Translations under genes and position numbers: made by a program
Shown: positions 1-64,000 of the stretch, piece after piece
Layout of the letters: the number at the start of each line of letters is the position of its first letter
Numbering within the stretch: position 1 is the stretch's first letter
DNA from: Candidatus Eiseniibacteriota bacterium
GTDB lineage: Bacteria; Eisenbacteria; RBG-16-71-46; CAIMUX01; VGJL01
Direction: 5' to 3'
Assembly (NCBI GenBank): GCA_963792585.1
Contig: CAWBWI010000006.1
Coordinates: 96,001 to 160,000 of the forward strand
DNA length: 64,000 nt
The notes under the pieces: generated by a model
Databases searched by the model: none
What the model was told of the DNA's origin: nothing
Seen by the model: only the letters and a program-made list of their open reading frames with translations

Positions 1-329
1 ACGATGTCGGCACGAAGATGGATCCAGGATGCTCCTGTGTGGAATCGCATGGAGGCAGTGGACTACATGGCCGGCGACCGCCGGCTCTGCCAAGAGGCGC
101 GATTATGGAACACGTAACACCTCTTAGCAAGTGCCGACTCCCCCTCTTTCTCGCCCAGGGGTCCACGGCAGCGAAAGTGCGCTCTCAATATCACGCACGC
201 ACAGCGAAGTGCTTCTGATAGGCCTTCTCTCGATGGAGTGGCCTGAGTCGACGCAGCCCGGAGAGATCCCGGGTTCCTGGACAGGCCACACCGCAATAAT
301 GGCGGTTGGTGTTGTATCGGCCTCAATCT

Positions 330-1310
330 TCACAAGTACTCCACATCCCCATGCGTCAGGAAGACCCGCTCGAGGCCCTTCCACCCGACTCGTAGCGCCC
401 CTCTAGATCCGTCTCGCACTAGTAAGGGATAGCCATTACCCCTGCGAAGCGGATTGATCACAAACCGGTGTCGCGCCGCTGCGGGTGTGGCGTTCCACAT
501 CACCGCTCGCGCACCCGGATAGTACCTGAGTAGCGATGCCACCAGGGGATCCAAGTCGTAGTCGAATGGGTCCGCGCTGAGCACGTCCAACACGAGTATA
601 CGTCTCGAGGATTCATCACGACGCACTATCAGTGCTCGTTTGACATGACTCCCATCCAAGAGAGCCCAGCACTCGTACCGCTGCAAGGGGCTGTGCACGT
701 ATCTCCACTCGAGGTACTCCGGCGAACGTTCCACCCAGATTCGGCCCGCTGGCGGCGCAGGGTGAAAGTCGTGTTTCTGCAGCAACGTGGCAGGGTCGGT
801 GCGAAGCACGTCACTGCGTCGCGGTGAGGGAGCGCGGGCTGCCGTCACCAGATAGAGAAGCGAATCGGGTCCCACCAAGCGTCGACAACCAAGCTGGCAG
901 ACAGCATCCTGCAGCAAGCCGGCCACTCGCCAACCTCGGCTGAGGAAGCCTGGCCGAGAAGCATCGTTGGCAAAATTGAAGAAGTAGTCGATTCCAATGA
1001 ATGTCTCGAGTGCGTAATCTAGCAGTCGCCCGAAGATGCCGCGTCCCCGGTACCCAGGGTCGACCACCGGATCGATATCGCGGGCGCCCGTCACGACTCT
1101 ATCATTGGCGATTACTCGCTTGGGGATCGCGGCATAAAAACCGATGACCCGTTCCCCATCGCAACAAACCACCCCCAACGACCTACCGCCAGGGCACTCC
1201 TCGTGAAGCCAATTGAAGCGCGCAGCGCTGAAGCTTGGATCGTGCCCACGGCGCAGTAGAGCAAGGCAAGATTCCTTGTCGGAGGATGTATAGGCGCGCA
1301 CGTTCAGCAT
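330..1310 (-). CDS. GNAT-family N-acetyltransferase (EPS-associated)
   Basis: Acetyl-CoA motif VDPGYRGRGIF, plus FFNFANDASRPGF and RSPEYLEWRY. Start chosen at MLNVRAY (ATG 1310) to avoid overlap with the upstream GT. Confidence 0.8.
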   Translation of the reverse strand: MLNVRAYTSSDKESCLALLRRGHDPSFSAARFNWLHEECPGGRSLGVVCCDGERVIGFYAAIPKRVIANDRVVTGARDIDPVVDPGYRGRGIFGRLLDYALETFIGIDYFFNFANDASRPGFLSRGWRVAGLLQDAVCQLGCRRLVGPDSLLYLVTAARAPSPRRSDVLRTDPATLLQKHDFHPAPPAGRIWVERSPEYLEWRYVHSPLQRYECWALLDGSHVKRALIVRRDESSRRILVLDVLSADPFDYDLDPLVASLLRYYPGARAVMWNATPAAARHRFVINPLRRGNGYPLLVRDGSRGALRVGWKGLERVFLTHGDVEYL

Positions 1311-1354
1311 CGTGCTTCCCGATGTTCTTCGTCGTGTGTTCCGATCATTTGCTG

Positions 1355-2242
1355 CTAGTCCCAACTTCCGTGCAGGAGGCGTGCCAGTCTGAGCCACGGG
1401 AATTGATCGTGGGGCCGGGAGTGGAATGCGCGCCGGAAGTCCTGCAGCGCCCCACGCAGGTTACCATGCTCCAGGCGGAGACGTCCCCGCTGGGCGTAGT
1501 TAAGTGTCCACGCGGCGCATGCTTGGTCAGGTGTTACAAAGTCTGGATACCGTTTGAGGAAGCGCCCCAAGAGATTCAGCACGTTTGCATAACGCTCTTC
1601 CTGGCGGTGCGACATCTGCCCGCTCCAGATACGGTATCGGGCTAGTGGTTTGGGCACGTACATGAACTCGTAGCGAGTTGAGACCCGTAACCAAAGGTCG
1701 TAGTCAATTCCCATGCTTAGGGACTCGTCGAAGCCTCCGAACTCTTCGGCCACCAGCCGTGGCAGCAGTGAGGTATTGAAGGTGACGAAATTCGTCATCA
1801 GGAGGCGTGAGGTGATCTGGCCACCGTATCGGTGCACCGGCGGCGTCGGCAGCGGCCGCCCCTCTCCGTCCATCAGGGCGATGTCGCCGTAGATCACACC
1901 CGCGAGAGGGTTAGCTTGCAGCAAGGGGACCTGATGCGACAGTTTTCCTGGCAACCATGCGTTGTCGGCGTCGCAGAAGCCGACGTACTCACCTCGGGCA
2001 GCACGCAGGCCGGTGTTCTTGGCCGCAGTCTGCCCGCTGTTAGTCTGGCGGATTACCCGGACACGCGGGTCACCCACATAGGCCTCGAGCACCTGGGGCG
2101 TGTCGTCGGTCGAACCGTCGTCGATTATGATGACGTCAATCGCGGGCCAGTCTTGGGCAAGCACAGAATCCACGGCCTCCCCTAGATACCGGCCCATGTT
2201 GTAACTGGCGGTGATGACAGAGACGAGGGGAACCTGGGTCAT
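1355..2242 (-). CDS. Glycosyltransferase family 2
   Basis: VSVITASYN, IIIDDGSTD, FCDAD (DxD), GGFDESL..DYDLWLR. Confidence 0.93.
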   Translation of the reverse strand: MTQVPLVSVITASYNMGRYLGEAVDSVLAQDWPAIDVIIIDDGSTDDTPQVLEAYVGDPRVRVIRQTNSGQTAAKNTGLRAARGEYVGFCDADNAWLPGKLSHQVPLLQANPLAGVIYGDIALMDGEGRPLPTPPVHRYGGQITSRLLMTNFVTFNTSLLPRLVAEEFGGFDESLSMGIDYDLWLRVSTRYEFMYVPKPLARYRIWSGQMSHRQEERYANVLNLLGRFLKRYPDFVTPDQACAAWTLNYAQRGRLRLEHGNLRGALQDFRRAFHSRPHDQFPWLRLARLLHGSWD

Positions 2243-2269
2243 GGGTTACCTCTCAAGCGGCGCTCCGGT

Positions 2270-3322
2270 TCACGACGAAGCTGTCCAATACACTCCGCTG
2301 GGATCTGTGGCCAGACCAAGTCGGCGACGGAGGCGAAGCCACAGTATCTCTGCGCCGCATAGTGTCCAGCGGAAGGTGGTCATGTCCCCGCTCACGCTAC
2401 TACGGGGCAGGGCGTAGGCGTCCTCCGGCGAGAGCAGATTCTGATAGGCGACGAAACATCCGCTGAAGCCCGCCTCCGCCACTAGGTCGCGAACCTCCGG
2501 TGTGAAGTCGACCGATTCACCCTGGGGGTAGGAAAACCAATTCGGAATCGCTCCGGTCATCTCAGCCAGGCGATCCCGCGATCCAGCCAGCTCCCACCGG
2601 GCTCTCTCAGGCGTGACCCGTGATAGGATAGGGTGCGTGATTGTGTGCGCACCCATAAGCATACCATCCGCGGCCATGGTCCGAATCTGCTCCCAGGTAA
2701 CCGGGGCATAGTCCAAGTGAGGTTCGTTGGAGAGAGAAGCCCCAAGCACGGACGCCAGGTCATCCAGGGTCGCCTCCTTCTGTTCGTCGGCCATGAAACG
2801 GCAAAGATCCGTCACGGCATGCCATGCCGCCGTGCGGCCATCCAGGTGATGGAGGTCGAGGAGCAAGGTTTGTCCGCCAATGTCAACAGCGAGACCGCGG
2901 GCGTTTGGCGCCTGAGCCAGCATGCATTCGAGGCGGTCCCACCACAACCAGAGACCGCCGTCAACAAACCCGGTAATCACGAAGAGCATGGCCGGGATGT
3001 CGTAGTCGCGAAAAATGGGATATGCGACTTCGTAGAAATCACGGTAGCCGTCGTCGACCGTCACCACCACGGGGCAACGGCCAGGGGGTCGTAGCCGGTT
3101 ACGTGCAGCCAGAATATCGTCCGGTCGCCATCGGGCATGGTACTGCGCTAGATAGGCTGCCTGACGCCGCAGCGAGGCCGCGTCGACGAAGTGGATATTT
3201 TCGTTGAAATCGGCTATAAATCGGTGATACATTAGAGTCCGCACGGTTCGGGCAGTGAGCAGCCGGCAGGTCGCCTCAAAGCCGGGGCAGGTGAGCAAGA
3301 GCCTTTTAAGCAGCCTTTTCAT
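2270..3322 (-). CDS. Polysaccharide deacetylase (CE4/NodB family)
   Basis: LMYHRF, VTVDDGYRDFY, GAHTITHPIL, FSYPQG. Start set at MKRLLKRLL (ATG 3322). Confidence 0.9.
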   Translation of the reverse strand: MKRLLKRLLLTCPGFEATCRLLTARTVRTLMYHRFIADFNENIHFVDAASLRRQAAYLAQYHARWRPDDILAARNRLRPPGRCPVVVTVDDGYRDFYEVAYPIFRDYDIPAMLFVITGFVDGGLWLWWDRLECMLAQAPNARGLAVDIGGQTLLLDLHHLDGRTAAWHAVTDLCRFMADEQKEATLDDLASVLGASLSNEPHLDYAPVTWEQIRTMAADGMLMGAHTITHPILSRVTPERARWELAGSRDRLAEMTGAIPNWFSYPQGESVDFTPEVRDLVAEAGFSGCFVAYQNLLSPEDAYALPRSSVSGDMTTFRWTLCGAEILWLRLRRRLGLATDPSGVYWTASS

Positions 3323-3500
3323 AGGTTGATTCCGCCGCAGGGCCTCCCTCCGCGATGGCGAGCGCACGACCAATAGCGCACAGACCAGCGTGTTTACTGT
3401 AGGCAACCGCATAGGTTTTGTCGATCCCCCCTGCCATTCGACTGGCGCGGCGGGAACTGGGGGGTGTAGGTCGTTGCGCCCCATTTCCGTAACGGACTAG

Positions 3501-5215
3501 CCCGGATTTCTCACCAAGGGGAATAGCAACGGGCGGACAGATTCGTTAAAAGGGTGTTGTCTACGCACCTACAACGAATCATGAGGTCCGCCCGATGCAG
3601 ACACACTGTAACTCCGCTCAACTCGCGTTCCAACCCCTTGGTCGTCGAATCGTAGAGGCCGCTTTCGACGCGGGTCATGTGACTAGCGACGCGGGCGGCC
3701 TCCTGCTTCGAGAGATCGCTTCCACCACGCGGATGATGGAGCGGATCGCCTCCTGCTTCACCGACGCCCGTGATCCTGCCCGGGCTGAGCATTCCCTCGA
3801 CGGTCTGATTGCCCAGAGGATTTATGGCCTGGCCCTCGGCTACGAGGACCTCAACGACCACGATCAGCTCCGTCGGGATCCCCTGCTTGCCGTTCTGGTG
3901 GGCAAGACCGACCCGGATGGCCAGGATCGGGTCCGAGAGCGGGACCGGGGCTGCGCCCTGGCCGGCAAGAGCACTCTGAATCGGTTGGAGCACACTCCTC
4001 CCACCGAGCGGGATCGTTATCACCGGATCGCCTACGACTCTGGAAAGCTCGACCGATTGCTGGTGGATCTGTTCCTGGAGTCCTACGATCACGCCCCTCG
4101 ACAGATCATTCTGGATCTGGACGCTACGGATGACCCGGTGCACGGATCCCAGGAGGAGCGGTTCTTCCACGGCTACTACGGGCACTACTGCTTTCTGCCG
4201 CTCTACGCTTTCTGCGGGGAGCACCTGCTCCTGGCCCGATTGCGGCCGTCGAACATCGATGCCTCTGCGGGGACTGTCAAGGAGTTGGCGCCCATCATTC
4301 ATCAGATCTGGCAGCGGTGGCCGAGAACCCAGATCGTCTTGCGTGCGGATTCAGGCTTTGCACGGGAAGAGATCATGGTTTGGTGTGAGGAACAGGGCGT
4401 CGACTACGTCTTTGGGTTGGCGAAGAACTCTCGGTTGATCCGCAAGATTGCCCGGGAGTTGAAACGGGCCCTGAAACGCTATGGCCGGACAGGAAAGCCT
4501 GCCCGATTCTTCCGGGACTTCCTTTACCGGACCCGAGAGAGCTGGAGTCGATCTCGACGGGTGGTAGGGAAAGCGGAGCATCTGGAGAAGGGGAGCAATC
4601 CGAGATTCGTGGTGACCTCTCTTGAATCGGCACCAGCCCGGGATCTCTACGAAGCCATCTACTGCGCCCGCGGCGAGATGGAGAACCGGATCAAAGAACA
4701 ACAGCTGGATCTGTTTGCCGACCGGACGAGCGCGACCAGCATGCGGTCGAATCAGTTGCGACTCTATTTCTCGAGCTTTGCCTACGTCCTGCTGCAGTAC
4801 CTGCGGCGCGTCGGACTGCGGGGAACGGAACTGGCGCGAGCTCAGTGCGGGACGATCCGTCTGAAACTCCTGAAGATCGGCGCCCTCATCGCGGTGAGTG
4901 TCCGCCGGATCCGTTTCCGGATGGCCAGCGGCTATCCACATGCCGACCTGTTCCGCCAAGTGATGGAAAACCTACGACACGATCCGAGTCCAGGCTAATC
5001 CCCGAAGGTCCCCGAACACCAAAGATCCGCGTCGATTACGGAGACAAGGGAGGAGTCTGCCTCGGGCGGACTGGCGCACCTCCCAGGACGCCAGATTCCG
5101 GTCTCATGATCGGGAATCGAACGGCGGATGCGCGACGAGGGGCGCGAGAGAGGATCCATCGTCCTCCGGCACGCCCCTCGATCAGCTTCTTCCTACACCT
5201 GGTGAGAAATGCGGG
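3501..5215 (+). mobile_element. Complete IS1380-family insertion sequence
   Basis: Terminal IRs CCCGGATTTCTCACCA (3501-3516) and TGGTGAGAAATGCGGG (5200-5215) match 15/16. CTAG direct repeat at 3497-3500 and 5216-5219. Intact transposase inside. Confidence 0.93.
3595..4998 (+). CDS. IS1380-family transposase
   Basis: 467 aa with VTSDAGGLLL, GYEDLNDHDQLRRDP, LDLDATDDPVHG, LRADSGF, YCARGEMENRIKEQQ. Confidence 0.95.
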   Translation: MQTHCNSAQLAFQPLGRRIVEAAFDAGHVTSDAGGLLLREIASTTRMMERIASCFTDARDPARAEHSLDGLIAQRIYGLALGYEDLNDHDQLRRDPLLAVLVGKTDPDGQDRVRERDRGCALAGKSTLNRLEHTPPTERDRYHRIAYDSGKLDRLLVDLFLESYDHAPRQIILDLDATDDPVHGSQEERFFHGYYGHYCFLPLYAFCGEHLLLARLRPSNIDASAGTVKELAPIIHQIWQRWPRTQIVLRADSGFAREEIMVWCEEQGVDYVFGLAKNSRLIRKIARELKRALKRYGRTGKPARFFRDFLYRTRESWSRSRRVVGKAEHLEKGSNPRFVVTSLESAPARDLYEAIYCARGEMENRIKEQQLDLFADRTSATSMRSNQLRLYFSSFAYVLLQYLRRVGLRGTELARAQCGTIRLKLLKIGALIAVSVRRIRFRMASGYPHADLFRQVMENLRHDPSPG

Positions 5216-5262
5216 CTAGTATATCTTTCTCCGTTGATCGCTGGTTCGGTCAGAGGAGGAGG

Positions 5263-6405
5263 ATGTCGCCTTTGCGTTTGGTACTGCTGATCTCGATCGC
5301 CATGCTGATGTACGTGTACGTGGGATACCCAACACTATGCGCGATACTTGCTGTCGTTAGGCACCGCCGGGTCCGCTCGGCGGAAGGCACCCCGCGAGTC
5401 AGCATCCTGATCTCAGCTCACAATGAAGTCGCTCAGATCGCTGCGACTGTTCACAATAAACTTGGCTTGGACTATCCCCCAGACCGCTTCGAGATCATCG
5501 TGGTCTCCGACTGCTCGGACGACGGAACCGACCAAGCGGTTGCCAGTATAGCTGCCGCCGAACCGCGGGTCCGCCTGGTCCGCCAGGAGCCGCGTGGCGG
5601 AAAGACCGCGGCGTTGAACAAGGCGGTCCCAATGGCTGGCGGGGAGATTCTCGTGTTTTCCGATGCCAACTCCCTCTACGCTCCCGACTCCTTGAGGAAA
5701 CTGGTGGAGCCGTTCGCCGACCCTGACGTGGGCTATGCGACCGGCCGCATGGTCTACCGAGCGCCCGACCGCTCGCTCACAGGCGAGAGCTGCTCTGCCT
5801 ATATGCGCTACGAGAATATCTTGCGCGGTCTCGAAACTGCGATTGGGTCGGTGGTTGGAGTCGATGGTGGCATCGACGCTGTCCGGGCCGACCTCTATGT
5901 TGTTATGCGTGCGGATCAGCAGCCAGACTTCGTGCTGCCTCTCAGCGTCATAGAGCGGGGGTGGCGGGTCGTATTTGTTCCGGAAGCCAAACTCTACGAG
6001 GCGACTCTCACCAAGGCTACCGATGAATTCCGAATGCGGACCCGGGTTGTCCTGCGTGCCTGGCACGCCCTGCGCGACAAAGCTGGTCTGCTGAATCCGC
6101 TACGATATGGGCTGTTCTCATTGCAGCTTCTGTCTCACAAGTGGCTGCGGTACTTGGCCCCTGTGTTCCAGCTTGGCGCGCTCGTCAGTAACGTCGCGCT
6201 GGTGGGTCGCGGTACGACGTGGGACGCCACGGCTGCCTTCCAGGCTGCATTCTACCTACTGGCGGCGTTAGGATTCCTAGGATGCTCACTGCCGGTACCG
6301 CTAGCGTTCCCCTACTACCTCTGCCTGTTGAACGCCGCCGCTGGCACGGCGATGGTGCGATTCCTGGGCGGCCAGAAGCAGGCCACCTGGACACCTCGAA
6401 CCTGA
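5263..6405 (+). CDS. Membrane glycosyltransferase family 2 (CesA/PgaC-like)
   Basis: VSILISAHNE, VVSDCSDD, GKTAALN, FSDAN and TM segments at both ends. Strong RBS GAGGAGGAGG before ATG 5263. Confidence 0.9.
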   Translation: MSPLRLVLLISIAMLMYVYVGYPTLCAILAVVRHRRVRSAEGTPRVSILISAHNEVAQIAATVHNKLGLDYPPDRFEIIVVSDCSDDGTDQAVASIAAAEPRVRLVRQEPRGGKTAALNKAVPMAGGEILVFSDANSLYAPDSLRKLVEPFADPDVGYATGRMVYRAPDRSLTGESCSAYMRYENILRGLETAIGSVVGVDGGIDAVRADLYVVMRADQQPDFVLPLSVIERGWRVVFVPEAKLYEATLTKATDEFRMRTRVVLRAWHALRDKAGLLNPLRYGLFSLQLLSHKWLRYLAPVFQLGALVSNVALVGRGTTWDATAAFQAAFYLLAALGFLGCSLPVPLAFPYYLCLLNAAAGTAMVRFLGGQKQATWTPRT

Positions 6406-6419
6406 AAGGACGGGCCGCG

Positions 6420-7784
6420 ATGCGCCTCCCCGACTGGATGGTGGGCCGCTTGTTCGAGCCTGTCTGGGACTTCTACGAGGGTAGCGTGCGGCTGCGCACC
6501 TACCGGCAGCTCATGCGTAACCAATTCGATGCACCTGAGGCCCTCGAGGCACGGCGGCAGAAGCGTCTGAACGCCCTGGTCCGGCACGCCGCGGCGACTA
6601 GCCCCTTCCACCGACGACGTCTGGAGGCGGCGGGAATCGACCCAACCCGGGTCCGATCGATCTCTAACCTACGCGACCTGCCCCTTCTAACCAAAGTCGA
6701 CATCCGCGGGCACCTGGAGGGGATTCTCTCCGCGACCCACGGACGTGAGGACCTGTTACCAGCGAAGACGGGCGGCTCCACGGGCACGGCCCTGCAGGTC
6801 TATTGTGATCGTCGCGGCGTCGAACTGCGTGAAGGGGCCGCCCTGTTGGCCGACACATGGAGCGGCTGGCGCCTGGGCCAGCCCACGGCCGCGGTTTGGG
6901 GGAATCCGCCACGGCCCGTCACCCTGCGGAACCGACTGCGGTTGGCGTTGAAAGACCGCATCATTTTTCTCGACACGATGTGTCTCGACGAGCGGGCGGT
7001 GCGGGAGTTCGCGGCCGCCTGGCGCCGCCTGCGCCCTGGCCTGCTCTTTGGGCACGCCCACTCCCTGTACCTGCTTGCCGGAATGCTCGAGGAGATGGAC
7101 GAAGTTCTGCGGCCGCGGGGAATCGTCGCCTCCAGCATGATGCTCCTCCAGCCCGAACGCGAGGTCATCGAGCGGGTCTTCGCGCTCCCGGTGACCAACC
7201 GCTACGGTTGCGAAGAGGTCAGCCTGATCGCGTGCGAGTGCGAAAGGCACGCCGGGCTGCACATCAACGCCGAGCATGTTGTGGTCGAAGTGCTGCGCGA
7301 CGACGGCAGTCCTTGCGCTCCGGGCGAAGACGGCCGCATCGTCGTGACCGAATTGGTCAACCTTGGGATGCCGATGCTACGCTACGAAGTTGGCGACCGC
7401 GGTGTGCTACATGATCGGCTCTGTCCCTGCGGCCGTCCCCACCCCCTCCTGCGGACGGTGACAGGCCGCACTGCAGATTTCTTGGTGGCCGCCGACGGTA
7501 GCCGTGTCGCCGGCATCTCGCTCATCGAGAACACGCTGACGCGCTACTCTGGCATCGCGCAGCTGCAGATCGTGCAGGAGGAGGTCGGACGCGTCGATCT
7601 GAATGTCGTGCCAGCCGCCGGCTGGGAGGCGGCCGTTGCGGACGCTCTGGTTCGGGTGATGCGCGAGTCTCTGGGCGGCGAGCTGTCGGTGGTCCTGCAC
7701 ATCTGCGACACCATTCCCCCGGAGCCAAACGGCAAGTACCGCTTTTCCATCTGCCGTGTACCCGGCGTGCGTACCGGGGCGTGA
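6420..7784 (+). CDS. Phenylacetate-CoA ligase family protein (CapK-like, EPS-associated)
   Basis: LPLLTKVDIR, KTGGSTG, RYGCEE, MPMLRYEVGD, GRTADFL, PNGKYRF. Confidence 0.88.
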   Translation: MRLPDWMVGRLFEPVWDFYEGSVRLRTYRQLMRNQFDAPEALEARRQKRLNALVRHAAATSPFHRRRLEAAGIDPTRVRSISNLRDLPLLTKVDIRGHLEGILSATHGREDLLPAKTGGSTGTALQVYCDRRGVELREGAALLADTWSGWRLGQPTAAVWGNPPRPVTLRNRLRLALKDRIIFLDTMCLDERAVREFAAAWRRLRPGLLFGHAHSLYLLAGMLEEMDEVLRPRGIVASSMMLLQPEREVIERVFALPVTNRYGCEEVSLIACECERHAGLHINAEHVVVEVLRDDGSPCAPGEDGRIVVTELVNLGMPMLRYEVGDRGVLHDRLCPCGRPHPLLRTVTGRTADFLVAADGSRVAGISLIENTLTRYSGIAQLQIVQEEVGRVDLNVVPAAGWEAAVADALVRVMRESLGGELSVVLHICDTIPPEPNGKYRFSICRVPGVRTGA

Positions 7785-8004
7785 GCGACTTCCGCCACCG
7801 CCCTTGCAGGAAAACAACGGGGAAACCGGAAGGATCTCTGAGGTGGTGTCCTCGGCCGCGTCAGGGCGCCGGAGCTATGTGCCAAGGTGGACGAAATCTG
7901 TCACGACACGGTCACTCGGGCACACGCCGCGATTGACGAGCGTGGTAGCCTTCGATGTTCTGTCTTCTCGTAGTCCGAAGCGGCACTTGAGGGGGCCCGT
8001 ACAA

Positions 8005-8640
8005 ATGTCTACTCCCGTGAAGCCGAGGATAGTCAGGGCGTTGAATGACCCAGGGGCAGCCTATCGTTACGGTGGGACCCTCCTGCGAGCGGCTCTTGTC
8101 CGCCTGCGCTACGCGTCTAACCCGCGGATCCGTCTTGGTCGTGGGCTCCTTGTCGCCCAGGGCCTCTCGATAGACGGACCTGGCCACGTGACGATCGGCG
8201 AAGGCGTTTCCGTCGACGGCTCTAGTCACACGGTCACTCTCCCAACTTATGCTGCAGACGCAGAAATCGTGATTGGGGATGGCTGTTTCATCAATGGAGC
8301 CAGATTCGGGTGCGCCCGAAAGATCATGGTCGGACGAAATTGTATCCTTGGCGATTGTCGCATCATGGATACGAATTTCCATAGCATATATCCAGGCCGT
8401 CGTGATGATCCGAGCTTGGTGCGAATCGCTCCCGTGACGATTGAAGATGACTGCTGGATCGGTGCTGGCGCCTTCATTCTCCCGGGAACGAAAATCCGCA
8501 AAGGAAGCACGGTAGCTGCCGGGGCGGTCGTCATGGGGCGCTTTCCTCCGTTCTCGGTGATCGCGGGTAACCCAGCACGAGTCATCCTGTCGGTCACTCC
8601 GGAGCATGAGGCTGAATCGCCGGAGACTCAAAGTCATTGA
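8005..8640 (+). CDS. Hexapeptide (LbH) O-acyltransferase
   Basis: IVIGDGCFIN, VTIEDDCWIGAGAFILPG, AGAVV, AGNPARVI. Confidence 0.9.
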   Translation: MSTPVKPRIVRALNDPGAAYRYGGTLLRAALVRLRYASNPRIRLGRGLLVAQGLSIDGPGHVTIGEGVSVDGSSHTVTLPTYAADAEIVIGDGCFINGARFGCARKIMVGRNCILGDCRIMDTNFHSIYPGRRDDPSLVRIAPVTIEDDCWIGAGAFILPGTKIRKGSTVAAGAVVMGRFPPFSVIAGNPARVILSVTPEHEAESPETQSH

Positions 8641-8751
8641 GAAGTGTGTCATGATACCCGCCGCAGGAAGCGCCCGCGCTCAAACCTCCCCGTCGGTCCC
8701 CCGTGCCGTGCGGGGCGACAGGATGGCACTGAAGCTGCGACAGGCAATGGG

Positions 8752-9864
8752 TTATTCTTCGCCTGCGCGAGAGCCATTCCCATGCTGTGTCCCTGAAACC
8801 ATCGCGGCGCGCAGAAGCAGACGGTTGAGCTTGAAGGCGAGCACACTCGGGGTGTCGTACCCGCCGATCAGTAGACGTGGCAGGCGCAGTGGCGCGGTCT
8901 GTGGGCGCGTCACCCCGTCCGCAGTGGTATAGCCTCGCCCGAAACCAGCCGCTTCCGCCGCTGCGAATACACGCTCGTCAGCATCGCCGTTCGGATAGGC
9001 GAGGTCATAGGGAGGGGTGAGCAGAGTTGTCTCGAGAAATTCATGAGAGGCACGCAACGCCTCCGCCAGCGCCGAGTCGTCCAGGTGGGTCAGAATCTCG
9101 TGCCGGTGCGCGTGCGAGCCAAAGTGACACAGGCCCGACGCCCGCATCGCACGGATCTCGTCGACGCGGAGCGGACGGCAATCTACCAGAGCAGCACGCC
9201 CACGCTCGCCGGTCGCCTCCTGGCAACGTAATAGAATCTGATCCACCACCGGGTGGCCCGGATTTCCAAGCGCCTTGATGTCAGCCAGTAGGCGGTGGAT
9301 GTCGTCCCATCGTTGCGGGCCGTCCGAGGGATGGAACCGGTATAGCTTCAGGCCAACCTCGCGAAGATCGAGTTCGCCCATGGCATCGGCTTGGATCGGC
9401 ACGGCCACGCGGTCGAACCAGAACGATTCTCCCGTTGCAGCGTGCCAGGTCGAGACGAAGAACAGAGCGGGCACTCCGTGCCGCTTCAGGATCGGCAGGG
9501 CGACGCGATAGTTGTTGACGTACCCATCATCGAACGTGAGAAGGAATCGCAAGTCGCTCGAGGTGGCGGCGGCGCGGCCAATTCCAGCGGCGCGACGTTC
9601 GCCTGCGTTGCCGTCGGTCGCGCTGCCGTCGCCGACCTCGGCAACTACGACAGGAAGCTCATCCGGAGTGATAAAGCGGCCGAATCTGGCCATCCAAGTG
9701 AGTTGACGATCAAACTCCCTCTGACGCACGCGCAACCAGTTGCCGGGTCCATTGTTGGGCCCGATGTCATGGTAGCCGAGAATCAGGACGGAGCCGGCGA
9801 GGCGGGCGGCGGCCAGACGTGTCAGCGCCGCATTGCCGAGAAAGCGTTTGAAGAGGGACTTCAT
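8752..9864 (-). CDS. Polysaccharide deacetylase (CE4/NodB family)
   Basis: ILGYHDI, LTFDDGYVNNY, FGSHAHRHEIL, LAYPNG. Start at MKSLFKRF (ATG 9864). Confidence 0.88.
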   Translation of the reverse strand: MKSLFKRFLGNAALTRLAAARLAGSVLILGYHDIGPNNGPGNWLRVRQREFDRQLTWMARFGRFITPDELPVVVAEVGDGSATDGNAGERRAAGIGRAAATSSDLRFLLTFDDGYVNNYRVALPILKRHGVPALFFVSTWHAATGESFWFDRVAVPIQADAMGELDLREVGLKLYRFHPSDGPQRWDDIHRLLADIKALGNPGHPVVDQILLRCQEATGERGRAALVDCRPLRVDEIRAMRASGLCHFGSHAHRHEILTHLDDSALAEALRASHEFLETTLLTPPYDLAYPNGDADERVFAAAEAAGFGRGYTTADGVTRPQTAPLRLPRLLIGGYDTPSVLAFKLNRLLLRAAMVSGTQHGNGSRAGEE

Positions 9865-10589
9865 GCCGGCAGCCAAACACGGCGGTGCTGGAGACGTCAA
9901 GGTCCATCGGCGGCAGGGCGGGAGCATGATTGACACCCGGAATACCCTCAGGTTGCGGTGGCTTGCGCTGGCTGTTGAGTGCACCAACCAGTCTCGCCAG
10001 GGCATCCCCGGGGCCGGTCCCCTTCCTATCGCGCACGAGCGATGAAGCGACAGATTCGGGGTCTTCGTCGCGGCGCAAACGTTCTTTGTGTAGAAGGGAC
10101 TCGCGACTGTCGGAAGCGTGGGTGGCACGGCCTGTACATGCGTCCCACGGTCATACGGGGCACCGGCGGAAGCCTCCCATAGAGATACTTCAAGAGGAAA
10201 CGGCCCTCCACGTCCACCTCGCAGTGTTACCCGGTCGGCCCCGGACCCTCTATTAGCCATCGAGATCACCGAGCCCGGAAACGGTTCTAGGGGCGAGGTC
10301 TGGATCCAGTCATAGGCGGAGTCGGCGCAGTGGGGGGCGCCATGTCCCGGGCGTAACTAAGCTGGTGGTATCGGTTTCCTGGCCCGAGTCATGGCCATCA
10401 AATGCGCAAGTGGTACAATGGCGTTTGTTCCCTCCGGGCGCAAGGCTACGCTGGTCCGGGCGAGCGTTGGACTTAATAACTAGCGGCAGTGGTTTGATGG
10501 CCGAGGACGCACCACATCAAGAGGCAAGGCCGGTTTCTTGCTGGCCGAATCTGAAGAAGGATTTTGGCACGGCTAGAGGTTGCCACTGA

Positions 10590-11839
10590 GTGGTTAGCAG
10601 ATCTCCGCCCAAACCTTTGGATGAACAAGTGGGGGATTTCCCGTTGGAGAAACCCATCGGGCTCATCGACAGTTTTCCAGAGTTCAGAATTGAGGACATC
10701 TGTAAGAACGACGGGCCCATGGCCAGAATTTGGCCGATTTCATTGGCCTATATGCTCTGGGCCGCAGCGCTGTCTACTGGGCTTTCCAGGGAATGGGCCT
10801 GGCGGAGATGACGCCAGCGTGGTTTCCCTCATTCCACTGTGGGGTTGAGGTCGAAGCTGCGGCTAACGCCGGATTCGATGTGCGGTTCTATCGCGTTCGG
10901 GAAGATCTCCAGGTGGACCAGGACGATTTGGAAAAGAAACTGCGGTCCCGGCCGGGCCCAGTTCTTGTCATCCACTACTTCGGCTTTCCCCAACCTGAGA
11001 TTCACCGCGTGGCGGAGCTGTGCCGTGCAATGGGCGTGGCGCTCGTCGAGGATTGCACCCATGCTCTCTTCTCCAGGGCGGGATCGGTGCCGCTGGGGGA
11101 CTTCGGGCCAATCGCAGTTTTCAGCTTGGCCAAGACCTTAGGGCTTTGTTGCGGCGGAGCCCTGAAGGTTGACATCTCGAAGTTCAGGTCCTGGGTTGGC
11201 CGCGAGTTCACAGCACCGGCCAAGACCCGCCCCGCACCCGAAGTATATCGGATTCTTGTCAAAGACGGTGTTCGGCGTCTTGTCGGACCCAGTACGACTG
11301 ACCTCTACAGACGCATTCGCTATGGTGCCGGCTCCAAGAACAACGGCCAGCCATCGATCGCCGCAAACCAGGAAGATATCGTCTATGAACTGCAAAGACC
11401 CGATTATCGCACTGGTTTGGCCTGGCCTTCGCGTCAGGTCATCAAGAAGGCTTTCCCCAGCCAGATTAGTGAACGTCGTACGGAGAACTACAGCAGGCTT
11501 GCTGGTCATCTTGCCGATGTTCCGGGCATGAGACCTGTCTTCTCCCGTTTACCGGAAGGTACCTGTCCCCTCGTTTTGCCAATTTGGGTCGAAGATCGAG
11601 ACGAACTTGAGAACCAGCTACAGAAGCTGGGAGTCCATTGTTATGTTTTTGGCCTGTGGCGATATCCTCTTCTGTCTGTGGACGCCTACCCCGAAGCACG
11701 TCGGGCAAGGCGGCATATTCTGGGTTTGCCGGTCCACCAGTACCTTAGCCGGAACCACATGGATATTCTGGCAAAAGAGGTTTCCCGCCTACTTCGTGCT
11801 CAGAGCCTTGTAGCGCCGAGTCGTCCCGCGCCCGCCTGA
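10590..11839 (+). CDS. DegT/DnrJ/EryC1/StrS-family PLP aminotransferase (probable indel near the 5' end)
   Basis: ORF 10730-11839 has LVIHYFGFPQ, LVEDCTHAL, FSLAKTL (PLP Lys) and LGLPVHQYL. It lacks a good start. The plausible N-terminus (..IDSFPEFRIEDIC) lies in the 10590-10811 frame, implying a shift near 10700-10730. Confidence 0.75.
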
Positions 11840-12137
11840 GATGGCTCCGCGCATGCAGGTTCACCTTGTTGGTTGATTCTGTGCCGTTTGGTCTGACATG
11901 GAGCGTAGTGATGCTGGTGCCCTCTGAGGACTTGCTGACTGGTTGAATGTGGCGTAGGTTGGCTTACTGCGGTCATGGAAGGGTAGGAACATACGGATGA
12001 ATAGGTCCCGATGCACGGAGGCGCCGCTGGAGAGGCTCACCGCTGGCAGCGACAGTCTGATTGTAGCAGAGCCCTTGCCACCGCATTGGTGGGTAACGAA
12101 CTAGGGCGACGCTCGATGCCGTGCGGAGGTAATACCA

Positions 12138-13274
12138 GTGGGCTTCAAGTTCATTCCATTCGACGATGCACACCGCGAGGCCTGGGACGCCTTTGTCGCT
12201 GTCAACCCACACGCATGGCCGGGCCAGGATACGGCGATCATCGATCTTGAACAAAGCTTCGGGCACGAGTCCTTCTCTCATCTTGCGTATGGCGACGATG
12301 GCAAGTTACTCGCCGTGGCACCGATGTTTCTGCTTGCGCAGCGTCAGGCCCGCTTCTTCCGGTTTCGCATTCTGAGCACCGGTTCTTCGCTTCGTGGAGG
12401 TCCGCTCCTGCGGGCCGACCTCTCCCCCAAGGTTCGTATGCAGTTCCTTGCGGCCTGGGCAGCCTGGATGGACGACCTCGCTCGTCGTGCACGGATCGAT
12501 CTCATCCGAGTGGCCTATCCGCATTTGATTGGCGAGCAGTTAAGTCGGGATTACCATGACTACTTCCCACTAAAGCACTTGGGGTTTGTTGAAGAGTCAC
12601 GTCTCACTCTACTGCTGGACTTGACCGTCACTGGCGAGCTATTTGATCGCCTGACTCCAGCATGCCGGAAGGCAGTCCGCCGCGCCCAAAAAGGTGGCGC
12701 GGAGTTTCAACCCGTCAATGAACGCGAAATCTGGGTCGGTTTCCATGACCTCAACGTCGAGTTTTTCAAGAACAAGGGATCCGAGCCATATTCAAAACAA
12801 TCGCTGGGGATCCTCTGGGACCGTTTTGTTGCTCGGGGGCTAGCCCATGCATTTTGCGTCCGTCATGAAGGGAAAGTCATCTGCGTTACCCTAGCCGTCG
12901 GAACCCAGTACTCTTCGTACGCATGGATTGGATTCTACAGGATTCCAAGACCGGTGGTTGGGGCATCTAACTTGTTGATGTATGAGATCATTGAATTCAT
13001 GCGCAGGAGTGGAAGGCACTATTTCGAGCTCGGTTCGCTGGAATTTGATGACCCATCTCAGCGCGCTATCAGCAGTTTCAAAGAGAGCTTCGGAGGGCGG
13101 CCCCACTATGGGCTGGAAGGAGTGCGTGTGGTGAACGAGCTCAAGCAAGCGTCGGTGAACTGGCTACGGGCGATGTCGATGACGCTCAGACGGAGAGCAC
13201 CAGGGACTGATCATACGAGTTCCACCGCCAATCATGATATCCTGGCTTCTACTGGCACAGTCGAAGTATCCTGA
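12138..13274 (+). CDS. FemAB-like / GNAT-fold acyl- or aminoacyl-transferase
   Basis: WDAFV, RKAVRRAQKGG, SNLLMYEIIEF, FELG..FKESFGG. Confidence 0.82.
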   Translation: MGFKFIPFDDAHREAWDAFVAVNPHAWPGQDTAIIDLEQSFGHESFSHLAYGDDGKLLAVAPMFLLAQRQARFFRFRILSTGSSLRGGPLLRADLSPKVRMQFLAAWAAWMDDLARRARIDLIRVAYPHLIGEQLSRDYHDYFPLKHLGFVEESRLTLLLDLTVTGELFDRLTPACRKAVRRAQKGGAEFQPVNEREIWVGFHDLNVEFFKNKGSEPYSKQSLGILWDRFVARGLAHAFCVRHEGKVICVTLAVGTQYSSYAWIGFYRIPRPVVGASNLLMYEIIEFMRRSGRHYFELGSLEFDDPSQRAISSFKESFGGRPHYGLEGVRVVNELKQASVNWLRAMSMTLRRRAPGTDHTSSTANHDILASTGTVEVS

Positions 13275-13374
13275 ACGGCTTCGCCTAATTCAAGATCATC
13301 AATGGATATGCTAACGCATTCCATGGCTTCAAATCGCGCGATCCCCACAAGGTGATTTTGGCTATCAGCCTCAA

Positions 13375-14338
13375 GTGAATACCGGAAGGAGGCCTCGCCA
13401 TCCTACTAAGGTCCAAATCCATGATCACCAAAACCGTCATGGGCAGCGCCTGAACACCCGCCAGTACAGGAGGCTCATCCACGCGCGAGTGCTCCGACTG
13501 AACTGCCCGACGCCTGGGATTATGCAGATCATTCTTCTATGGCCGGAATTGAACTGGCGGGTTACGGTTCTCTTCTATGCCGGGTTTCTCCACTGGACGA
13601 AGTGGGCTTCCATCATTGCGGTGGCAGAGCAGATGAGGTTGACTTCGGATGAGGCACCCGCCATTCAAGGGCAGGCCATCCCTGGCGGACCTGCTAGACG
13701 GCAGGTCGAGCCCGTCGCGCACCTCTCCCTGGTGGAGACACCCAGCCAGGAGCGTCACGAGTACGGGACAGTCATCATCGATCTCGAAATCGACCGCGTT
13801 CTCCAGATCGGGGACAACCCGAACCAGGGGACAGTCGACGCCCACGGGACGAGTCTGAGTCCAGAGCAGTTCCATCCGCTCCTGGCGATCGCCATGAACA
13901 TGTGCGGGCCTTGCTTCCTTTCTACGCTCGATCACGTACCCGACGCCGAGAATATGACAGCCCTCGACACGTTACACGTCGCCCACCACCTGAATGATCC
14001 GGTCGACATCCTTCTCGCACGGGAGAATCCGGGACTCCTCTCGAAAGGCAAGGCCTGGCTCAAGGGCACGAAGTACACCTGGCTGAAACCCACCGGCCGC
14101 TTTCCCAAGCCCAAGCGCATCGCGTTGGGGCCGTCGCGCGCGGCCGTCCACTCCCGGAACGGAGGCCAGCCATGAATGCAAAGATCCAAGCGGTCAAGTG
14201 TCAAGCATGTGTCTCGCCGCTTCCGCAACCGCGAGCGGTTCAGGAACGCGCTGTACTTCAACGCCGGGGGTCTCGATCTGTACCGGGCACCGCTCCACCA
14301 CCTCCAATGCTTTCGCCCACACCAATCCCGAAAGACGC
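13375..14338 (+). pseudogene. Degenerate ISL3-family transposase remnant
   Basis: Eroded ISL3 motifs HARVLRLNCP, VETPSQERHEYGTV, IAMNM, LDTLHVAHHLNDPVD and LKGTKYTWLK. Frameshifted C-terminus MNAKIQAVK / FRNRERFRNALYFNAGGLDLY. ISL3 end-like CCCACACCAATCCCGAAAGACGC at 14316-14338. Confidence 0.8.
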
Positions 14339-14457
14339 ACTCCCCTTTGGCATTCTGGACATCGCATGTTCGTACAGGACCTACGCAGGCACCCAATCCT
14401 GTTTTGCCAATCCACACATGCGATCACCAGGGTGATGCAACGTTACGAGGAGGCAAC

Positions 14458-15553
14458 GTGAAGGTGCAACTCCAAGTCATCAATACTATCAACGGATTCA
14501 AGGATATCGCTCAAGCATGGGACAACTGCCTTCTCAGCATGTCCGCCCCCTCGATGTTCCTGACATCGCGTTGGTTAATCGCCTGGTGGAATGCCTGGGG
14601 ACACGACCTCAAGATGCACGTCCTGACCCTCAATGACGTCGATGGCATTCTCGCAGGCGCGGCCATTTGCTTTCATGGCACGAAATACTACGGGGTTCCC
14701 ATCAGGGAGTTCAAATTTATAGGCGAGCCGGCAGCAGACAGACAAGAGTTCATCTGCAGACCGCAGAACGAAGACATGCTCAATGAAATCTGGCGCGCTT
14801 TGGAGGCGCAAAGTCAGAATTTCGATATTGTCAGGCTGGAGGAGATCCCCGAGTCATCGAGCACTATTCTCTCTTCGAAAGGGCACTTAGCAAAAGTTGA
14901 AATCGAGCCATCTTCGCAGCTCCCATATTTGAGCAGTGTGCGAAGCTGGGAAGACTTTGAGAGAGGTCTCGCGTACAAGTTCCGATCGGAAATGCGTACA
15001 AGGGAGAAGGTCTTCGACTCCTGGGGAGAATGGTCGTTTGAAATAATCGATGGAAGTAACGTTGCCAAGTACGTCGGCGATATTGAGTGTGTGGAACGGG
15101 AAAGTAGGAAAGCCAGCAGGGGATACGCCCTGCTTTCGGATCCAAGGAATGCTGAGTTCATCAGGAGTCTTGTTACAACCGCCAATGACCTCTTTACCCC
15201 TCTCCTGTCTGTCCTTCGGCTTGAAGACAAGATCATCGGCTATCTGCTCGGCTTCCGATTCCGCCAGAAGTATTATGCCTACAACATGGCGTTCCTTCCT
15301 GAATATGCAAAGGGATCCCCTGGAAAGTGGATCATGCACAACACTATTCGCCATGCAGCGCAGATTGGCCTAGGTGAGTTCGACTTTCTGCGAGGAGCGC
15401 ACTATATTAAAATCTAAATGGCGACCCAAAGAGCGTCGAAACGTGCGACTTGTCATGTTCGGCCGGAGCCGGAAGGCTTGGGTTTTGCGGATAGCAGTTT
15501 TTCATATTAGACCATGGCTAAAGCGTCGTCGCTTCGCAAAGGTGACGCGATGA
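14458..15553 (+). CDS. GNAT-family (CelD/BcsL-like) acetyltransferase, with one homopolymer frameshift near 15410
   Basis: GAGGAGG plus GTG at 14458. WLIAWWNAW, SPGKWIM, EFDFLRG. Removing one A from the run near 15408-15411 gives YIKSKW..FAKVTR*, whose TGA overlaps the next ATG (ATGA 15550-15553). Confidence 0.8.
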
Positions 15554-16713
15554 AGATCGCGGTTCTCTTCTTGGTCGAACACCTTTCTGATGGGGGAAGT
15601 GAAAGGCACATTCACGACCTGGCTAGTCAGATTGATTCTGAGAGATTCGAGCCTCATGTGATCTATTTCCAAGGAGGTCTCATGAGCGAACTCTTGGCCG
15701 ACAATGCTAGGGTCAAATTGCAGCCGCTTCCGCGAATACGGAGAACGGCCAGCTTAGCATTGCTCAAGACGATTCATCTACTAAGGACGTACATCCTGCA
15801 GAACGGGATCCAGGCGGTGATGACATTCCATTTTCTGGCCGACTTGTTGGGCACCAGCGTTGCTCTCGGTCTGCCTGGGCTGACTGTCATCTCCAGCCGC
15901 AGAGACATGGGGATGACGCGGTCGTTTCTTCAGAGGCAGGTCGGAAGGCTCGCAGGTTTCCGCATCGACAGGTACGTCGCCGTTTCCAAAGCGGTCAAAA
16001 TCGCCACGATGCGGCAGGAGGGCGTCGCGGAAAACAAGATTCTGGTTGTTCATAATGGCGCCGATCTTGAAGGGCTACTAAATCGGAAGTGGGATGCGGA
16101 CAGAGAACGGAGGCTTCTGGGCATTGCGGGGGAGGAAACCGTCATCGGTTGCGTCGCCAACTTTAACCCAGTCAAGGGACACCACACCCTAATCGAGGCA
16201 TTTGCGCGGCTGCAGAATCGCCTGCCAGATCACTCCGTCCGCCTGTTGCTCGCTGGCGATGGGCCAGCGCGCGCCACCATTGAAAAGGACATAGAGTCGT
16301 GGGGACTCTCTGCCAAGGTCATCTCTGTTGGGTATAGCTCCGATCCGTCGCGGGAATACCGAATCGCTGATATCATGGTATCAGCCTCCGATACTGAGGG
16401 CTTCTCGAATACTATCGTTGAGGCGATGGCATTTGCCAAACCTATCGTTGCCACGGCGGTGGGTGGTACGCCCGAGGCGATCGAGGACGGGGTCAGCGGC
16501 TTGCTGATTGCCCCACGCGATCCCGCCCGCCTTGCGAAAGCACTAGAACGCCTCATAGTCGACCCAGCACTTTGTCGCAGGCTCGGCGCCCGGGCGGCCC
16601 GGGATGCCAGAGAGAAATTTGGCCGGGGCCAGATGATAACAGCCATCGAGAACCTAATTGTCCTCGCGACGGAGAGCCGAAAATATGATCGGCAAGGGGT
16701 GACTTTGGTCTGA
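15550..16713 (+). CDS. Glycosyltransferase family 4
   Basis: GGSERH, VANFNPVKGH, EGFSNTIVEAMA, VATAVGGTPEAI. Confidence 0.93.
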   Translation: MKIAVLFLVEHLSDGGSERHIHDLASQIDSERFEPHVIYFQGGLMSELLADNARVKLQPLPRIRRTASLALLKTIHLLRTYILQNGIQAVMTFHFLADLLGTSVALGLPGLTVISSRRDMGMTRSFLQRQVGRLAGFRIDRYVAVSKAVKIATMRQEGVAENKILVVHNGADLEGLLNRKWDADRERRLLGIAGEETVIGCVANFNPVKGHHTLIEAFARLQNRLPDHSVRLLLAGDGPARATIEKDIESWGLSAKVISVGYSSDPSREYRIADIMVSASDTEGFSNTIVEAMAFAKPIVATAVGGTPEAIEDGVSGLLIAPRDPARLAKALERLIVDPALCRRLGARAARDAREKFGRGQMITAIENLIVLATESRKYDRQGVTLV

Positions 16714-16785
16714 GGCTGTTCCGGCTTTCTGGAGGCCGATTTCCTCCGTCTTCGGATCGCTCCGAGCCCTCAGCCCCGGCGGCCA

Positions 16786-17023
16786 CGAGAGCCCCGTTTG
16801 GCGGGCGATCCCCCGAATCGAGCCCCCTGGCGGTAGAGAACTTTGACGTCCATCCAAACCTCCTGTCGGATCATTCGTCCCCCTCTGGCCAGGCTCGCTC
16901 CGCACGCCCAGCCAGAAGGGAGATTAGGGGACTAAACGAGACCCCGGCGGAGTCCCCCGATCCCCAACGAGGTGGTCTACTTTTCCGTGTTCACTTTGGA
17001 CCACTCTTGCATGTTCGTTTACA
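16786..17023 (-). mobile_element. IS21-family left end plus truncated istA start, inserted in IS66 tnpC
   Basis: Minus strand begins TGTAAACGAAC and carries repeated AAGAGTGGTCCA / AAAAGTAGACCA boxes. ATG 16874 gives MIRQEVWMDVKVLYRQG, then a shift to SIRGIARQTGLS (IstA HTH), then truncation. Confidence 0.75.
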
Positions 17024-17525
17024 GACCCGGCGCCGTGACCACGGATGCGTTGCACCGCCAGCGGTGCTTCATCCTCTTATGCTTGACCACGATGAATCGC
17101 CGCTCGACGACCGTCACCTCCTCGGCTTCCTCGCACTGGCCGGACATCTCACTCAGGGCTCCCCCGCAGACCGGACAGCTCCGATCCGTCTCGGGAAGCT
17201 CATGGGCCTTCTCGATGATCGGTAGCTCCAGCTGCGGTCTCGGTCCATGGCCGCGACGGGCCGTGAGGGCTTCCGACTCCGCCTCCGGAAACTCGCTCCG
17301 TCGCTTCTCGGAAGAATCGCCCAAAAGGGCTCACTCCCGCCGGGCGAGAAGCTCCTTGAGGAGGTCCAGCTCCGTCTGCGCCTTGGCGGCCTCTGCCCCA
17401 CGAAGACGAGAGAGCTCCCGGGAAAGCTCCTGGATCCGATCGATCAGACGCTGATTCTCGCGGTCCAGTTGCAGCGCAATCTGCCGCAAGACTTCGATGT
17501 CTTGTTCCTGATCGATCCGAATCAT
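17024..17525 (-). pseudogene. tnpC: IS66 transposase TnpC, N-terminal fragment
   Basis: Leucine zipper, then (L)GDSSEKR and zinc finger CPVCGGALSEM. In-frame TGA at 17331 and truncation at the IS21 end. Confidence 0.85.
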
Positions 17526-17537
17526 GTGCGGAGTCTG

Positions 17538-17918
17538 TCATGCTTGTACAAATGATGTAAGACTCTTTTGTACATATACAGGCGGACTCGGTGCAATCCG
17601 ACCGACAGCCGTACTTCCCTCGAGGAAGAGCTGCAGCTCACACATCGTCGATCCCAGAGGACCCGATCCCTTCTCCTGCCACAGACAGGCGAAGCGTCCC
17701 CGCTCGAGCCTCTTGGCATACACGCACAACCCCGTGCCGTCCCAGAACAGGACCTTGGCCCGGTGTCGATCCCGGCTGACGAAGACGAACAGATCCCCGC
17801 CCAATGGATTCCGCTTCAGCACTTCCACGACGAGCGCATAGAGACCATCAAACCCTTTCCGAAGATCTGCCGGGGTCCCATACGCGTAGACGGCGAGCTG
17901 CCGAGTGCTACCAATTAT
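17538..17918 (-). CDS. tnpB: IS66 accessory protein TnpB (Orf2)
   Basis: PADLRKGFDGL, DLFVFVSRDRHRAKVLFWDGTGLCVYAKRLERGRF. The expected ATGA overlap with tnpA reads ATAA, so the start codon is probably mutated. Confidence 0.85.
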   Translation of the reverse strand: MIGSTRQLAVYAYGTPADLRKGFDGLYALVVEVLKRNPLGGDLFVFVSRDRHRAKVLFWDGTGLCVYAKRLERGRFACLWQEKGSGPLGSTMCELQLFLEGSTAVGRIAPSPPVYVQKSLTSFVQA

Positions 17919-18274
17919 GCCAACCGGCGGAGCAGAGAAACCAGTGACTCCAGATCCAACCCCTCGATCCGAATCCCACTGGGCGTCGTGACGGTCACCC
18001 CCACCGCCGATCCCATCACGGGCTGGCGGGAGGTCACGATCTCTACGCGGCGGAACTCCGGATCGTGCGCTCGCCGTAACCAGCGGGTGAGGGTAACGGG
18101 GTTGACCCCGAGATCCCGACAGATCGCCAGGATGGAATCACCTCTCTGCCGGCCTGCCTTGGCGTAAGAGACGGCCTCCTGGTGGAGTTCTCTTGGGTAA
18201 CGAACCCCGCGGCCGGTCTTGCCCCGGAGATGCCGAAGAACCGTCGCCTGAAGTCTGCGTGCTCGATCATCCAT
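17915..18274 (-). CDS. tnpA: IS66 accessory protein TnpA (HTH)
   Basis: RYPRELHQEAV..ICRDLGVNPVTLTRW, VTTPSGIRIEGL. RBS GAGG upstream. Confidence 0.8.
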   Translation of the reverse strand: MDDRARRLQATVLRHLRGKTGRGVRYPRELHQEAVSYAKAGRQRGDSILAICRDLGVNPVTLTRWLRRAHDPEFRRVEIVTSRQPVMGSAVGVTVTTPSGIRIEGLDLESLVSLLRRLA

Positions 18275-18404
18275 CGTCGAACCTCCTCTCAAGGCCCAAC
18301 GATGACGATTCGCCTCATGCTTGACGAGACGGGGCGGGGCAAGCATTTACGTTCGTTCCCTTGGAAGATGCCCTATTGGCCCCTATCCAAAGTGGCCGCC
18401 CCGT

Positions 18405-19175
18405 TCAGGTGTTCAGCCGGGGCCGCACCTGGGTGATCGGTAACATCTTGACGAGCACAATGCTCTCGCCGGACATCGACCGCCTGAATTGGTGTCCATG
18501 GACTGCCTTCTCCAGTGCTTCAGTGCATCCGCTAACGTGGCGGTCGTGTAGTTCGATAACCAGTGCCCCGACCCGATCCATCCAGCTGCCCGAGTGTTCG
18601 AGCACTTCTTTCTCGCTGCCTTCGATGTCGAGCTTTAGGAGGTCAACACCCGGAGCGTCGAATGCAGACAGGATGCTTCCAATGGTAACGGCTCTAATGC
18701 CTCCACCTTCTGAGACGCGAAAGCTCCAGGTATCGGCTGATGGATTACTGATCTTCAGTGTAGTTTCGTGACTCCAGAGGCCCGCATGAATCGCGCTGAT
18801 GTTCGGAAATCTTCTGACGTTCATCTGGAGAGCGCGGAAATTGCCAGTGTCCGGTTCAACCGCGACGATCTTTGCGTCCGGGTACTTGGATGACAAGAAG
18901 ATCGCAGCGAGGCCGATGTGAGCCCCGGCGTCGATAATGAACTTGGGGAACTGAACGCCGATATCGTATTTTCGCATCCCGAACACTTCATCATAAACGG
19001 TAAGGTCCGCAGTTCCCGCTCTCAGATACACATTGCCGCAGACTTTGGTTGGGACGGCGATTGGTAGTCCCAGTAATGCTTTCGGGTATGTGGTCAGACC
19101 GAACGCGGTTCCGAATCGGTCTTTGGCCCAGCTGAGATAACCCCAGTGTGGCAGCCGTCTCATTAGTGTTTTCAT
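18405..19175 (-). CDS. FkbM-family methyltransferase
   Basis: IIDAGAHIG, AVEPDTGNF, LLKLDIEGSE, IELHDR. Confidence 0.92.
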   Translation of the reverse strand: MKTLMRRLPHWGYLSWAKDRFGTAFGLTTYPKALLGLPIAVPTKVCGNVYLRAGTADLTVYDEVFGMRKYDIGVQFPKFIIDAGAHIGLAAIFLSSKYPDAKIVAVEPDTGNFRALQMNVRRFPNISAIHAGLWSHETTLKISNPSADTWSFRVSEGGGIRAVTIGSILSAFDAPGVDLLKLDIEGSEKEVLEHSGSWMDRVGALVIELHDRHVSGCTEALEKAVHGHQFRRSMSGESIVLVKMLPITQVRPRLNT

Positions 19176-20665
19176 GATGTTTCCCTCCGTCCTGCAATGC
19201 GCCTGAGGATCTGGCCAAGCTTACCCCAAGCCACGGATACCTCCTCTTTCGTCAAGACACCAGAACCCAGAAGCAACACCGGATACAGAAGTAGCACACC
19301 GCACTGGATGGCCAGGTTCGGGAACAGCCGATCCTGTGAAAGCACCGCGCCGGTCATATAGAGACAACAAGCAATTGCCACAATCCTCGCCGCGGCGCCA
19401 CACTCAAACACGACCTTGTCAAGGCGACTGGCAAGAACATACACGAAGGCAGAGCGTCCGAAGTATGTTATAAGGGTCGCGGCACCAGCTCCCCATACTC
19501 CATAATGAGGAATCAGTACAAGGTTGAGCACCAGGTTAGCAACACCAACCGAAACATTGAGATAGGCATAATACTTCGTACGCTTTGCGTAGGTGATAGG
19601 AATAGTAAAATGGTAGTAGAACGCATGTACAATGTGAGCCAATGCAATCAGTGGGACGATGTGACACGCGGCCCAGTAGCGCTCCGGCGTCAGAAGCCTC
19701 ACCAGGTAACGAGCTAGCAAGGAGACGGCCAGTGATACGAATGTCAATATTGCTAGGAAGTACGTGAAGACTCGGGCGAAAGCCTGTTCCACATCTTCAT
19801 GGCCATATCTCTCCAAACGTCGAGGCATCCACACTTGAATGAACGGTGCGGTTAGGAGGCTATGCATCATTGATCCAAGCTTATATCCAAGAGAGTATAG
19901 CCCTGCGTCGGCCAAGGATACGTAGGCCTTTACGAAGTACCGATCGGAGGATATAGCAATCTGACTCCCCAAGGTTGACGGTATCAATGGGAGGCCGAAA
20001 CGCATCATCTCCCTGAAGAGGGTCGTATCGAACCCGATGCCAGTGTGCGCCAAGACCAGAATCGATGCGACGACGCCGGTCACCCCGGAGACAACCAAGG
20101 TTGCTGCGAGCATGCCGAGGCTTCCCCACCCAAAGCTGACGATGAAGAGAATGTTCAGTCCTGTGGTCGCGAGGGTCTGGGTGAGGGAGAAGATTAGGAA
20201 CGTCGTGGAGCGGCGGCGAATACGTAGATACGCCCCAATGATGGCCGTCAGGAACTGCCCCACCATGGATAGGAAGAGCAGAGTGAAGTGGATGGAATAG
20301 GCGCTCGAGTCGAGGAGATTCCTTGCAGCGAAGGGACTCAACAGGCACAGCAAACCACACGACGCAAGGCACACCACCCCCATGCCTAGGATGCTGGTGC
20401 TGGTGACGCGGTTGCGCCACTGCGTGTCTTCCCGATCGAAGTAGAAGCGACTCATCGCCTCGGTCACACCCAAGCCGATGAAGATGGAGAGGATGTTTGC
20501 GATGAAGTAAAGGATTTCCAGCGCGCCATAATCGGCGGGACTCAGATACCGCGTGTAAAGTGGCAAGAGGAGGACCGAAACAGCCTGCCCTAGTATAGTC
20601 GCGAGCCCGAACACGGAGCCGTGCCGAAGGACAAGTTTCGACTCAGTTCGCAGACTCTGTCCCAT
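19172..20665 (-). CDS. wzx: Polysaccharide flippase (Wzx / MATE-like)
   Basis: LLLPLYTRYLSPADYG, FGLPLIP, SSDRYFV, GLYSLGYK, LIPHYGVWGAG and many TM helices. Confidence 0.88.
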   Translation of the reverse strand: MGQSLRTESKLVLRHGSVFGLATILGQAVSVLLLPLYTRYLSPADYGALEILYFIANILSIFIGLGVTEAMSRFYFDREDTQWRNRVTSTSILGMGVVCLASCGLLCLLSPFAARNLLDSSAYSIHFTLLFLSMVGQFLTAIIGAYLRIRRRSTTFLIFSLTQTLATTGLNILFIVSFGWGSLGMLAATLVVSGVTGVVASILVLAHTGIGFDTTLFREMMRFGLPLIPSTLGSQIAISSDRYFVKAYVSLADAGLYSLGYKLGSMMHSLLTAPFIQVWMPRRLERYGHEDVEQAFARVFTYFLAILTFVSLAVSLLARYLVRLLTPERYWAACHIVPLIALAHIVHAFYYHFTIPITYAKRTKYYAYLNVSVGVANLVLNLVLIPHYGVWGAGAATLITYFGRSAFVYVLASRLDKVVFECGAAARIVAIACCLYMTGAVLSQDRLFPNLAIQCGVLLLYPVLLLGSGVLTKEEVSVAWGKLGQILRRIAGRRETS

Positions 20666-21307
20666 GGTTTTTGGAGGCAATGGAGATGCGGGAGGCTCCT
20701 CTGATCCAGGGCCTCGGGCCTGCACGCAGGGGGGGCGGCGGCCCGACTGGCCGTTACCTGACTGCTGTCTCTTCCGCAACCACTTCCTCCACCGGGTCCC
20801 TATCCCTCCACGGCCGCACGGGAAAACTTGGGTTGCTCATCCACGTGAGATTTCACGATGGAATCCTGAAGACTGCAAACAATAGTACTCCATGGACACG
20901 GAATCCATGGCCGCGATCTCACTACTACACGCATCATCCGATTGGGCACCCCCTGCCTTTCAGAACCTCGGGCCGGGTGGACAGCGCACGGAACACGCCA
21001 GTTCCTTGTGTCCCGATAACGCAGAATCGGGTTATTGGAAGTCCGTAGTGGCGCTTGCAGGAGGCCGGTGCCATGCACCCTGCCGGAGACTGTCGTGCGC
21101 CCTGCAAGTTCCTGGGCGGAACGGGGCCCTCCGAGGTCACACCACGCGCTCCCACAACTCGCTGCTGCATCGGTAGATCGACTGCTCTAGCCTACCGAGT
21201 CGGCCACCGAATTGGGGAAGGCACGGTTCTGTCAACCAGCGCCCGCAATGGATCACATCGCTTCGCCATCGGGCCGGTGTGGGATGGTTACCCCACTGTC
21301 GCCCCTC

Positions 21308-22270
21308 ATGTCGCCGCACCGCCCCGGTTGCGCTCTCATTCGAGCATTGGCCGCAGTGGCTTTCGGGCTGACCCTTGCGCCCGTGACTTACGGGTCTGCC
21401 CGCGCGGTTGACCCCGCCGCTTTCAACTCCCGTCTGCTAGCGCCCGACCCCGAGTGGCAGGCGATGTGCGGAGCCCGCTCCGTCACCGGGTTGGGGCCTG
21501 CCGCATCCCTTGGGAATCCCGCCGCCGTTGCCGCGCTCGATGGCGGCCGCGCGGCGTATACGCATCTTCAGTGGGCCGGCGGTTTGTCGCGAGAATGGGC
21601 GGGGGCGGGCTGGCCGATCCGCCATGGGGCTGCCCTCTCCCTGGACGCTGCGGTTCTGCACGGGCCCGAATTGCCCGGGTACGATCTTGACGGCACCGCC
21701 ACGGCCTCCTTCCAAGCCATGGAGTGGAATGCAGGCTTGCATACCGCGCTTCCGCTGGGGAAGGGATTGGCGGTCGGGTTCGGCGCACGTCTCTTCCGTC
21801 TCGAGGACCCCGCAGAGCCGCTCACAAGCGTTGGGTTCTCCCTTGGGTTGCAGGCGCGCGGCGTCAGCCGCACTGCTGGAATCGCGCTCACCGATGCCGG
21901 GGCACCGCCGCGGGGAGCACAAGGGAGCTACACGCTCCCGACCCGATGGCGCGCCGGCGTCGAGCAGGAGGCGGCCCAAGGTCGCTTGCTCGTCGCGGCT
22001 TCGGTAGACGGGGGGATCAAGAGCGCCGCCCGAGGTGCCCTCGGCGTCGTGGTCCGGCCGGTCGCCTCGATGGAACTGATGGGTGGCCTCCAGACTGGAT
22101 CCAACGTCGAAGGAGAGTCCCCCGTCAGTTGGGCGACTGGGGCCACGGTGAAGCTTGTTGGGGTCGCGGTCTCGTTCGCCTTTCGACAGGAAGGGACACT
22201 CGGAGCCACAAACATGATCGGGATCCGGCTGGACCCAGGCAGAAGCCGGTCGTCCAGAGCGTTGAAATGA
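21308..22270 (+). CDS. PorV/PorQ-like outer-membrane beta-barrel protein
   Basis: Signal peptide, GNPAAVA..YTHLQWAGG, LPTRWRAGV, alternating beta-strand pattern, C-terminal LGATNMIGIRL. Start uncertain. Confidence 0.65.
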   Translation: MSPHRPGCALIRALAAVAFGLTLAPVTYGSARAVDPAAFNSRLLAPDPEWQAMCGARSVTGLGPAASLGNPAAVAALDGGRAAYTHLQWAGGLSREWAGAGWPIRHGAALSLDAAVLHGPELPGYDLDGTATASFQAMEWNAGLHTALPLGKGLAVGFGARLFRLEDPAEPLTSVGFSLGLQARGVSRTAGIALTDAGAPPRGAQGSYTLPTRWRAGVEQEAAQGRLLVAASVDGGIKSAARGALGVVVRPVASMELMGGLQTGSNVEGESPVSWATGATVKLVGVAVSFAFRQEGTLGATNMIGIRLDPGRSRSSRALK

Positions 22271-22280
22271 CTACGCCCTG

Positions 22281-22311
22281 ATTGGGGCCAGCACCCGCCA
22301 TCGGCCCCAAT
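22281..22311. terminator. Hairpin between convergent genes
   Basis: ATTGGGGCC..GGCCCCAAT, 9-bp stem. Confidence 0.45.
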
Positions 22312-22395
22312 GGTCGAACCGTTTTCCTGTCTCAATTCCAATCAAAGACGTCTAAGGTCCGATGCTCTGCCCTCCTTCCGAAGAATTGCTCGCGG

Positions 22396-23589
22396 TTATG
22401 TGGATGAGGGCGGTTGACCTTGATGCCCTGCGCGTTTCTCCTCCAGGCTCGCCGCGATCCATTCCCGAAGCTGAGATGCCCTTGCCAGCCATGAGTTTGC
22501 TCGTGCGGCGCGGAGCCTCGCTTCTTTCAAGCACGGATCAGGTTCTGCCAGGGCCGCCGAGATCGCTGCGGCAAACCCCTTAGCGCCTTCACCAACGTAG
22601 ACGCCTATTCCTTCGTGCTTGGCCACTTCCGGTAGGGGAGTGCTCACGACCGGCAATCCCAAAGCAAAGTACTCGAGCAACTTCAAAGGATTCACTGCTT
22701 CGGTAAGCCGATTTACTCGAAACGGAATCAGTCCTACATCGAACTGGGCGGCACAAGCCGGGAGATCCTCATAGGGGATGGGTCCCAGTAAGGATACGTT
22801 CCCAAGCCGTTCTAGCTGCGACGTGGGTATCTGGGATGGTCCAATCAGGGCAAAATTCCATTCCGGATGCGACCCGGCCACCTCACCGATGAGATCTAGG
22901 TCTATCCAGGTGTTGATCAGGCCGAAGAACCCGATGATCGGCCTGGGGAGTTCGCGAAGTCTTTCATTAATGCTCCCACGGGCGCCAGCGAAGTGCTCGA
23001 AATCGACCCCATGTGGCAGGTAGCGAATCGACTTGGTGCCCGATTCGCAAGAAGTCAGCTTCTCTGCTGTCGCCACCACCAGGTCTACGTTCGCAATCAA
23101 CTCCTTCTCGGCCTGGCGAAGGTATTCTCGCCTCACTCCTGGGAACTCGGAGAAATCGTCTACTCTATAGTAGATACTCAGATCTTCGCCGATACGTCCT
23201 GTGATATGCGCTAAGAACGGCCAAGTCGTGATGAGGACCCGCTGGGCACCGACCGGTTTGGGTGCGTATCGGGCTAGGCTTCTTAGTATCAACTTCGTGT
23301 TCAAATGCCGTACGAGACCTAGGTGGTTGTAAGGGATCTGCACTGGATTCACGAGTACCATGTTCTCCGGAACTGGTTGGGCACCGCTTTCAACACTTTT
23401 CGTCCAGTCCGCAAGCTTCTGGAACACCCGTCGGACATCGTAGGCACTCAAGGATGGCGGCCGTACTCCGATCATCTGCACCCAAATCAGTCTCGTCTCC
23501 GGAAGGAAATGCTCCAGGATGTGTTTCGCGCTAAAAGGAAGGCCAAACCAGTCGTCAGAGAATACGACGATCTCCAGCTTCTCAGCCAT
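22396..23589 (-). CDS. Glycosyltransferase (GT-B, GT4-like / TuaH-like)
   Basis: VFSDDW, YYRVDDFSEFPG, LPHGVDFEHF, IGFFGLI, NPLKLLEYFALGLPVVST. Confidence 0.88.
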   Translation of the reverse strand: MAEKLEIVVFSDDWFGLPFSAKHILEHFLPETRLIWVQMIGVRPPSLSAYDVRRVFQKLADWTKSVESGAQPVPENMVLVNPVQIPYNHLGLVRHLNTKLILRSLARYAPKPVGAQRVLITTWPFLAHITGRIGEDLSIYYRVDDFSEFPGVRREYLRQAEKELIANVDLVVATAEKLTSCESGTKSIRYLPHGVDFEHFAGARGSINERLRELPRPIIGFFGLINTWIDLDLIGEVAGSHPEWNFALIGPSQIPTSQLERLGNVSLLGPIPYEDLPACAAQFDVGLIPFRVNRLTEAVNPLKLLEYFALGLPVVSTPLPEVAKHEGIGVYVGEGAKGFAAAISAALAEPDPCLKEARLRAARANSWLARASQLREWIAASLEEKRAGHQGQPPSST

Positions 23590-23610
23590 CGGGGTACCTC
23601 AGTGCCAACA

Positions 23611-24734
23611 TCATCGGCAGAGCACGCCCCGCATGTGTTCCACGATCCGAAAGGCTGCTCGACCGTCGCCGTACGGATTTCGCATGCTGTTCCAGCGAGA
23701 AGTGCCATGTCCCCCAAGGAGCGCCGCGACCTTCTCGTAGATGTGCATCGCGTCGGTTCCAACCAACTGTGCTGTACCAGTCTCTAACGCCTCCGGACGT
23801 TCGGTAACATCACGCATGACAAGAACCGGCTTCCCAAGCGAGGGCGCCTCCTCCTGGATTCCTCCGGAGTCAGTCAGAATAAGGGTCGAGAGGCTCATCA
23901 GCCTAACGAAGCTCTGGTAGTTCAATGGTTCGATGAGATGGATGTTTCCGGCTCCTCCCAAGAGGCTGTAGACTGGCTCTCTGACGTTTGGGTTAAAGGT
24001 GCACGGGATAGACGAACAATACACTGGGAAAGTCCCTCGCCAGATTGCGTACGGCTTCGCAGATGTTCCGGAAACCCTGACCGAAGCTTTCTCTTCTGTG
24101 CCCGGTAATCAGAACAACTTTCTCAGCCTTAGCGACAACTCGCTCCAGATCACCGAGATTGGGTGGGGCACGTTTGATTTTCTCCATTGTCAGGAGGAGA
24201 GCATCGACTACAGTGTTTCCCGTCACCACGATCCTCCTCTCCTCGATACCCTCTCGAAGAAGCGCCAGTTTGCACCTCTCCGTGGGAGCGAAGTGGTCAT
24301 CGGCAAATATCGATACGAGCCTCCGGTTCACCTCCTCCGGAAAGGGGGCCTGGTTATTGTACGTGCGCAGACCGGCCTCGACATGCCCAACCCGGCTTCC
24401 GCTGTAGAATGCCACCATGCTTCCGGTCATCGCCGTCGTGGTGTCCCCTTGGACGAGGGTCATATCTGGACGGAATTCGGAGATCGACTCCTTCCAGCTT
24501 CGATATCAGTTGCGCTGTGAGACTCGCCAGCGATTGCATCTCTCGCATAACTCCGAATTCGTAATCAATTCGCATTGGAAAGCACTCTAGGACGCTTGCA
24601 GCGAGCTCTCGGTGTTGTCCAGTAAAGCAAATGTGGGTCTCGAAGATGTCGTTCGCGCGCTCTAGCTCATAAACGACGGGGGCAAGCTTGATGATCTCCG
24701 GTCGGGTACCGATGACAATGAGTATTCTCTTCAT
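23611..24734 (-). CDS. wecB: UDP-N-acetylglucosamine 2-epimerase (non-hydrolysing), split by two frameshifts
   Basis: [11 protein letters not shown] / [33 protein letters not shown] / [29 protein letters not shown], across three frames (shifts near 24480 and 23995). Confidence 0.9.
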
Positions 24735-24852
24735 GCACAATTCTCCGAGTCAAATCCGCTTGAAAACTGATCCCCTTCCTGTGTTTGGTGGGGATGTCCA
24801 ATCAGCCACCACAGAAAAGAACCCATTCGGAAGGAGAAGCGAGCAGCCTATT

Positions 24853-25380
24853 GTGCCTCACCGTGTCAACAGCGCCCTTCGCCTGGGATTCGGCGAGGAG
24901 AGACTCTCCACCTACGCCGGTCTCGAACTCCTCAGCCGACACCCTCGGGATCCTGACTTTAACCATCGGTTCCGGGATGCCTTCCGTGAGATTCCCACAT
25001 AAGGGGATTTCCCGACAACCCCGCTTGTCCGCTTGGTGGTGGCGATGCTTTGGATGGGGGCCCGGCGGTTGCGGGACCAAGAGCCCGCTGGCGGCGAACT
25101 CCGCTCTTTGATCGCTTACGCTGACATGCGGGTCGTCTTGAAATCTCACGCGGCTTCGTTTCTGCGGTCCGACGGTCCTTGCCCAAGGAAGGGACCGTGA
25201 GTCGCTGACCGGGTCGGTTCAACCACAAGTCGATCGAGAAGAGGGTCTTCCATCGCATGGCGAAGAAACACCGGCTCGATCTTCTCTTGCCCAATGAGGG
25301 GATGTATGAGTACTCGGCGGTCACAACCAGTCTGGTTTTCGGCATCTTCAAGCTCTGGAGCTTCATGCTGGACGTGCAGA
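24853..25380 (+). pseudogene. Degenerate, internally deleted IS1380-family transposase remnant
   Basis: VNSALRLGFGEERLSTYAGLELL..IPT*GDFPTTPLVRLVVAMLWMGARRLR, then TVSR*PGRFN joined to RVFHRMAKKHRLDLLLPNEGMYEYSAVTT. Contains stops and shifts. Confidence 0.6.
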
Positions 25381-25416
25381 GCGCGTTCACATGAGAACCG
25401 CAAGGGAGCCAGAAGA

Positions 25417-25454
25417 GCGAACGCCTGAGGGGACCGGCCCTCTCAGGCGTTCGC
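25417..25454 (-). terminator. Rho-independent terminator of PEP-CTERM gene 1
   Basis: GCGAACGCCTGAGGGG..CCCTCTCAGGCGTTCGC long stem just after the stop codon. Confidence 0.7.
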
Positions 25455-25505
25455 AAGTCGATCTGGACGGGCCGTCGGCCAGTCCGGCCAGGAGAAGTTC
25501 AGGCG

Positions 25506-26231
25506 CTACGCCTGCTTTCTCTTCCTCCAACCCAGTGCCGCGGACAACAGAGCCCCACCAAGAAGCAGCATCGAACTGGGCTCGGGGACATCATTAATGA
25601 AGTCCTGATAGTGGTTGCCGGACTGATTATTGTCGTACCACTCGTATTGCGCGGAGGTCTGGCCGGAGGTGATATCTGCGAGGAACCCTGCGTAGGCCAC
25701 TGCGTCGATGTCACCACCGCTGTTGTACAGGAAGCGGTTCGTCCCGTAGGCAGCCTGCCAGATTGCCATCTGCAAAGCATGCTTCTTCTGTACGGTGTTG
25801 ACCAACGACCCGTACTTGTTCGCCAGGTAGGCGGCCTGCCCAAGACCCGCGGCAGACCGCAAATCGTCTCCGTCGCCCACCGGATTGACCCACGCAGCAG
25901 CACTGCTAGCGCCGTCTGCGTCTGTGTACCGCTCGGCATAGTAGGAATCAGTGGTGCCTGTGTAGTTGAAGAGATCCACGCACCACACGAGACCAAGGTT
26001 GATCACGCCGCCCCCGACGGGGTCCGGGTCGAAGCCGCCGAGCGCAATACCGTTGTTGGCGCCCCTCAGGCCAGCGTCCCAAACGCCATTGTTGGCAGTG
26101 GACCACTTGTAGTCGAATCCACTGATGTTGGACCAAGCAACATTGAAAGTGCCTGTCGTCATTGCCTGAGCCGGGGCAGTGATCCCGGCCAGTACGACGA
26201 CCAAGAAGACTGCGATCACCAACTTCTTCAT
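25506..26231 (-). CDS. PEP-CTERM sorting domain protein 1
   Basis: Signal peptide MKKLVIAVF..AQA. C-terminus VPEPSSMLLLGGALLSAALGWRKRKQA. Core WCVDL..ALQMAIW. Confidence 0.95.
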   Translation of the reverse strand: MKKLVIAVFLVVVLAGITAPAQAMTTGTFNVAWSNISGFDYKWSTANNGVWDAGLRGANNGIALGGFDPDPVGGGVINLGLVWCVDLFNYTGTTDSYYAERYTDADGASSAAAWVNPVGDGDDLRSAAGLGQAAYLANKYGSLVNTVQKKHALQMAIWQAAYGTNRFLYNSGGDIDAVAYAGFLADITSGQTSAQYEWYDNNQSGNHYQDFINDVPEPSSMLLLGGALLSAALGWRKRKQA

Positions 26232-26312
26232 ATGCCCTCCCGTATCTTACCCTCGAACTCGCGTCAGACTGCTGCCGAGCATGCAAGCTCCGCGTTGGTC
26301 AGTAGTGTCCCA

Positions 26313-26329
26313 AGCAACTGCCGTGCCAA
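26313..26329 (-). promoter_or_regulatory. sigma54 (-24/-12) promoter
   Basis: Minus strand TTGGCACGGCAGTTGCT matches TGGCAC-N5-TTGC exactly, about 80 bp upstream of PEP-CTERM gene 1. Confidence 0.88.
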
Positions 26330-26912
26330 TGTCTTCCATATGCTGGGAACGTCGACAACTTACTTCTTTCCAAGAGGTTAGACACTGAGTTGAGCGCCCC
26401 CGAGTCGCTCCGCTGGCGCAACCAGGCGCCAAGCGTAAAGCTGGGCGACACCCGCGCCTTCGGACGCTCGTCACCGACTCGATATCCCATTATAAATCAA
26501 TGAGATGAGATCTAAGTTAGGATCGTCGGAGGGGGCATCAGATTTCGGTAGATGTGACAGAGGCAGGAATGCGACACGCGAAGTTTTCTCAGATCCCCTC
26601 AGATCTCGTCCAGGCCTCAGATCCGGCATCCGGGCAAGCGCGCCGAATGACCCCCGCTCAAGAAACCCGCCCCGGCTCCTGTCTCGGGCGCCGCTGGACT
26701 GTCATGTTTGCCGACACTGTCACTTGGCATCTAACCAACGTCAAGACAAGATATTGCCAGGGCGCGAACTGGCCCGGCCGTTCGACCTGAGAGCTTGTCC
26801 CTACGGAACTGCTAATGCCCTTCCCCCTGTCGTCCTGAATCACGGCCAGGGGCGACATCTCTAACTTCTATTTATTCCAGTGAGTTAGCGGAGCTTCCGG
26901 CTCTGATACCCG

Positions 26913-26928
26913 TGGCATGAAGACTGCT
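26913..26928 (+). promoter_or_regulatory. sigma54 (-24/-12) promoter
   Basis: TGGCATGAAGACTGCT (GG-N10-GC), about 60 bp upstream of PEP-CTERM gene 2. Confidence 0.75.
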
Positions 26929-26987
26929 AAGCCCGGGCCTGGAAGGTGGAGGCCATGGGCATGTCTTGCGAGGGAGGTAGGAGCGGA

Positions 26988-27741
26988 ATGAGGGTTACCG
27001 CCGTAGCTCTTGCGCTGGTTTCGTTGCTTGGCTGTTCTGCCGTCGGTTTCCTCCGCTTACTCCAGCACGGTGTGGATGGACTACCTGGAAAATCAGAACC
27101 ACGTCTACGGGAGCTACAAGGTCAACAATATCGACTTCAACGGTTTCTACGCTGGACCCTGGAGCGCCTGGTACGACAACAACGGGGTCAAGGGGGCCTA
27201 CCGAGGCCTGCTGTTTTGCGTGGAGACGACCGTATCGGAACCGGGAGGGGGCAACCTTCACCTTCACCCGTACGACGCTTACGACACGGACAACTACGTC
27301 CCGCCGAATGGCAATGTCTTCGGGATGAAGTGGGCGGCCTATCTCCTGCACAACGTGACCCCCACGCTGGCGAGCAGCGAAAAGAATCGCGCCGCGCTGC
27401 AGCTAGCCATGTGGGAAGCCATCAACGATGGATCCAGCACCTATGCATTCAACCTACGGGACTTTGGCATCAACCGAGGCAAATTCTACGTCAAAGGCAA
27501 CCTCGGGTACTGGGGTGGTGTCGGGTTTGGCGGTGCCGGGTTTAGCTCCAACGACGTCTTCAACCAAGCCGCCTACTACCTGAGCACCTATCAAGGTCAG
27601 GGTCGCGCAAGGTGGTTGCATGATGGCCAGGATCAGATGGAGGACCTCAGGGATGTCCCCGAGCCCGGTTCCCTGATGCTCCTAGGTGGCGCCCTGCTTG
27701 GACCTGCTCTATTGGCGTTGAAGCGCAGGCGCTCCGCCTAG
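26988..27741 (+). CDS. PEP-CTERM sorting domain protein 2 (one indel in the signal peptide)
   Basis: C-terminus VPEPGSLMLLGGALLGPALLALKRRRSA. Core LFCVE..AALQLAMWE. Deleting one G near 27030 joins ATG 26988 to give the signal peptide MRVTAVALALVSLLAVLPSVSSA. Confidence 0.9.
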
Positions 27742-27764
27742 AGTTCGGCCTTTCTCCTGCCTCG

Positions 27765-27802
27765 TGCCCTCGGGAGCGTCTCGTCGCTCTCAGAGGGCAT
27801 TT
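27765..27802 (+). terminator. Hairpin terminator between PEP-CTERM gene 2 and citG
   Basis: TGCCCTCGGGAGCG..CGCTCTCAGAGGGCA followed by TTT. Confidence 0.6.
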
Positions 27803-28594
27803 CTACTGGCGTAACTCTCCGGCCGGAAGCACTTCACGCAGCGCGAACGTGACCGCCATGCAGTCGGCCACGCCGCCCATCGTGAGGTTCATCCGGCGGT
27901 AGTCGTCGTTCAACCCGGTGAGGTAGGCGCGCGGGTCTTTCCCGGCGTCGAGGATCGAAAGCGACGTGGCGCCATCGGCGCGCAGGGTCTCGAGCCCCTT
28001 GGGCCCGCGACGCCGCACCGCCGTCGTGTCGTCGAGGTGGATCATCAGGCGGGCCATGAGGTCGAAGGCGGCAATCGTCGGGTCCCCGGTCGCGCGCAGG
28101 CGCTCCGCATATCCGGGCAGGCCGATCTCGAAGACGGTCGGCAGCCCCGCAAGCGTCTCCGCACGGATCCCACCCCGCCCACTGTCGGGATGCACCCGCT
28201 CGAAGAAGCGGCGCGCGGTTCGCGCGATCTCCCCCCGCAACTCCGCTGCGCTCTTCGGCCTCGCGCACGCGGCCAGGAGCATTACCCCGCTCAGGAAGAT
28301 GTACCCTTTGTGCGCGTTCGTTCCGATCGCGGCGAGCATCCGCGCCTCGGCGGCGCGCCCGATCCGGATCGCGGCATCGAGGCTGCCGGGGTCGTCCCGG
28401 GCGAGCAGTTCTTCGAAGTAGATCGGCAGGAGATCGATCGAGCGGGTCATCCGCTCGTAACTCAGATCGGGGTGCGAGCCGTTGTCGCGCCGGTCGACGA
28501 GACCTGGCTTGGGCGTCAGGTCGAGTTCGCGGCGCGCCCCGGCGACCAGGGCGTCGGCGAGCCTACCCGGATCGAGCCCGCGCGATGAGCCCAC
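27803..28594 (-). CDS. citG: Triphosphoribosyl-dephospho-CoA synthase
   Basis: ELDLTPKPGLVDRRDNGSHPDL, TNAHKGYIFL, DDTTAVRRRG, NLTMGGVAD. Start approximate (GTG 28594). Confidence 0.88.
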   Translation of the reverse strand: MGSSRGLDPGRLADALVAGARRELDLTPKPGLVDRRDNGSHPDLSYERMTRSIDLLPIYFEELLARDDPGSLDAAIRIGRAAEARMLAAIGTNAHKGYIFLSGVMLLAACARPKSAAELRGEIARTARRFFERVHPDSGRGGIRAETLAGLPTVFEIGLPGYAERLRATGDPTIAAFDLMARLMIHLDDTTAVRRRGPKGLETLRADGATSLSILDAGKDPRAYLTGLNDDYRRMNLTMGGVADCMAVTFALREVLPAGELRQ

Positions 28595-29069
28595 GGACCG
28601 CTTCTTCGAGTTCCTCGGGCGTGTGCCGGCCGACGCGGATGCACTCGAGCGCCGGCTCGGCGCAGACGAGGCAGCGACGCGGGGCGAGCCCGAGCTTCTC
28701 CCGGCTGTAGGCTCTGCCCTTCGCATCGTAGACATCCACATCGAGCAGCCGCCCGCCGCGGACGGCGCCCTCGACGAGCACGGCGGCACGCTTGACCGCG
28801 GCCGGACTGTCGGGGCAGGCGATCCCCGCGTAGGGTCCCAGGCGGCCGCTGCCCTCATCGATCACCTCGCATCCGATGATCAGTTCGCTGAGCATCTCGA
28901 TCGCCCGCTCGACAAGATCCCCGAGTCCGGGTCGGTTCTTCTCCGCTCCCGGGATGTTGGTCGTCACGAAGGCGAGCGCCCCGGGGACCTGCGCCGCCAG
29001 GCCCCGGACGAGCAGCTCCTGCGCCTCGCGCGCGGCGAGGATCTCAGTCCTTGACACGTCGTACGACAT
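28563..29069 (-). CDS. citX: Apo-citrate lyase phosphoribosyl-dephospho-CoA transferase
   Basis: EILAAREAQ, TNIPGAEK, GRLLDVDVY, SREKLGLAPRRCLVC..CIRVGRH. Confidence 0.9.
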   Translation of the reverse strand: MSYDVSRTEILAAREAQELLVRGLAAQVPGALAFVTTNIPGAEKNRPGLGDLVERAIEMLSELIIGCEVIDEGSGRLGPYAGIACPDSPAAVKRAAVLVEGAVRGGRLLDVDVYDAKGRAYSREKLGLAPRRCLVCAEPALECIRVGRHTPEELEEAVRGLIARARSG

Positions 29070-30594
29070 CGATGATCGATCCGTCCCGGTACTCGATCAG
29101 CGCGACGACATCGTCGGTGAACTCGACCGGCCGCGGCTGGCCGGTGAGCGCGCTGATCTCCTCATGGAGCTCGCGGATATCCTTCAGCGGCAGCCGTCGC
29201 TGCGACGAGCTCCTTCTTGAGCGTCCTCGTGCCGGTCGGCGACGGCGATGCCCCGCTCGGTCACGACGACGTCGACCGTCTCGCCCGGGGTGGTGATCGT
29301 CGTCACCTCATCGCGGACGATCGGCAGCCGCCCGCGGATCGACGGGGCGACGACGATCGCGAGCTTGGCGCCGGCGGCGGTGTCGGAGTGGCCGCCGGTG
29401 TTGTGCAGGAGGTAGCCGTTCGACTCGGTGTTGACGTTGACGTTGAAGTTCACGTCGACTTCGGTGGCGCCGAGGATCACGCACGTCGAGCATGTTGACG
29501 ACCGAGCCGCGGTTGAACGGGTTCGCGTAGAGGTCGGCGCTGATCTCGCGGTGGCGGAGGTTTCGCCCGATCGACTCGACGGCGCGCAGGTCGAAGCACT
29601 GCACGTCGAAGAGGGTCTGGAAGTAGCCTTCCTCGAGCATGTCGACGAAGTAGCCGGTGATCCCGCCGCAGCCGAAGCTGCCGTGGATCCTCTGCTCCAG
29701 CATCTTGCGCTTCACGGCATCGGCGACGGCGAGCGATGTCCCGCCCGCGCCGGTCTGGAACGAGAAGCCGTCCTTGAGCAGCCCCGAGGCCTCGATCACC
29801 TCGGCGGCGTAGCGCGCGATCAGGAGTCCCGCCGGGTCGCGCGTGACGCGCGTCGTTGTGGAGACGATCTTCTTCGGGTCGCCGAGCGAGTCGATGGTGA
29901 CGACATAGTCCACGTCGCTCTGCGAGATGCTGACGGGCGCCGCGGGATACGGCACGAGGTTGTCGGTGACGGCGACGACCTTGCGCGCGTAGCGGGCGTC
30001 GGTGAAGGCGTAGCCCAGGCTGCCGCAGGCCGACGGGGCCGCTGACGCCGTTCAGGTTGCCGGTTTCGTCGCAACAGGGGGCGGCGATGAAGGCGACGTC
30101 GACCGGCACCTCGCTCGGTCACGAGCGCCCGGGCGCGCCCGCCGTGGCTGCGCACGACGATCGGGCAGTCGAGCTCGCCCTTGCTCACCAGCTCGCCGAT
30201 CAGGCCGTTGACGCCCGTCTCGCAGCTGGGTCACGACGCCCTTTCGGATCTGCGGGATGATCTCGGCGTGGACCTGGTGGACCGAGCTCGAGGCGATCGT
30301 GATGTCCTTGATCCCCATCGCGTCGATCTCCTGGACGAGCAGGTTCAGGAGCAGGTCGCCGTTGCGGAGGTGGTGGTGGGTCGCGATGGTCATCCCGTCG
30401 CGCAGGCCGCGACTTCTCGATCGCGGCGCGCAGCGATCGGGAGAACCTTGCTCTCCCCCGGGTTGCGCCGCACGAGCGGCCGCGTCGCCGCGATCGACGT
30501 CGGGCATGCAGCGACCAGGGATCCTTGTACGGGATCGTAGCTTCTGGCCGTGCCAGACGTCGGGGATCTCGCGCCCCAGGCTATTCCTCGCCAT
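29044..30594 (-). CDS. citF: Citrate lyase alpha chain (citrate:acetyl-ACP transferase), multiple frameshifts
   Basis: Fragments MARNSLGREIP, GLRDGMTIATHHHLRNGD, RSHGGRARA, SFQTGAGGTSLA, ILGATEVDVNFNVNV, TTPGETVDVVVTERGIAV, EYRDGSIIDVVRRV*. Confidence 0.88.
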
Positions 30595-31517
30595 GGATCA
30601 CCTCGTCGGTCAGCTCGTAGTCGATCATGCCGAAGGCGATCGCGGTCTTGAGGATCCGCGCGGCGCGCTTGACGACCGGCGCGTCGACCATCTTCCCGCG
30701 CAGCGAGATGACGCCGGTCCCCATCTCGCGGGCCCGCTTGATCGCCTCCATGACCTCGAGGGCGTACGTCGATCTCCTCCTGCTTCGGGCGGAAGACCTC
30801 GTGCACCACCTCGATCTGGCGCGGGTTGACGAGCGACTTACCGGTGAAGCCGAGGCGCTTGATCAGCTCGGTCTCGGCCCGCAGGCCGTCCATGTCGTTC
30901 ACGTCGGAGAAGATCGAGTCGATCGCCTGGATGCCCGGCCGCCTTCGCCGCCCAGACGATCTGCGTGCGGGCGTTGAACAGCTCCTCGCCGGTCCGCGTG
31001 CGCTGGATCTCCATCGAGGCGGTGTAGTCCTCGGCGCCGAAGGCGAGCGCGACGATCCGCCTCGATGACCTGCGCTGTCTCGACGCAGTTGAGGATCGCC
31101 GACGGCGCTCTCGATCGACGGGATGATCTTGAAGTGGCCGATCGGCAGGCCGAGGCGTCTCCTCCGACTCGGTCAGCAGCGTGTCGAGGCGTTCGACGAC
31201 CTCCGGGCCGGTCGGCCTTCGGCAGGCGGATGCCGTCGGGCCAGCGCGGGCAGGACCTCGCGCAGGTCGTCCAGGCGCGTACTTCGTGTCGAGGCCGTTG
31301 ATCCGGACGAAGACCTCCTTGCTCGCCGGTCCGCGAGACGCGTGCAGGAAGTTGCGCGCCAGAATGCGGGCCGCGTCCTTCTCGGCGAGCGGCACGGCGT
31401 CCTCGAGGTCGATCATGACGCCGTCGGCGTCGAAGACGGGGATGTTCTGGAGCATTCCGGGCATGTTGCCGGGCACGTAGAGGAGCGATCGCCGCAGCTT
31501 CAGCGGCCGCCGTCCAC
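30581..31517 (-). CDS. citE: Citrate lyase beta chain (citryl-ACP lyase), multiple frameshifts
   Basis: LRRSLLYVPGN, IDLEDAVPLAEKDAARIL, LAFGAEDY, LGFTGKSLVNPRQI, GKMVDAPVV. Confidence 0.88.
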
Positions 31518-31519
31518 GG

Positions 31520-31999
31520 CTAGCGGTCCTCGAAGAAGAGGGTGTCGATCGCCGCCCTCGTCGGAGTGGTGGCGCTCGACCCCCTCGACGATGTACTCGG
31601 CGAGCGACCATCTCGCAGGTGGCGAAGACCTCGGCCTCGATGCAGGTGGCCGCCGATCACTTCGCCCGACGACTTCGACGCCGAAGATGTGCAGGTGCGG
31701 CGTCCATCCGGCCCGTCCTCGTTCGGCACGAGGTTTCCCTCGATCCCGAGCAGGTCGAGCGGCCCCTCGACCGGTGCACCGGCATGCGCGGCTCGGTGAT
31801 CGGCAGGCGCGCCCCGGCCTGGATGTCGCTGAACTGGACGTTCCGCACCGAACCGATCGCCGAGAGCATGACGCCGTGCTTCAGACCTACGGTCCGCGCG
31901 AACCAGCAGAAGTTGCTCGAGCAGGTCGGCGCCGGGCATGATCTGAATGATGAACCTGCGTCCCGACCGGCACTCGCGATGCCAGAACTGCTCCTCCAC
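31520..31999 (-). CDS. PPC-domain (DUF296; AF0104/ALDC-like fold) protein, frameshifted
   Basis: Pieced across frames: GRRFIIQIMPGADLLEQL, SAIGSVRNVQF, EGPLDLLGIEGNL, PHLHIFG, GEVIGGHL, VFATCE. Confidence 0.75.
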   Translation of the reverse strand: MEEQFWHRECRSGRRFIIQIMPGADLLEQLLLVRADRRSEARRHALGDRFGAERPVQRHPGRGAPADHRAAHAGAPVEGPLDLLGIEGNLVPNEDGPDGRRTCTSSASKSSGEVIGGHLHRGRGLRHLRDGRSPSTSSRGSSATTPTRAAIDTLFFEDR

Positions 32000-32265
32000 T
32001 CACTCCTCCGCTGCGCGGCGCAGGGCCGCTTCGACACGGGCGTCGATCGCATAGTCGAGGGCGCCCCGATCCGTGATCTTGATCGATCCCGCCGCGACGC
32101 CCATGGCGCGCGAGCGTCTCCTCGATTCTCTCGCGGATCAGTTGCTCGAACTGCTTCTTCACGGTGGACTCGATCTCGGATCTCGAGCCGATCGGCCGGC
32201 TCGACGACGACCATCAGGTCGCTCGATTGCATCGTGCCGGCGCTCGCCTTCCGCTTGATCTTCAT
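32000..32265 (-). CDS. citD: Citrate lyase acyl carrier protein (gamma chain), frameshifted
   Basis: ASAGTMQSSDLMVVVEP (prosthetic-group Ser motif), STVKKQFEQLIRERIEE, DRGALDYAIDARVEAALRRA. Confidence 0.88.
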
Positions 32266-33293
32266 CGATGGATCCCTTTGCCCTGCGACTCCTCCGCAAG
32301 CTGGGCGGCGATGGTCCGGCCCTCCGAGGAGCGCAGGAAATCATATGTCGACGCGGGGACCTGCCCCGCGATGCTCTCCAGTTTGCCATGGACCATCGCT
32401 TCGCGCACACGGGTGGCGCTGATCGCCACGCCGTCGCGGTCCGTCCTCGGAATCTCGACCAGCTCGATCCCGTATTCGGGCATCACCTCGGCCATGGTCT
32501 GGTTGTAGGCGGCCGTCGATGCGCAGAACGGCTCCTCTCCCACGAAGCGCGTGCGGATCGAGAAGTACGGGGCGATCCGCGAGGCGAAGAGGCGCAGGTC
32601 GATCTGCATCTGCGCGAGCGCGACCGCGTCGAGCTTCTTCAGGAAATAGGACGGGAAGGTCGCCGCGCTGATCGAATAGCGCGAGGTGTCCAGCACGCGG
32701 ACGTTCGCGATGTGCTTCGTACCCTGGCGGACCAGGCGCTGGCGCACCGTGAACGGGAATGCGGACTGATCCTCCCGAACGACGAAGAGATAGAGGGTCT
32801 CGACCCGGGCGGCGGCGGTCTCCACGAGGTGGAGGTGGCCCAGCGTGAACGGGTTCGCGTTGAGCATGACCGCGCCGTTCGCGCCCGGGCGTCGCAGCGC
32901 CGCGTGAGCGTTGAGGTACGCCTGCAGACCGCCCCCGTATTCCAGCAATGCAACGGCGCCGTGGGTGACGAGAAGGTGGAAATTCGTGGCCTCGAAGCTC
33001 TGCGCGTTCTCAGGCCGGGTGTAGACGAAGAAGACGCTGTGACCCGCGGCACGCCCGCAACGCATGAGTTCCGTGACGAGCTCGCCGAAGACCTCACTTC
33101 CGCGGTAGTCGGGATGGATCGCGAACATCTTGAAGACGTACCCCGCACGCGAGGCGGTCGCGATCAATCGATCCCCTTCGTAGATCCCGACGATTTCGTC
33201 CGTGTCGGTCTCGAAGAGCAGGCCGTCGGCCTCGATCAGAGCGCGAGCCTCGGCGACCTCTCGGGGCGAGCCGAGCGGAACTGCGGCGCTCAT
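32262..33293 (-). CDS. citC: [Citrate (pro-3S)-lyase] ligase
   Basis: N-terminal GNAT-like domain, MLNANPFTLGH, FVVRED, ISAATFPSYFLK, RFVGEEP, ISATRVR. Confidence 0.95.
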   Translation of the reverse strand: MSAAVPLGSPREVAEARALIEADGLLFETDTDEIVGIYEGDRLIATASRAGYVFKMFAIHPDYRGSEVFGELVTELMRCGRAAGHSVFFVYTRPENAQSFEATNFHLLVTHGAVALLEYGGGLQAYLNAHAALRRPGANGAVMLNANPFTLGHLHLVETAAARVETLYLFVVREDQSAFPFTVRQRLVRQGTKHIANVRVLDTSRYSISAATFPSYFLKKLDAVALAQMQIDLRLFASRIAPYFSIRTRFVGEEPFCASTAAYNQTMAEVMPEYGIELVEIPRTDRDGVAISATRVREAMVHGKLESIAGQVPASTYDFLRSSEGRTIAAQLAEESQGKGIHR

Positions 33294-33449
33294 CGGGCGA
33301 TCGGCCTGTCGAGAGCCGTGCCTGCAGCGCAGATCGACATTGGGCGCTTCATGGAAACCTCACGGCCCACCCGGGCCGAACGACTGCGGACACCTTCGCC
33401 GGCCAAGCCATCTTGCCGACCCTCCCGCCGTCTTCCCCACACGAGACAA

Positions 33450-33478
33450 ACGCTAGGCTTTGCTGGGGGTTATGTCAA
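33450..33478 (-). promoter_or_regulatory. sigma70-type promoter of the cit operon
   Basis: Minus strand TTGACA-17 nt-TAGCGT. Confidence 0.65.
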
Positions 33479-33594
33479 CACGCCGGGGACTGCAGCGGCG
33501 TGCGCACGGGGAGTGCGCGGCCGGCCGCAGACCTGGTGGGATCCGCGGCCGCCTGTCGAAGAGTCAGACGGCCACGGCCAACCTTCTCTTCGGT

Positions 33595-35709
33595 TCAGTC
33601 CAGCAATACGAGCCGACGACGCAGATCTTGCCCGTCGAGTCGGACCCGAACTTCATACGCGCCGGCGGCAATGCGGCGGCCGTGCTCATCGGTACCGTCC
33701 CATGCGAAGTCGTGTCCGCCGGCTGGGTACTCCCCCGCAGCGATGCGTCGGATAAGCCTGCCCCCAATGTCGAAAACCTCCATGCGCACAGCCCCGGGGG
33801 CGCCCATGGCGAAGCGCAACCGCACCGTCCCACTGGATGGGTTCGGATACGCGAGTAGCTGGAGCTGCGACCCACCGCCCGCGACCATCGGATCGACGGC
33901 TGCGGAGAGATACCGAACCGGTCCACCAACCGGGCCGTACTCACCAAGACCGCCCGCGGTGTCGGTCCACCAGATCACGCCGAAATCCTCGCTCGGGAAC
34001 TGCGAGTCGACTTTGAACTGGAAACCGGACAGATAACCCCCCGGAGGGACAGGGGTCGTTGTCGTGGTCCACAGGATGCCTCCGGGCTCGAGGCGGTCCC
34101 CGCATCCCATCGCGTTCTGGTAATCGGCGGGCAGAGGCTCCCAATTCCAGCCGGGAGGTGATTCGACATCCTGATAGGGCACATCGAGGTACATCGCCCA
34201 CTCGTTCACGGGAAGGTCGAAATCGTTAAGGATCCCATACCCATAGGTCACGAGACTGCGTTCGCCACCCATCATCGTGAGGGTGACGTTCTTCGGCGCG
34301 CCTCCCGCGGGGACGGGCCGAATCACATTGATGTGGGTCAGGCATAGGTGGTCGGCATCGTCGATCCCTGCCGCGTTGTCCTCGATTTCATCGTTGTCGA
34401 GCCGGACCTTCCCGTCCTGCCCGACGGTGACGTCGAGTTCGTCGTACGCATCGTCGCGGGTATCCTCCGTGGGCGAATGATGACTGTCACCCCACGGATT
34501 GGAGACGTGGATCTTCTTGTTCCCGTTCTCATCGACAGTGATCCCCGCGACGGTCATGTAGTGGGCCGCGTCATCATCGACCGGGTTCCCATCCTCGTCG
34601 CACCAGGTGACTCGCAACAGAACGTCATGACACTTCTGGAAGTTGGCCAGCAAACTGTCCCAGAGGGCAAGCTGCGAACTCATCCGCTTGTGCTCGAGGG
34701 GGCGTCGTCCGTTGGGCTGTTGTTGCCCCTTCATGACGCCCTTGTCCTTCATGTACTTCGTCACGCCGCCGTCGCCCTTGTCGTTGTCGTGAACTTCCTT
34801 CTTCAGATCCTCCTGGATCTTCTTGTTCTTCTCCTCCTGCGTCCCTTGGGCGGGCGCAAGTTCCGAGTATCCGTTGTTCGCCCAGTAACTCAGGCAGTTC
34901 GCGAATGCCGACGCCTGGCAGATCGCCCCATCGCCCTGCGATATGTCGGGCACGTACTTCCATGTGCTGATCGTTGCGGGCGCCTTGGCTTCCGCTTTCA
35001 CTTTGTCCACCGCTGGCCCGGGGTCTGGGGTCGGCGTTCCGTTCTCGTTCTTCACGCCCACGCGGGCCTGCCCCGCTTGAGCGTCCGCTGCGATGTTGAG
35101 GAGATAGCGGTGCTCATTCGGCCCGCTTGGTATCGGATAGCTCTGATCGATCCACTCCGACCAGACGCCCTGGCGCAGAAATCGAGAGCCGACGACCAGG
35201 GCGAGCTGTTGCATTGGGAAGGTGTTGTTGCAGTTGGTCGCGAAGACGATCTCCCAGGTCGCGCTCGGGCTTCCCATGTCCTGTACGGGAAACGGAGGGC
35301 TTTCCATGATGGAGCGCTGGAAGGGCACGAAACCGTTCTGGTTTGGTTCGTAGAAGACGAGAGCCCAGCCGCCGACGTCGAGGCTCGGCATCTCCAACCA
35401 CCCCTCGAGCGGCTCGATCCGGGGCTGCACGTTCGATTCGGGAGACGGCTGCCAGCCCATGGTCGCCGGGAGTCCCCCGAACGGCGAGAAGACGGTATTC
35501 TCGCAGTTGACCGGTGATCCGCGCTGGTCGGGCGCGAGATCGTCGAAATCCCAGATGCCGGTCATGACGACCGGTTGACCGAAGCCTCCACCCCCGATCG
35601 AATTCACGACGATGGGTACGGGCGGGTCGGCCGAAACAGGCGATATGAAAGTGGCCGGAAGAATCGCGGTCAGGATCACGAAGTCGCGAAGGAGTTTGCC
35701 GGTCTTCAT
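33595..35709 (-). CDS. Secreted protein with putative papain-like (Cys-His-Asn) domain and FlgD-Ig/T9SS-like C-terminal tail
   Basis: Signal peptide, ICQASAFANCLSYW, HYMTVAG, VSNPWG. Tail AYPNPSSG..VFDIGGRLIR..WDGTDEHGRRIAAGAYEVR. Confidence 0.75.
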   Translation of the reverse strand: MKTGKLLRDFVILTAILPATFISPVSADPPVPIVVNSIGGGGFGQPVVMTGIWDFDDLAPDQRGSPVNCENTVFSPFGGLPATMGWQPSPESNVQPRIEPLEGWLEMPSLDVGGWALVFYEPNQNGFVPFQRSIMESPPFPVQDMGSPSATWEIVFATNCNNTFPMQQLALVVGSRFLRQGVWSEWIDQSYPIPSGPNEHRYLLNIAADAQAGQARVGVKNENGTPTPDPGPAVDKVKAEAKAPATISTWKYVPDISQGDGAICQASAFANCLSYWANNGYSELAPAQGTQEEKNKKIQEDLKKEVHDNDKGDGGVTKYMKDKGVMKGQQQPNGRRPLEHKRMSSQLALWDSLLANFQKCHDVLLRVTWCDEDGNPVDDDAAHYMTVAGITVDENGNKKIHVSNPWGDSHHSPTEDTRDDAYDELDVTVGQDGKVRLDNDEIEDNAAGIDDADHLCLTHINVIRPVPAGGAPKNVTLTMMGGERSLVTYGYGILNDFDLPVNEWAMYLDVPYQDVESPPGWNWEPLPADYQNAMGCGDRLEPGGILWTTTTTPVPPGGYLSGFQFKVDSQFPSEDFGVIWWTDTAGGLGEYGPVGGPVRYLSAAVDPMVAGGGSQLQLLAYPNPSSGTVRLRFAMGAPGAVRMEVFDIGGRLIRRIAAGEYPAGGHDFAWDGTDEHGRRIAAGAYEVRVRLDGQDLRRRLVLLD

Positions 35710-35848
35710 TCTCGATCTCCACTACGGCCGGGTGATTGCACGGATCTCACAGGAGCGGGGAGGCTCGCGAACTGGGAGGGGAGGGAAGGGAGGGAATCGC
35801 GAATGGAGTTGCCCCTCACGATCGCAGCATCCAGGAATGTGACCGACA

Positions 35849-35877
35849 AGCTTACCAATCTTCCGGGCGGGATACAA
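35849..35877 (-). promoter_or_regulatory. sigma70-type promoter
   Basis: Minus strand TTGTAT-17 nt-TAAGCT, with an extended -10 TG. Confidence 0.5.
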
Positions 35878-35972
35878 GCTGTTCCGTCGATTCGGCTTCC
35901 CGGACTCCCCTTCCGACTTGGCTCCGCTGAAGTGATGTACCCACACCTGCAGGAAGCTTGCACTTCCTCGAG

Positions 35973-36704
35973 CTACTTCAGGATTTCGACCGCCGTTCCG
36001 TCCGGCAGGAACCGAAAGAGCTCGCGGATGTCGGGGTTCGTCATTCCGATGCAACCCAGCGTCCAGTTGTATCCATCGGTCATTGTGCTGGGATCCTGGT
36101 CGCCGGGTTGGAGATCCTTCCTCCGCGTGCGCCCCCGACCTTCGCGCCTGATGTCCTTCGTGACGCCGGGATGTTGCCCGTGGATGAAGATGTCCCCGCC
36201 GAGGCGGGTCCGAAGCGTCGGGCATGCGCCGGCCGCCAGCTCCGCCCGGAGCCGATCCGCTTCGATGGCGGTGATGGCTTTCGTCTCCAGCCCGCGCGCG
36301 ATGTCGGCCTCGTTCGGGTAGTCGATCTGGAGACTGAGGTAGTAGCGGGAACCACGATTGTGATTGCAGATCCTGTACGACCCCTCCGGTGTTCTGGCGT
36401 CTCCCCTGCGGGACTTCGCTCCCAACGGGTGCTTCCCGAGCTGAATCCGATAGGTCTTGATCCGTCGCTCTCCGGAGTAAAGGCGCAGCTCATAGGCGCT
36501 CTTCAGGATGACCAGGCGTACGTCGGCCAAGTGCTGGTTCTCATCGAGCTGGAGGCTGGAATCCCGCACCAGTTCCGCGAGCGGAACTTCCGGACCGTAA
36601 TGGGCGGGGTTGAAGCGGATGGATCGGGACGCGGCACTCCCGGCGGGCGCGACCGCGGCGGAGGAGAGCCCCAGCAGGATTGTGGCAATTGCGGCGAGAC
36701 GCAC
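35973..36704 (-). CDS. L,D-transpeptidase family (YkuD) protein
   Basis: GDARTPEGSY, LSLQIDYPN, DIFIHG, WTLGCIGMTNPDIRELF. N-terminal signal. Confidence 0.9.
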   Translation of the reverse strand: MRLAAIATILLGLSSAAVAPAGSAASRSIRFNPAHYGPEVPLAELVRDSSLQLDENQHLADVRLVILKSAYELRLYSGERRIKTYRIQLGKHPLGAKSRRGDARTPEGSYRICNHNRGSRYYLSLQIDYPNEADIARGLETKAITAIEADRLRAELAAGACPTLRTRLGGDIFIHGQHPGVTKDIRREGRGRTRRKDLQPGDQDPSTMTDGYNWTLGCIGMTNPDIRELFRFLPDGTAVEILK

Positions 36705-36841
36705 CGCTAGAAAACCTTCCCGGTTACTTCGGGCGGTTTCTCTCCACGAATTTCACGGTGCATCGGCATGCGGGGGGCATCCCTTCCGGTCTGGGTCGGG
36801 GGTGTCTGTTCGCTCTTTGCACCTGTCGGGAACGCACGATG

Positions 36842-38155
36842 CTATCGCGTTTCCCCGTTACCCAGAAGCACGACCTTGCGGTCGAGCGTCTGGTCCCCCA
36901 CCCGGAGTCGCAAGAGGTACACTCCCCCCGCCAGACGACGGCCGCCGTCGTCCCGACCGTTCCACGAGACGACGTGGTTGCCGGAAGGATGGACGCTTCC
37001 GCCGAGGATCTCGCGGACCATTCGTCCGGCAGGATCGAATGCGTGCAGGGCGACCGGGGCGGCAGACTCCAGATGGAAACGGATCTCTGTGCTTGCGCGG
37101 AACGGGTTCGGAAAGGTCCCGATGCGTCGCGCCGGGGTGGAGTTCGACTCCCCATCCGCGATTCCCGCCGTGGCCAAGCACCCTTCTCCGTACGCGCCCA
37201 TCAAGACCCCGCAGTCGTTGTTCTGCGGAAGGCACGGGGATGCGCCCGCCAGCCGGAGATCGAGTTCTTCCAGACCGCAGATGAGCGGATCGGACGAGAT
37301 GTTCCCGGAGATTCCCGTCTGATCTTCGAGCGTGCCGCCGTAGTTCGCTCCCACGTTGTCAAATGCGTCGGAGCAAGCGACCGTCACGGTGCAGTCGTGG
37401 CCCGGATCCAGCGCGGCGAAGATTCCCACCCCACGGATGTTGTAGGCCACCAGCGAGTTCTCCAGGATCACCTGGCATTCGTTGACGCACCAGATTCCGC
37501 TCCCCTCGTAGGCGCTGTTGCGGACGATGGTGCAACCCGTGATCCGGGTCGAGGCATGGTTCTCGCAGAAGATGGCTCCGCCCCAGAAGAGGCTCTCGTT
37601 GTCGTAGAAGGTGCAGTCACGAATCTTCGGGGCGGCATCGTCGACGTAGATCCCGCCCCCATCGACGCCGGCGCAGTTGGAGAAGACGCAGTCCTCGATG
37701 ATCGACTCCGAGGCATAGGCGAAACATCCGCCCCCGCCGGCCTGAGCTTCGTTCCCGGTGAAGACGCAGGCGCGGATCGTCGGAGAAGATCGATGGAGAG
37801 CGATCCCTCCGCCTCGGGAAGTGGGCCAGTACCCTTCGAGATAAGCCCCGGTGATCGTGAGCCCCTCGATCCCCGCGGCCGCGTCGACGTCGTCGCACCG
37901 AAAGACGCGGCCCAATCGCTCGGCGTCCACCGTCACGCAGGCAGGGTCCCCGGTCCGGCTGCGCAGCCAGACGCCGGACTTCATGGCGATGTCGTGCTCC
38001 CGGTATGTCCCGCACGCAACGCGAACGGTGTCTCCAGCCTGTGCGGCGTCGATGCCGGCCTGGATGGTCGGCTGGTCGGCCGGCACCTCGATCGTCACCG
38101 CCCCCACGGGTCCGGCGAGACCCAAGAACAGAATCGGGATCCATCGGGTTCGCAC
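36842..38155 (-). CDS. Right-handed beta-helix repeat protein with FlgD-Ig/T9SS-like tail
   Basis: VPADQPTIQAGID, repeated GGG(I/C)..F.GN/DN, NISSDPL, SPCLP. Tail FPNPF..WNGRDDGGRRLAGGVYLLRL. RBS AGGAGG before GTG 38155. Confidence 0.88.
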   Translation of the reverse strand: MRTRWIPILFLGLAGPVGAVTIEVPADQPTIQAGIDAAQAGDTVRVACGTYREHDIAMKSGVWLRSRTGDPACVTVDAERLGRVFRCDDVDAAAGIEGLTITGAYLEGYWPTSRGGGIALHRSSPTIRACVFTGNEAQAGGGGCFAYASESIIEDCVFSNCAGVDGGGIYVDDAAPKIRDCTFYDNESLFWGGAIFCENHASTRITGCTIVRNSAYEGSGIWCVNECQVILENSLVAYNIRGVGIFAALDPGHDCTVTVACSDAFDNVGANYGGTLEDQTGISGNISSDPLICGLEELDLRLAGASPCLPQNNDCGVLMGAYGEGCLATAGIADGESNSTPARRIGTFPNPFRASTEIRFHLESAAPVALHAFDPAGRMVREILGGSVHPSGNHVVSWNGRDDGGRRLAGGVYLLRLRVGDQTLDRKVVLLGNGETR

Positions 38156-38287
38156 GACTGCCCTCCTTGTTCCGCACGCGACATCTTGGGATGTGGTGAC
38201 CGTCTCCGGGGGGCCCGGACCACACTCCGCTCCTCCTCGGAAGAGCGCATATAGTCTAGGTCCCTCAGCCCCGGCAGGCAAGGACCC

Positions 38288-38362
38288 GATGCAGGCTGCG
38301 GATGCAGGCTGTGCGGATACGGGTCTCGACGTAGGCTGTGCGATGCAAGCGTCGATGCAGGC
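38288..38362. repeat. Tandem GATGCAGGC-type repeat cluster, copy A
   Basis: Units at 38288, 38301, 38328, 38342 and 38354. Segment 38322-38352 matches 39410-39440 at 28/31. Confidence 0.75.
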
Positions 38363-38389
38363 GTGCGGGACGCGGATGCGTGGATGGCC

Positions 38390-39322
38390 CTATCTGAGCA
38401 GGGTCACCCGGACCACCGATCGATCCCCGGCCTTCAGGAAGTAGACGCCCGCGGGCAGGGCCGCGCCCGCCTCGTCGCGCCCGTCCCATGTCACGGTTTC
38501 GCCATGGGACGTGCGAAGGTCACGGACGAACCGTCCGCTCGGATCGAAGATCGCTACCTCGAGGTCGTCGGAAACCGGTCCCGCAAAGGTGAGCCTGGCC
38601 GATCCCCGGACGGGATTGGGCGAAACCAGGATCCGGGTCTGCGAGGCCAACGGGTTTTCGACGCCGGCGGGCGTCTGGAAGCTCAGCTGCAGGGAGGCCG
38701 TCGCCTGCCCGCCCTGGGAGCCTCCGGGCAGCGCCAGACAGTCTCCTCCCGCGCCGAACGTGAACTCGTATCGCCCCGCCGGGATATGCACCAGATCATC
38801 CACGCTCGTTTGCGTGTTCGAGTACTGCCTTTGGTAGATGTACCCGCTGTTCGGCACGCGCAGAACGATGTCGATGACACCACTCTCGGCGGCCAGATAC
38901 GTGCCCTGGATAAGGCACTCGAGAGGCGTGTCGGTATCGAACACGAAGGTCCCGTTGCTGGTCCCTATCCCAAAGGCGAAGACGGCGGGGGCATGAAGCC
39001 CCGCGTCCGCCGAAAAGCCCAGGGAAGCCGTGACGCCCGCGGCTGAGATCTCCGAGTTTTGATCCGCAATCACGGAGACGTGGCTTCCGGCCTGCGCGAG
39101 CTTGCAGTGCGCCGTGCGCGCGTATGCGCCCGGATCCTGTGTGGTGGAATCCTCCTCGGACTCGATCAGGTCGCCCTCGGGGTTGAGCTGGATCTTGGCA
39201 ATGGTCACGACCTGGCGGGTCTGAGAGACGGGCGTGACGGTGGAGTACGCCAGGGTCGGGATGATCGCAAAGACGAAGAGCGCGATCGCGACGCTACATA
39301 GGTACCCTGCCGGAGTGCGCAT
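38390..39322 (-). CDS. Secreted hypothetical protein with FlgD-Ig/T9SS-like tail
   Basis: Signal peptide, beta-rich core. Tail SPNPVRG..IFDPSGRFVR..WDGRDEAGAALPAGVYFLK. Confidence 0.85.
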   Translation of the reverse strand: MRTPAGYLCSVAIALFVFAIIPTLAYSTVTPVSQTRQVVTIAKIQLNPEGDLIESEEDSTTQDPGAYARTAHCKLAQAGSHVSVIADQNSEISAAGVTASLGFSADAGLHAPAVFAFGIGTSNGTFVFDTDTPLECLIQGTYLAAESGVIDIVLRVPNSGYIYQRQYSNTQTSVDDLVHIPAGRYEFTFGAGGDCLALPGGSQGGQATASLQLSFQTPAGVENPLASQTRILVSPNPVRGSARLTFAGPVSDDLEVAIFDPSGRFVRDLRTSHGETVTWDGRDEAGAALPAGVYFLKAGDRSVVRVTLLR

Positions 39323-39409
39323 GAAGTCCTCCAAGTGAAGAGGTCAATCGCGGCAAGACCGACAATTGTCGCACATCCCGGGGCAGGCGTCCACTGCGGG
39401 GGCGGCACA

Positions 39410-39440
39410 GGTCTCGATGCAGGCTGTGCGATGCAGGCGT
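39410..39440. repeat. GATGCAGGC-type repeat cluster, copy B
   Basis: GGTCTCGATGCAGGCTGTGCGATGCAGGCGT, a direct repeat of 38322-38352. Confidence 0.75.
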
Positions 39441-39487
39441 GCGATTTCCCGTGTGCGAATCCGATTCCCGGAACATCGAGCCGCGCC

Positions 39488-39532
39488 GGACTGGATCCGC
39501 TCGCCCACGTGCTATAGTCGGATCCGGAGTCC
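39488..39532 (+). promoter_or_regulatory. Extended -10 promoter bracketed by an inverted repeat (TA operon)
   Basis: GGACTGGATCCG..TGCTATAGT..CGGATCCGGAGTCC. Confidence 0.55.
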
Positions 39533-39536
39533 AATC

Positions 39537-39827
39537 ATGACGAACCGCTCATCCAGACTTCCCGGGTATCAAACCCAGTCCTCCGACACATCCTACGAGG
39601 CGGAGCAGATTCTCCTCGAAGGCTACCGCAGTATGTCCGTCGCGGAGAAACTCCGGCACATCTCCGCGCTCAATCGCGCAGGCTACGCGCTGGCACTGGC
39701 GGGGATCCGGGCGCGGCACCCCGACGCGAGGGACCGTGAGATCCTCTTGCGACAGGCGGCTCTTCGCCTCGATCGCGAGACGATGGTGAGGCTTTTCGGG
39801 TGGGACCCCGAGACGGAAGGATACTGA
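39537..39827 (+). CDS. Small helical antitoxin, Rv0078B/MenA1-like
   Basis: DTSYEAEQILLEGYRSMSVAEKL..AGIRARHPDA. 96 aa, 1 bp before the nucleotidyltransferase gene. Confidence 0.7.
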   Translation: MTNRSSRLPGYQTQSSDTSYEAEQILLEGYRSMSVAEKLRHISALNRAGYALALAGIRARHPDARDREILLRQAALRLDRETMVRLFGWDPETEGY

Positions 39828-39828
39828 G

Positions 39829-40425
39829 ATGGTCGCGGAACCCGTCGAAATCCTGCCGCTCGTCACCGCCGCGCTCGATCGACTCGGCATCCCGTGGGTG
39901 GTGGGTGGCTCGATCGCCAGTTCTATTCATGGAGAACCCCGGTTGACAAACGATGCGGATCTTGTCGTGGAGATCAGCTTGGAAGGGGTTCGTAAGCTCA
40001 CGGCATCCCTCGTTGACTCATTCTACGTGAGCAAGGAGGCCGCCGAGGAGGCTGTCCGCAATCACTCGAGCTTCAACGTCATCCACACAGAGTCGCTGGT
40101 GAAGATCGATCTGTTCGTCCTTCGGGACGATCCTCTTGACAGGGAGCAGATGCGCACCCGACAGCGCTATCTGATCGATGAGAAAGGCGGACGGGAGATA
40201 TATGTCAGCAGCCCGGAGATCGCGGTCCTGCGGAAGCTCGACTGGTTCCGGCAGGGTGGCGAGATTTCGGACCGTCAGGTGATGGACGCGGCCGCGATCA
40301 TCAAGGTCCAGGGTGACCGACTCGATATGGACTATCTGGGCGGCTGGGCCGATCGCCTTGGGTTACGGCAACTCCTCGAGCGGGCCGTACGGGCTGCGGG
40401 TCGGCAGAGAACCGATCCACACTGA
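39829..40425 (+). CDS. Nucleotidyltransferase toxin (MenT/AbiEii/DUF6036-like)
   Basis: WVVGGSIASSIHGEPRLTNDADLVV, KIDLF, SPEIAVLRKL, SDRQVMD, LDMDYL..WADRLGL. Confidence 0.78.
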   Translation: MVAEPVEILPLVTAALDRLGIPWVVGGSIASSIHGEPRLTNDADLVVEISLEGVRKLTASLVDSFYVSKEAAEEAVRNHSSFNVIHTESLVKIDLFVLRDDPLDREQMRTRQRYLIDEKGGREIYVSSPEIAVLRKLDWFRQGGEISDRQVMDAAAIIKVQGDRLDMDYLGGWADRLGLRQLLERAVRAAGRQRTDPH

Positions 40426-40493
40426 CGGACAGCTGCCTACGGCTCCCCCGCGGGGCGGAGTGGCATCGGCGTGAGGGGAGTTCGGTCTGGCGA

Positions 40494-41657
40494 TCAGACC
40501 GCCGCGGGATACGACCCGAGCAGCAGAACGCGCGTCCCCTGGTCGACGAGGGCCTGCAGCGCGTGGGAGAGCGGGGGGACCTGCGAGTGTCCCTCGACGT
40601 CCACGTAGAACCGATACTCGAACGGCCGGCCCGGGAGCGGGCGGGATTCGAGCTTCACCAGATTGATCCGCTTCTCCCCGAAGATCTCGAGGGCGTGGAT
40701 GAGCGAGCCCGGGCGGTGGGCCAGCTCGAGGATGAGCGAGCTCTTGAGCGGGATGCCGTCGGGGCAGGGTTCGGCCTCGAGCGCGATCTCGACGAATCGG
40801 GTCACATTCTCCGACTCGGTGTTGATGCCGCGTTCGAGAACCGTGAGTCCGTAGAGACGCCCCGCTTCCTCGCTCGCGATCGCGCCGAGGGACAGCTCGC
40901 CGAGATCGCGAACCTTCCGCGCCGCCCCGGCGGTGTCGTACTCCGGCACCGCGTGCGCCTGCGGCATCCGTTCCAGGAACACACGGCACTGGGCGAGCGC
41001 CTGGGGATGCGAGAGGATCGTGCGGAGTCCGTCGAGCGTCGCGCCGGGAAGACCGAGCAAGCAGTGGGATACCTGGCAGAGCGCCTCGCCGACGATCTTC
41101 AGTCCGCCTTCGGCGAGCAGGTCATACGTCTCGTTGATGCTGCCGGCGGTGGTGTTCTCGATAGGGAGAAGGGCGTAGTCGGCCTCTCCGGCGCGCAGAC
41201 GCGCCACCGTCTCACGGAAGCTCGCACAACCGTCGAGGAGAACCCCGCCCCGTCGCCCTGCATGACGGCGCTGCGCCGCGATGTGGCTGTAGGCCCCTTC
41301 GGTCCCCTGGTAGACGACGCGAAGCGGGACCTCGTCGAGATCCCGCACGAAGGCCTGCTGGCGGGCCACCGACATGTCGAGGACGACCCGGTAGATCCGC
41401 TCGATCTCGTGCGGGTCGAGGTGGGCTTCGCGCGCGAGCCGGCGAACGTCATCCAGCAGGTGATCCTCGCGCGCCGGGTCCCGAAACGGCAGGGCCTGGG
41501 TGAGCTTCACACGAGCGATCGTCGCCGCCAGGTCGAGACGCTGCTTGAGCAACGCGAGGATCCCTCGATCGCACTCGGTGATCTCCTCGCGGATCGGACC
41601 GAGTTCGCGCGGCGGGTTCGGATCGGATTCCATGGTAGGCTCCATCTTCTCTTCCAT
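40494..41657 (-). CDS. pheA: Bifunctional chorismate mutase / prephenate dehydratase (P-protein)
   Basis: CM domain (IREEITECD..RDPARED), YQGTEGAYSH, PIENTTAGSI, SHPQALAQC, NVTRF, ACT domain KLESRP. Confidence 0.93.
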   Translation of the reverse strand: MEEKMEPTMESDPNPPRELGPIREEITECDRGILALLKQRLDLAATIARVKLTQALPFRDPAREDHLLDDVRRLAREAHLDPHEIERIYRVVLDMSVARQQAFVRDLDEVPLRVVYQGTEGAYSHIAAQRRHAGRRGGVLLDGCASFRETVARLRAGEADYALLPIENTTAGSINETYDLLAEGGLKIVGEALCQVSHCLLGLPGATLDGLRTILSHPQALAQCRVFLERMPQAHAVPEYDTAGAARKVRDLGELSLGAIASEEAGRLYGLTVLERGINTESENVTRFVEIALEAEPCPDGIPLKSSLILELAHRPGSLIHALEIFGEKRINLVKLESRPLPGRPFEYRFYVDVEGHSQVPPLSHALQALVDQGTRVLLLGSYPAAV

Positions 41658-41695
41658 CGGCCGTTCCCGCCGCGAATCTTACCGGATCGCGCGGA

Positions 41696-42496
41696 TCAGA
41701 GTTCGTAGCGGATTTCCCATGGGATCACCTCGCCCTGAACGAAGTAGCGCCTCCAGATGACCAGTGGACGCTCGCCGGAGGTGATCTGGTGGAGCGGGGC
41801 GGGGCTCACGGAGACGATGCGCGCGCCCGCCGGCAGCAGCACCGAGCGGGTCACGAGACGGTTGTCCGGATAGTCGCCGGCCATCTTGTACCGCCAGGCG
41901 GAGCCTTCCCGAACCGCGTGACTCCATCCGCCGACGATCATGGTCAGGCGCGCCTCTTCTCCGGGCAGGACCGGTCGCGGGAGGTCGACCCAGGCCCGCT
42001 TGCCGGAGATCGAGGGATCATCCTTCGAGTGGACCTCCAACGCGTTGCCGTAGGCGTCGACCACCCGGTAACGGTCGAGTTCATCGACCTCGTGGGCGGC
42101 GATCCCCCAGTCGATCCGCGTGAGGATCTCCGGGCCGTCGTTCACCCGGGTGAAGGTGGAGTGCAGCTCGATCTCGCCTCCCGGCTGGATCGACTCGAAG
42201 GTCTCCTGCGTGCGCGGCACCGCCCCCGTTGGATTCAGGGCCGGAGCGCCGGGGATCTTCCCGTCGATCTTGCGAACCTGGTCCGCGGTGAGAATCAAGC
42301 ACCCGGCGTCGGACTGGAGCAGGTATGTCTCAGGACGCAGGCGCATCAGGGCGCCGGTGACCTCGGCGCCGTTCGTGAGCTCGATCGCGCGCGGGACGCC
42401 GGCCGCTCTCGGGGCGCCTTCGTGAAGGGAAAAGGCGACCGCGAGCACGCCCATCCCGAGCAGGGCACAGACCATGGCGAATCGACGGGCTCTCAT
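41696..42496 (-). CDS. Exported hypothetical protein, coupled to the anti-sigma gene
   Basis: N-terminal hydrophobic signal, beta-rich sequence, 4-bp overlap with the upstream gene. Confidence 0.75.
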   Translation of the reverse strand: MRARRFAMVCALLGMGVLAVAFSLHEGAPRAAGVPRAIELTNGAEVTGALMRLRPETYLLQSDAGCLILTADQVRKIDGKIPGAPALNPTGAVPRTQETFESIQPGGEIELHSTFTRVNDGPEILTRIDWGIAAHEVDELDRYRVVDAYGNALEVHSKDDPSISGKRAWVDLPRPVLPGEEARLTMIVGGWSHAVREGSAWRYKMAGDYPDNRLVTRSVLLPAGARIVSVSPAPLHQITSGERPLVIWRRYFVQGEVIPWEIRYEL

Positions 42497-42978
42497 TGGG
42501 ACTCCTCCCGGGGAAGCTCGCTTCCCCTTCCATCAATCGACTCCAGATGCATCTCCGTCTGGGAGAGCGGGGCCCCTGCCTTGCGGGCGTCGAGTTCCGC
42601 GACCGTCAACGCTTCCAGTGAAGTCGGGTGCGCCGGATAGCGGTCGGTTCGGATCAGGACGGCGAAGACGACGGCGGCCGCGAGGGCGCCTGCCGTGACG
42701 AGGTCGACGGGACGCAGACGCGAGAGGATTCCGAATCGCTCCCGCGACTGCATTCTCTGCCGCCCAGCGCGAAGGATCGCCTGCCGGTCGAGAGGATCCG
42801 AGGCGGGTGCGGGCAGCCCCCGGGCGAGCAGGCGGAGCGCCCCGAGTTGCTCGAGATCCGCGGCGCATCCGGCGCAGTTCCGCAGGTGGTCATCCATCTC
42901 GGCCCGCTCGACACCATCGACCTCCCCGTCGGCGTAGGCGACGAGGCGTTCCTGAATCTCACGGCAGGCGGGTTTCAT
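42493..42978 (-). CDS. Zinc-finger (zf-HC2) membrane anti-sigma factor
   Basis: CREIQERLVAYADGE..HLRNCAGC and a single TM helix. Confidence 0.9.
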   Translation of the reverse strand: MKPACREIQERLVAYADGEVDGVERAEMDDHLRNCAGCAADLEQLGALRLLARGLPAPASDPLDRQAILRAGRQRMQSRERFGILSRLRPVDLVTAGALAAAVVFAVLIRTDRYPAHPTSLEALTVAELDARKAGAPLSQTEMHLESIDGRGSELPREESQ

Positions 42979-43577
42979 CGTGATCTCCCCAACGGCCCCA
43001 GCAACTTGCGTAGCTCGCGGACCGCCGCGTTCTTCCTAGAGGCGACCGTGCCCATCGGGCAGCCGCAGATCTCCGAGATCTCTTTGTAGGAGACCCCTTC
43101 GATCTCGCTCAAGACGAAGACGGTTCGTAGGTCATCGGGCAACAGGCCGATCGCATCGGCCAGCCGCTCACGAAGACGGTTCTGCTGCAGCACCAGATCG
43201 GGAGGAGGCGAATCGCCCGCGGTTCCGTCACCTGCTGCGAGAGGGGTCGGATCGACCCGAGGGTCGATGGGATCCTCACGCCGCCGGCGGCGGTCCGCCT
43301 CGCGCACCGTGTTGCGGACGATCGCGTAGAGATAGGTGGTGAAGGCGGCTTGCGGACGGTAGCGGCGGGCCGCGCCGAGGATCCGGAGAAACGTCTCCTG
43401 GGCGGCGTCCCTCGCCCCGTCCCGATCGGCCGTCATCCTGTAGGCGAATGCGAGCGCCCGCTCGTGGTGCCGCTCGACGAGAAGACCGAAGGCCTCGAGA
43501 TCCCCGCCGGCGACGCGACGCATCAGCTGCTCGTCGGTTGTCGTGTCGGGTTTACGGAGATCCGCAGCCATGCTCAT
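42975..43577 (-). CDS. ECF-family RNA polymerase sigma factor
   Basis: AFGLLVERH, ARDAAQETFL, FTTYLYAIVRN, EGVSYKEISEICGCPMGTVASR. Confidence 0.93.
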   Translation of the reverse strand: MSMAADLRKPDTTTDEQLMRRVAGGDLEAFGLLVERHHERALAFAYRMTADRDGARDAAQETFLRILGAARRYRPQAAFTTYLYAIVRNTVREADRRRRREDPIDPRVDPTPLAAGDGTAGDSPPPDLVLQQNRLRERLADAIGLLPDDLRTVFVLSEIEGVSYKEISEICGCPMGTVASRKNAAVRELRKLLGPLGRSR

Positions 43578-43675
43578 CTTCTGCCTTCCTCCCGACGGTA
43601 GATGCCGGGACGAGGCCGTTTCTTCGGAGGAATCTTCGGGAGAATCCTCGGGGGCTCCTCGGCGGCCGGGAGGTG

Positions 43676-44539
43676 CTATGCCGGTCCCGTCATCTCCTGC
43701 CAGGTCTTCAGGAACAGCTCGATGGAGCCCGGCGCGAAGCCCGCGTAGTGGTTGTTGAAGTAGGCGTAGATGTCTCCGACCCGTCCCGTGAGGCGTTCGA
43801 GCAGGGGGACCCACTCCCGCATCTCCGCTGCACGGTCGACGACCAGCTCATCCCAGTCGCCCGACTTCTCGCCGCTCTCGCGCCTGTTCGCGACCAGTTC
43901 ATCCATAGCATGGTGATCGCCCAGGAAGCGGACGTAGGAGAAATCGGCGGTGATCGGATCGCACATTTCGAACCAGCGAGCCGGACGCGGCATCCGGCAA
44001 TGATCGATCAGCGCCAGAGCGATGTTGCGCGAGCGCAGGAGATCGGTCAGTCCGGGTCCGAGCCACTTGGGATTGCGCACCTCGATGACGTAGCGGTGAT
44101 CCGGGGGCATGTGCGGGAGGAACGCTTCCAGCCTGCGCCGGAACTCATCCCCGGTCTCATATTCGTGCGCGTCGTTGCGCTTCGCCACGTACTGGAATTG
44201 GAAGAGAAGCGGGCCGAGCTTGGGGCCTAACTTTCCCATCGTCTCCAGGAAGTAGCTCCAGTCGTCTTCGCAATCCTTCAGACGCTTCTCGTGGGTGATC
44301 ACCTTCGGAACCTTGGCCGCGAAGACGAAGTCGTCGGGAACCTTGCGCTCCCACGCCGCGACGGTCTTGGGGTTGGGCATGAAGTGCCACGTCGCGTCGA
44401 TCTCGACCGTGCGGAAGGTGCGCGCGTAGTGCGTCAGGAATTCCGAAGGAGAGATCTCGCCGGGGTAGAAGACGCCGTACCAGTCGGCGGAGCTGAAGGA
44501 CGAGGTCCCGATGCGCAACGCGGTGGGAACGCCGCTCAT
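43676..44539 (-). CDS. DUF72 family protein
   Basis: RIGTSSFS..WYGVFYP, TVEIDATW, FAAKVPKVITHE, GPLLFQF, YVRFLG, YFNNHYAGFAP. Confidence 0.93.
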   Translation of the reverse strand: MSGVPTALRIGTSSFSSADWYGVFYPGEISPSEFLTHYARTFRTVEIDATWHFMPNPKTVAAWERKVPDDFVFAAKVPKVITHEKRLKDCEDDWSYFLETMGKLGPKLGPLLFQFQYVAKRNDAHEYETGDEFRRRLEAFLPHMPPDHRYVIEVRNPKWLGPGLTDLLRSRNIALALIDHCRMPRPARWFEMCDPITADFSYVRFLGDHHAMDELVANRRESGEKSGDWDELVVDRAAEMREWVPLLERLTGRVGDIYAYFNNHYAGFAPGSIELFLKTWQEMTGPA

Positions 44540-44561
44540 ATCGAACCTCATCGACATGCTC

Positions 44562-45413
44562 TCAGACCTCCCGCAGCCGGACGTCGTTGAACGATCGCGC
44601 ATCGATCCAGAGGTAGTTTGCCACGAGACGGATCTCGCGCAACTCATCTTCGCCGATCCTGCCGTCCGCCTTCGCGACGGCGAAGAGGCAGCCGAGCAGC
44701 CGGAAGCGCTCATCCATCGTGGCGATTCGATTGAAGGAGGCGCAGAGCCGCTGCCGGTCCATGTCCTCGGCGGCGCGCGCGCGAATCACCGAGAGAATCT
44801 GCCCCGTTTCCACCTCCTCGAGATTGAATCCGGCGGTCAACAGGCTGCGGAGTTGCGAGAGCTCCATTTCGTCGACCCGACCGTCCGCGAAGGCGGTTCG
44901 ATAGAGGATCGCGCCGAAGAGCACCGCCCGTTCGTGCTGCTGGGGCGTGAGTTTCTCGGGGGTTCGCGAGACCCGGATCCGCGATGCGATCTTCTCGAAC
45001 GTCGAACTCGGCGCCGCCGAGGCCGGATGGGCCTTCGCGACGAGCCGGCGCATCCGGGAGAGGAGCGATGGGGCGTCCGGCGTCTCGGACTCCCACGCCC
45101 GCAGGTTCGAGAGGAGCCCCCGCTCCGTTTCGTGGAGTTCCTCGTCGATCTTGAAGAGCCCCTCGAGGCGTCGTAGCAGTTCCTCCCGCTCTCCGGGAGA
45201 TGCGGCGCTCAGGAAATCGCAGGCAAGGCTCTCGGTCTCGGCGACGCCCAGCGGGTTTGCCAGGATTCGTTCGACCTCGGCGATCTCGTCGGTGGTGAGG
45301 CCCAGCTCCCGGGAGGCGCCCGCGATCCACTCGCGCTCCGCGGCCGCGATCTCCCCATCGGCCCATGCCGCCCCAGCCAGGACCTTCGCGAGGGTAAGTT
45401 CTTTGCGAATCAT
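44562..45413 (-). CDS. TerB-family protein (two TerB-like domains)
   Basis: AAWADGEIAAAE, TAFADGRVDEME, AVAKADGRIGEDE. Confidence 0.85.
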   Translation of the reverse strand: MIRKELTLAKVLAGAAWADGEIAAAEREWIAGASRELGLTTDEIAEVERILANPLGVAETESLACDFLSAASPGEREELLRRLEGLFKIDEELHETERGLLSNLRAWESETPDAPSLLSRMRRLVAKAHPASAAPSSTFEKIASRIRVSRTPEKLTPQQHERAVLFGAILYRTAFADGRVDEMELSQLRSLLTAGFNLEEVETGQILSVIRARAAEDMDRQRLCASFNRIATMDERFRLLGCLFAVAKADGRIGEDELREIRLVANYLWIDARSFNDVRLREV

Positions 45414-45570
45414 GTTCACAGGATCAACGCCTCCCGAGCGGGACAATACGGCAAATCTAGGGAGGGAGCGGAGATCTGTCAATCGGACGGCCGCCCAAAG
45501 CGCGAGGATGACAGCCCTCCGGCCCGGCGGTACCCTTCACGCGGTTCGGCGCAACCGACACCCCGGAGGG

Positions 45571-48500
45571 ATGATGAACGATCGTCGACGTCTCCTATTG
45601 CCCTCGATCCTGGTGCTTCTCGGCAGCCTCGTTGCGTTTGCCATCCTCCACGGGGAGACCCCGCGGAAGAGCACGGGCGAACTCGAGGTGCGGATGGTCT
45701 CTCCCCGCGGAGACGTAGGGGCCCTCCACGCGATCGATGTCGTTTTCGGAGAGGCGATGGTGCCGCTCGGCATCCGGGGCAAGGCGAAGGGGACACCCCC
45801 CCTCACGATCGATCCCGAGATCCGGGGCAGCTTCTCCTGGATGGGCTCGAACGCGCTCACGTTCGTGCCCCGCGAGGCAGTCCCCGCCGGTACCCGACTG
45901 GTCTGCCGGATACCCCGCGGGACCCGTTCCCTGGAAGGCAAGAGCACCTCGAGCGACTATGCGTGGGAGATCGTGGTCGGTCGTCCGGAGTTGCTCCGCA
46001 CCGTACCGGAGCGGGGCGGCCTCCACGCCCCCGACGAGCCGATCTACCTCGCCTTCTCCGTCCCGCCATCGGATGCGGCGGCCGACTCCGTCCGCTTGAT
46101 CGGCCTAAGTGGAGCGATCCCCCTCACGCGCGTCGCGCCCGATTCCGAGGCGATCCGTCAGTTGATCCGGCGCCGCGACCGTTCGATGGGCGCGGCGAAC
46201 ATCCTCGCGCTGCAGCCGGGGCGATCGCTGACGCCCGGCGAGGGGTACCGGATCATCGTGGCCCCGGGCATCCCCTTCGAGACGGCGGGGGTCGGCCTCG
46301 CGAAAGCCGATTCGATCTCCTTCGCCGTCATGGGAGACCCGAGCATGAGCTCGGTCGCGGTCCGCGGCGGCGGCTTCGATATCGACTTCGCGGGACCGGT
46401 CGACCCGGACTCGCTGCGCCGTTATCTCTCGATCACGCCGAGCGTGGGATCGATCGAGATCCAGCCATACAGCGGGACATCGATGCGGATCTCCTCCGAC
46501 CGCGTCCGCGCGGGAACGGGCTACGAGCTTCGCCTGCGCGCCGGGATGCCCTCGCTCTTCGGCCTCCGCCTCGCGGCCGATCAACGCATGAACGTCGAGG
46601 TGCCGCACCGCGCGTCGCGGCTACGCATCGTCCCTTCGGACGGCTATGTGCCCGATGTGAAGGGGCTCGCGATCCGGATCGAGGGAACGAACCTCGAGAC
46701 GGTCGAGATTCGCGGTGGGTGGGTGCGCGCCGACAGTCTTCCCGCGCGCCTGACCGGCTACCGTCGAAGTCTTGGCAACGTCCCGCTGGGACGGATCGGC
46801 TTCTGGGCCGAACCGCGAAACACACCCGACAGCGCGCGCGCGCTGCAGATTCCGCTCGAGAGGTTCGGCCCGCGCCCCGCGGGCACGCAGGCGATCCAGA
46901 TCCGCGTCTACGGGCGAGCCCTCTTCCCCGATGAGGAGGGCCGTAAGGCCGATCTGCGCGACGACGGACTCATCCAGATCACCGACTTGGGGATCTCGGC
47001 GATCTCGGGGCGCAACCGGGGGCTTGCGTGGGTCACCCGCCTCTCGACGGCCGAATCGGTGAGCGGTGCGAAGTTGCAGATCCGCGTGCCCGGAATCGCG
47101 AAGCCGCTCTGGACGGGGACAACCGGAACCGACGGCCTGGTCTGGATGCCGTCGCTGCGCGACTTGGAGATCCCCGCGTCACGAACCCCGGTCGTCTCGG
47201 TCGCGACGGGGAAGGAAACGGTCTGGCTCAAGCTCTCCTACTTCCAGGGATCGTGGGCGGGGGCGGCATCCGTGGCCGACACCATCGCGGCATACGGATT
47301 CACCGACCGGCCCCTCTATCGCCCCGGCGAGGCGGTGCGCTGGCTCGTCCTCACGCGGAGCCTGACGCGCGGCGGTCTCGCCGACGCGGGCCGCGCCGCC
47401 ATGAGCTATCAGATCCATGCGCCCGACGGACGAACGGTCGACCGGGGAACGATCGCCCTCGAATCCCCCGGCCAAGGGAGCGGCAGCTACACGATCCCCG
47501 CCGGGGCGCCCCTCGGTTCGCACGACATCACGTTCTATCCGACACGGGATGCGAGCGGCCGAGCCTGCGGAAGCGCCTATTTCCGGGTCGAGGAGTATCG
47601 GCTGCCGCGCTTCGAGGCGCGACTCCAGGCGCCGGACCGCCCGGTCGCATCCGGCTCCAGAGCGGAGATCACCGGCCGTTTCGCGTACCTCAACGGCGGC
47701 CCGCTCGCGGGCGCCCCCGTCCGCTGGACGATCACGCGGGCACCGGATTGGGAGACGCCGAGGGAGTTCGCCGGCTACCTCTTCTTCGACCCGCGGGCGA
47801 GAAGCGATTTCGAGGAGGAATCGTACGGGATGACCCGCGTGGCGGCGGGCGAGGCGCTCCTCGACGCAGAAGGCCGCCTCCGCCTCCCGGTCACCCCCGA
47901 TCTGAGCGGACTCGGGCAAGACCAGACCTACTATGTCGAAATCGGCGCGCGGGACCTTGCCGATCGCTCCGCATACGATGTGGTCACCTTTCCCGTCGCC
48001 CGCGCGAACATCCGCGTCGGCGCGCGCGTCGCGCTCGAGCCGCGAGCCAAGGACCGCGCCGTCGAGATCTCGGCCGTATGCCTCGACTCCACCAACCATG
48101 CGCGGGCAGGGGTTCCGCTGCGGTGGACGATCGAGAAGCGGCTCTGGAAGACGGTGCGGGTTCGCCGCATCGGGGGCGTCTTCGGCTACGAGAACGTGCC
48201 GATGGACAGCGTGGCCGCGACCGGCGTGGCGCCCTCGGGCCCCGCGCCGATTAAGTTCCGCTGGGTCCCGCCCGGTCCCGGCAACTACTCGATCCTGGTC
48301 GAAGCGACCGACGACGCCGGGCGCACCACGCGCGGTCGCGACGAGGTCTGGGTCCCCGGAGCCGAGACCGGTTCCTGGTATCGGGACGATCAGGCCTGGC
48401 TCGAACTGAAGCCGGATCGCGACAACTACGCTCCCTCGGACACCGCGCGCATCCTCCTGCCTGCCCCGGCGATCCGGACCGACGGTCTCGTGCTCCTGCT

Positions 48501-51231
48501 GGACGATGGGATCCGGTCGGCTCGCCGCGTGTCGGCTCTCTTCGGCTCCCCTCAGATCGAGATCCCTCTGGCGGGATCGCTCCCCTGGGGCCTCTTCGTA
48601 CAGGCGATCCTGATCGGCCCCCCGTCGGTCCCCCAGGGGGACACGGTCGTCCGACGGTTGCCCTATTTCGGCTGGGGACAGACCTTCTTGAACATTCGCC
48701 CCGACGAATGGAAGTTGAATGTACAAGTCGGCACCGATCATCCGGCCTACCGTCCCGGGGACGAGGTGACCGTGCTCGTCGCGGTCGCGGACGCCCACGG
48801 CAACCCGGTCACCGGGCAGGCAACATTGGCGGTCGTCGACGACGCGATCTTCCAGTTGACCGGCGAGTACACGCCCGACCCGGTCTCGGCGCTCTATCGC
48901 TGGCGCGGCATGGGCGCCGAGTACGACGACGTGCGCAGCAGCCTGCAGATGCCTGCGCGTGGAGAGAAGGGGACGATGTCTCCGGGCGGCGACGGGGGCG
49001 AGGAGGGAGGCGGGCTTCGCAAGCGCTTCGTGGCCACCGCGCACTGGGAAGCGCTCGTGCCGCTCGGACCCGACGGCCGCGCGACGATGCGTTTCCGGCT
49101 CGCGGACGACCTGACCCGATATCGGTTCCGCGTCCTCGCCTCCTCCGGCGTCGATCGTTTCGGCTACGGCGAGACGAAGGCGGACGTGCGCAAACCAATG
49201 CAGATCGAGTGGGCGAGCCCGCGCTTTGTGCGAGACGGGGACGAGCCGGAGATCGCCGCCGTGGTTCGCGGCGAATTCTCCCGGGAAACCGAAGTGAAGC
49301 TGGGGGTGGCCGTGGAGGGCGCGCGCCTCGGCGGCAAGAAGGAGAGGAAGCTCAAGGTCCCCCCTGGGGGGAGCGCGCGCACGGGCATCTCCCTCACGGA
49401 ACCGGGGACGAACGGGATCCGGTTGACCTTGAGGGCCGCCGGCGTCGACAAATCCGACGGCGCAGGCATCTCCGACGCCGTCGAGGTCGCGATCCCGTAC
49501 GACCGTCCCATCCTCTGGGACCGCGAGTTCCTCTTCGGGAAGGTCGATCCCCTCCTGCGCACGACCATCGAAACGCGCAGCACCGCCCTGCCCGAACTGG
49601 GGGGCCTCACGACCGTTGTCGGGCCCTCCCTCCTGAGCGGGATGGACGATGCGCTCGCCTACGCGATCGACTACCCGTACGGGTGCCTCGAGCAGTTGAC
49701 CGGCAGCGTGCTGGCGATCGCAACGGAGGACCGGCTCGCCCGCCATCTGGGCCAACCGCTCGTTCCCGAGATGCAGCGCGAACGCGCCGCGAAGCTCGAG
49801 GCCGCCCTCGCAGGGATCGGCCGGTGCGTCTCCTCCTGGGAGATCCACTCGTGGCCGACGCCCGACGCGCATCCTGCGAGCGACTACACCATCGGCTACG
49901 CGCTCTACGGCCTTCTCCGGGCGCGCGAAGCGGGGCTCGAGGTGCCGCGCTCGCTCATCGATCGATTCGGAGACGAGGCGGCCGAGCGGTTCAGCAGGCT
50001 CCTTTCCGAAACCGAGGATCGCGACCCCGCGAGGCTCCGCCGGCTGGCGGAGGAAGGACCCTGGCTCGCCTGGACGCTCTCCGTCGCGGACCGCGACCGG
50101 CCGGTCGACTCATTGCGGGTTCGCATCGATGACGTCGAGGCGCTGCTCGCGACGCGATCGACCTCCCCCCTCGAATCGAGGATCATGCTGGGCTTGGTGA
50201 TGACAAACCTGCGTTCGCGCGAGGACGCGAAATCCCTGACCCGAAACACCGAGGGGCTCTCCTCCCTGCTCATCCGGCAGATCCAGGACCACGAAATGCA
50301 GAGGACCGGCCGATCGGTCTGGCTGAGTCCGACCGACCGGAGTTGGGGCGACGGGATCGGCGGTGACGTGCGGGCGACCGCGCTGTTCTTGCGTTTCCTC
50401 GCTTCGGTCGATCCGTCCAACGCCGACATCCCGGGCTTGATCGCGTGGCTGCTGGAACAGCGGCGACCGACCAGCGGCGCATGGTCGAACAACCACACGA
50501 CGGCGCTCACGCTCGATCTGCTCACCTCCACCGTGACGGCGCTCGAAGGACCGCCCACCGACGTGTCGGGTACGGTCGGTGTGGGCAGTGTCTTCGACGA
50601 ATTCCACTTCGGCACACGGCGCAACGGCGCCTGGAGGAAATGGGTCCCGATGGCGGAGCTGTTCCGGCAAGGAGGCCCCGCGGGCAGCACGGTTCTGCGG
50701 GTCGAGACGCGCGGCCAGCGGCCCGTCTACTGCACCGCAACCCTCGAGCAGGCGCGGCCGGCCCTCGACGCTCCCGCGCGCGAGGAGGGGATGATCGTCG
50801 ACCGTTCCTATGTCGACGCGAAGGGTGAGTTCCTCGGAGATCGGATTCCTCTCGGAGAACCGCTCTTCGTCCACCTCTCGATCGTCGTCTCCCGCGATGC
50901 GAAGACGCTGCTCGTCGAGGATCCGCTGCCGGGCGGAATCGAGGCGATCAACCTCGCTTTCAAGAATGCGCCCACCGTCTCGATGGGCGATGAACCGGAT
51001 GCCGTGGATGCGACGGCGCTTCCGATCGTCTACCGGGAACTCCAGGATCGTTCCGTGCGCCTCTTCGCGGAGGATGTCGCGGCGGGGATCTATCACGTCT
51101 ACTACCCCGCGATCGCCACGACCGGCGGCTCCTATCGTGTACCGGGAGCGAGGGCCGAGATGCTCTACAGCCCCGAGATCTACGCGACGAGTCCTCCGCA
51201 AACCCTGCGGATCGAGGCCGCGCGGCGGTGA
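45571..51231 (+). CDS. Bacterial alpha-2-macroglobulin family protein
   Basis: N-terminal TM and Ig-like domains, TDRPLYRPGE, FRVEEY, YRPGDEV, LAVVDD, thioester motif YPYGCLEQ, EDPLPGGIE, AEMLYSPE. Confidence 0.95.
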   Translation: MMNDRRRLLLPSILVLLGSLVAFAILHGETPRKSTGELEVRMVSPRGDVGALHAIDVVFGEAMVPLGIRGKAKGTPPLTIDPEIRGSFSWMGSNALTFVPREAVPAGTRLVCRIPRGTRSLEGKSTSSDYAWEIVVGRPELLRTVPERGGLHAPDEPIYLAFSVPPSDAAADSVRLIGLSGAIPLTRVAPDSEAIRQLIRRRDRSMGAANILALQPGRSLTPGEGYRIIVAPGIPFETAGVGLAKADSISFAVMGDPSMSSVAVRGGGFDIDFAGPVDPDSLRRYLSITPSVGSIEIQPYSGTSMRISSDRVRAGTGYELRLRAGMPSLFGLRLAADQRMNVEVPHRASRLRIVPSDGYVPDVKGLAIRIEGTNLETVEIRGGWVRADSLPARLTGYRRSLGNVPLGRIGFWAEPRNTPDSARALQIPLERFGPRPAGTQAIQIRVYGRALFPDEEGRKADLRDDGLIQITDLGISAISGRNRGLAWVTRLSTAESVSGAKLQIRVPGIAKPLWTGTTGTDGLVWMPSLRDLEIPASRTPVVSVATGKETVWLKLSYFQGSWAGAASVADTIAAYGFTDRPLYRPGEAVRWLVLTRSLTRGGLADAGRAAMSYQIHAPDGRTVDRGTIALESPGQGSGSYTIPAGAPLGSHDITFYPTRDASGRACGSAYFRVEEYRLPRFEARLQAPDRPVASGSRAEITGRFAYLNGGPLAGAPVRWTITRAPDWETPREFAGYLFFDPRARSDFEEESYGMTRVAAGEALLDAEGRLRLPVTPDLSGLGQDQTYYVEIGARDLADRSAYDVVTFPVARANIRVGARVALEPRAKDRAVEISAVCLDSTNHARAGVPLRWTIEKRLWKTVRVRRIGGVFGYENVPMDSVAATGVAPSGPAPIKFRWVPPGPGNYSILVEATDDAGRTTRGRDEVWVPGAETGSWYRDDQAWLELKPDRDNYAPSDTARILLPAPAIRTDGLVLLLDDGIRSARRVSALFGSPQIEIPLAGSLPWGLFVQAILIGPPSVPQGDTVVRRLPYFGWGQTFLNIRPDEWKLNVQVGTDHPAYRPGDEVTVLVAVADAHGNPVTGQATLAVVDDAIFQLTGEYTPDPVSALYRWRGMGAEYDDVRSSLQMPARGEKGTMSPGGDGGEEGGGLRKRFVATAHWEALVPLGPDGRATMRFRLADDLTRYRFRVLASSGVDRFGYGETKADVRKPMQIEWASPRFVRDGDEPEIAAVVRGEFSRETEVKLGVAVEGARLGGKKERKLKVPPGGSARTGISLTEPGTNGIRLTLRAAGVDKSDGAGISDAVEVAIPYDRPILWDREFLFGKVDPLLRTTIETRSTALPELGGLTTVVGPSLLSGMDDALAYAIDYPYGCLEQLTGSVLAIATEDRLARHLGQPLVPEMQRERAAKLEAALAGIGRCVSSWEIHSWPTPDAHPASDYTIGYALYGLLRAREAGLEVPRSLIDRFGDEAAERFSRLLSETEDRDPARLRRLAEEGPWLAWTLSVADRDRPVDSLRVRIDDVEALLATRSTSPLESRIMLGLVMTNLRSREDAKSLTRNTEGLSSLLIRQIQDHEMQRTGRSVWLSPTDRSWGDGIGGDVRATALFLRFLASVDPSNADIPGLIAWLLEQRRPTSGAWSNNHTTALTLDLLTSTVTALEGPPTDVSGTVGVGSVFDEFHFGTRRNGAWRKWVPMAELFRQGGPAGSTVLRVETRGQRPVYCTATLEQARPALDAPAREEGMIVDRSYVDAKGEFLGDRIPLGEPLFVHLSIVVSRDAKTLLVEDPLPGGIEAINLAFKNAPTVSMGDEPDAVDATALPIVYRELQDRSVRLFAEDVAAGIYHVYYPAIATTGGSYRVPGARAEMLYSPEIYATSPPQTLRIEAARR

Positions 51232-53666
51232 AGCGTCCGCTCCGATACGCCGTCGCGCGGCGCGTCCTCTGGTCGATGGCGTGCTTCGCCATCGCGATCG
51301 CCGCGCTCTTCGGGGCGGTCCGCCTCGCGAGCGTGCCGCGTGCGCTCGAGAGTCCGCCGAACCCCTCGGTCGTCATTCTCGATCGGCAGGGGGGAAGGAT
51401 CGCCGTTCAGAGGAACGCGGAGGCGCATCTGCTCGAGCGGGCGCGGCTCTCTGTGATCGATCCGCTGCTCGTGCGCGCGACCCTCGCCGCGGAAGACCAC
51501 CGATTCGAGCGGCATCCCGGGATCGATCCGCTCGCGCTCGCGCGCGCGTGCGGGCGCGCTCTGGCGGGGGGCCGCGCGCTGGGAGGCGCATCGACGTTGA
51601 CGATGCAGGTCGTTCGGTGCTCGCAGGGACCGCCGCGCGGGATTCGCGGCCGGATCGCCGAGGTCTGGTGGTCCCTCGTGCTGGAAGCCCACCGGTCCAA
51701 GTCCGAGATCCTCGAGCGCTACTTCGACGAGGCGCCTTACCGAAGCGGGATCTCGGGCGTCGTCGCCGCGTCTCGTTCCCTCTTCGCGAAGCCCCCCTCG
51801 GCGCTCTCCCCCGCCGAGGCGGCGCTGCTCGCCGCGCTTCCACGGGCGCCGTCGAGGCTCGATCCGGCGCGTCATCCCTCGGCGGCGCGCATCGCGCGAA
51901 ACGAGGTTCTTCGCAGAATGGAGCGGCTCGGGTGGCTCTCCGCCGCCGAGGCGCGCCGGGCCGCGGAGTCGCCGATCGATCTCGCGCCGGCCTCCGCGCG
52001 TCGAGCGCCCCACTTCGCGGACTGGATACTCGCCTCGCTGGAGGGAAGAGGCGGCCGGGCCGCGCGGATCACCACCACGCTCGATCCGAGGATTCAGACG
52101 GAGGCCGAACGAGCCGTACGCGAACGCGTGGCGCAGCTGCGCGCGCGCGATGTCCGGGGGGGCGCCGCGATCGTCCTCGCCACGCGCAGCGCTGAGATTC
52201 TCGCGCTCGTCGGTTCCCCCGACTACGCGTCTCCCGAAGCCGGGCAATTCAACGCCGCCCTCGCCCCGCGGCAACCGGGAAGCGCGGTCAAGCCGTTCAC
52301 CTATGCCGTCGCATTCGCCCGCGACCTGCGCCCGTCGACGGTGCTCGCCGATATCCCGGTCTCGTACGAAGGGCCTGACGGGACGTTCGCGCCCCGCAAC
52401 TACGCCGGCACATTCTCGGGCCCGGTCTCCGCGCGTCTGGCTCTGGCGAACTCGTGGAATGTCCCCGCCGTCGAGGCCCTTCGCCGCGCCGATCCGGCCG
52501 CCGTCGCGCGCGGTTTCGAGGCCGTCGGACTCGCCTGCGCCGACCTCGACCGCCTCGGCCTCGGTCTGACCCTCGGCGCGGGAGAGGTCTCGCTCCTCGA
52601 TCTCGCGGCCGCCTACGCGACCCTCGCGCGCGGCGGGACATGGCTCGCGCCCCGGGCGATCATCGGCGCAATCGACGCGGAAGGCGATGCAGTCGGTCTC
52701 CCGCCGTCCGAACGCCGTCCCGCCCTCGATCCCACCGCCTGCGCCTGGGTCAACGAGATCCTGAGCGATCCGGCGGCCCGCGCGGCGGCCTTCGATCGTG
52801 GGGGCGTGCTCGAGATGCCCGGAGCCGTGGCCGCGAAGACGGGCACCTCGTCGGACTGGCGCGACGCATGGGCCGTCCTCTACACGAGCGAGCACGTCGT
52901 GGCCGTCTGGATGGGAAACCCCGACGCGCGCCCGACCGACCGGGTCACCGGGGCGGAGGGACCCGCGGTCGCCGCGCGCGCGATCCTCGAAGCAATCGAG
53001 GCCGGTCGTCCCGCGCCCCCCTTCGCCTCTCCCGAGGGAATCGAGCGACGCGCCCTCTGTCCCTTGTCGGGACGCGCGGCGGGACCGCACTGCCCGCAAA
53101 CCGATTTCGAGCCGTTCCGCTCGACCGATCCTCCGCTGCCGCAGTGCGACGCGCACGTCGCCCTCACGATCGACGTCACGACGGGCTTGCTTGCGCGCCC
53201 GTGCACGGCGGTCGCGCGCCGTCGCTCCGTCGTCTTCGCCCGGCTGCCGGCGCGCTACGCGACCTGGCAGGCCGACCGCGGCCTACCGGTCCCACCGACA
53301 ACGGGAACGCGGTGCATCTGCGGCCTCGCGGACTGCGCGCCCCTCGATCGCCCCCTCGCGCCCCGCCGGGAGACCGATCGCTTTGCGATCGTGCGGCCGG
53401 TCGATGGCACCGTGATCGCGCTCGATCCGACCCTGGCGGCCGCGCAGCAGGAACTGGCGCTCGAAGCGGTCGCGCCCGCGGGTGCGGCCGTCGTCTGGAA
53501 GATCGATGGGAAGATCCGGGGCACGACGACCGGCCCGCACCGCATCTTCTGGCCTCCAGCCGCCGGTCGCCACACGATCGAGGCGACGACCTCGCAGGGT
53601 GGTGGGGAATCTTCGTGCATCGTGACCGTTCTGGCGGGGGAGCCGAGCGCGGAGTCGATTCGCTAG
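51228..53666 (+). CDS. pbpC: Penicillin-binding protein 1C
   Basis: EDHRF..HPGID, GASTLTMQ, RQPGSAVKPF (SxxK), SWN, KTGT. Overlaps the A2M stop codon. Confidence 0.92.
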   Translation: MKRPLRYAVARRVLWSMACFAIAIAALFGAVRLASVPRALESPPNPSVVILDRQGGRIAVQRNAEAHLLERARLSVIDPLLVRATLAAEDHRFERHPGIDPLALARACGRALAGGRALGGASTLTMQVVRCSQGPPRGIRGRIAEVWWSLVLEAHRSKSEILERYFDEAPYRSGISGVVAASRSLFAKPPSALSPAEAALLAALPRAPSRLDPARHPSAARIARNEVLRRMERLGWLSAAEARRAAESPIDLAPASARRAPHFADWILASLEGRGGRAARITTTLDPRIQTEAERAVRERVAQLRARDVRGGAAIVLATRSAEILALVGSPDYASPEAGQFNAALAPRQPGSAVKPFTYAVAFARDLRPSTVLADIPVSYEGPDGTFAPRNYAGTFSGPVSARLALANSWNVPAVEALRRADPAAVARGFEAVGLACADLDRLGLGLTLGAGEVSLLDLAAAYATLARGGTWLAPRAIIGAIDAEGDAVGLPPSERRPALDPTACAWVNEILSDPAARAAAFDRGGVLEMPGAVAAKTGTSSDWRDAWAVLYTSEHVVAVWMGNPDARPTDRVTGAEGPAVAARAILEAIEAGRPAPPFASPEGIERRALCPLSGRAAGPHCPQTDFEPFRSTDPPLPQCDAHVALTIDVTTGLLARPCTAVARRRSVVFARLPARYATWQADRGLPVPPTTGTRCICGLADCAPLDRPLAPRRETDRFAIVRPVDGTVIALDPTLAAAQQELALEAVAPAGAAVVWKIDGKIRGTTTGPHRIFWPPAAGRHTIEATTSQGGGESSCIVTVLAGEPSAESIR

Positions 53667-54283
53667 CTACAGCACTCGTCGCCGCGAAGTCCCTCGATCC
53701 CCTCCTTGACGAGCCACGGAACCATCAGAAGCGCGGCCACGGGATCCGCCCACCACCAGCCGAGTGCGGCGTTGGCAGCGAGCCCGAGCAGGAGCGCGGC
53801 GGACAGATAGGCGCAGGCGAGGGTTTCCTTCGCCTCCGCGCGAAGGGCGCCGCTGCGGATCCGCGCTGCCTCCCGCAGTTTGAGCAGTGAGAGAACGGGC
53901 ATGATGATCAGCGAGGCGACCGCCAAACCGATTCCCACGACGCTTTCCGCGGCCCGCGCGCGCGTGTGGAGGCTCCAGCCCGATTCGGCGAGAACATAGA
54001 GGGCGAGCGCGATGAAGGTGATTCCGACGAATCGGCGCACGCGCCGCTCGCTCGCCTCCACCTCCTCGTGGTCGGCGCCTTGGGACTCCACGGCGAGCCT
54101 CCAGTGCAGGACGCCCGCCGCAGCGCACTCGATCACGCTGTCGAGTCCGAATCCGACAAGCGCGATACTCTCCGCCCGCGTCCCGGAGGCGAGGGCGATC
54201 CCTGCTTCCACCACGTTATAGGCGAGCGTCCCTCCGACGAGCCAAAGCGCCGCGCGCACCCCACCCTTCGCCGTTTCCGCCAT
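53663..54283 (-). CDS. Cation transporter (CDF-like transmembrane domain)
   Basis: [47 protein letters not shown]. Confidence 0.85.
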
Positions 54284-54449
54284 CCAACCTCCCGGCCGTG
54301 CCCAATGCTATGTGGGACAAGAGGATAAGGCAAGCACCGCGAGGAGCGTTCCACGGGGACGTGCCTTCCGGACTCCGTCACCGTTTGCGGGCGCCGCAAC
54401 TCCAAGCCCGGCTTGCTCAAGGGCGATTCTCCGCAGGCCGATAAGAGAT

Positions 54450-57400
54450 GTGACGGACGCTGCGCGGCCGTCCCGCGACAGGCGCGGGACGGCCGGCGGC
54501 GTCGTGAACGCATCATGCGGAGGAATCCTGGAGACGACTCCCTCGCGCACCGACCTCTGGAGTCGGCCCTCGAAGCACTGGCCAACCGTGGCTGTCCTCG
54601 CGATCTCCTTGCTGGTGACCGGGGTCGCCTGGTGGTGGGGGTGCGTGGAGGTTCGCGTGGATACGCGGCATCGATTCGATGCTGCCGCGGATCGGACGCG
54701 CCTGATGATCCTGGACCGACTCGGGGTCAGCGCGGAAGCGGTCGTGAGAGGCCAAAGCCTCGTCGACGGCAGTCGCGAGATCACGTCTGAAGAGTGGGAG
54801 CGCTTCGTCGACCTGCTCGGCCTCGGCCTGAGCTATCCCGGGATCAAGGGGCTCTCCATCGTCGTGCCCGAGAACCGGCCGGAGGGAATCGCATACGACA
54901 TCCGCCTCGTCGAACCGGCGCACTCCAGCCTCTGGCAACGGGGCTCCGACCTATCGACGGTTCTCCCGGCGCGCGCAGCGCTCGATCTCTCACTCCAGCA
55001 CGACGAGGTGACGCTTTCGGGAAAGCTCCCGAATCCCTCCCTGATACCGAACGATGCCGACTTGTTGATCTGCGTGCCGGTCCACCATGCGAACCTGGCC
55101 CCATCCGGGGACCATCCCAGTCGAGGGGACCTCACGGTTTGGGTCGCTGCCCACGTCAGACTCTCAGATCTGCTCCAGGGGATGCCCGACGTCGGCAACG
55201 GGCGTCTTGCCGTCGAGATCGTGGACGGCGCGGCTCCCGGTGCGTCGAATCCTCTCTTCGACACGGCCCCTGCGGCCTTCGGCGCCACGCGGCATACCGA
55301 GGACGCCGAGTTGCACAGCCGGGAGACGATCCGGTTTGGCGGCCGTGTATGGTCCATCACAATCACTGCCACACCCGAAGGCTTCGGCGTCGATTCCGCG
55401 CGTCCGTGGTGGATCCTCCTGGCGGGAGTCGCCATCGCAGCGATGCTCACCTGGATCGTGCATACTCTCTCCACCGCGAGGGCCCGCGCCACCCGTATCG
55501 CGGCGGAGATGACGCTCACCCTGAGATCCAGCGAGGAGCGCACCCGGCTGATCATCGAGAACGCGATGGATGCGGTCTTCTCGGTGGACGACGAGGGCAA
55601 TGTGAGTGATTGGGGTCCTCAAGCCGAGAGAATCTTCGGCTGGGGCTCTAAGGAGATCACCGGCCGCCCCGTCGTGCCGACCCTCTTCTCTCCGGAAAGT
55701 CGCATGACCAACGCGCTCCTGTTCCCGCGCGCCGGAACGTCCTGCGCCCAAGAGAAACAAAGGATCGAAACGACAGCGCTGCGGGCCGATGGGACTTGTT
55801 TCCCGGCGGAACTGTCGATCTCCCCCGTGCTTGGTGGCGGGACGACCACCTTCAGCGTCTTCGCGCGGGACATCACGGAGCGCTGGCAGGCGCAGGAGGC
55901 CCTTCGCTATCGAGACGCCATCCTCGAGGCGGTCGGCTATGCGGCGGAACGGCTCATCACGAGCGTCTCCTGGCAGGAGCGGGTCGATGAGGTGCTCGCC
56001 GCCCTCGGCCGCGCAGCCGAAGTGAGCCGAGTCTATGTCTTCGCCAACCGTCGAGGACCGAGAGGCGAGATCCTCACCGACCAGATGTTCGAGTGGGTCG
56101 CGGAAGGAATTCGCCCCGAAATCGGAAACCCCGATCTCCAGGGACTCCGCCTGCCGGAAGTCGGACTCGCTCGCGTCGAGGAGAACCTCGAAAGAGGGAA
56201 AATCTACCACGGCATCATCTCCAAGCTGCCGGAGTGCGAGCGGCCGCTCTTCATGCAGGAGAACATCCAGTCGATCGCCCTCGTGCCGATCTTCGTCGGG
56301 GGGTCATGGTGGGGCTTCATCGGTTTCGACGAGTGCCTGCGAGAACGGGACTGGACGACTCCCGAGATCGAGGCGCTGCACACCGCTGCCGGGATTCTCG
56401 GCGGCGCGGTGCAGAGGCATCAGGTCGAACGGGCGCTGGGAGACAGCGAAGAACGATTCCGCTCGGCCGTCGAGGCGATGGATGAGGGTGTGATCGTCCG
56501 CAACGTGGATGGATCCCTTCGGCTCTGGAACAGGAGCGCGGCGCGACTCCTTGGCATGCCGCCGGAGGAAATGCGGGCTTCGGACTTCCACATGCAGCCT
56601 GCAGGGCGACTCACGCGCAAGGACGGCACCCCGATCACCCCCGAGGAGCAGGCCTCGGCGATCGCGATCATGACGGAGCGACCGGTGCGCAACATGGTCG
56701 TGCAGATGAAGATGGAGGGCGTCGAGCCGAAAACCTTCTTGGTCAGCTCCATCCCCCTCGTCCAGGCGGGGCAGTCGAGCCCCTACGCCGTCCTGAGCAC
56801 CTTCACCGACATCTCGGAGCAGCGGCACAACGAGTTGGCTTTGCGGGAGAGCGAGAATCGGTTTCGTAACCTCTTCGAGAGTTCCCCCATGGGCATCGGG
56901 ATCACGCGGGATGGCGTCCTGCTCTATACGAACACCACCCTGGTCCGCATGTTCGGCTTCGAGAACGAGAGCGAGCTGTGCGGAAGATCGCTCGTCAACG
57001 TCACCGCGCCGGAGTATCAGATCGACATCGCGAACCGGATCGCCCTGCGTCGCGCCGGCGATCCGACCCTGAGCGTCTACGAAACCGTTTGTAGGCGGAA
57101 AGACGGCTCGACCTTCCCGGCGAACATCGAGCTCGCCGACATCCAGCTACCGGACGGGCCGGCGCAGGTCGGCTTCTGGGCGGACATCTCCGAACGACGG
57201 CAGGCGGAGGAGGAGATCCTCCAGTCCGAAGAGCGATTCTCGAAGGCGTTCCACTCCAATCCGGCGCCGCTCTGCATCTGGTCCCCGACGATGGGCATAG
57301 TCGACGCGAACCGTAGGTTCGTCGAATTGGTCGACTACTCCAAGGAAGAGGTGCTCGGCGACCTGTCGTTCCTCTCCAAGATCTACGTCCACCCGGATGA

Positions 57401-60029
57401 CGCGTCAAGACTGGATGCGCTCATCGCGCAGGGTCCGGTGCGTGACTTCGAGGTCGATGTCAAGCGCAAGGGCGGCGACGTCCGCCGGCTCCTTCTCTCG
57501 ATCGAAGAGGTTCAGATCCGCGGGGAAGCCTGTCTGCTCTCGACATTCCAGGACGTCACGGAACGCTGGCGGGCCGAGGAAGCCCTGCGCGAGAGCGAAG
57601 AGCGATTCCGCACGGCGATAAACTCGATGCAGGAGGGCCTCATCGTCTGGTACGGCGAGGGCGGGCGTGGGCTCTGCAACCAGAGCGCCGCGCGCATCCT
57701 CGCCCGAGACATGGATGAGTTGCAGTCCCACGCTCCGGACGATCCGTGGTGGGCCGCGCTCCAGGAAGACGGTTCGCCGTTCCCGGTCGAAAAGCAGCCG
57801 ACGGTTCTCGCGTACCGGACGGGACTCATCCAGCGCGACGTGCTGGTGAACTTCGTTCGACCCGACGGCAATCGAGTCAGCCTCTCCGTCAACGCGATTC
57901 CCCTCTTTCACTCGGGAGTGGAGCGCCCGTACGCCGTCGTCGCCACGCTCAGCGACATCACGGAGCGGCGGCGATTCGACGAGCAGATCCGGATCTACAT
58001 GGAGCAACTCGAGGACGCCCGTGCAAACGCCGAGGAACAGACCCAGATGCTGCGCGTCCAGGCGCAGGCTCTGGCCGCGGCCCGCGACCAGGCCATCGCC
58101 GCGACGCGAGCGAAGTCGGACTTTCTCGCGAACATGAGCCACGAGATCCGTACCCCGATGAACGGCATCATCGGGATGAGCGATCTGCTCTTCGAGACGC
58201 ACCTGGATGCCGAGCAATACGACTACGCCATGGCGATCCGCAACAGCGGCGACGCCCTCCTGACCCTCATCAACGACATTCTCGACTACTCGAAGATCGA
58301 GGCGGGAATGCTCATGATCGAGAAGATCCCTTGCGATCTCGGGTTGATCCTCGAGCAGCTGGGGGAACTCCTCGCGCCCCGCGCCCACGAGAAGGGGCTC
58401 GAGTTCGTCTGCATGGTTCCACCGGCGCTCCCCGCGAAGTTGCTGGGCGATCCCCTTCGGATCCGGCAGATCCTGACGAACCTCGCGGGGAACGCCATCA
58501 AGTTCACCGAGTCCGGAGAGGTCGTCATCGCCGCCGATATCACCGGTGAGTCGGACACGCACACCAACCTGCGGATCTCGGTCCGAGACACAGGAATCGG
58601 GATCTCGCCCGAGATGCAGGCCGCGGTCTTCGAGAGCTTCACGCAGGCGGACGGCAGCACGAGCCGGCGCTACGGGGGCACCGGACTGGGTCTGACGATT
58701 TCACGCCAGCTGGCGGGCTTGATGGGGGGCCAGATCGGGTTGACGAGCGCACCGGCCGAGGGGAGCACGTTCTGGCTCGACATCTCGCTGGAACGCTCAG
58801 CCGGAGATGCGGCGCAGGAGGTCCAGGCCAAGGATCTGCGCGTGCTCGTGGTCGACGACAATGCCTCGAGCCGACGGGCGATCGCCGAACGACTGCGCGC
58901 GCGCGGCTGCATCGTCGAGGAGGCGGCGACTCCGGGCGCGGCGCTCGGGACGCTGCGCGGGGCGGAACCGAACAGCTTCGGCCTCGTTCTGGTGGACCTG
59001 GAGATGCCCGAGATGGACGCGCGACAGCTCGCGCGGATCCTCCGGGATGAGAAGTCCATCGGCGCGCCGATTCTCGTACTTCTCGTTCCGATCGGCAGGC
59101 ACGTTACCTCGGACCAGGCGCGATATGACGGCTTCTCCGCGATCCTCCCCAAACCGATCCAGCGGGCGACGCTCGACGCCGTACTGAGCATGGCCCTCGG
59201 CATCGAGACCCCGCCCTGGGAGGAAACGCCCGAGCGGCCCTGCTGCGCGGACGAGCTGCCCGGAATCGAGAAGACACGAATCCTCCTGGCGGAGGACAAC
59301 ACGGTCAACCAGAAGCTCGTCCTGTGGATCCTCGAGAAGTGGGGTTGTCGCGCGACCGCGGTGACCACGGGCAAGGCGGCCCTCGAGGCGCTCGAACGAT
59401 CCGCCTATGACCTCGTCCTCATGGACGTACAGATGCCGGAGATGAACGGAATCGAGGCCACGCGCGAGATCCGGTCACGAGACGCGGTCGGCGGCCGGCA
59501 TACGCCGATCATCGCCATGACCGCGCACGCGATGGAGGGAGACCGGCAGCGCTGCCTCGACGCCGGGATGGACGACTACGTTCCCAAGCCGGTCCGGCCG
59601 CCCGAACTCCTTGCGGCCATCGGACGTGTGCTCTTCAAGCGGGCCGGATCGCAGGTCGCCGCGCCCGCGGAGCAGGATGGGGCATCCGTCTTCGACGCGG
59701 ACCGCCTCCGGGACACCTATGGGCTCGACCCCGAGGCCGAGCGCGAGGTCCTGGCCGAGTTTCTCATGGCCGCGCCGGCGCGTATGGAGCGGATGCGCGC
59801 GGCCATCGATGGCGAAGACGCCACCGCGGCAGGAATCGAGGCCCACACGCTCAAGGGAAGCTGTCGCATGCTGGGGGCGGACGCGCTCGCCGCGATCTGC
59901 GAGGAAATCGAGGGACGGGCCGACGCCGGCGATCACGCCGCCACGCTCGGCCTGCTCGCCGATGCGGAGAGGATCTTCGTCCGCCTCCGGGAACTCATGG
60001 AAGCGCACACGCGAAGGGAGGCGGCCTAG
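54450..60029 (+). CDS. Hybrid sensor histidine kinase (CHASE, PAS, GAF, 4xPAS, HisKA, HATPase, 2xREC, Hpt)
   Basis: Two TMs flanking a CHASE-like domain, five SEERF-like..DITER-like PAS units, [22 protein letters not shown], two receiver domains, AHTLKGS. Start uncertain (54312-54570). Confidence 0.93.
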
Positions 60030-60042
60030 ACGGCCGCCTCCC
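60016..60042. terminator. Hairpin between the convergent kinase and osmC genes
   Basis: GGGAGGCGGCC-TAGAC-GGCCGCCTCCC, perfect 11-bp stem. Confidence 0.65.
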
Positions 60043-60066
60043 GCACCCGTGCGCTCGGTGGTCCTC

Positions 60067-60501
60067 TTAGAGGAGCGCCGCGTCGATCTCGATTTCGAGT
60101 CCGGGCTTCAGGAGGGTCGAAACCGGGCACTGGACCTCGAGCGCGATCTGCTTGAAGGTCGCCGCGTCCATTCCCGGGACCTTCCCCCGCGTCACCAGCG
60201 CCATCTTCGTGATCTTGAAGCCGCCCGTCGGCTGCGGGCTCAGGTGACAGGTCGCGCTCGTCTCGATCGCCTCGGGGACGTGCCCCTTGCCGGCGAGGGT
60301 GTGCGCGAACGCCATGCTGAAGCAACCGGCATGCGCCGCCGCGATCAACTCCTCGGGATTCGTCCCGGGCGCTTGCTCGAAGCGCGTCGCGAACGAGTAC
60401 GGGGTCGCCTTCAGCACGCCGCTCGTCGCGTCGAGCGTCCCCTTTCCGCCCTTCAAGTCACCGTTCCAGACGGCCTTGGCCGTCCTCGTGATATCCGCCA
60501 T
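60067..60501 (-). CDS. osmC: OsmC family peroxiredoxin
   Basis: AVWNGDLKGGKG, GTNPEELIAAAHAGCFSMA, CPVS. Confidence 0.95.
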   Translation of the reverse strand: MADITRTAKAVWNGDLKGGKGTLDATSGVLKATPYSFATRFEQAPGTNPEELIAAAHAGCFSMAFAHTLAGKGHVPEAIETSATCHLSPQPTGGFKITKMALVTRGKVPGMDAATFKQIALEVQCPVSTLLKPGLEIEIDAALL

Positions 60502-60552
60502 TGTTCTTGAATCCTCCCTTTCACGGATCGTTCGTTCGGGGTATTCCGCCCA

Positions 60553-61561
<1,009 letters not shown>

Positions 61562-61573
61562 CCTCCCCACCCC

Positions 61574-62580
<1,007 letters not shown>

Positions 62581-62781
62581 CCGCTAGCCTCCCTGATGAT
62601 GAACGGAAGCGGCCCCCGCCGCCGATGACTCGTCGGATCGTACCATGCCCCCCCGAACGGCGTCAGCCGCCCACCGGGCGCCTATTCCCCGCAGGTCTCG
62701 ATCCGGAACTTGAAATCGACCTACGGAGTACCGATTCTTCTAGAGTATGGCTTTCGACCCTATCCCCCGAAGGAGGCCCGT

Positions 62782-64000
62782 ATGCGGCTGATCTCCGTCC
62801 TTGGCGCGGCTTTGATCCTCGCCATCGGCTTCCCCGGCCGGAGTGCGGGACAGGAAACCGTCCCATCGACGGTCCCCTCGACACCCGATTGGAGCGCGGG
62901 GAAAGGAGCCACAGCCGAAATCAACGTCCTCGGACCGGGCGGCGCCCTCCTGCGCAAGACCTACGGCGTCGCCCTCGGAGAGCCTGCCCGGCTGGTCCTC
63001 CGATTGACCGAGCTTGCGGGGGCGGAAAAGGTGCTTGCCTCCTTCCGCGACGGGACGAAAGCCGAGGCGGCGACGGTCTATTCCACCGATCCCATCCAGG
63101 ACATCGCCGTCATCGAAATGTCGACGCCGCTGCCGGCGCCTCCCGAACCCGCGCTGGCGATCAAGTGGCGCCTCAACGCGAAAGTCCAGGTCCTGCCGGG
63201 ACCCGGCATGGGCGAGGAAGCTCAGGAGCAGACCATCACCGAGCCGTTCGAACAGGGTACGATCCGGTTGGTTCCCCTTTCCGGCGACTCCCCCAACGGG
63301 CTCGCCGTCATGGATGTGACCGGCAGGTGGATCGGATTGACGGGCAGGATCGAAGACCCGAGCGGGAAGTTCACCTATCTGACCTCGAGCGAGCAGATCA
63401 TTCCGATCATCTTCGGCGCGCCGGCGAGCAAACCGATCGCGCAGCTCGGCGTCACGCCTCCCGACTGGCAGAACCCGCGCGAGGCGATCGGCATGCTGGC
63501 GCGGGGAGTCCTCCGCTCCTTCCAGAAGCCCGCCGAGGCGGGGCCATTCTACGACCTCGCACTGCAGCGCGATCGGACGTTGCCCGACGTCTACTTTTGG
63601 ATGGGGAAGAGCGCGTTCAAGCAGCAGAAGTTCGCCGACGCGGAGGCGAGCTTCCGCGAGACGATCCGGTTGAAGCCCGACTGGGCGATGGCCTACCACA
63701 TGGCGGGCGCCGCCGCGAACCAGCAGGGTCACTACGACGTGGCTCTCGAATTCTACGACCAGGGGCTGAAGGTCAACCCGAACAGTGCAATGACGATGAC
63801 CAACAAGTCGGGGGCGCTCTACAACCTCGGCAGGGTCCAGGAGTCGATCGAGGTCCTGAAGAAGGCGATCGCGGCCGATTCGACGTACGCTCTGGCGGTC
63901 CACAACCTGGGGGTCACCTACTCGTCGATGGGAAACCGGGTGGACGCGGAAGCGATGTATAACAAGCTCATGACCATGGACAGGTACCTCGCGAAGTCGT
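62782..64000 (+). CDS. Exported TPR protein with N-terminal degenerate trypsin-like domain (runs off the window; absent from the ORF track)
   Basis: AAGGAGG plus ATG 62782. Signal MRLISVLGAALILAIG, DPIQDIAVIE, then TPRs (VYFWMGKSAF..KPDWAMAYH..NPNSA..AVHNLGVTY). No stop before 64000. Confidence 0.85.
   Translation, partial: MRLISVLGAALILAIGFPGRSAGQETVPSTVPSTPDWSAGKGATAEINVLGPGGALLRKTYGVALGEPARLVLRLTELAGAEKVLASFRDGTKAEAATVYSTDPIQDIAVIEMSTPLPAPPEPALAIKWRLNAKVQVLPGPGMGEEAQEQTITEPFEQGTIRLVPLSGDSPNGLAVMDVTGRWIGLTGRIEDPSGKFTYLTSSEQIIPIIFGAPASKPIAQLGVTPPDWQNPREAIGMLARGVLRSFQKPAEAGPFYDLALQRDRTLPDVYFWMGKSAFKQQKFADAEASFRETIRLKPDWAMAYHMAGAAANQQGHYDVALEFYDQGLKVNPNSAMTMTNKSGALYNLGRVQESIEVLKKAIAADSTYALAVHNLGVTYSSMGNRVDAEAMYNKLMTMDRYLAKS

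Follow-up and report, generated by a model that had tools for sequence, protein, structure and literature searches.

The window that we have analyzed, a stretch of 64,000 nucleotides from a Candidatus Eiseniibacteriota genome, contains on its minus strand a citrate lyase operon in which a gene of the PPC/DUF296 family, referred to as X in what follows, is encoded between the carrier and lyase-subunit genes (Table 1). All six classical families, citC, citD, citE, citF, citX and citG, are present, and Pfam profiles bear out the order citC-citD-X-citE-citF-citX-citG, with abutting or overlapping ends, that had been read from the DNA in the original prediction. The ends of the genes are coupled: the stop of citC overlaps the start of citD, X begins with a GTG codon at 31999 that abuts the citD stop and is directly preceded, within the last citD bases, by a ribosome-binding-like GGAGGAG run, only a few bases separate the X stop from the citE start, and the citE stop overlaps the start of citF. 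A scan for promoters and terminators gave results at chance level.

Table 1. Genes of the citrate lyase operon in the window
Gene	Product and family	Position	Strand	Remarks
citC	citrate lyase ligase, PF08218	32262..33293	-	intact, 343 aa
citD	acyl carrier subunit, PF06857	~32000..32265	-	frameshifted
X	PPC/DUF296 protein, PF03479	31520..31999	-	~156 aa in intact orthologues; frameshifted here by single-base indels
citE	lyase subunit, PF03328	30581..31517	-	frameshifted; start approximate
citF	ACP transferase subunit, PF04223	29044..30594	-	frameshifted; end approximate
citX	prosthetic group transferase, PF03802	28563..29069	-	
citG	triphosphoribosyl-dephospho-CoA synthase, PF01874	27803..28570	-	start approximate

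X is distributed over three reading frames of the window, with its HLH and GGHL motifs in different frames, and the broken frame scores only E 2e-4 and 21.9 bits against PF03479, where the cut-off is 25 bits. Intact orthologues (loci L004 and L003) match the same profile with E 6e-24 and 2e-23, corresponding to 83-85 bits, so that the assignment to the PPC family on the basis of these motifs is confirmed. Alignment of the DNA of the window gene with that of the L003 orthologue establishes 401 identical bases out of 471 and ~8-10 internal single-base indels; the codons of the His triad are present in the window gene. Because citD, citE and citF are broken in the same manner, the indels are most likely assembly or read errors and not decay of X, and because five of 40 relatives have an undamaged X at the corresponding place in the operon we have rejected the possibility that X is a pseudogene. 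Named records with 71-100% identity to X are from Candidatus Eisenbacteria. As for the surroundings of the operon, two related secreted-looking proteins with C-terminal VPEP motifs, which we take to be PEP-CTERM-like, are encoded just downstream of citG (window positions 25506-26231 and 27010-27741, minus strand), and signal-peptide proteins with similar C-terminal tails, presumably FlgD/T9SS-like, are found upstream of citC (33595-35709, 36842-38281 and 38390-39334, minus strand).

A monomer model of X (pLDDT 84) superimposes on five DUF296 structures with VIA-align Z scores of 15-19, as expected for the PPC fold, and X matches AF0104 (2h6l) in sequence with E 5e-14. X is thus alike in sequence, fold and HxH...GGH motif to the prokaryotic PPC/DUF296 proteins (AF0104 2h6l, PH0802 2dt4, 3htn, 3hwu, 2p6y and 2hx0), the closest solved relatives being named only hypothetical or putative DNA-binding. 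It nevertheless belongs to a tight subfamily of its own, recovered as 3 clusters at E<1e-30 among 1.8 billion representatives, that differs from other prokaryotic DUF296 proteins in an invariant I58-R70 loop and hairpin, in being fixed in cit operons and in having twice lost the His triad (see below); a search of the Atlas yielded generic PCC clusters only. The PPC domain of plant AHL proteins is in the same Pfam family, but X has no AT-hook and resides in a metabolic operon.

The original prediction had drawn attention to the fold that PPC domains share with acetolactate decarboxylase (ALDC), and this analogy turns out to be a fair one, stronger than was stated, since the X model aligns with ALDC 4bt2 with a Z score of 9.7 (rmsd 3.0, 109 residues aligned); for C11orf54/PTD012 (1xcr) the corresponding values are 5.7, 4.4 and 133. 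The three-His pattern is found in most X members as well, although X is a single lobe of 156 aa, in comparison to 237 and 313 aa for these relatives, and shares only 11-12% identity with them. A relationship to ALDC is also documented for C11orf54/PTD012, a zinc enzyme that decarboxylates beta-keto-L-gulonate and for which weak esterase activity on p-nitrophenyl acetate had been reported earlier (PMC12337341). At the level of sequence X has no Pfam match besides PF03479 at E<0.1, and none to the ALDC or PTD012 families, there is no ALDC chain among its PDB sequence matches at E<10, and neither Pfam nor NCBIfam gives a match in X to OadA, malic-enzyme-type or FAH-type decarboxylase domains.

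In order to establish how widely this arrangement is conserved, as had been suggested at the outset, species genomes were scanned for homologues of X, yielding 61 loci, of which 44 are at least 50% identical to X and 17 encode distant DUF296 proteins. The citD-DUF296-citE synteny proved to be conserved. In all 44 of the closer loci citE directly follows X, and in 42 citD lies ahead of it; one of the remaining two is at a contig edge and the other is from a genome with citC-citD on another contig. Of the distant DUF296 loci, 17 in number, not one is near cit genes. Hosts of X are found in Eisenbacteria, Acidobacteriota, Gemmatimonadota, NC10 and Desulfuromonadia (including Citrifermentans bremense, Geomonas and Malonomonas rubra), together with one Rhodocyclaceae genome and a record labelled Neptunomonas. 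Sampling was also carried out independently of X by choosing loci in 301 Desulfuromonadia genomes by citE. X is carried by 51 of the top 52 matches (E 1.7e-94 or better), 8 of the 51 being from genomes that the scan for X had also covered, and the sole exception encodes a 45%-identical CitE of another cit lineage in a genome whose second operon has X; none of the 7 weaker citE-like loci that were read beyond these 52 has X. In the window's phylum citF occurs in 35 of 201 genomes, and among the 30 loci that were fetched X is present in 6/6 of the window's CitE clade and in 0/24 of a 40-46%-identical citDEF lineage, 17 of which show citD adjoining citE and 2 of which are without an upstream flank.

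X-type CitE proteins lie on one long branch of the CitE tree (support 0.83), and for this reason the position of X is best described as one ancient insertion that was then kept and not as many events, from which it follows that the synteny counts given above are not independent of one another. A single origin and abutting or overlapping gene ends are also compatible with X being a passenger, inserted once and retained only by virtue of tight translational coupling. Such an explanation is highly improbable, however, as no loss of X was noted in any complete operon examined within the X clade, dN/dS values are 0.10-0.31 and 32 positions are at least 97% conserved in 466 subfamily sequences.

With respect to the classical citCDEF(X)G operon (EC 4.1.3.6) all six families occur in the usual order, the difference being that a DUF296 gene is added after citD and ahead of citE. 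CitF and CitD of the X-type operon pass the NCBIfam cut-offs, whereas CitE (340 vs 443 bits, TIGR01588) and CitC (252 vs 262 bits) are below the equivalog cut-offs, and it is in CitE that the separate branch is seen; citrate is the putative substrate of the X-type lyase. In complete loci X is accompanied by the full citC/citX/citG set, and the main X-less lineage of these groups consists mostly of citDEF without citC/citX/citG in the stretches read. This pattern would fit a protein acting in maturation or repair of the carrier subunit, or of the prosthetic group derived from CoA, that either helps CitX/CitC to load CitD or clears mis-acylated carrier, yet X-less operons with citC and citX do exist (L119, L124 and L166) and no particular reaction is indicated, so that we consider a function of this type quite improbable. 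X-type CitE proteins also have a C-terminal tail, which is found in 73/77 and 18/19 X-type proteins vs 0/29 X-less ones. We considered this tail as a docking peptide and set the idea aside, because both the ribosome-binding site and the start of citF are located within its final codons and because residues 291-300 are folded, at pLDDT 83, in the CitE model.

Several genomes have two or three distinct citrate-lyase-like clusters of which only one bears X (L124 and L125 in G131; L161, L166 and L168 in G364; L154 and L167 in G257), and these provide natural pairs for a comparison of substrates. A second, X-less citD-citE-citF cluster is located at G000:C3:1077810-1081300 on the plus strand (L110, L111), with no citC/citX/citG beside it and with citD and citE in one frame, reflecting either a fusion or an indel; the gene directly ahead of it is presumably isocitrate/isopropylmalate-dehydrogenase-like, and the citDEF lineage that predominates in the window's phylum shows similar identity (40-46%). 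A monomeric NADP isocitrate dehydrogenase is encoded between citC and citD at L051:7414-9639 and, in a related operon, just upstream of citC at L125:13042-15249. In NC10 locus L058 (427-4624) a GntR-family regulator and a three-gene transporter that we take to be Tct-like come directly before citC, and in the His-less operon at L148 a DctA C4-dicarboxylate transporter (5320-6633) does so.

It had been proposed that X might supply an oxaloacetate decarboxylase that is otherwise missing. The observation on which this was based, that no oadGAB, malic enzyme or citrate transporter gene is in the operon or the window, is correct, in that PYC/OadA, OadB, malic enzyme, TctC, 2HCT and CitMHS profiles find no match anywhere on the window's contig. 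To our knowledge the E. coli cit operon is also without a decarboxylase. In the window's genome, which is 84% complete, a profile search gave no match to PYC/OadA, OadB, TctC, 2HCT or ATP-PEPCK; this genome has a GTP-PEPCK, an MDH/LDH-family gene and, on another contig than the window, a malic enzyme and a CitMHS-family gene. Among 45 X-bearing genomes a PYC/OadA domain is found in 35, an upper bound on decarboxylases as this domain also marks pyruvate carboxylases and transcarboxylases, and malic enzyme in 29. One or the other is present in 44 of the 45, with a single genome having neither, and OadB-like pumps are found in 9 of the 38 X-bearing genomes tested. A decarboxylase gap is not evident in these genomes and the proposal that X fills one finds no support.

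In four loci (L052, L053, L056 (~1-8620) and L054:5039-8551) citC is directly preceded by genes for an MmdA-like carboxyltransferase, a delta subunit, a biotin carrier and a sodium-pump beta subunit, with a tricarboxylate-transporter-like gene, which we assume to be TctA, further upstream in three of the four. This arrangement suggests that citrate uptake is coupled to sodium-pumping decarboxylation at these loci. In G. bemidjiensis the citCDEFXG cluster is given as Gbem_3862-3856, seven locus numbers for six named genes, two other oxaloacetate decarboxylases are reported and the lyase is proposed to serve the reverse TCA cycle (PMC2996986), which a decarboxylase would drain. We infer that the seventh locus is X; no discussion of it was found in the accessible text of that paper, and Gbem_3860 was not found in 12 of its 15 supplementary files (PMC2996986).

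The state of the His triad was compared in 466 distinct full-length subfamily sequences, a set in which His-less forms are over-represented because one homologue search out of three was built around such a protein. All three histidines are present in 335 of these sequences, and 120 retain one at the most, usually with Gln-Tyr-Arg in place of the triad. The names returned by the His-less-centred search are Holophaga, Geothrix, Mesoterricola and Terracidiphilus. In the class holding this first His-less group X occurs in 17 of 135 genomes, in every case without an intact triad and in every case in the order citD-X-citE. A second His-less group consists of two metagenome loci, L126 and L127 (2/2), with Gln-Val-Arg and Gln-Val-Val in complete operons. 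On a CitE tree of 54 operons strongly supported branches part the two groups and His-bearing operons lie between them, and on this basis the triad has been lost twice; partial losses of His are seen in a betaproteobacterial group as well. Gln and Arg at the lost positions are single-base changes from His codons and were not counted as functional convergence. The retention of the His ligands, on which the zinc-enzyme proposal depended, thus holds for the window gene and fails in two whole lineages that keep X in the operon.

Pooled pairwise dN/dS values, which are crude estimates at high GC, are 0.26 and 0.13 for His-less X and 0.10, 0.13 and 0.31 for three His-bearing groups, and by this measure His-less X is under purifying selection. 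Residues R14, F15, I58, G61, R70, F123, C126, G137, S143 and T150 are fixed in the cit-linked subfamily and rare elsewhere, and this invariant set, R14 through T150, is common to His-bearing and His-less X. In distant DUF296 proteins each His is kept in 96-99% of 123 sequences, from which we conclude that relaxation of the triad is special to the cit-linked subfamily. Since both His-less lineages keep X under selection with the subfamily residues fixed, the function that is selected in all lineages evidently does not need the triad. At the same time the triad is intact in 335/466 sequences, across several phyla and in the window gene, so that in most lineages selection acts on the predicted metal site, which could have a catalytic role in them.

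These results bear on the two enzymatic roles that we have considered. That X is a soluble zinc oxaloacetate decarboxylase, functional where the histidines are present and vestigial in the other lineages, would be in keeping with the fold match to 4bt2 and 1xcr, both of which decarboxylate beta-keto acids (PMC12337341), with the invariance of R70 and near invariance of E127, with strict retention of the triad across most phyla and with the lack of PYC/OadA or OadB matches in the window's genome; moreover, a PYC/OadA-family gene is present in all five of the His-less genomes tested and could have taken over an activity that was lost. Weighed against this are the decarboxylases already available to X hosts, those of G. 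bemidjiensis and the four sodium-pump loci included, purifying selection on X lacking the triad, and a length of 156 aa that amounts to half of the two-lobed ALDC chain. We therefore regard a decarboxylase as distinctly unlikely.

Alternatively, X could act as a zinc thioesterase on the acetylated carrier subunit of the lyase, releasing the acetyl group and serving as an off-switch that opposes CitC. Such a citrate lyase deacetylase is catalogued as EC 3.1.2.16 and we know of no gene for it; it acts on the lyase in organisms that also make citrate, as do the hosts of X, where citrate synthase is found in 43 of 45 genomes and a futile cycle is possible. X adjoins citD, its triad is kept in the majority of sequences as noted, and the activity would be compatible with X also binding the lyase. 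The deacetylase of Rubrivivax gelatinosus, however, is ~14 kDa with two subunits, which does not match a 17 kDa X monomer, and His-less lineages keep X, so that we judge this role unlikely even though the fold relative PTD012/C11orf54 is weakly active as an esterase on p-nitrophenyl acetate (PMC12337341). In one family searched for Rubrivivax citF was found in 0 of 13 genomes. In the order of genome G076 it is present in 5 of 401, with one X-type operon, one full X-less operon and three lower-identity loci without X in the stretch read.

The explanation that we favor, with a probability of about one half, is that X serves the X-type citrate lyase as an accessory subunit or regulator, probably trimeric and restricted to this lineage. 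A binding partner is likelier than a zinc decarboxylase because two lineages keep X without the predicted zinc-binding histidines. Among the options of the original prediction, that of a lyase regulator or scaffold fits best, with synteny, fold and loss of the triad in support and with contact between the proteins assumed. In plants the PPC/DUF296 domain forms trimers and serves as a module for protein interaction (PMC9946822), and CitE-like enzymes, too, are trimers of an obligate kind (PMC3832036). X would form a trimer as do other PPC domains. Its contact surface may be made up of the I58-R70 loop and the C-terminal hairpin (R140-T150), with either the three-fold core of CitE or the carrier CitD as the docking site, and in this position X would assemble or tune the lyase. 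The predicted zinc site would be optional, as two lineages do without it; in lineages that retain the triad a metal bound there may coordinate a carboxylate ligand, adding a further level of regulation. A brake or assembly control on the lyase would be useful in X hosts because 43/45 have citrate synthase, and with an active lyase acetyl-CoA would be wasted.

Several observations argue against an accessory subunit. Conservation of the triad in most sequences could reflect catalysis there, both characterised relatives of this fold are zinc beta-keto-acid decarboxylases (PMC12337341), and X appears to derive from one insertion in one operon clade, with other citrate lyase lineages managing without it. 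Physical contact is not shown by gene position alone. A crude analysis of inter-protein covariation (18-38 effective sequences) was uninformative, as top scores were similar for CitC, CitD, CitE and CitF, driven by shared ancestry. It is conceivable, if doubtful, that the readings combine, with X a fourth subunit of a lyase branch that is widespread and unstudied and whose X zinc site is the EC 3.1.2.16 off-switch or a new oxaloacetate decarboxylase in His-bearing lineages and with pseudo-enzymes in the two others. If true, this would be a case of a prokaryotic DUF296 protein that acts as an enzyme, along with natural pseudo-enzyme versions in two lineages.

The gene families concerned are already known, and in their fixed combination they make up a variant of the classical operon. 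In the open-access literature searched we found no paper joining DUF296 (COG1661, PD1-like, PF03479, PPC domain) to citrate lyase. The arrangement is real, conserved and unexplained, with a decarboxylase the less likely reading. Prokaryotic DUF296 proteins are represented by several solved structures that are labelled 'putative DNA-binding' or 'hypothetical', and the X subfamily supplies a fixed metabolic context for one of them. The citrate lyase complex is itself structurally open, given that a search of PDB sequences returned no homologue of CitD. Natural pairs of His-bearing and His-less X, together with cultured, non-pathogenic hosts such as Citrifermentans bremense, Geomonas and Malonomonas rubra, make the function of the family directly testable. 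X marks a branch of the lyase across Desulfuromonadia, Acidobacteriota, Eisenbacteria, Gemmatimonadota, NC10 and Rhodocyclaceae, and within this branch the way in which the lyase is built or switched may differ from that of the textbook enzyme.
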